This document shows, piece after piece, positions 1-32,315 of a stretch of DNA of 32,315 nucleotides. The DNA lies in contig NW_021829621.1 in the NCBI RefSeq assembly GCF_006345805.1, positions 1 to 32,315 of the forward strand. Direction: 5' to 3'. Each line of letters starts with the position of its first letter. Positions within the stretch are counted from its first letter, which is position 1. Under the pieces are notes generated by a model. It worked only from the letters and a program-made list of their open reading frames with translations, was not told the DNA's origin and ran no database searches. This DNA comes from Octopus sinensis. Its lineage: Eukaryota. The position numbers and the translations under genes are program-made.

Positions 1-117
1 TTGGCAAAGACTGTTTAGTAGTTGGTGTCTAACGATTTGTACTAATGAAATATGAGCAAAAAAAATTTTTTAACCTACCAACGAAATTAGTGATAGAGTT
101 TACATACATACTTACAC

Positions 118-170
118 ACATACTTACACACATGCAGGCATATAATGGATATGAATATATATATTCGTAC

Positions 171-221
<51 letters not shown>

Positions 222-1560
222 CATATATATCACTATCCATGTTTGAATATGGAAATATATATAGATACATACACACACACACGCACATACATATATACAT
301 ATATATATACATATATATAAATGTATATATGTACATGTATATATACATATAAGCACATATACTATACATATATATATATATATACACATATATATATATA
401 TATATACAAATGCATATATATATATATATATACATACACATATATACTTATATATATGTACATATATATATATACTTATACTCGTACACACACAGGCGCA
501 GACACACACAAACACAACACACACACACCACACACACACACACACACTAACATTGAGTTGTTTATCCGTTGTTTATCAGGTACAATACAGCTAGTTGTAT
601 TGATGCAGTTATCGGAGTATATTATGGCAGGATAAAACAAGCCTTTTAAAAGATAGAAAGAAAACCAATTATTTTTTTTTTATGTTACTATTATCATTGT
701 CTTCCTCTCCTTCCTCCTCACCCTTCCCCCATTTTTCTCTTCTTCGTTTTGCTGTTGTTGTTGTTGTTGTTGTTGTTGCTGTATTTTACACAATATCATT
801 ACAAACAAATATAATTGACGTGTTTTGCTGTTCGAAAAATAGATTGTAAACAATAACGACACACATAACAAATATGTACTCATAAATGGTGCATGTATGT
901 ACGTATGTATGTTTATATGTATGTATGTATGTGTGTATGTATGTATGTATGTATGTATGTATGTATGTATGTATGTGTGCGTATATATATATATATGTAT
1001 TGTATATATGTAGAATATATATATATATATGTATATATATATATGTATTAGATACGTGTATATAAATATATATATATATATATATGTATTATATATGTAT
1101 TTATTTTTATGTGTATATATATAGATATATATGTATGTATATATGTATCTATATATATATATTATATATATATAATGATTTATATACGTATGTATATATA
1201 CATACATGCAGACATATGGATATATTCAGATAAATATTTAGGTATGTAGATATGTAATGAAGATATATATAAATATGTATGTGTTCGTGTATGTATACAT
1301 ATTTATATTTCTCCTCATATATATGTATATATATATATAATATATATTATATATATATATATATATGTATGTTATGCTACTTAGACATATTTATTCATTT
1401 ATATATCTATAATGTATCCATGCACATATCTGTATAGATAAATATTTAAGTATTTATACTCATACATATAGACACACATTTATGTAATGTATTAATATAT
1501 GTAAACACACATAAACACATACATACATACATATATGTGTGTATGTGTATTTATATATGG
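118..1560. repeat. Mosaic of (TA)n, (CA)n, (TATG)n and (TGT)n microsatellites
   Basis: Directly visible simple repeats; they generate the YIYI/HTHT/CVCV ORFs in the track. Confidence 0.95.
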
Positions 1561-2329
1561 ATATGTGTCAGTTAATGGGTATCTAAAAGCATATGGAATA
1601 CGTTTAACACGTATAAAGTTTAGAGAAACACGGCCACAAGTTTCGTGATATATATTGACACCATCATGCGTTCGAAGAGGAAAAGAGTTATATCTCTATT
1701 TGAATGTGTGTATGTGGATATGTGGGTAGATTCGTATATATTTATGTGTATATTTATGTGTTTGCATTTACGAGTATAGAATTCTAGATTTGTGTATAAG
1801 CGTGTATTTGTACGTATGTATATATGTTTGTGTTTGTGTATGTGCTGGTTGTCTCACGTGTTGGCGGGTATGTGTGTTTTTGTGTGTATGTTTCCAAGGT
1901 GAAAATACTCATTTATTTCTAAATTAATTGTTTCTATAACAGCTACCTATGTAGTATGTAGAAGCCAGCATAGGCACGCGAAAAACGCACTCACACGACG
2001 AGCTATAAAAGCACCCTCCCATACATGTCTCCCACATGAGTGCGCACACACATGTACACATGTATATACATTGTGATTTGTCATGCAATGCGTTAGTAGC
2101 TAGAAGTGGGTTTCTGTGTGTGTGTGTGTGTGTGTTTGTATTTAAAGATACGTACTCATGCGTACGTACATTTAAGTATAAATGTGCAATTGATCAGAAA
2201 ATTTGTTTCATATACATATTCACGTACAAATACGCATAAATACACACATATATATAACACATAGTGGACGTATTTGCATACTAACAAACACACACAAACG
2301 TACACACACGTGTGTGGGCGTAGATATGT

Positions 2330-2510
2330 ATATGTATCTATCTATCTATCTATATATCATCTATCTATCTATATACCTATATATCTACATATATATATAT
2401 ATATATATATATGCATATATATATTGCTCTCTCCTCTATATATATACATATATAGATATATATATTCGTATATATATATAAACACATATATACATACATA
2501 CATATAGATG

Positions 2511-2561
<51 letters not shown>

Positions 2562-2616
2562 GATATATATATAACATATACATATATACATTACATATAT
2601 ATATACATACACACAT

Positions 2617-2707
<91 letters not shown>

Positions 2708-2710
2708 ATG
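2330..2710. repeat. (TCTA)n/(TA)n/(CA)n microsatellite block
   Basis: Directly visible. Confidence 0.95.
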
Positions 2711-3139
2711 TTCCAAAGTGAATGGCAAGCAAACTAATATAGTTAAAATAAAGACATTGAAATATATTGAAACAGTTGTTTAGTACAGTTCCTATGATGT
2801 CGATTCAGTACATTTAGTGTTATCATCCAGCCCGTTAGTTATTGTTATCCAATTAAATGTGATTTGATACGCGGTACATATTTCTTTACATATTCATATC
2901 ATCATATTGTTCTTCTGATTAAACAATTTCTGTTTGACGATATATTTTCAACTAAGTTTCAGCATTCATACGTAGCTTTATGGTAACGGAGTTCGTTTCG
3001 TTCACCGTTGATCGAAGTGGCTTTGCGCAAGTGTTTTTCCAATGATGGCCACTTCTTTGTGAAGTGAAATATGATAAATAAAACTGCTCAGAATCTCTAT
3101 GTACTTGTTTGACTGTCTGTCTGGCTGGCTGTCTGGCTG

Positions 3140-3475
3140 TTTCTATATATACATACACATATATATATATACATATGCATAAGTACGTATGTTTATATAT
3201 ACATGTATGGTTATATGTTTATGTATACATATATACATATACATATATGTATGTATGGATATATATATATATATATATATATGTCTATATATATATAGAC
3301 ACATACACATCTATATATACATATATATATATATACACACATATATATATACATATATATACATATATTTATATACTCATATATACTCATATATATATAT
3401 GAATATACATATATATACACACATACACAATACACACACACTCACACACACACGCTTACACATATATATATATAC
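3140..3475. repeat. (TA)n/(CA)n microsatellite block
   Basis: Directly visible. Confidence 0.95.
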
Positions 3476-3610
3476 ACGGGTGTGTATTGTTGTGTATAGA
3501 AGAATATATTTCATAAAGAAATTCCAACTTTGATTTTCACGTTTTATTTACAATCTTGTAATAATGATATAATATAATGAAATGATAGAATATTGAAAGT
3601 CCATTCTGAT

Positions 3611-3654
3611 GGAACTAGTACTTTCATGCATTAAACTGTGCAATCTTCAGGTTC
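3611..3654 (-). ncRNA. Minimal type-I hammerhead ribozyme-like motif (probable Penelope-like element repeat remnant)
   Basis: Minus strand reads GAAC-CTGAAGA-T-TGCA-cagtttaa-TGCA-T-GAAA-G-ta-C-TA/GTTC. Stem I GAAC:GTTC, intact CUGANGA and GAAA boxes, 4-bp stem II, palindromic stem III (AGTACT), CUA cleavage triplet. The 10.1-11.1 pair is U.U. Confidence 0.55.
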
Positions 3655-4212
3655 ATATAGTAGTCGTGACAGTTATGTTTTACAATTTACAATTGCAGTG
3701 AGACGGCTAACCTCGGGTGATTAGGTGGAGTGATACTATGCTTAATGGCATGCATATTACACTCTAGACCAAGCGTTTATGTGGGCGGCAGTTTTTGGTA
3801 TGGCAGAATGACAAATTCAAGGTCTGTTCTGTGTTGCACACACTCTAGTCCCGTGACTGAACTGAGCACTCGTTTCGCAGTGTTGTTTAAACGAAACTCA
3901 GCTCCGACTGAGTAGACAATAAGATCAATGATATTCCAGTCACAACTATTTCCCCTTTATTTTCAGACAAACTAGATCTAAGGGCCCCAATGATTTTCTG
4001 TTAAATCGAACAAGCTATAATTGTTAGGAGCGGAGATTAGATGCTATTACTAGCAAGACGAGTAATTACATAAGGGTTTCAACAATGAATTGTGGTTAAA
4101 AGAAGATATTAAGTTAACTTAAATTAGAATAAGCTAAGAGAAATACATCAAATGTGGGTTACTTTACTTCTAGTCCTTGATAGCATGTTTTCTCCCCTGT
4201 AATTTACTCATA

Positions 4213-4628
4213 GGCATAGGCGTGGCTTTGAGGTAAATTTACTTCCTTAACCAGATACTCCGGGGTTCAGTACCACTGCGTGGCACCTTGGGAATCTGTT
4301 TTATATTATAGCCTCGGCCCGACCAAAGCCTTGTGAGTGAATTTGGTAGACGAAACTGAAAGAAACCTGTAGTGTATACATATGTGTGTGAATGTGTGTG
4401 TGTGGATGTGTGTGTCAATGATTGTCCCCCACCAGAGTTTGACAACCGGTGTTGGTGTTTTTATGTCCCCGCCCCCAGTATATTTGAGGTTCAGGAAGAG
4501 GGACCGATGCAATAAGTACCAGGTTTGAATAAGCTCTGCGGTCGATTCATTCACCAAAAAAATTCTTCAAACCAGTGCCCCAGCATGACCGCAGTTTAAT
4601 AACTGAAATGAGTAAAAAATAAAGGATA
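4213..4628 (+). mobile_element. tRNA-derived SINE family B, near full length, with internal (TG)n
   Basis: A-box-like TGGCTTTGAGG and B-box GGTTCAGTACC head, body ccttggg...ctatagcctcggcccgaccaaagccttgtgagtg, internal microsatellite, tail gtgccccagcatgaccgcag...actgaaa. Head matches 8762-8925; tail matches 7110-7160 and 17585-17640. Confidence 0.85.
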
Positions 4629-5009
4629 TTACAAACGCAAAATATCCTAACGTTTGTGATAATTCCATTTGACCTATTGTAATACATATATCTTCCTACT
4701 ACAGAATATTTTGAACTTTGTCCCATATATCTTAATACATCATTATCTGATAAATTTATTATTATATATAAAATAGTTACCGATGAAAAGAAAGGTGAAT
4801 TTAAGTAGTGTGAAGGTATTGTATTGTATCGCATTGCATTGCATTGTGCTGTGTCGGGAAAATGAGATATTACTTGTCAACTATAGCTTGCAATAGATGT
4901 TAGGCAATGCATTTATAATGTAATAGTGAGACGGAAATTAATTAAAATTCATATGCATTTATTAGCTGTCTATATGTAACTATATTTCACTCATTTTTTC
5001 TCTCTCTGT

Positions 5010-5236
5010 TTCTCTCTCTCTATATATATGTATATGTGTGTTTGTGTGTGGTGTGTGGTGTGTGGTGTGTGTGTGTGTGTGCTTGTATGTGTGTGTATGC
5101 TTGTATGTGTGTGTGCTTGTATATGTGTAGTACAATATAAATATACATATATCATTGTATATATGTCTCTCTCTATGTATATGTACATGTATATATATAT
5201 ATATCTGTATATATATATATATATGTTAATATATAC

Positions 5237-5300
<64 letters not shown>

Positions 5301-5301
5301 G

Positions 5302-5366
<65 letters not shown>

Positions 5367-5375
5367 TATATATAT
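5010..5375. repeat. (TG)n/(TA)n block, left flank of the transposon
   Basis: Directly visible. Confidence 0.95.
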
Positions 5376-5565
5376 ATATGGTGATTCAGTAGTCTCCATA
5401 CATAGGAAAATTTATTATTTTTTTATAAGAAACAGTTTATAAGAACAGTTTTTTTATGTAACAGGCTCTGTAGGGTTACCATTGTTTTGAATACACATTG
5501 CAAAACAGTTACGCCGCTCTTTTGTTTTTAGCTTGTTTTTGTTTTTATTATCAGATACCCAAAAG

Positions 5566-6850
5566 ATGCCATTGACAAAAGAACAACGAATTGAGATCAT
5601 ACAGATGGCCATGTCCAGAAGCAGTCGCAAGATTGCAGCAGAATTTAATAGAAAACATGGAACCAACGTAACACACGATACCGTTACAATGCCTATGATA
5701 AAGTTTAAAAAGCTGGGTCTGTTGTAGATCAAAGAAGAAGTGGTAGACCACGTACAAAAGCCGATGAAAACACAACAGTTAGAGTTCTCGCATCAATAAC
5801 TCGGTGACCCCGTAGAAGTACACGAAGATTGGCTGCTGACATTGGGCTCAGTCAACCGAGCATCACGTGCATTTTAAAATCAAATAAATGGAATCCATAT
5901 GAGTGAAGATGACCCAGATAGACGACTGGAATTTTCTGGATGAGCATCAAGCAAACTGAATGGTGACGCAAACTTTTCAACCAAGATCTTGTTTACTGAC
6001 GAAGCTAACCTATACATCAATGGAGAGGTTAATAGCCAAAACATGCGTTATAAGAGCAATTCCAACCCTCACTGGGTGAATGCAATGGAGATGCAAGGTG
6101 CTAGTAAAGTGATGGTTTGGGTGACAAAATCATTGGCGCAATTAAAAAAAAATATTTTTCACTACCCACAAGGGGCAAAACACAGAGAGGACAAACAAGG
6201 ACAGACAAACGGATTAAGTCGATTACATCGATCCCAGTGCACAACTGGTACTTAGTTTATAGACCCCGAAAGGATGAAAGGCAAAGTCGACCTCGGCGGA
6301 ATTTGAACTCAGAACGTAACGACAGACGAAATACGGCTACGTATTTCGCCCGGCGTGCTAATGTTTCTGCCAACTCGCCGCTATCCTTTGGTGCAATTTT
6401 TGCTAATGGAAATCTTAATACCGAAAAGTATCGCAACATGTGGCAAGAAGAAATTTTCCCATCACTGCTAAACGAGGACGAAAACTTTCCGGTTTACTTC
6501 CAGCAAGATGGAGCCCACCCCACCTCATTATGCTATTCAAGTGCGTCAGTCGTTGCATCAGACATTTATATCCAGAAGCCTGGATTGGTAGGCGTGGTCC
6601 AATTGAGTGGCCTCCTAGATCCCTTGATCTGACCCGTCTTCATTTCTATCTTTGGGGGCATTTGAAAGGCATGGTATATCGCGAAAAGAGAAAAGGCACA
6701 AAGCATTTGTAGGAACGCATCACCAACTCCTTTGCGCACGTATCACCAGATGTGCTGTTACGAGTTCACAATGAGTGGGGTAAACGTATTGCAATGTGCA
6801 TTCAAAACAATGGTAACCATATAGAACCTGTTAAACGAAAAAACTTCTTA
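5566..6850 (+). pseudogene. DD41D transposase pseudogene, frameshifted and SINE-interrupted
   Basis: Pieced frames: MPLTKEQRIEII...(HTH)...RSGRPRT...RRSTRRLAADIGLS...LFTDEANLYINGEVNSQN...KVMVW...YFQQDGA.PHY...WIGRRGPIEWPPRSLDLTRLHFYLWGHLKGMVY...CIQNNGNHIEP. After correcting frameshifts, 41 residues separate the QQD Asp from the third catalytic position (here mutated to His). Confidence 0.9.
6144..6381 (-). mobile_element. SINE family A inserted into the transposase
   Basis: Full family A sequence with B-box GAGTTCAAATTCC. Flanked by an imperfect duplication, ttggcgcaatt (6133-6143) and ttggtgcaatt (6388-6398). Confidence 0.9.
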
Positions 6851-6907
6851 TAAACTTTCATGTAAAAAAGATAAATTGTTCTATATATGGCGACTTTTGA
6901 ATCACCC

Positions 6908-6968
<61 letters not shown>

Positions 6969-6974
6969 TGTGCG

Positions 6975-7160
6975 TGTGGTTGTCGCCCAGTCATCGCTTG
7001 ACGAACGATGCTGGTGTGTGTATATGCCATTGCAATTTAGCAGTTCGCCAAAGATACCGATAAAACAACTATTAGGCTTACAAAGAATAAGTCCTAGAGT
7101 CGATTTCTTCAGAATAGCCGCAGTCAAATGACTGAAAGAAGAATAAAAGAATAAAAGAAT
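6975..7160 (+). mobile_element. SINE family B 3-prime half
   Basis: catcgcttgac...ttagcagttcgccaaag...aggcttacaaagaataagtcct...gccgcagtcaaatgactgaa...(GAATAAAA)n; similar to the 3-prime part of 4213-4628. Confidence 0.75.
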
Positions 7161-7195
7161 ATGTGTTTGTGTGTGTGCGTATATATATGTGTGTA

Positions 7196-7226
<31 letters not shown>

Positions 7227-7375
7227 ATGTATGTATGTATGTATGTATTATACACACATGTATACAAATAGAAGGTTGAGGGAGGGGCTCACATTACCTG
7301 ACCAGTCTTTGTTGTAGATTACCTCTGCAAACTGCTTTCAGACTGAAATTTTATTCCTTCGTTGAATATCCTGTC

Positions 7376-7560
7376 TACTATAGGCACAAGGCCAGGAATT
7401 TTGAGGCGGAGTTAACTCGATTACTTCGACTGGAACTTATTTCTTTTGGTTCCGAAAAGACAAAAGACAAAGTGGACTTCGGCGGAATTTGAACTCAGAA
7501 TGTAAAGGCGAATGAAATGCCGCTAAGCATTTTGTCTGAACGGTCCTGCCAACTCGACCC
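7376..7560 (-). mobile_element. SINE family A, degenerate, alternative tail
   Basis: aaagtggacttcggcggaatttgaactcagaatgta...gctaagcatttt matches family A; tail type shared with 21395-21606. Confidence 0.75.
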
Positions 7561-7654
7561 CTTTATGTCTTCATAATGGTACCCAACTTTCGGAAGGTTC
7601 ATTGGAACCAAAAGACAGCCCTTAACATAAAACCCCCAGAAAAGTTCCCTATAA

Positions 7655-7812
7655 CTGGTTTCTGCACAGTTTCCTTTCTGTGAAGTTCCATTTGCAAGGG
7701 TTTAAACTATCGGAGGCTAAGGAAGATCTACACCTGCCCAAATTACCGTGCAGTAGTATCGAACTCGAAACAACGTGGTTACGAAGTGAATTTCTTAACA
7801 ACAGAACCATGC
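7655..7812 (-). mobile_element. SINE family B head, highly degenerate
   Basis: Reverse complement gcatggttctgttgttaagaaattcacttcgtaaccacgttgtttcgagttcgatactactgcacgg...ttgggcaggtg resembles the family B head. Confidence 0.55.
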
Positions 7813-8761
7813 AACACCATTTTAAAAAAAAATACAGTAAAACAATAATTTAATTTAGATGCCACCACCGATGATTGATAAATAAATATCCAAGAAGATG
7901 CTTGCGTTTATCACAAGATGTTAGGACACTTTCTTAAACTTTCTTCGTTTTTTTGATATTACTACTAATTTTATCGTAGTTGATAGCCAGCGATTTTATC
8001 GTGGTTGATAGCTACTAATGTTTTTAGAAGTGGAACGTTAAAAGATAGTTTATCTCATTTTATTTCTAGAAACAAAGAAATACAAAAATCATTCGATTTC
8101 TTTGTTATAAAAAGAGAGAAATAAAAGAAAAGAAGAGAGAGAGATAAGGACAGTGTTAGTAATTAATTATTTTAGTTCATTTACTGAAAGTAATAAAGCT
8201 ATTATGATAAAGCAATTTTTCCTTCTTTTTTTTCTTCTTCTTAAAGGTCTCATCGCTGATGTCCAATATTCGAAAATGGACAAAAAATAAATAGAAATGA
8301 AAAATAAATATAAAAGTAGGATTAAAAAACAGAGAGTAATAAAAAAAACTTAAAAAATAAAAATTAACAATATGATAATGATAGTATTAGGGCAGAGGAT
8401 AGAGAGATAACAATATAAAAAAATAATAATAATATAAAATAAAAAATAATGTAAAATAATGAAAAAAAAATAACTGGAAATTTTCCCTGCGTTTGGCAGT
8501 TTGATGTTGATTTAATGACATAAGGGGAGAATGAATAAGGTTAAATTAGACATTCATCACCGCCATTTAATTTTTGCTGTTTCCCCTTTCCTACCGCCAT
8601 GTTTAGCAAGATGGCAGAAATAGATTTGGAGATGTCTTCTATTAAAAGCCTTGTTTATAGCACAATTATTCTTTACAAGAAACTGACAAAAATATATTGG
8701 CCGTGACTTTGATATTAATTTGCTCCAACGTTTAAAGAAAAAAAAAAAAGAAATTTCAAAT

Positions 8762-8953
8762 TAGGCGTGGATGTGTGGTAAGAAGTTTGCTTCGCAACCA
8801 CATGGTTCCGAGTTCAGTCCCACTGCGTAGCGCCTTCGCGTAAAATTATTCTACTATAGCCCCAACTCGACAAAAGCCCTGTGAATGGAATCGGTAGAAG
8901 GAAACTGAAAGAAGCCGTTGTCGTGTATGTATGTATATATATATACACACACA

Positions 8954-9032
<79 letters not shown>
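8762..9032 (+). mobile_element. SINE family B 5-prime half ending in (TA)n(GA)n
   Basis: ggcgtggatgtgtggtaagaagtttgcttcgcaaccacatggttccgagttcagtcccactgcg...ctactatagccc...gaaactgaaagaagcc followed by microsatellite. Confidence 0.85.
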
Positions 9033-9038
<6 letters not shown>

Positions 9039-10709
9039 AGACAGACAGAAAATTTGATGGCTGCTAGGCGGGCTTGAACCTACATCTCCTGTAAACATGA
9101 AACACGTTTTACCATTGTCTTAAAGTAAGCTTTCGCATATTTCTTTTTTAATTTTGAAACTTGTAAGTTAATGACGTCATAAGAATTTAGTTACTGCATA
9201 TTTCTAAGAAAAAAAATGATCCAACTTATCTAGGGAATTCTTTCAATCAAATGGTTAATCGATATTGACTGGGCACTATACAACATGAACAACAACAACA
9301 ACAACAACAGTAGCAGCAACAGCAGCCGTCCAAGAATTTGGACCTGGAGATCTCCATTTCCTGCGACTTCGAGGGCCACCTCCCAGTGGTGTCGGCCGTC
9401 AACGAAGAGCCCTCGACTACAAGAAGACGACCAAAGGTTTTGTTTTTGTTTTTCCAAGGTCTGGGGTCTCCCGTCCCTAAGCCCTAGATCATCACCTAAT
9501 CACCCTTACCCGTCTTGTTACTTAGCAACAACAATAACAACAGCAACAACAGCAACAGCAACCAGGAAATACCTTGGCGCGAACTCGTTATCAATGAATT
9601 TATCTATTTACTCTTCTGCTTGACTGGAATTGAAACTATGAAACATGAATATGAATTTCAGATGATATTTATTATACATATGATAAAATATCAGAACTTT
9701 TAGTCTTACAGATTAATAAATACCTCTCCAGCTGTTTCTTGTCTTCATAAATATTGCTTACATTATTCATAAATCTGTTCTTCAGATATAAAAGAACGTA
9801 AAAGTTGTAGAGAAAGCCTTGCTTATCGCCATTTCTAAAAGCAGCTGAATATTACAGCACTTTGTCACATTTTGTTTTATACAAATTACCACAATAAAAC
9901 CATTCTGTACACTGCAACTAAAATACAATATCTGTTTGAAAAAACGAGGCGTTATGTTTACAAGAGCGATGATAAAATAAAATAAAGTTTACATACGAAC
10001 TATTTGATCTTGAACTCGGAATTCGTTCTAATCACAAAAGGACAATATGTAAAGGTGCTTAAACATAGCCTGTATGAATAACTATCAGATCGAAACTCAT
10101 AATGAAATTCTGATTTTATCGTTTTTATTGCTATATTTTATATCTACCAGCCGGAAGTGTAGAAAGAAACGTTTTCAATCTTACGGAAGCATAATATCCG
10201 CTCTTTAGAGATAAAATGGCAAAACTGTGTTGGAAATAAGAAAAAGAAGCAAAAATACTTTGGAAGTTGGTATTGAAGTTAACATATATTCCAACGGTAA
10301 CTTTCTTTTGATTAGCATTAGTTTTGTTTCTAAGGTTAATTATTGACTTATACAGACTTAACCAGACATTTTTATGTTAAAACTTAATAAACAAAGATTT
10401 ACACTTTTGATTTTAATTCTTTGGAAATCTATAAAAGAAGGTGATGATAAAAAGAACGTAGTTGAATAGCACTATATTATTTTAGTGTTAATGTTTGTTA
10501 TATTCCAATTCCGCCACCTTTCATTATTACAAATATATATCAAGACGCCTAAAGCTCCATAATTAATTTAGAAAGCATTTAAGAAATAGATTGAAGTTTA
10601 TTATTAACTGTATTTTATAACGCCAGCAGTTTCAACCGAGAAACGTAACTCGTTATGAATTCATTGGTTGTTCGAATTGACGTTACATTGTCAAGAAAGA
10701 AAGAGAATA

Positions 10710-10910
10710 CGAGGAAAAGTGCTTAGTGGCATTGCGTCTGTCTCCATGTTCTGAGTTCAAATGCCGCAAAGGTCGACCTTGCCTTTCAACCTTTCGGGGT
10801 CGATAATATAAGTACCAGTCGAGCAATGGAGTCGATCTAATCTGGGTTCGATGTAATTGACTTACCCCTTCCCCCAAATTGCTGGCTTTGTGCCAAAATT
10901 TGAAACCAAT
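10710..10910 (+). mobile_element. SINE family A, degenerate
   Basis: gttctgagttcaaatgccgcaaaggtcgaccttgcctttcaacctttcggggtcgataatataagtaccag. Confidence 0.8.
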
Positions 10911-10925
10911 GTGTAAAGTAGTTAG

Positions 10926-11110
10926 GGCGGCGAGCTGGCAACTCGTTAGCAAGCCGTACAGAATACTTAGCGGAATTTCGTTCGTGTTCTTGTTCGGAGT
11001 TCAAATTCCCCCGAGATCGACTTTACCTTTCATTCTTTTGAGAGTCTATAGAATATGCACCAGTCGAGCAATGGAGTCGGTCTTATCGATTTATCCCCTT
11101 CTCCGAAAAG
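10926..11110 (+). mobile_element. SINE family A
   Basis: Head ggcggcgagctggca...cttagcggaatttcg...ggagttcaaattcccccgagatcgacttt. Confidence 0.8.
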
Positions 11111-11120
11111 GAGAAGTGCA

Positions 11121-11262
11121 TAACTGGCACTTAATTTATCGACCCCTAAAGGATGCAAGGCAAAGTCGACCTCGGCGGAATTTGAACTCAGAACGTAACG
11201 GCTGATGAAATAACGCTGAGCATTTCGCCCGGCGTACTAACGTTTCTGCCAGTTCGCCGCCT
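11121..11262 (-). mobile_element. SINE family A 5-prime part, inverted relative to 10926-11110
   Basis: gcaaagtcgacctcggcggaatttgaactcagaacgta...catttcgcccggcgtactaacgtttctgccagttcgccgcc. Confidence 0.88.
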
Positions 11263-11346
11263 GAGAACTACCATAAATATTGAAAACCTTTCTCTCGTAT
11301 TCTCCTTCTTCCTTGACACTATTATTGTAGTTGCTGTTGTTGATGA

Positions 11347-11378
<32 letters not shown>

Positions 11379-12143
11379 TTGTTGTTGTTGTTGTTGTCGT
11401 TGTTGTTGCTGTTGTGTGGTTCCAGGTCAGTTTTGGTGGAGTAGATTTATGGCGCATTGGTATTCTGTCAAACGGCATGATCTGACCCACACAACCTTTT
11501 CCCCAAAATATCCTCTCTCTCTACCAAAATGAGAACCATACTACGCATACTAATACGTACTAAGCAACTGTATTGATTGCAGTCTGGATCCGTAGTGCGG
11601 TTCACTTGACAAAATTTATAATTTGCAACATACGGTTGTATACTTAGAACGTATGTTTTACTACATGTGGTTTGGGGTTTATTTCAAGTCAGCAGCGCCT
11701 TGCTGAAAGGGCTTCGACAAGTTCTCGCTCGGGAAATATTCATGAAAATGGTTGACATGAAAAGGGAATATGAAGAGGCGCATAGAGAAACTTGCAACGC
11801 ATAGATCTATGCATGTAGTTCGTCAAATGTTACTTCCAGAGTATTGGCAGAAGGAAATGTCATCTTTCAGTAAGTTAATTGACATTCCAGTGCTGCAACT
11901 TGTATGGTGTGGTTATTATATTTCGTACATAAGAGATGTGCGAGGCAGGCAAGGAAAGAATACAAATGTAAGACAAGTTCAAATATGCTTGAATTCATAA
12001 CAGACTTTCAATGCAGTTTGTCAAGGAGAGAAAAATTCTGTCGCAGGCTTTTCAGTCGATCGAACGAATGAATCTTCGCCGTGCTGTCAAACGACGGAGA
12101 TCCATCAATACCACCACCATATAAATGGTTGTATGTGTGTGTA

Positions 12144-12197
<54 letters not shown>

Positions 12198-12807
12198 TGT
12201 GTGTGTGTGTGAGCGTGTGTAGTTTTGTCGGCAAACACGCACATAAATATGGCGGCTTTGAAATCGATGAAACTCCATGGCGGGAACCTCGAAATTTAGT
12301 GTCGATATCAAATGAAGAGACGAGACTAATCTCTAGAGAAGTAATAAAATATGTCTTTGATATTTCGAAAAATAAACATTTCCAAAATAATGCTGATAAA
12401 CGTCACTCAACCATTTTGCTTTTTATCATTATTATTATTGATTTTTTGTTTTTGTTTTCAGTCGTTTTAATGCGTCTCTTTAAAACAGTCAAACATTTAT
12501 GTCGAATTTTAACTGTCCTTCGATGTGTTTATTTAATTTAACACCATCTTCCACGAATATTTCGCACCAAACTGATTTATTCACCTACTTCTAAAAGTTG
12601 AGTAATTTTCTACATGAAATATCTTTAAAACTACAAGTTTGTATTGTTAAAACAATCTTAAAAATTGTAAATATATCAATTTGCTTATGTACTGGCAAAG
12701 AATGCTGTACCAAAGTATTTATTTCTGTAATAAGTCTTTTTCCTTTTTTTGTTTTGCCTGGAGTTGTTATTGTTGTTGAAGTTTGTTAAAAGTACAACCA
12801 GCAGTCA

Positions 12808-12866
12808 CTCGCGAGCGAGTATGGTTTGCCAACACGTGATGTCACGCTGTCACGTGACTGCGCACG
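12808..12866. promoter_or_regulatory. CpG-rich cluster of palindromic transcription-factor motifs
   Basis: CTCGCGAG (12808-12815), CACGTG (12833-12838), GTCACGTGAC (12849-12858) and TGCGCA (12859-12864) within 60 bp of AT-rich DNA. Confidence 0.35.
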
Positions 12867-13065
12867 CTAGCAGATTTTGTAAGAAGATGTAAACAAGCAG
12901 GGCAACATTCCCTGCTGATTGAAATAGGGGACTGGAGCAACGTGGAATGAAGAGATGTGATTTGTTGAAGGACACAACACACACCAGCCAAATCACAAGA
13001 CTACACGCCTTCACTACATATAGAGAGAAGTCACTAAATGTCGAGGGCTCTTATAGTCACAAACA

Positions 13066-13695
13066 GAACTCAGAACGTAGCGGTAGGCGAAATACCTATT
13101 TCTTTACTAGCCACAAGGGGCTAAACACAGAGAGGACAAACAAGGACAGACAAACGGATTAAGTCGATTATATCGACCCCAGTGCGTAACTGGTACTTAT
13201 TTAATCGACCCCGAAAGGATGAAAGGCAAAGTCGACCTCGGCGGAATTTGAACTCAGAACGTAGTGCCAGACGAAATACCTATTTCTTTACTACCCACAA
13301 GGAGTTAAACACAGAGAGGACAAACAAGGACAGACAAACGGATTAAATCGATTACACCGAACCCAGTGCGTAACTGGTACTTATTTTTATCGACCCCGAA
13401 AGGATGAAAGGTAAAGTCGACCTCGGCGGAATTTGAACTCAGAACGTAGCGGCAGACGAAATACCCATTTTTTACTACCCACAAGGGGTTAAACACAGAG
13501 ATGACAAACAAAGACAGACAAACAGATTAAGTCGATTATATCGACCGCAGTGCGTAACTGGTACTTATTTAATCGACCCCGAAAGGATGAAAGGCAAAGT
13601 CGACCTCGGCGGAATTTGAACTCAGAACGTAGCGGCAGACGAAATACCGCTAAGCATTTCGCCCGGCGTGCTAACGTTTCTGCCAGCTCGCCACC
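13066..13695 (-). repeat. Tandem concatemer of SINE family A: one head, three bodies and a partial fourth unit
   Basis: gaactcagaacgtag recurs at 13066, 13250, 13435 and 13618 (period 184, 185, 183 bp). The complete 5-prime head occurs only once (~13645-13695). Confidence 0.93.
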
Positions 13696-14231
13696 TTAAT
13701 TGAGTTTCTGTCTGGCGACGTGTTCGTAAGTCTTATCCAAGTGACAGAGATAAGGAATTTAGGCCTAGTGCTAGACTTGTAATTAGCATTACCAAGATTA
13801 GATGGCATAAAGCACTAAAAAAAAAATCAATAGAAGCAGTATCTGTTGAGTCGTGAAATATTATTTATCAATATACTCTAATTAAAACATAGGCGCCTGA
13901 AAATATAATCAATTAACAAGAATAATTAGAAAAAGAAAGATATTATTGAGAATGTTTAAAGTGTAAATCTCGAAGTTAAAAATTAATGAGAAACTATGAA
14001 TTATCTGCAATTTGAAAATATTTTGCTTGGAATTTCACAAAACGAAAAATTTTAAAACGTCTGAGAACATAGTCAGACTAATAAACTATTACAAATAGCT
14101 AGTATATTGATTTAATATAATAAGACGCAGTTTTATCTTTATTCAATAACACCAGGCTGGTTAACTCCGAAGGAGGAAACATTTCTGTAATGTGTTCACC
14201 ATGGATTTCGTTTCATTGAACTAGTATAGGA

Positions 14232-14610
14232 GCACTCCGTCGGTTGCGACGATGAGGGTCCCAGCTGATACGATCAACGGAACAGCCTGCTCGTGATATT
14301 AACGTGCAAGTGGCTGAGCACTCCACAGACACGTGTACCCTTAACGTAGTTCTCGAGGAGATTCAGCGTGACACAGAGTGTGACAAGGCTGGCCCCTTTG
14401 AAATACAGGTACAAGAGAAACAGGAAGAAAGAGCGAGAGAAAGTTGTGGCGAAAGAGTACAGCAGGGTTCACCACCACCCCCTGCCGGAGCCTCGTAGAG
14501 CTTTAGGTGTTTTCGCTCAATAAACACTCACAATGCCCGGTCTGGGAATCGAAACCGCGATCCTCCGACCGCGAATCCGCTGCCCTAACCACTGGGCCAT
14601 TGCACCTCCA
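14232..14610 (-). mobile_element. tRNA(Arg)-like SINE family C, full length
   Basis: Minus-strand head ggaggtgcaatggcccagtggttagggcagcggattcgcggtcggaggatcgcggtttcgattccc (A box, TCG anticodon position, B box). Body matches 17013-17325, 24713-25093 and 29203-29396. Confidence 0.92.
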
Positions 14611-14843
14611 CTCATTGAACTATGTGTGTTTTAAACAGGATCTCCTATCGTGGAGATGTGTAGATGAAACAAATTCAGTGCAGAGAGCCAGAATGAAGGT
14701 AAAAGCATCAAACTTCCTCATTCACCAAATGACAACTAATAAAGGGAAGATTAATGAACGTGTTGTAACACTAGTTGGCAGTGCTCCAACATGGCCACTG
14801 CCCTCAAGCTGCTCTCTTGCATACATATATATATATATATATA

Positions 14844-14936
<93 letters not shown>

Positions 14937-14981
14937 CATATCTACATATACATACACACATATATATACACATATACATAT

Positions 14982-15041
14982 ACCTATTAAGTATTTATGG
15001 ACTATTGATTTACTGTCGGGGGACTTTTGGCCAACTCTGTA
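14982..15041. mobile_element. Orphan right end of a Tc1/mariner-type MITE
   Basis: gatttactgtcgggggacttttggccaactctg|TA is the reverse complement of the TIR at 15288. Confidence 0.7.
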
Positions 15042-15067
15042 TAAATATATATATATATATATATATA

Positions 15068-15133
15068 TGATTTTTTTTTGATTTTTTGATTTTTCCAGTT
15101 TCAGCTTATGAGCTGTGGCCATGCTGGGGCACC

Positions 15134-15138
<5 letters not shown>
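15068..15138 (-). mobile_element. Solitary ~70-bp SINE-tail fragment in (TA)n
   Basis: Reverse complement of ggcggtgccccagcatggccacagctcataagctgaaactggaaaaatcaaaaaatc; related to the family B tail. Confidence 0.75.
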
Positions 15139-15224
<86 letters not shown>

Positions 15225-15285
15225 TACATACACACACACATATACGTACACATATACATATACATATATTATATATATATATTTA

Positions 15286-15497
15286 TACAGAGTTGGCCAA
15301 AATTCCCCCGACAGCAATAATTAATATTAAATTTTATTTATTCATTTGGAGAATGGTGTCGCTCATGAAGGACTTCGTTTCAACAATTTTCCTGATGTTT
15401 CATATTTGGATGCTTTTATTAAATTCATTCAGTTGTTAAATATGAATAAATCTTGGAATCAAATGGTTTTGATTTACTGTCAAGTAACTTTTGGCCA

Positions 15498-15504
<7 letters not shown>
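15286..15504. mobile_element. ~220-bp Tc1/mariner-type MITE
   Basis: TA|CAGAGTTGGCCAAAATTCCCCCGACAG at the left and ctgtcaagtaacttttggccaaccc|TA at the right; TA-repeat flanks; no coding capacity. Confidence 0.75.
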
Positions 15505-15540
<36 letters not shown>

Positions 15541-15545
<5 letters not shown>

Positions 15546-15608
15546 GGTGCCCCAGCATGGCCACAGCTCATTAGCTGAAATTGGAAAAATCAAAAATCAA
15601 AATCAATC

Positions 15609-15610
<2 letters not shown>
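15541..15610 (+). mobile_element. Solitary ~70-bp SINE-tail fragment, inverted partner of 15068-15138
   Basis: atggcggtgccccagcatggccacagctcattagctgaaattggaaaaatcaaaaatcaaaatcaatca. Confidence 0.75.
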
Positions 15611-15657
<47 letters not shown>

Positions 15658-15689
15658 TGTGTGTGTGTATGTGTGTGTGTGTGTGTGTG

Positions 15690-15812
15690 TCTGTCTTTGT
15701 CTCCCACCATCACTTGGCAACCAGTTTCGGTGTGTTTAGGTCCCCGTAACGTAGCGGTTCGGCAAAAGTGACCGATAGAATAAGTACCAAGCTTAAAAAT
15801 ATAAGTACTGTG
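15690..15812 (+). mobile_element. SINE family B internal/3-prime segment after (TG)n
   Basis: ctcccaccatcacttggcaacc...tccccgtaacgtagcggttcggcaaaagtgaccgatagaataagtacc; similar to 4425-4545 and 6975-7100. Confidence 0.75.
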
Positions 15813-16289
15813 GTCGAATTAAATAATCGTCGTCGTCGTCGTCGTCGTAGAGTAGTAGTAGTAGTAGTAGTGGTGGAAGTGTTGGTGGTAGTGGTGGTGG
15901 TAGCATTCGTTATGGCCGTCTTAGTCATCGGAGTAACAATCATCTTCCTCACCGTCCCCATCTAGCTCTTCGCCATTCCTTTCTTCCTCTTACGCCGTAG
16001 AAGCCGTCCTCTTCGCCGGTCTCGCCGTGGTGGTGGTCGTCGTCGTAGTAATTACATTAGCTCTTCACAAAACAAGACAAAACACACACACAAAAAAAAT
16101 AATTTAAAATTAGCCAAAATAAAACAAAAACAAACCCCATGAAGCAAAACAGCTGATATAAACTTCCACAAACTTTCACGTAATAGGAATCTTTCATTTG
16201 ACAAGAAAATCTGTTGATCTTAAAACAGAGAAAGAAGCGTAGAACGAAATATACGCAAGAGAGGAGAGTTGCAGAAAAGTAACATTTTG

Positions 16290-16600
16290 ACTAAACAATG
16301 GGACCATGCTGGTTCTTATTGACAAAAAGAAGATGAAAGCCACTCAGATATTATTATACATATCTATGATACAAACAAAAAAGAACAAAAGTGTCCATTG
16401 ACAGATATATTAATCCCAGCGGGAGATAACATATTTCGAAAAAGTAACGGAGAAATTCGCTGCACATACGTTGCACATCTAACTAGATATAATAACGACT
16501 CTGTGATAATTGAAATTGTACCAACGATATTGTAATATTGTAATAGGTGTCTTAGGAATGGTGAGAGCAAGTACAAACAAGTGTACGACCAGAGAACACA
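16290..16600 (+). pseudogene. Non-LTR retrotransposon remnant, restriction-like endonuclease C-terminus (R4/Dong-like)
   Basis: Pieced frames IDKKKMKA / SDIIIHIYDTNKKEQKCPLTDILIPAGDNI / KVTEK / IVIGVLGMV resemble the PDI...LIDIAIP.D.N...KE.EK...IVIGALG pattern of R4-clade elements. Confidence 0.65.
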
Positions 16601-16803
16601 GAATGTATCTGTTTTTCTTTATTTTTTATTTTTGCTGGTTTCAATTATTGGATTGCGGAGATGTTGGGAGGGCCGCCTAGATGAGATCTGGAAAACAAAT
16701 CGGCACCAATACTTAATTACTTTAATTATTTATTACCATACAAAATATAAAATAGCTGGCCGTTAGTAAGGAGAGACACACAAATAAGAAAGAAGAAAGC
16801 AAA

Positions 16804-16848
16804 GGATCACTGATGAGGTCACAGAAGTGTGACGAAAGAACTCTGGAC
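16804..16848 (+). ncRNA. Minimal type-I hammerhead ribozyme-like motif
   Basis: ggaTCA-CTGATGA-g-GTCAC-agaagt-GTGAC-GAAA-G-aa-C-TC/TGGac. Perfect core boxes, perfect 5-bp stem II with one extra G after A9, 2-bp stem III, CUC triplet, weak 3-bp stem I. Confidence 0.55.
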
Positions 16849-17012
16849 GAAATAAGATTAAGATTAATGTAAAAAGTAAAAAATAAATAACGCTGAAGCA
16901 AATTAACACCAAATATACAGTGCGTGTGCTTTTATTGGCTAAACTGGCAAAATGACCATTCCTAAATACAACAATATCATCTTCATTATTATTTAGTTAT
17001 CATCATCATCAG

Positions 17013-17325
17013 TGGAAGCGCAATGTCCCAGTCGTTATGGCAGCTGACTCGCGGTCGTAGGATCGCGGTTTCGATTCCCAGACCGGGCATTGTGAGTGTT
17101 TATTGAACGAAAACACTTAAAGCTCCACGAGGTTCTGGCAGCGGGTGGTGGTGAACCCTGCTGTACTCTTTCACAACAACTTTCTCTCACTCTTTCTTCT
17201 TGTTTTTGTTGTACCTGTATTTCAAAGGGACCAGCCTTGTCACACTCTGTGCCACGCTGAATCTCCCCGAGAACTACGTTAAAGGTACACGTGTCTGTGG
17301 AGTGCTCAGCCACTTGCGCATTAAT
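17013..17325 (+). mobile_element. SINE family C lacking its usual last ~60 nt
   Basis: Head ggaagcgcaatgtcccagtcgttatggcagctgactcgcggtcgtaggatcgcggtttcgattccc; collinear with 14232-14610 up to cacttgcgcattaat. Confidence 0.9.
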
Positions 17326-17501
17326 AAATGAGCTGCGACGTCACTGGTGCCTTTCCCTTGGATAACATCGGTGGCGTGGAGTGATGAGGCGAGTAAGCAT
17401 GGGTGACTGCTGGTCTTCCATAAACAGCCTTGCCCAGACTTTTGCCTCGGAGGGTAACTTTCTAAGTGCAATCCCATGGTCAGACATGACCGAAGGGGGT
17501 C
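17326..17501 (+). other. GC-richer segment fused to the SINE C copy; probable body/tail of another interspersed repeat
   Basis: Abrupt switch from SINE C sequence to aaatgagctgcgacgtcactggtgcc...gaccgaagggggtc. There is no second copy in the window, so the assignment is inference. Confidence 0.4.
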
Positions 17502-17584
17502 ACAACATCATCGTCATCAATATCACCAAACTTTGAAAGAAACATGAGTACTAGTGTTAATTTGTTCAAGGTAACCCTCTCGAT

Positions 17585-17640
17585 GCGGTGCCCCAGCATG
17601 GCCGCAGTCTAATGACTGAAACAAATAAAACAAAGAATAA
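17585..17640 (+). mobile_element. SINE family B tail fragment
   Basis: gcggtgccccagcatggccgcagtctaatgactgaaacaaataaaacaaagaataa. Confidence 0.75.
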
Positions 17641-17933
17641 TATCTAAATCAATTTACTTCATCTATATGTCTGAATTTAATATGATATTTAATTTTAGAT
17701 ATACACACAACTTGCTATCCATTGTAGTTCCTGTTATACTCATTCTAAGACCACAATACTGTCTAGTAAACCATCCGTTCCAATGTTTAAGTTAAAGAGA
17801 CCGAATGGCGGATTCGAGATCAACTTAGCAAGATCGACAGGCCTAGACTGTATAAAGGTGATAGACTGAGTCGCGCTCTTCCTAATGAGAAAAGGGAGAA
17901 TGAACGTTAGCAATACCTGTAACCGTGGACCTC

Positions 17934-18046
17934 AAAAAATATGGAACGCTTCACGAATTTGCGTGTAATCCTTGCGCAGGGGCCATGCTAATCTCCTCTG
18001 TATCGTTCCAATTTTAGAATATGTGCCGCCTCCATGAAGTATATCC
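17934..18046 (-). pseudogene. U6: U6 snRNA copy, diverged (probable pseudogene)
   Basis: Minus strand GGCGGCACATATTCTAAAATTGGAACGATACAGAGGAGATTAGCATGGCCCCTGCGCAAGGATTACACGCAAATTCGTGAAGCGTTCCATATTTTTT matches the vertebrate-type U6 sequence with 4 substitutions over ~95 nt. The 5-prime hairpin is disrupted and there is no TATA box at about -30. Confidence 0.93.
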
Positions 18047-18244
18047 ATATCTAACGTCTTTAATGTGCTAACCCTGAAACCTACAGATATATGGTCCGTA
18101 AAACTGACGATGTGAAAACCGTGGACACACTGCAATATCTTTATCCGTTGGCGATTATGAACCTAACTAAATATCATAAGACCTTGACGCGACTACGTTT
18201 GGTTTCATATAATCATGTCGACTATATAGTCGTTATAATAGTTA

Positions 18245-18695
18245 CTCTCTGTTCAAATTCCGCCAAGGTCGACTTTGCTTTTCGTCCGTTCGAGGTCGAT
18301 AAAATAAATATCAGTTGAGTATTGGGGAAGATGTAACCAGCTTCACTTCCGAAACAAAAAAATTGTAAGCCTTCTACCAAAATCACAAAGAATTGCTATA
18401 ATTGTTGCTAAAGCAGTGAGCTGGTAGAATAGTTTGAATGTTGTACAGAGAGATGTTTAGGTTCTGAGCTGAAATTCAGCCAAGATCCACTTATGCTTTT
18501 TATCCATTTGGGGAGTGGAAAGTCAGTTATATCGACTCCAGTATTTCACAGCCACTGTATTTTATCGACCCCGAAGGATGAAAGGCGAAGCTGACCTCAG
18601 CAGGATTTGAACCCAGACTATTAGGACCAGGAACAAATAATACTAAAAAGCGTTTTTTTTTTGTCAGATTCTTTACCGATTCTGCCAGCGCGACA
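18245..18695. mobile_element. Cluster of three degenerate SINE family A pieces (18245-18345 plus, ~18410-18535 plus, ~18555-18695 minus)
   Basis: gttcaaattccgccaaggtcgactttgc; gttctgagctgaaattcagccaag; ttatcgaccccgaaggatgaaaggcgaagctgacctcagcaggatttgaacccaga. Confidence 0.7.
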
Positions 18696-19004
18696 CTCTA
18701 AAGTAAAAGTAAAGATAACGAAACAATGCTTACTCTCCAAAAGTTTATTAGAAATTAAACATACTTTTCTGTGGCATACATAAAAAAGGTGAGAATATAA
18801 TAGTTTTATTTCCTTGAGGAACAATTAACTAAAGTCATTAGAATAACATTTTTTATCTTTTAATATATTTTTTAATGATTCTGCCTGTAGCAGCGAAGTT
18901 CTTTGTCAAGTCTTATCAAATTTGTCTGCTTGTTCGTTAGATTTTACTGACGTTATCCAATATTAATTATTTGAAATTCTCAAATTCAAAAAAAAAAAAA
19001 AGAA

Positions 19005-19445
19005 ACAACATTGTATCAAATTCTTTTGCAGACATTTCCTTCATTTGCTGGTCCCTTCATCGATTTCTTGATTCTCAACTCCACCATTCTCTCTGTGTCG
19101 ATCCAAATTACGAATTTCGTGACCAGTTAATTCTTCACACTTTGGTTCAAGTAAATCGCAGACAACTCTGTTGTTTGTTTAATGGAAATCAACTTCTGTT
19201 CCAATATCAGTTATTATTTCAAAAGAATTCTTCTGGTTGGAGAAGATCATCTAAAACCTTTACGCAATGAAGCACAAAATGTTTTCAAACGGTATCAGGG
19301 TTGCTCGATACTATATCTTCCCATGTTTCAAAATTATTTTTAGTATTATCTTTTATATTAATTTTTTTCCAAATTCTATCAGTTCGAATTTTCCTGTCAG
19401 CATCTTTAGTTGCCGTATCAATTGAGTCGTAATTTTTCAGCTGCA
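19005..19445 (-). pseudogene. Probable Tigger/pogo-like transposase C-terminal remnant
   Basis: Pieced minus frames IWKKINIKDNTKNNFETWEDIV...TV*KHFVLHCV / EIITDIGTEVDF...VVCDLLEPKCEELTGHEIRNLD / KEMSAKEF resemble the FWK.YNI.DAI..I.EAWEEV...WKKL and VEELL.SH.EELT.EDL patterns of Tigger-like proteins. By-eye similarity only. Confidence 0.5.
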
Positions 19446-19789
19446 TTAAAACCACTGACTACATGGTCTCCAACACCATCTGTATATATAAAAGGCAGGA
19501 TGTGTATGTGTGTGTGTACGTGAATGTAATTTGTGCACGTCCACAAATTAGCATGCATGTCGCTCCAATTTTAGGACGACATTCGTCATGGCCCTAGCTG
19601 TATTTTCGTCAACATATTTTCCCCAGAGGCTCCAGCAAATAGCAGTAAAAATAAATTTTTTACCAAGACTTTTAACAATTTTCAAGTGGGAGAAATCACC
19701 ATTGTTTGCATACTCTAGCGACGAGTATGTTTTTGTTAAGTCTTTTGTTGTTTTTTTTCCATCGAGGAAAAAAGTGTTCTGTTGATATA

Positions 19790-20560
19790 CGGGAAACACA
19801 TTGGGTAACCAGAAGATAACGGATACAAGTATTCGAGGATTTTAGAACTGGATGATATTTTAGATGCAGAAATGAAAGAAAAGGTGAGAGAGACATTTTT
19901 AAAAAGAGTAAAAATGGTTTTAAAATCCGAATGCGAGGAATCTAGTCGCTGCAATGAATATCTGGGCAGTTTTAGGGTTTCGATTGAGTATATCAATTCT
20001 CTGGTGGACTGAAGATGAAATATCAAAGTTGGATTGAAAGACAACTTTAGTGACACTTTATGACACTTATGAGAGCTCAAAATCTCTCGTGGAAGCGTCA
20101 TCCAACCAAAATGCAAATATATGGGAAACTACCACCTGTGTCATCTCTTGTGAAAGGTAGGAGAGTCCAGTTTGCTGGACATTGTTGTAGAGCTGAAAAC
20201 GAGCCAATTTCTACTCTTCTCCTCTGGAAGCCATCTACTCGCGATACCAGAGGGCGCACACTCTCGTACCATGATGTAATCTCCAGGAATACAGGCAACC
20301 AACAACAGGACCTCCGTAATGCCATGATGGACCGTGAAGTCTGGCGTAGCATGGTAAATTCCATTATCTCGACCACAGTCGAACGATGATGATGATGACA
20401 CTGTATGGAGCTTTACGCACTAAAATAAATATAAAATAGGTTGCTGATGAAGAGAAGCTATGAGGACAGAGGTCTTTTCATCGTTGATTATTGAATAAGA
20501 AGCGCAAGGAGAACATTTGCAGAATATTTGGTAAACAGTGACGAAAATCTGTCACTGTCA
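19790..20560 (+). pseudogene. R4/Dong-like LINE reverse-transcriptase thumb remnant, split by an RTE insertion
   Basis: Before the insert: GYKYSRILELDDILDAEMKEKVRETFLKRVKMVLKS / RNLVAAMNIWAV...ILWWTEDEISKLD*KT. After the insert: TLYGALRTKINI / LLMKRSYEDRGLFIVDY...FAEYLVNSDENL. Matches the YKYLGILE...MKEK...YL.R...N.WAV...LD.KTR...GALHPK...GGRGL pattern. Confidence 0.75.
20063..20396 (+). mobile_element. 5-prime-truncated RTE-clade LINE 3-prime end
   Basis: ORF 20060-20389 LMRAQNLSWKRHPT...RRVQFAGHCCRA...LLLWKP...RGR.LSYHDVISRNTG...DLRNAMMDREVWR, then a (TGA)n tail. Duplication gacactttatg (20052-20062) / gacactgtatg (20397-20407). Confidence 0.85.
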
Positions 20561-21146
20561 AACTCTCACCTTTGACCAGTTTGAAATATTTTCAAGAGAA
20601 AGTTTACGATTCTGGTTGTGAATAAAGAAGACTGTCAGAACAAATTCAGCAAATTTTGGCAAAATATGTACCCTTTTACCAAGTTATAGTAAAAAGTTAG
20701 AGAAATATTTAAAATGTTTACAGTTGGATAGATAGACAAATATGACAAAATAATTTGACAAAAAATGTGAATTTTTAATTATTTTCTGAGATTTTACAAA
20801 AACAAAAAAATATTATCAAAAAAACAAAAATATTTAGAAAAATTTCTTATGCAGCAGAAGATGTGGGTAGAAATGCAGATGAAATGTTTGGTTAGGAAGT
20901 GTTCCATCAAAGAGTTCTCATAGATATGATTTAGGCATGGGGATTTGAAGCGTACAAGTGAAAGCTTTATAATTGTGGTGCATATACCAAACCCTTGCTA
21001 CTAATTCGATGTAACATAGAATCTGAAAAACTTCTGACAATAAATGCAGACTCTGTGAAACGAATGCGGAAAATGAGACCCACTTGGTAATTGGATGTGA
21101 GTGCTTACAAAAAAAGGAAACAAGCGTGGCCATGATCAGAGTGTAA

Positions 21147-21208
21147 TGACGGATGAAATGCTGATAAGCATTTTGTCCGGCATGCCAACGATTCCGTGAA
21201 CGCATCGC
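21147..21208 (-). mobile_element. Old SINE family A head remnant
   Basis: gacggatgaaatgctgataagcattttgtccggcatgccaacgattccg. Confidence 0.6.
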
Positions 21209-21217
21209 CTTGTAGTT

Positions 21218-21222
<5 letters not shown>

Positions 21223-21259
<37 letters not shown>

Positions 21260-21305
21260 TAATATAATAATAATAATAATGATAATAATAATGATAATAA
21301 TAATG

Positions 21306-21394
<89 letters not shown>

Positions 21395-21606
21395 CCTTTC
21401 TACCGGAGGCACAAGGCCTCAGATTTACGCGGAGGAGACTAGTCGATTGCATTGACCCGAGTGTTTCACTGGTACTAAATTTTATCGCTCCCGAAAGGAT
21501 GAAAGGCAAAGTCGACCTCTACGGAATTTGAACTAAGAACGTAAAGACGGACAAAATGTTGCTAAGCATTTCGTCCGGCGTGCTAACGATTGTGCGAGCT
21601 CGCTGT
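21223..21606 (-). mobile_element. SINE family A subfamily with long (ATT)n tail
   Basis: Body 21395-21606 plus (AAT)n 21223-21394. Flanked by the direct repeat cttgtagttatagt at 21209-21222 and 21607-21620, a likely target-site duplication. Confidence 0.85.
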
Positions 21607-21615
21607 CTTGTAGTT

Positions 21616-21620
<5 letters not shown>

Positions 21621-21673
<53 letters not shown>

Positions 21674-21750
21674 TAATAATAATAATAATAATAATAATGA
21701 TGATGATGATGATAATAATAATAATAATAAATGATAATAATGATAATAAT
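21621..21750. repeat. (AAT)n/(GAT)n tract
   Basis: Directly visible. Confidence 0.95.
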
Positions 21751-22384
21751 GCAAAAGTTATTTAAACATTGGATGCATCACTCAGCTCCATTTATCAAAA
21801 ATATCGATAATAGTTTACAGGTAATTGACAGGTTTGACAATTTCTGAGTTCCATTAAGATAATGAAAGCGATTTGATATTTTTAGAAACCAATTTTTGCA
21901 AGACATAAACACGAGTAACGATTCAGTTTTTTAAAAAAAGCCCCCCACACACTCTCACACACAACAATTTAAAATACACAAACAGAGAAAAAAATACATA
22001 TAAAAATATGTAAAGAAGAATTATGGCTGCCTAATTTTTGCGTAGTGTGTTTCTGGTTTTGCCGTTGTTTTTGTTTTCTGTTTCAATTTATCTTTGGTTA
22101 AAATTACAAGCTAAATAAAAAATCGATTTTGTTTGCGAAAAATTTAGAGAGGGTGGAGGAAGAGGGAATGGTAAAAAGAGAGGGGTAGATTGGGAGAGAT
22201 TGAGAGGGAGAGAGGGTGAGAGAGAGAGAGAGAAAGAGAAAGAAACAGAAAGAAAGTAAAATATTGAGCATGAAGATGATAACAGCTAGAATTACTTCCA
22301 AAAAAAAGAAAAAAATACAAAAGTACAAAAAGTCACCGATTTGTCTTGGAAATTTTACGAAGCCAATGAGAATAGGAAGAATAC

Positions 22385-22561
22385 GATGAACAATAACAAC
22401 AACGACAACAATAGCAGTACAATTTATAACAACAACATTAACAAGAATAAGAAGAACAATAACAAAACCAGTGTATAATACTAATACTAATAATAGTAAT
22501 AGAAATAATAATAAAAATAATAAAAATGGAAATAGTTGTAATAGTATTTGTAGCAGTAGTC

Positions 22562-22594
<33 letters not shown>

Positions 22595-22607
22595 TAGTAG
22601 TAGTAGT

Positions 22608-22640
<33 letters not shown>

Positions 22641-22864
22641 CGTAAGGATAATAGTAATAATGATAATACTAATAATACTAATGATGCTAATGATGGTGGT
22701 GGTGTTGGTGATCATCATGATCGTTATAGTAGTACTGCTGATGGTACTTGTGTTGTTGATGATGATGCTGATGATGAGGAGGAGGACGACGACGACGATG
22801 ATACTGTTACTAGAGATCTCTGGGTGAGACTTCGAACAGCGTGTCTAAAAACAAAGCAACAACA

Positions 22865-22941
<77 letters not shown>

Positions 22942-23030
22942 TAATAATAATGACGATAATGATGATGATGGTGATGATGAAGATGATGATGATGATGATG
23001 ATAGGATCAGGATAATAATAGCCACAATAG
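22385..23030. repeat. Mosaic trinucleotide tract (AAC, AAT, AGT, AGC, GAT)
   Basis: Directly visible; source of the poly-I/S/T/V ORFs. Confidence 0.9.
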
Positions 23031-23974
23031 CAACAGAGAAATTATCGTGATTGTTATAAAGATGATGAAAAATAAGATAATGATACATTACAAACGATCA
23101 AAGTGTTAGATTGTTATAGAAGTGTATATTGGGTTGTGTGAATGAGCACGTATTGACGATGAGGAATAAATAAGTAGATAGAGAAATAAAAATAAAAATA
23201 TATAAAGTAATAATAGGAATCACACATAATCCAAAATAGAAAATGATTATGATTTCTAACATTGGAACAAGGACACAAACTTTAAGTTGAAACATGTTAC
23301 AGGTAATCATATTTTTTCTTTTATCCTTTCGACACTGACAAGATAAAAGACAGGCACAGCTGTCTTTGAACAAAGACAGTAACTAAATAATGAAAGATAT
23401 AAAGCATAAAGTTCTAATAGACAAAAAATTTAAATAAATGATTATGATTATAGCATAGGAATGATAACAGTATAAGATAAATGATAATGACTCAGGATAT
23501 ATGATAATAGAACAGGAAAAATATAATTATATAGAATAAATAAGTTTATTAATAGTAGGAATGATAGTATTAGTATAGAAAAACGATATTAGTATGGGAA
23601 ATAATAATGGCGTAGAAAAATGTTAATAACTTAAGTATATGAGAATTGTACCGAAAATGAAGATAGTAAACAAATATGATAATAGTAATAAATGTAACAA
23701 GATTCGAAACTGAACTGACGAATTGCTAAGTTAAAATGACAGTTTAGTAATATCGTTTTGCATGTGATTCACCGAGTTATGAACCAATCAGGATTTAGAC
23801 TTCACGTGGCGTATTTTTCTAGAAGCCTGTAGAACGTCCCTATACAAAGCTTGTAGATAGGCATGCCATTAGCACCGTCCATTGGACGGGGGGCCTTTTA
23901 TTCGTCAGTTATAAAGGACAAACAAGCTTACGGTATGTCTATGAAACTAACACTAAGCTGAATACACATATTCT

Positions 23975-24024
23975 GGAGATTAATGGAGATTAATGGAGAT
24001 TAATTGAGATTAATGGAGATTAAT
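23975..24024. repeat. 10-bp minisatellite (GGAGATTAAT) x5
   Basis: Five adjacent units, one with a G>T change. Confidence 0.95.
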
Positions 24025-24260
24025 GTAGTCGACCGATGAGTTATAAAGAGCATTTCGCTATAGTAGACCAAGTTTAAGTATGTGTACACATTTGTATCCA
24101 TGACAACCAATATTATTGTTGGCGAGACCAGCTTATGTAAGAATATACAAATTTATGTAGGGCAAAAGCCTGCACGCCGGGGTTGCTGCTGCAATCCGTC
24201 TTCCAATGCAGGATTTGATGTCTCATCAAGCGGTGAAGGTATTTCGGCCCCTTCTACAAC

Positions 24261-24486
24261 AATACCTATTTCTTTACTACCCACAAGGGGCTAAACACAG
24301 AGAGGACAAACAAGGACAGACAAACGGATTAAGTCGATTATATCGACCCCAGTGCGTAACTGGTACTTATTTAATCGACCCCGAAAGGAGGAAAGGCAAA
24401 GTCGACATTGGCGGAATTTGAACTCAGAACGTAGCGGCAAACGAAATACCGCTAAGCATTTCGCCCGGCGTGCTAACGTTTCTGCC
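24261..24486 (-). mobile_element. SINE family A, young monomer
   Basis: Nearly identical to the array units at 13066-13695; head shortened by about 10 nt. Confidence 0.93.
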
Positions 24487-24712
24487 CAGAGCTGACAGGG
24501 GCCAATCACCGATGTAGATGACAAAGCCAAAACACAAAAGCATAATCCCACCCATGGGTTTCAACAGACATACATTTAGTCGACCGATTATTTATAAAGA
24601 ACAAGCAAGAATAACCACGTGAGAGATACATAATGATATCACACACATATACATACACACACACAGAGTCATACACACACGCACTGACACATAGGTACAC
24701 ATATATACACAT

Positions 24713-25093
24713 GTTGGCACTCCGTCGGTTACGACGACGAGGGTTCCAGTTGATCCGAATCAACGGAACAGCCTGCTCATGAAATTAACCTGCAAGTGGC
24801 TGAGCACTCCACAGACACGTGAACCTTTAACGTAGTTCTCGGGGAGATTCAGCGTGACACAGAGTGTGACAAGGCCGGCCCTTTTGAAATACAGGTACAA
24901 CAGAAACGGGAAGAAAGAGTGAGAAAAGGTTGTGGTGAAAGAGTACAGCAGGGTTCACCACCATCCCTGCCGGAGCCTTGTGGAGCTTCAGATGTTTTCG
25001 GTCAGTAAACACACACAACGCCCGGTCTGGGAATCGAAACCGCTATCCTAAGTCTGCGAGTCCGCTACCCTAACCACTGGGCCATTGCGCCTC
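24713..25093 (-). mobile_element. SINE family C, full length, 15-bp target-site duplication
   Basis: Collinear with 14232-14610; cacatatatacacat at 24698-24712 and 25094-25108. Confidence 0.93.
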
Positions 25094-25407
25094 CACATAT
25101 ATACACATATACATACGACCGCTCCGCTTCAAGAACGCACACATATGCATAGTCGTTATAACCCCGTGAGTGATATAATACGTATTCACAATCTCGTTAT
25201 TAAGTTTAAAAGTCACCTTTCAGTCTCAATGCGAAATTGGAACCTATGGCCAGCAGCACGAAATGGAAACTGTACCGATTAGTCATGACTTTCAACGGGG
25301 AACGGGGACTGCTTGCTGCTGTCTTTCAAGACGCCAGCGTAAAGGAAGCTCGGAGCTACAAATTTAAGAGACACTAGTAACTAAATGATTCTGACAACTG
25401 CGACTCA

Positions 25408-25411
25408 TATG

Positions 25412-25476
<65 letters not shown>

Positions 25477-25477
25477 C

Positions 25478-25535
<58 letters not shown>

Positions 25536-25584
25536 ATAAATATAAGTATATATGCATATATATGTATATGTATATATGTATATA

Positions 25585-25616
<32 letters not shown>

Positions 25617-25632
25617 CATGTGTGTGTGTGTA
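25408..25632. repeat. (TA)n/(TATATG)n block
   Basis: Directly visible. Confidence 0.95.
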
Positions 25633-26429
25633 TAGTCCGTCTGTCGAACTAAATACACACACAGTCTGTCGAATGTGATCTTAGTAATTCAATGAACCAC
25701 ACAACTAAAGTTCTCTGAATGTGTATAGAAAAAAAAAGACGAAGATAATCAATAAAAATGCCAGGATTATATGTGAAATTTTCTAAAGATACATATTTCT
25801 GACTATAACTAATGATCATTTATCAATTCTGTAATATAATCATTTCGAACGTAGAAGGGAAAAGAAGAAGAAGAAGAAGACGAAGAAGAAGAAGAAGAAG
25901 AAGATGGCGGTTCAGTTGCAATGAATAGTAGGCTGTAGAATAAATTGATCATTGGAATTTGTAGGCGTAATTGCTTTTGGAAGTAACCACAATTTGGCAT
26001 AGAGTAAAGCAACTAGCGTTCGTCATTGACCTTAGTTTGGCCTCCATCTGGCCATAGTTAAAAGTTCCTAGAGTTAAATATTTACTCTTACTGCTAAATG
26101 GAGACTTAATGACTTTGGCTTGCTGGCACGTATTTGACAAGGGCCATCGGCAGAATAGATTCGACGAGCAAAGGTTATTCAACAACAGTTAGATAACGTA
26201 AGTGTAATGATATCACACACACACACAATCACGCATACATACACATATGTATATATATACACATATACATACGATCGCTCGGCTTCACAAACGCACACTC
26301 ATGTATGCATAGTTGGATAAACATCGATCACTCGTAAGCATATACGGTTTTCGTTCCAATGATTATATGTAAATAATCGTGTGTATATGTACACATACCG
26401 ACGCACATATATATGCACGTATGAACGTA

Positions 26430-26640
26430 TGTTATGTATGTATGTATGTATATATACATGTACGTATGTATGCATGTATATATATATGTGTATGTATGTA
26501 TGTATGAATGTATGTATGTATGTATGTATGTATGTATGTATGTATGTATGTATGTATGAATGTATGTATGTATGTATGTATGTATGTACGTACGTATGTA
26601 TATATGTATGTATGTACGTATGTATGTATGTATATGTGTA
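26430..26640. repeat. (TATG)n tetranucleotide tract
   Basis: Directly visible; gives the MYVC/HTYI ORFs. Confidence 0.95.
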
Positions 26641-27426
26641 TACGGATAATATATATCTATATATATAGACATATATGTATGTATGCTTGTATTTATAGAA
26701 TTCCCTACGTATATGCATGCTATAATTAATAGAACTTGTACATTTATATATACATACAAATATACACATACACTCTTTCTCTTTCTCTCTTCCCCCCTCT
26801 CTCTCTCCCTATCACACAGACACGTGAACACATATGCACAAACATATAAGAAAATGTGCGTGTGTGTGTGTGCAACTGTACGTGTATATGTGTCTTTCCA
26901 TAGAAACATAACTGTATGTACACAACAACATATCCAACATATTCCTACATAGAAATACATAAAAGAAGCTCGACGTTTTAATTACTCTTAAGAAATTGCT
27001 AATTTTGTCCAGTTTAAGTAGGACCAGTTGCCTTAATCAGAGTTTGTTCTAGCATTTTACACCGCTTAAGCAATATTCATGGTCTGAAATCAAATTACTA
27101 TGTGGACTCTGCAACTAAAACGTAAGAAGCTTCGAACATATACTAGAAATTTGAAAGTATTCTAATCTTATGGTTAGCCATTTATTACCGATTTTAAAAT
27201 TATGTCCTACTCAGTTTATATATATTTCAGCCTTGTGAAGAGTCCTTTAGAGAACCTACCGCCTTAACAAGAACGCCATATTTATGTTCCGTTCTATGTA
27301 TTAGGTGGCTTCGTCATTCTAAATCAATATATTTTAAATCAGGCAGGATATGTATGTATGTATACACATTCGCACGTATGCATACTTATGTATGTATACA
27401 CACACACACATATATATATATATAAT

Positions 27427-27486
<60 letters not shown>

Positions 27487-27720
27487 CATAGACGCAGTTA
27501 CAGATATCAATACACCGATATGCATTCATTTATGCACACAAGCATACACTCATAAATGTATGTATGTATTTATATTCCTCTGTATGTATTATACGTGTAT
27601 CTATACGCATATATGCATTCATACATATATACATACATGCATGCATACATGCGTAATACATACATGCATATACACATTCATACCTATATACATATCTGCA
27701 CATGTGTGCGTGTATGCGTG

Positions 27721-27764
<44 letters not shown>

Positions 27765-27819
27765 TGTGTGTGTGTGTGTGTGTATACCGAACGTTGCACC
27801 ATGCGTAGAAACAACCAAC

Positions 27820-28846
27820 TAAATCTCATCGAAGCACATCAAAGAACATAAAATCTAGAGACGCTGGCAAATACAGTAATGTTCTCTCACCAACTGATCT
27901 CAAATTAAGACCTATAATACTTGGTTCACCATGTAAAGCCCACCGCCCAAGTATTTTTTTCTAATATATCCTGCTGAAGCCGTTAGAAGCTTCAGAAAAG
28001 TTGGCCTAAACACCTTCAGCCATCTCCCCAAAACAGACGGACGAAATACTTTAATAGTATATTTCTATGTTGCGAATCTCTATGCAGACATCCCTCAAGT
28101 CTTAGGAATTGAAGCCATTAAATTCTGGTTGGATAATTATATAATCGAAGTCGCTGATCGCATAGAAATTTCGAACAGATGGACTAAAATGTATTACAGA
28201 AAATAATAAATTCATGTACAATGACCACTTTCTACAGCATAAATCTGGGGCTGCGATGGGGGAAAAAACAGCTCTTCCTTTCTGAATCTACTTATAACCC
28301 CCAAAACAATAAGGCCTTCAAAATCAGGTCTCATAGCATACGGTTATTGAAAAAAAGCCCAAGATGAAACAAATCCCGCTAGCACACACGCGGCATCATA
28401 AAAAATAAAAGACAACGCAAAGAAATGAAAAAAGTCCAAACAAATGCCAAACTCCACACAACAATAAGAAACCAAAGCAAAAATGAGAAAAGCCCTACTA
28501 TAGTATATGTTTTAATCTGACAGAAGAATTAGGGATCTGACAGTAGAATTAGCAGAACTCTTTACAATAAAAAGCGACTTTGCCTGTGCATCTTAAAATT
28601 CAATTAGTGCCATAACAAGCTGAGGATGTTGGGAGAATTACATTGGACAAACAAACATCCGTTTACGCCAACGCACGACCTTGCATAGATCGCAAATTAA
28701 AATATTTGAATGCAAATAAATAGGATTCAATGAACATAGGCACACCTGAGCAGGTAAGAAACAATCAGACTTTACGATGTTAATACAACGCCGACGCATT
28801 AACAAAAGAAACATGCTTCATCACAAAATACCAACCACACCTAAAG
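27820..28846 (+). pseudogene. Penelope-like element remnant: reverse transcriptase plus GIY-YIG endonuclease, internally deleted
   Basis: Pieced frames PTDLKLRPII.GSPC...LLKPL / HLPKTD..TLIVYFYVANLYADIP..LGIEAIKFWLD / ENNKFMYNDHFLQHKSGAAMG / TYNP / FTIKSDFACAS*NSISAITS*GCWENYIGQTNIRLRQRTTLHRSQI / KETCFITKYQPHL. The catalytic DD segment is absent; RT precedes the endonuclease. Confidence 0.85.
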
Positions 28847-28996
28847 TCTTGTAGCGCAAAAAGGAAGAAAACAACCACGAGCAGCAATACTGACAATTAT
28901 TACTACAAGATTATATATGGACGACTGCTCTAAGCCGTCACGATAACTTCTAGCTTCTTGATAGAAGACTGCTATATTCTACTGGGGACCTTTGTA

Positions 28997-28997
28997 G

Positions 28998-29053
<56 letters not shown>

Positions 29054-29092
29054 GCTGCTACTGCTGCTGCTGCTTGCTCTACTATTACTACA

Positions 29093-29133
<41 letters not shown>

Positions 29134-29137
29134 AACA

Positions 29138-29174
<37 letters not shown>

Positions 29175-29175
29175 A
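28997..29175. repeat. (CTA)n tract with (CTG)n interruption
   Basis: Directly visible. Confidence 0.95.
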
Positions 29176-29202
29176 TACGATGACGACGACTGGCGGCGTT
29201 AC

Positions 29203-29396
29203 TCAAGAAACAGGAAGAGAGGCTGAGAGAAAGTTGGAGCGAAAGAGTACAACAAGGGTCACTCCCCCCCTGCCGGAGCCTCGTGGAGCTTTAGTTGTTT
29301 TCGCTCAATAAACACACACAACGACCGGTCTGGGAATCGAAACCGCGATCCTCTGACCGCGAGTTCACCGCCCTAACCACTGGGCCATTGCGCCTC
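29203..29396 (-). mobile_element. SINE family C 5-prime half
   Basis: ggtctgggaatcgaaaccgcgatcctctgaccgcgag...ccctaaccactgggccattgcgcctc. Confidence 0.88.
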
Positions 29397-29460
29397 ACAC
29401 ACACACACAAACACACACACATATATATATATATACACACATCACACACATATATATATA

Positions 29461-29632
29461 GATCGTTAGCCACTACACACGATTTTCTCTCCTTGTTTTT
29501 TCTGTGTCCCTTTCTGTAGAAGAGCGTAGGCTCGAAACGTAAAAGACTTTTTCTATTCTCGAGCGTTATACTAATACATCTGTTTGTTTTGTACACCACC
29601 TGTCTTCGTCTTTTGTTGTTTTCGTAAACTCT

Positions 29633-29636
<4 letters not shown>
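29461..29636 (+). mobile_element. ~176-bp unit in (TA)n carrying a hammerhead-like motif; candidate Penelope-type terminal repeat or non-autonomous derivative
   Basis: Unique sequence with sharp boundaries into (TA)n on both sides. Contains ctttCTGTAGAAGAGCGTAGGCTCGAAACGTAAAAG. Same strand as the upstream Penelope-like ORF remnant. Confidence 0.55.
29510..29547 (+). ncRNA. Minimal type-I hammerhead ribozyme-like motif with variant core
   Basis: CTTT-CTGTAGA-A-GAGC-gtag-GCTC-GAAA-C-G-TA/AAAG. Stem I CTTT:AAAG, stem II GAGC:GCTC, palindromic ACGT stem III, GUA triplet. Core reads CUGUAGA instead of CUGANGA, with an extra A after position 9. Confidence 0.55.
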
Positions 29637-29702
<66 letters not shown>

Positions 29703-29726
29703 ATATATATACATATATAATTATAA

Positions 29727-29765
<39 letters not shown>

Positions 29766-29792
29766 TCATATTATATATATATACATATATAT

Positions 29793-29825
<33 letters not shown>

Positions 29826-29849
29826 ACGCGCGCACACACACACACATGC

Positions 29850-30112
29850 TGGCACTCTGTCGGTTATAATGGCGAATGTTCCAGTTGATCCAACGGGCGC
29901 ATGAAATCAATAAGAACTCCACTGACACGCGTACCTTAACATAGTTCTGCGACAGATTCAGCGTGAGACAGAATGTGACAAGGTTGGCCGTTTGAATTAC
30001 TGCTACAACTCAGCTTTGCCAGCTGTGTGACTGGAACAACGTGAAATAAACTGTCTTGTTAAAGACACAGTCCAGCGCTGGGTATCGAACTTACCACCTT
30101 ACGAATGCGAGC
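29850..30112 (-). mobile_element. SINE family D: family C 3-prime half joined to a different tRNA-like head
   Basis: ggcactctgtcggtt...gattcagcgtgagacagaatgtgacaagg matches the family C tail. The head on the minus strand (gtgtggttcagcactaacgg...aagttcgatacccagcgctggactgtgtctttaacaagacag) differs from family C. Confidence 0.7.
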
Positions 30113-30844
30113 CACATACCGTTAGTGCTGAACCACACTTCTCAAACAAATCCTCATACTTGCTTGGTTACATAAAGAACGAGAAACTACGTCAGAACTG
30201 CAAATGAAATAGAAATAATTAAAAGTCGAATGCAGGTCCTGGTAGAGCGAGTGAATCTATTTTCTGTTAGTACAATTAGAAGTCAGTATCTGTTCCGTTC
30301 TTATGAGATCTCTTTAGTGAATTACACGGTTCAGTACATTGAGTATGAAAGTTAAGAAACCACTTAGTTATTTGCATTTTATGCAGCGGACATCCCTGAG
30401 CATTCTCATACCCTAACCCCTTCCAGCACCATCGTCACACACACACATACGTCAGCAATTCTTTTAGATTAGTTTAGCTTACTGACTGGAAAACTTTAAC
30501 CAATATTAATTTCCATCCACAGAACTATTCCCACGGCGGTGATCCAGTTTGATTTCAGCCATTACTTAATTGTCAGTAATAGCTACGTTTCTCCTCTTAA
30601 TTGATTTCCTCTGCTTCCCAGACACACTAACAGACAAAAAAAAAGAAAGAAGTTTTTCGATCAGATTCTGCTACAGCAGTAGAGTTGTTTAACCCCAAGT
30701 CTGCCTTACAGGAGCAAATCTGTAATGAAGCACGCTATAATTACGTGTGAAAACTTTGTGTGTGTTATTTTTTTCAGATGACTAAGGACAATATTAAATA
30801 AAATTTGTACCTTTTTAATGTCCACTCATCTGACAAAAATGAGT

Positions 30845-31022
30845 AGTACCTGTATTTCAAAGGGCCAGCCCTGCCACACTCTGTGTCACGCTGAATCTCC
30901 CTGAGGTACAGGTTAAGAGTAAAAGGGACTGCGGAGTGCACAGCGACCTGCATGTTAATTTTACGAGCTGGCCGTTCCATGGACCGAATCAACTAAAACG
31001 GTCGTCGTCTCGTCGTCGTAAC
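30845..31022 (+). mobile_element. SINE family C/D 3-prime half, degenerate
   Basis: gtacctgtatttcaaagggccagccctgccacactctgtgtcacgctgaatctcc...cgtcgtcgtaac. Confidence 0.8.
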
Positions 31023-31374
31023 AGATTGAACAACAGAGCTTAGTTGACTGCTCTGTCTAGCACATTGATTGACCACATTAAAATCCAAGACAAAATAGAT
31101 TATCTTTTATAAATACAAGACATCATATTGAAGAAGGGAGAATTAAACATAAGCTCATTAAAATTTTACACAGACACAGACACACACACACGCTCATACA
31201 CACAAACACACAGAGAGACACACACACATACATGAATGCTATTGTATTTCGTCACTAGAGAGCACCTTTTCCTTTCAGACGATTGTGTGCTCATGACACT
31301 CTCGATTGATTAGCGTAAGGGGGGCTTTGGGACAACCGGTGTTTCGGCATAGTTTTATCCCCTCAGCCAAAGCT

Positions 31375-31460
31375 ACCACGGCTGTCTGCGCTCCGAGTTC
31401 ACATTCCACCAGAGCTGATGTTATTCCTCTATCATTTCGGAGATAAATGAATTGAATATA
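31375..31460 (+). mobile_element. Highly degenerate SINE family A fragment
   Basis: ctccgagttcacattccaccagagctgatgtt...tcatttcggagataaa resembles the B-box and downstream segment of family A. Confidence 0.45.
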
Positions 31461-31952
31461 TATCAAATATTGAAGTCGATTCCTCTTTCCCCCTTCTCTT
31501 TCTCTCACAAATTCTCTCTCTCTTTTCCTTTCCCCCTTTCTCTCCTCCATCTACTCTCTCTTTCTCGCTCTCTTTAGGTATTGGCTACACGAAGGGTTTA
31601 ATAAAAAAACCATTTCACCATCACACTATGAACACAATAACAATATACGAAAAGAAATATCTAAATGTATAAATAAATAATTAAGCGAATCAACCATTGC
31701 TTCGCCATTCCGTCTAGTTTGATAGTGTGTGTGTGTGTGTGTGTGGTGTGTGTACGCGTGCGCATATGTGTGTGTATGTGTCTGTGTGCTATTTTTTTTT
31801 CTTTTACGGGGAAAATGCGGTTAATTGAAGGAATGTATTAGTCAAAGAGCATTTATTTCCGCAAACACTTAACGGTACGCTGTCTACTTAACAAATACAT
31901 ACATACACACATATACACACTCACATACATATTATAACATACACCACACATA

Positions 31953-32001
<49 letters not shown>

Positions 32002-32315
32002 TTGTATGTATATGTATATATCTTGCCTTGATGTTGTTAATGCGATAAAAATACGATATAGCAACTAATAGCAATTAAGATCGCTCATATAGATATCTCG
32101 ATGAAAGTCTTGTGTTTGATAATTGGTCGAGTGGCGTCCATATTGAATTAAGCTGAACTCGGCGATAGCAGTAATTAGCTAGCGATATTTTAATTACCTT
32201 GCGACATTTAATTGTCGTAATTAGTAGTAGTAATAGTAGTAGTAGTAGTAGTAGTAGCTCTTATTGCTTATTGTTTAGACACTTTATCAGTGATTCTTGT
32301 TTGCGAAAACCTATG

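What the first reader, a model, noticed from the sequence alone, without database searches (positions are those of the whole stretch)
29461..29636. Small (TA)n-embedded unit carrying a variant-core hammerhead ribozyme, downstream of a Penelope-like RT-endonuclease
Seen: a ~176-bp unique unit with sharp (TA)n boundaries holds a full minimal type-I hammerhead layout at 29510-29547 (stem I CTTT:AAAG, stem II GAGC:GCTC with GTAG loop, GAAA, palindromic ACGT, GUA site). The core reads CUGUAGA-A rather than CUGANGA. Established: Penelope-like element repeats carry minimal type-I hammerheads with palindromic stem III that work best as dimers, and small non-autonomous ribozyme-bearing retroelements (retrozymes) exist in plants and animals. 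Inference: this may be a microsatellite-targeting, hammerhead-bearing non-autonomous retroelement mobilised by a Penelope-type RT. If U at core position 6 is the family consensus, it would be an unusual natural catalytic-core variant.
Basis: partly seen in the sequence, partly recalled or inferred. Interest (0 to 1): 0.75.

Follow-up and report, generated by a model that had tools for sequence, protein, structure and literature searches.

The report
Decayed hammerhead in Penelope element tail
The 176-bp unit is most likely the non-coding 3' tail of a long-dead Penelope-like retrotransposon, and its usual small hammerhead ribozyme motif carries one core mutation, so it is an ordinary relic rather than a new ribozyme variant or a new mobile element.

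Summary
The motif is real. At 29510-29545 (+) the sequence reads CTTT CTGTAGA A GAGC GTAG GCTC GAAA CG TA AAAG. A descriptor allowing one core mismatch finds only this site in the window, against 0.005 expected per shuffle.

It has the published hallmarks of Penelope-like-element (PLE) minimal hammerheads:
- a 4-bp helix I
- one unpaired base between A9 and G10.1
- a G10.1-C11.1 pair
- a palindromic ACGU helix III

About 660 nt upstream on the same strand lies a badly decayed PLE RT/GIY-YIG remnant (27821-28850). A minus-strand SINE and microsatellites separate the two. With that block removed, the motif sits about 216 nt after the ORF stop. It lies 103 nt before (TA)n. Both distances fall inside the ranges seen in intact PLE relatives.

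All nine comparator PLE-type hammerheads I recovered have A at core position 6. Only this copy has U. The unit is single-copy in the window, is not tandem, and folds worse than shuffled sequence.

The source genome could not be reached, so the family consensus was not determined. The best reading is a dead PLE 3' end with a private A6U mutation. The kind of feature is already known, and interest is low.

The parts
27821..28273 (+). PLE reverse-transcriptase remnant, N-terminal motifs (about aa 212-368 of ~750-aa relatives). It is 5'-truncated and has frameshifts and stop codons.
   Evidence: tblastn with PLE proteins P0077/P0080 and others, E 1e-8 to 5e-12; my own frame reading
28287..28454 (+). 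PLE RT-EN linker remnant (aa ~559-613). About 190 aa of RT core are deleted between 28273 and 28287.
   Evidence: tblastn, 43-45% identity, 2 in-frame stops
28534..28854 (+). GIY-YIG endonuclease remnant (..ENYIGQTNIRLRQRTTLHRSQIK..). It has 4 in-frame stops and the ORF ends at about 28852-28854.
   Evidence: tblastn to aa 641-746 of P0077/P0080, E ~1e-16 to 1e-18. Several close members of the same hit set, including P0088, P0050 and P0069, carry precomputed PF01541 GIY-YIG hits. P0077 and P0080 themselves list RVT_1, PF28514 and PF26215 but not PF01541.
28855..28995 (+). Unique sequence after the ORF stop. I infer it is the proximal part of the PLE 3' UTR.
   Evidence: Position only; no similarity to any fetched locus
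28996..29205 (.). (CTA)n/(CTG)n microsatellite plus a short junction. Part of the block that interrupts the PLE tail.
   Evidence: Sequence
29206..29397 (-). tRNA-derived SINE copy lacking its distal ~75 nt. A later insertion between the PLE remnant and the unit.
   Evidence: 82-88% identical to copies at 14416-14608, 24902-25116 and 17015-17205
29398..29459 (.). Compound (CA)n/(TA)n microsatellite on the left flank of the unit
   Evidence: Sequence; tract list
29460..29636 (+). The unit. I infer it is the distal 3' non-coding end of the PLE.
   Evidence: Single copy in the window. Spacing matches relatives: GAAAC box to (TA)n is 103 nt, against 83-148 nt in L004/L005/L007. Stop to GAAAC box is about 216 nt after removing 28996-29459, against 109-287 nt in relatives.
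29510..29545 (+). Minimal type-I hammerhead-like motif with an A6U core change (U6 = 29517). Predicted cleavage falls between 29541 and 29542.
   Evidence: Descriptor hit. Shuffles give 0.005 per window. A metagenomic eukaryotic contig carries the same 22 specified bases with a canonical core.
29637..29824 (.). (TA)n tract, presumed remnant of the insertion target
   Evidence: Sequence; TRF and tract list

Best explanation
The unit is the distal 3' non-coding end of the same dead Penelope-like element whose RT and GIY-YIG remnants lie at 27821-28854 on the same strand.

The likely history is this. The element once inserted into a (TA)n tract by endonuclease nicking and target-primed reverse transcription from its 3' end. 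Later, a minus-strand SINE and microsatellite growth (28996-29459) split the tail from the body.

The motif at 29510-29545 is that element's ordinary minimal type-I hammerhead. In active copies such motifs are thought to cut tandem or dimeric PLE transcripts by pairing their palindromic helix III in trans. In this copy, base 29517 has changed the essential A6 to U. I therefore expect the motif to be inactive or nearly so, and to have no present function.

Shown here:
- the motif and its anatomy
- the PLE remnant and its decay
- the SINE insertion
- the spacing match with relatives
- A6 in every comparator

Inferred:
- that the remnant and the unit were once contiguous
- that U6 is a private mutation
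- the cleavage role
For: - Motif anatomy read from the sequence. It matches four features that PMC4209133 lists as emerging independently of the descriptor in PLE minimal hammerheads: short helix I, an unpaired base between positions 9 and 10.1, a G10.1-C11.1 pair, and palindromic 15.2-16.2.
- One hit in the window against 0.005 expected per shuffle.
- A same-strand PLE remnant with about 13 in-frame stops across the aligned segments, frameshifts, a ~190-aa internal deletion and a 5' truncation.
- The intervening block contains a SINE copy shared with three other places in the window.
- In relatives with intact ORFs, the hammerhead GAAAC box lies 109-287 nt after the stop, and about 700 nt in L010. 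It lies 83-148 nt before a (TA)n run. The window gives about 216 nt and 103 nt.
- Retroelement copies are normally truncated at the 5' end, not the 3' end. The remnant therefore needs a 3' end, and the unit supplies one in the right place and orientation (inference).
- All nine comparator hammerheads have A6.
- Substitutions at A6 give low activity (PMC3088659).
- PMC4209133 states that most genomic minimal hammerheads are single motifs from truncated PLEs.
Against: - No sequence similarity outside the ~30-nt hammerhead links the unit to any PLE 3' UTR I could fetch. The closest relatives share only 30-46% protein identity with the remnant, so their UTRs cannot be aligned to it.
- A 62-nt (CA)n/(TA)n tract lies between the SINE and the unit. 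No SINE target-site duplication is visible. A (TA)n tract may therefore have already separated the remnant and the unit.
- Other transposon fragments in the window are also bounded by (TA)n. The flanks alone therefore prove little.
Confidence: 0.5

Rival explanations
1. The unit is a separate, severely 5'-truncated copy of a PLE: only the last ~176 nt, including the hammerhead. It inserted on its own into the (TA)n tract next to an older PLE remnant, or as part of the partial-tandem arrangements that PLEs often form. The hammerhead is again a decayed ordinary copy.
For: - (TA)n lies directly on both sides of the unit.
- The metagenomic contig L001 shows this very situation. Two copies of one hammerhead family share a 3' end about 62 nt after the motif. 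One copy is cut off right at helix I.
- PMC4209133 reports that most minimal hammerheads are single motifs from truncated PLEs.
- PLEs commonly form partial tandems (PMC8557442).
Against: - The upstream remnant would then lack its own 3' end, which is unusual for a retroelement.
- The same strand, the collinear order and a spacing within the range of relatives would all be coincidences.
Confidence: 0.3
2. The unit is a member of a distinct small non-autonomous hammerhead-bearing retroelement, a monomer of a non-LTR retrozyme or a SINE-like PLE derivative. A PLE RT mobilises it into (TA)n, and U6 may be the family consensus.
For: - The unit length (177 nt) is within the 51-972 bp reported for non-LTR retrozyme consensus sequences. 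Monomeric copies of such families exist (bioRxiv 10.64898/2026.07.22.740005).
- Retrozymes derive from PLE terminal repeats (same paper).
- (TA)n lies on both flanks.
Against: - There is no tandem arrangement and no second copy in 32 kb.
- No related sequence was found by two protein-space probes of the unit's open minus-strand frame, by an exact ORF look-up, or by DNA pattern scans.
- The unit RNA folds worse than 199 of 200 shuffles, z = +2.35. Known retrozyme and viroid-like circular RNAs are highly self-paired (my own knowledge).
- A6 is present in all nine comparators.
- An adjacent PLE body explains the unit without invoking a new family.
Confidence: 0.12
3. The hammerhead-like layout is a chance arrangement in unique DNA caught between two microsatellites, unrelated to any ribozyme.
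For: - The 48-nt motif is not thermodynamically unusual, z = -0.37.
- One core position deviates from the consensus.
- Rfam gives no hit.
Against: - 0.005 hits expected per shuffled window against 1 observed.
- Three literature-defined features not imposed by a bare CUGANGA...GAAA search are all present.
- The motif lies on the same strand as, and downstream of, a PLE ORF remnant.
- The same 22 bases recur in a two-copy, 5'-truncated repeat family in another eukaryote.
- Rfam also misses that canonical control.
Confidence: 0.03

Closest known systems
Minimal type-I hammerheads (min-HHRs) in the terminal repeats and 3' ends of Penelope-like elements (Cervera & de la Pena 2014, PMC4209133)
   Same: - Helix I of 4 bp
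- CUG..GA and GAAA boxes
- One unpaired base between A9 and G10.1
- G10.1-C11.1 pair
- Palindromic ACGU in place of a real helix III, implying action as a dimer
- Location 3' of a PLE RT/GIY-YIG ORF on the same strand
- Occurrence as a single dispersed motif
   Different: Position 6 is U instead of the invariant A. Helix II is 4 bp, at the short end of the 4-8 bp range reported there. No family consensus is available for this copy.
Non-LTR retrozymes of animals: tandem type-I hammerhead repeats derived from PLE terminal repeats (bioRxiv 10.64898/2026.07.22.740005)
   Same: Small, non-coding, carries a type-I hammerhead of PLE origin, and has a size within the reported range.
   Different: It is not tandem. 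No other copy was found. The RNA is poorly self-paired. It lies next to a PLE body that accounts for it.
(TA)n-associated PLE clades: Naiad, for which (TA)n is a preferred target, and Neptune, for which an endonuclease-linker motif was proposed to bias insertion toward microsatellites (Craig et al. 2021, PMC8557442)
   Same: The 3' boundary lies in (TA)n. Relatives L004, L005 and L007 also run into (TA)n 83-148 nt after the hammerhead box.
   Different: I did not assign the remnant to a clade. The endonuclease is C-terminal, so this is not a Naiad. Naiads also lack canonical hammerheads.
Natural hammerhead core variants: A6C in phage Bcep176, and U3-A8 covariation (Perreault et al. 2011, PMC3088659; PMC4209133)
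   Same: A deviation at a normally invariant core position in a genomic hammerhead.
   Different: Those variants were assayed or recur across many copies. A6C cleaves only slowly (below 0.1 per min). Here the change is seen in a single decayed copy, with no sign of conservation or compensation.

Membership tests
PLE minimal hammerhead (min-HHR) | Conserved catalytic boxes CUGANGA and GAAA | tested here: not met
   GAAA is present. The first box reads CUGUAGA, with U at invariant position 6 = base 29517. I therefore file it as a mutated relic of this family, not as an intact member.
PLE minimal hammerhead (min-HHR) | [quoted passage not shown] | tested here: met
   A at 29521. The feature is described in PMC4209133.
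PLE minimal hammerhead (min-HHR) | G10.1-C11.1 closing pair of helix II | tested here: met
   G29522 pairs with C29533. Helix II is GAGC/GCUC, 4 bp.
PLE minimal hammerhead (min-HHR) | Palindromic positions 15.2-16.2 (helix III formed in trans), followed by U16.1 and H17 | tested here: met
   ACGU at 29537-29540, then A at 29541, giving a GUA site.
PLE minimal hammerhead (min-HHR) | Located in the terminal repeat or 3' non-coding end of a PLE, on the ORF strand | tested here: inconclusive
   The motif is on the same strand as, and about 660 nt downstream of, a PLE RT/EN remnant, with a SINE block in between. The spacing fits relatives. Contiguity is not proven.
PLE minimal hammerhead (min-HHR) | Consensus family with covariation among genomic copies | not testable with these tools
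Probes in protein and DNA collections found no other copy.
PLE minimal hammerhead (min-HHR) | Self-cleavage of dimeric RNA | not testable with these tools
   This needs a bench assay. Even canonical min-HHRs cleave weakly in vitro (PMC4209133).
Non-LTR retrozyme | Head-to-tail tandem repeats, each with a type-I hammerhead | tested here: not met
   TRF lists no array covering the unit in the rows shown (19 low-scoring rows were cut off), and blastn finds no second copy in the window.
Non-LTR retrozyme | Multi-copy family of non-coding units, expressed as circular RNA | not testable with these tools
   No genome or transcriptome of the source is available. The only related evidence is indirect: the unit RNA is poorly structured, z = +2.35.
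Endonuclease-positive Penelope-like element (the upstream remnant) | Telomerase-like RT followed by a C-terminal GIY-YIG endonuclease in one ORF | tested here: met
   tblastn places RT aa 212-368, linker aa 559-613 and EN aa 641-746 of ~750-aa PLE proteins in order on the + strand. Several members of that hit set carry RVT_1 and GIY-YIG Pfam hits. Pfam does not recognise the decayed window fragments themselves.

The most novel reading that the evidence does not exclude
U at core position 6 is the consensus of a real, multi-copy, (TA)n-targeting family of short hammerhead-bearing PLE derivatives in this genome. That would be a natural A6U core variant kept by selection, either for slow or regulated cleavage or for a role other than cleavage.
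Probability: 0.05. Interest if true: 0.5.

Novelty: already known. Interest (0 to 1): 0.13.

Why it matters
As it stands, it matters little. It is one more dead copy of a motif known since 2014 to occur by the thousands in animal genomes, in a setting that is already described: the 3' end of a PLE, running into (TA)n.

Its practical value is for annotation. The stretch 27821-29636 should be read as one decayed PLE interrupted by a SINE. The hammerhead should not be counted as active.

It would matter only if the source genome showed U6 conserved across many copies. That would add a tolerated A6 variant to the very short list of natural hammerhead core variants.

Tried and rejected
- **Rfam.** Scans at gathering and E<=10 thresholds gave no hammerhead. 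I rejected this as evidence because Rfam also missed the canonical-core control in L001.
- **Protein-space probes for other copies of the unit.** I used its open minus-strand frame. The word-indexed search found nothing. The full HMMER search returned only P0002, a ubiquitin-protease-like protein with 13 internal repeats. That is a summed-score artefact.
- **Exact look-up of ten window ORFs** to locate the source genome. None is in the collection.
- **Contig look-up for P0001.** Not on record.
- **DNA pattern scans.** The 22-base pattern found nothing in viral or prokaryote-genome collections. A 21-mer across the cleavage site found nothing in either.
- **Alignment of the unit's flanks** to PLE 3' UTRs, by MAFFT and low-stringency blastn. 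There is no similarity beyond the hammerhead. A 10-nt inverted match (29559-29568) to the L001 helix II region is at chance level (E = 44).
- **Pfam on the decayed window fragments** (PLE, mariner-like, LINE-like). No hits.
- **CpG depletion as an age marker.** The window has a CpG observed/expected ratio of 0.95, so this is uninformative.
- **My eye reading of a GIY-YIG C-terminus upstream of the L001 hammerhead.** tblastn with the PLE set did not confirm it: 0 hits, and only a 6-aa match. I treat L001's link to PLEs as resting on its 5'-truncated two-copy structure only.
- **Alternative core parses.** U as an insertion after G5 would give A at position 8 with C at position 3, which is worse than the single A6U reading.

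Full report
**What is in the sequence**

- CTTT (29510-13)
- CTGTAGA (29514-20)
- A (29521)
- GAGC (29522-25)
- loop GTAG
- GCTC (29530-33)
- GAAA (29534-37)
- CG, T, A (to 29541)
- AAAG (29542-45)

The unit 29460-29636 sits between a compound (CA)n/(TA)n tract (29398-29459) and a long (TA)n tract (29637-29824). It has no second copy in the 32-kb window (blastn, word size 7).

**Is it more than chance?**

I wrote a descriptor for a minimal type-I hammerhead. It required:
- helix I of at least 4 bp
- CUGANGA with at most one mismatch
- 0-1 unpaired base
- helix II of at least 4 bp with a 3-8 nt loop
- GAAA
- a palindromic inner helix III of 0-6 nt
- U, then H

It finds exactly this one site on both strands. 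The mean over 400 dinucleotide-preserving shuffles is 0.005 sites per window. The descriptor was written after seeing the motif, so that number is optimistic.

Three of the motif's features are not needed for a bare core match. They are the ones Cervera and de la Pena list as emerging on their own in PLE minimal hammerheads: an unpaired base between positions 9 and 10.1, the G10.1-C11.1 pair, and palindromic 15.2-16.2 (PMC4209133). The only real deviation is U at position 6.

Rfam gives no hammerhead hit even at E<=10. It also misses a canonical-core minimal hammerhead in a control locus, so this negative result carries no weight. Thermodynamic folding is not informative either. The 48-nt motif has z = -0.37, and the canonical control has z = -1.24.

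**The neighbourhood**

The window is from a repeat-rich animal genome. It holds a U6 snRNA gene, many microsatellites, tRNA-derived SINE copies and eye-read mariner-like and LINE-like fragments (not confirmed). I could not identify the organism.

tblastn with PLE proteins places three pieces of a single PLE ORF in order on the + strand:
- aa ~212-368 at 27821-28273
- aa 559-613 at 28287-28454
- aa 641-746 at 28534-28827

The ORF ends at about 28852-28854. This copy is 5'-truncated and lacks about 190 aa of RT core. It has frameshifts and about 13 in-frame stops across the aligned segments (six of them in the linker and endonuclease), so it is old and dead. The matching proteins are ~750-aa RT plus C-terminal GIY-YIG ORFs, many of them from bivalve molluscs.

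Between the ORF end and the unit lie:
- 141 nt of unique sequence (28855-28995)
- a (CTA)n/(CTG)n tract
- a minus-strand SINE copy at 29206-29397, 82-88% identical to three other copies in the window
- the (CA)n/(TA)n tract

**Related sequences from elsewhere**

A metagenome scan with CTGNNGAAGAGCNNNNGCTCGAAACGTA (22 specified bases) returned two contigs holding the same eukaryotic locus. There the motif reads GCT CTGACGA A GAGC TAAC GCTC GAAACGTA AGC. The architecture is the same and the core is canonical.

The same contig has a second, diverged copy on the other strand. It differs at GGGC (keeping a G-U pair), at GUC, and at AGU (again a G-U pair). The two copies share a 3' end about 62 nt after the motif but differ in their 5' extent. 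One is cut right at helix I. That is the signature of 5'-truncated retroelement tails.

By eye, the sequence upstream of the longer copy looks like an endonuclease C-terminus. tblastn did not confirm this, so I do not rely on it.

For PLEs with intact ORFs that are the closest relatives of the window remnant, I fetched the encoding contigs. Each has a hammerhead-type box after the stop codon:
- L005/L006, L009 and L010 have canonical CUGAUGA or CUGAAGA cores.
- L003, L004 and L007 have AUGAAUA.
- All nine comparators have A at position 6.

The GAAAC box lies 109-287 nt after the stop, and about 700 nt in L010, where a satellite-like insert intervenes. In three of the contigs a (TA)n run begins 83, 110 and 148 nt after the box.

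In the window the box is 103 nt before (TA)n. With the 464-nt SINE/microsatellite block (28996-29459) removed, it is about 216 nt after the stop. Both values fall inside the ranges seen in relatives.

**Attempts to find the family consensus**

None of these succeeded:
- The unit's minus-strand frame is open, so I used its 59-aa translation as a probe. The word-indexed search found nothing. The exhaustive HMMER search gave only a repeat-protein artefact.
- Ten window ORFs are absent from the exact-sequence index.
- Further DNA patterns found nothing.

**Interpretation**

The most economical reading is that 27821-29636 is a single dead PLE whose 3' tail was separated from its body by a SINE insertion and microsatellite growth. 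The hammerhead is the element's ordinary minimal ribozyme with a private A6U substitution.

Retroelements lose their 5' ends, not their 3' ends. The upstream remnant therefore needs a tail, and the unit supplies one with the right strand, order and spacing.

A close alternative is a separate, very short 5'-truncated PLE copy inserted into the same (TA)n tract, as seen in L001.

The retrozyme-like reading is weaker, for four reasons:
- There is no tandem arrangement and no other copy.
- The unit RNA folds worse than 199 of 200 shuffles, z = +2.35.
- The adjacent PLE already explains the unit.
- The general idea is itself already published (PMC4209133; bioRxiv 10.64898/2026.07.22.740005).

U6 as a functional variant is unlikely. 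A6 is invariant in the comparators. A natural A6C variant cleaves at below 0.1 per min, and mutational work shows low activity for changes at this position (PMC3088659). In a copy as decayed as its neighbour, one hit among about 11 invariant core positions is what neutral decay would give.

**How it worked when alive (established knowledge plus inference)**

PLE transcripts from tandem or partial-tandem copies carry one minimal hammerhead per tail. Two such motifs pair their palindromic helix III in trans and cleave after the GUH site. The GIY-YIG endonuclease nicks the target, here (TA)n. The RT then primes on the nick from the 3' end of the RNA. None of these steps can be shown from sequence. 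Even canonical min-HHRs cleave poorly in vitro.

**Verdict**

The kind of feature is already known, and interest is low.

Two side observations may be of more interest than the finding itself. One is a second hammerhead candidate in the window with a canonical core, at 16807-16846. The other is an apparent A3-U8 covariant core in three PLEs with intact ORFs.

Noticed in passing
window 16807-16846 (+): A second type-I hammerhead candidate, this one with a fully canonical core: TCA CTGATGA G GTCACA GAAG TGTGAC GAAA G-AA-C TC TGG. It has the PLE-style unpaired base before G10.1, a 6-bp helix II, a 2-bp helix III with a 2-nt loop, and a 3-bp helix I. A relaxed descriptor finds only this site and the given finding in the window. 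Shuffles give 0.03 hits with one mismatch allowed and 0 of 400 with none. No clear PLE ORF lies nearby; there are only weak tblastn matches (E ~0.03-0.08) at 16284-16433. Rfam does not report it.
   Followed up: partly
L003 2590-2625, L004 2678-2715, L007 2871-2905 (3' UTRs of PLEs with intact 752-754-aa ORFs): The hammerhead box in these three elements reads AUGAAUA in place of CUGANGA. The C3-G8 core pair appears replaced by A3-U8. A6, GAAA, the ACCGGU helix III and U-H are all kept, and helices I and II show compensatory changes between copies. U3-A8 covariation is published (PMC4209133, PMC3088659). A library search for 'A3-U8' with 'hammerhead' found no paper. Activity is untested.
   Followed up: partly
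window 17935-18042 (-): U6 spliceosomal snRNA gene, full length, 92 bits against a gathering score of 44.
   Followed up: no
window 14416-14608 (-), 17015-17205 (+), 24902-25116 (-), 29206-29397 (-), and a partial copy from about 29925: At least four copies of one tRNA-derived SINE, 82-88% identical to each other. ARAGORN calls none of them a tRNA. The copy at 29206 lacks about 75 nt of its distal part.
   Followed up: partly
window 15069-15136 with 15543-15608, and 15007-15044 with 15283-15320: Two nested pairs of inverted terminal repeats (MITE-like or DNA-transposon ends), each bounded by (TA)n tracts. (TA)n flanks are therefore not specific to the hammerhead unit in this genome.
   Followed up: no
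window 13066-13648: A 184-bp tandem repeat, 3.2 copies, 92% matches. It contains the AGGACAAACA motif also seen at 6188, 13133, 13317 and 24303.
   Followed up: no
window about 5491-6709 (+) and 19809-20386 (+): Open frames that look by eye like mariner/Tc1-type transposase pieces and a LINE RT C-terminal tail. Pfam did not confirm the fragments tested.
   Followed up: partly
L010 8300-8760: A satellite-like block of GC-rich repeats (GGGCC..ATCGGCCC..CGAAAAACGGGCC) sits between the PLE stop codon and its hammerhead. It pushes the motif about 700 nt downstream.
   Followed up: no
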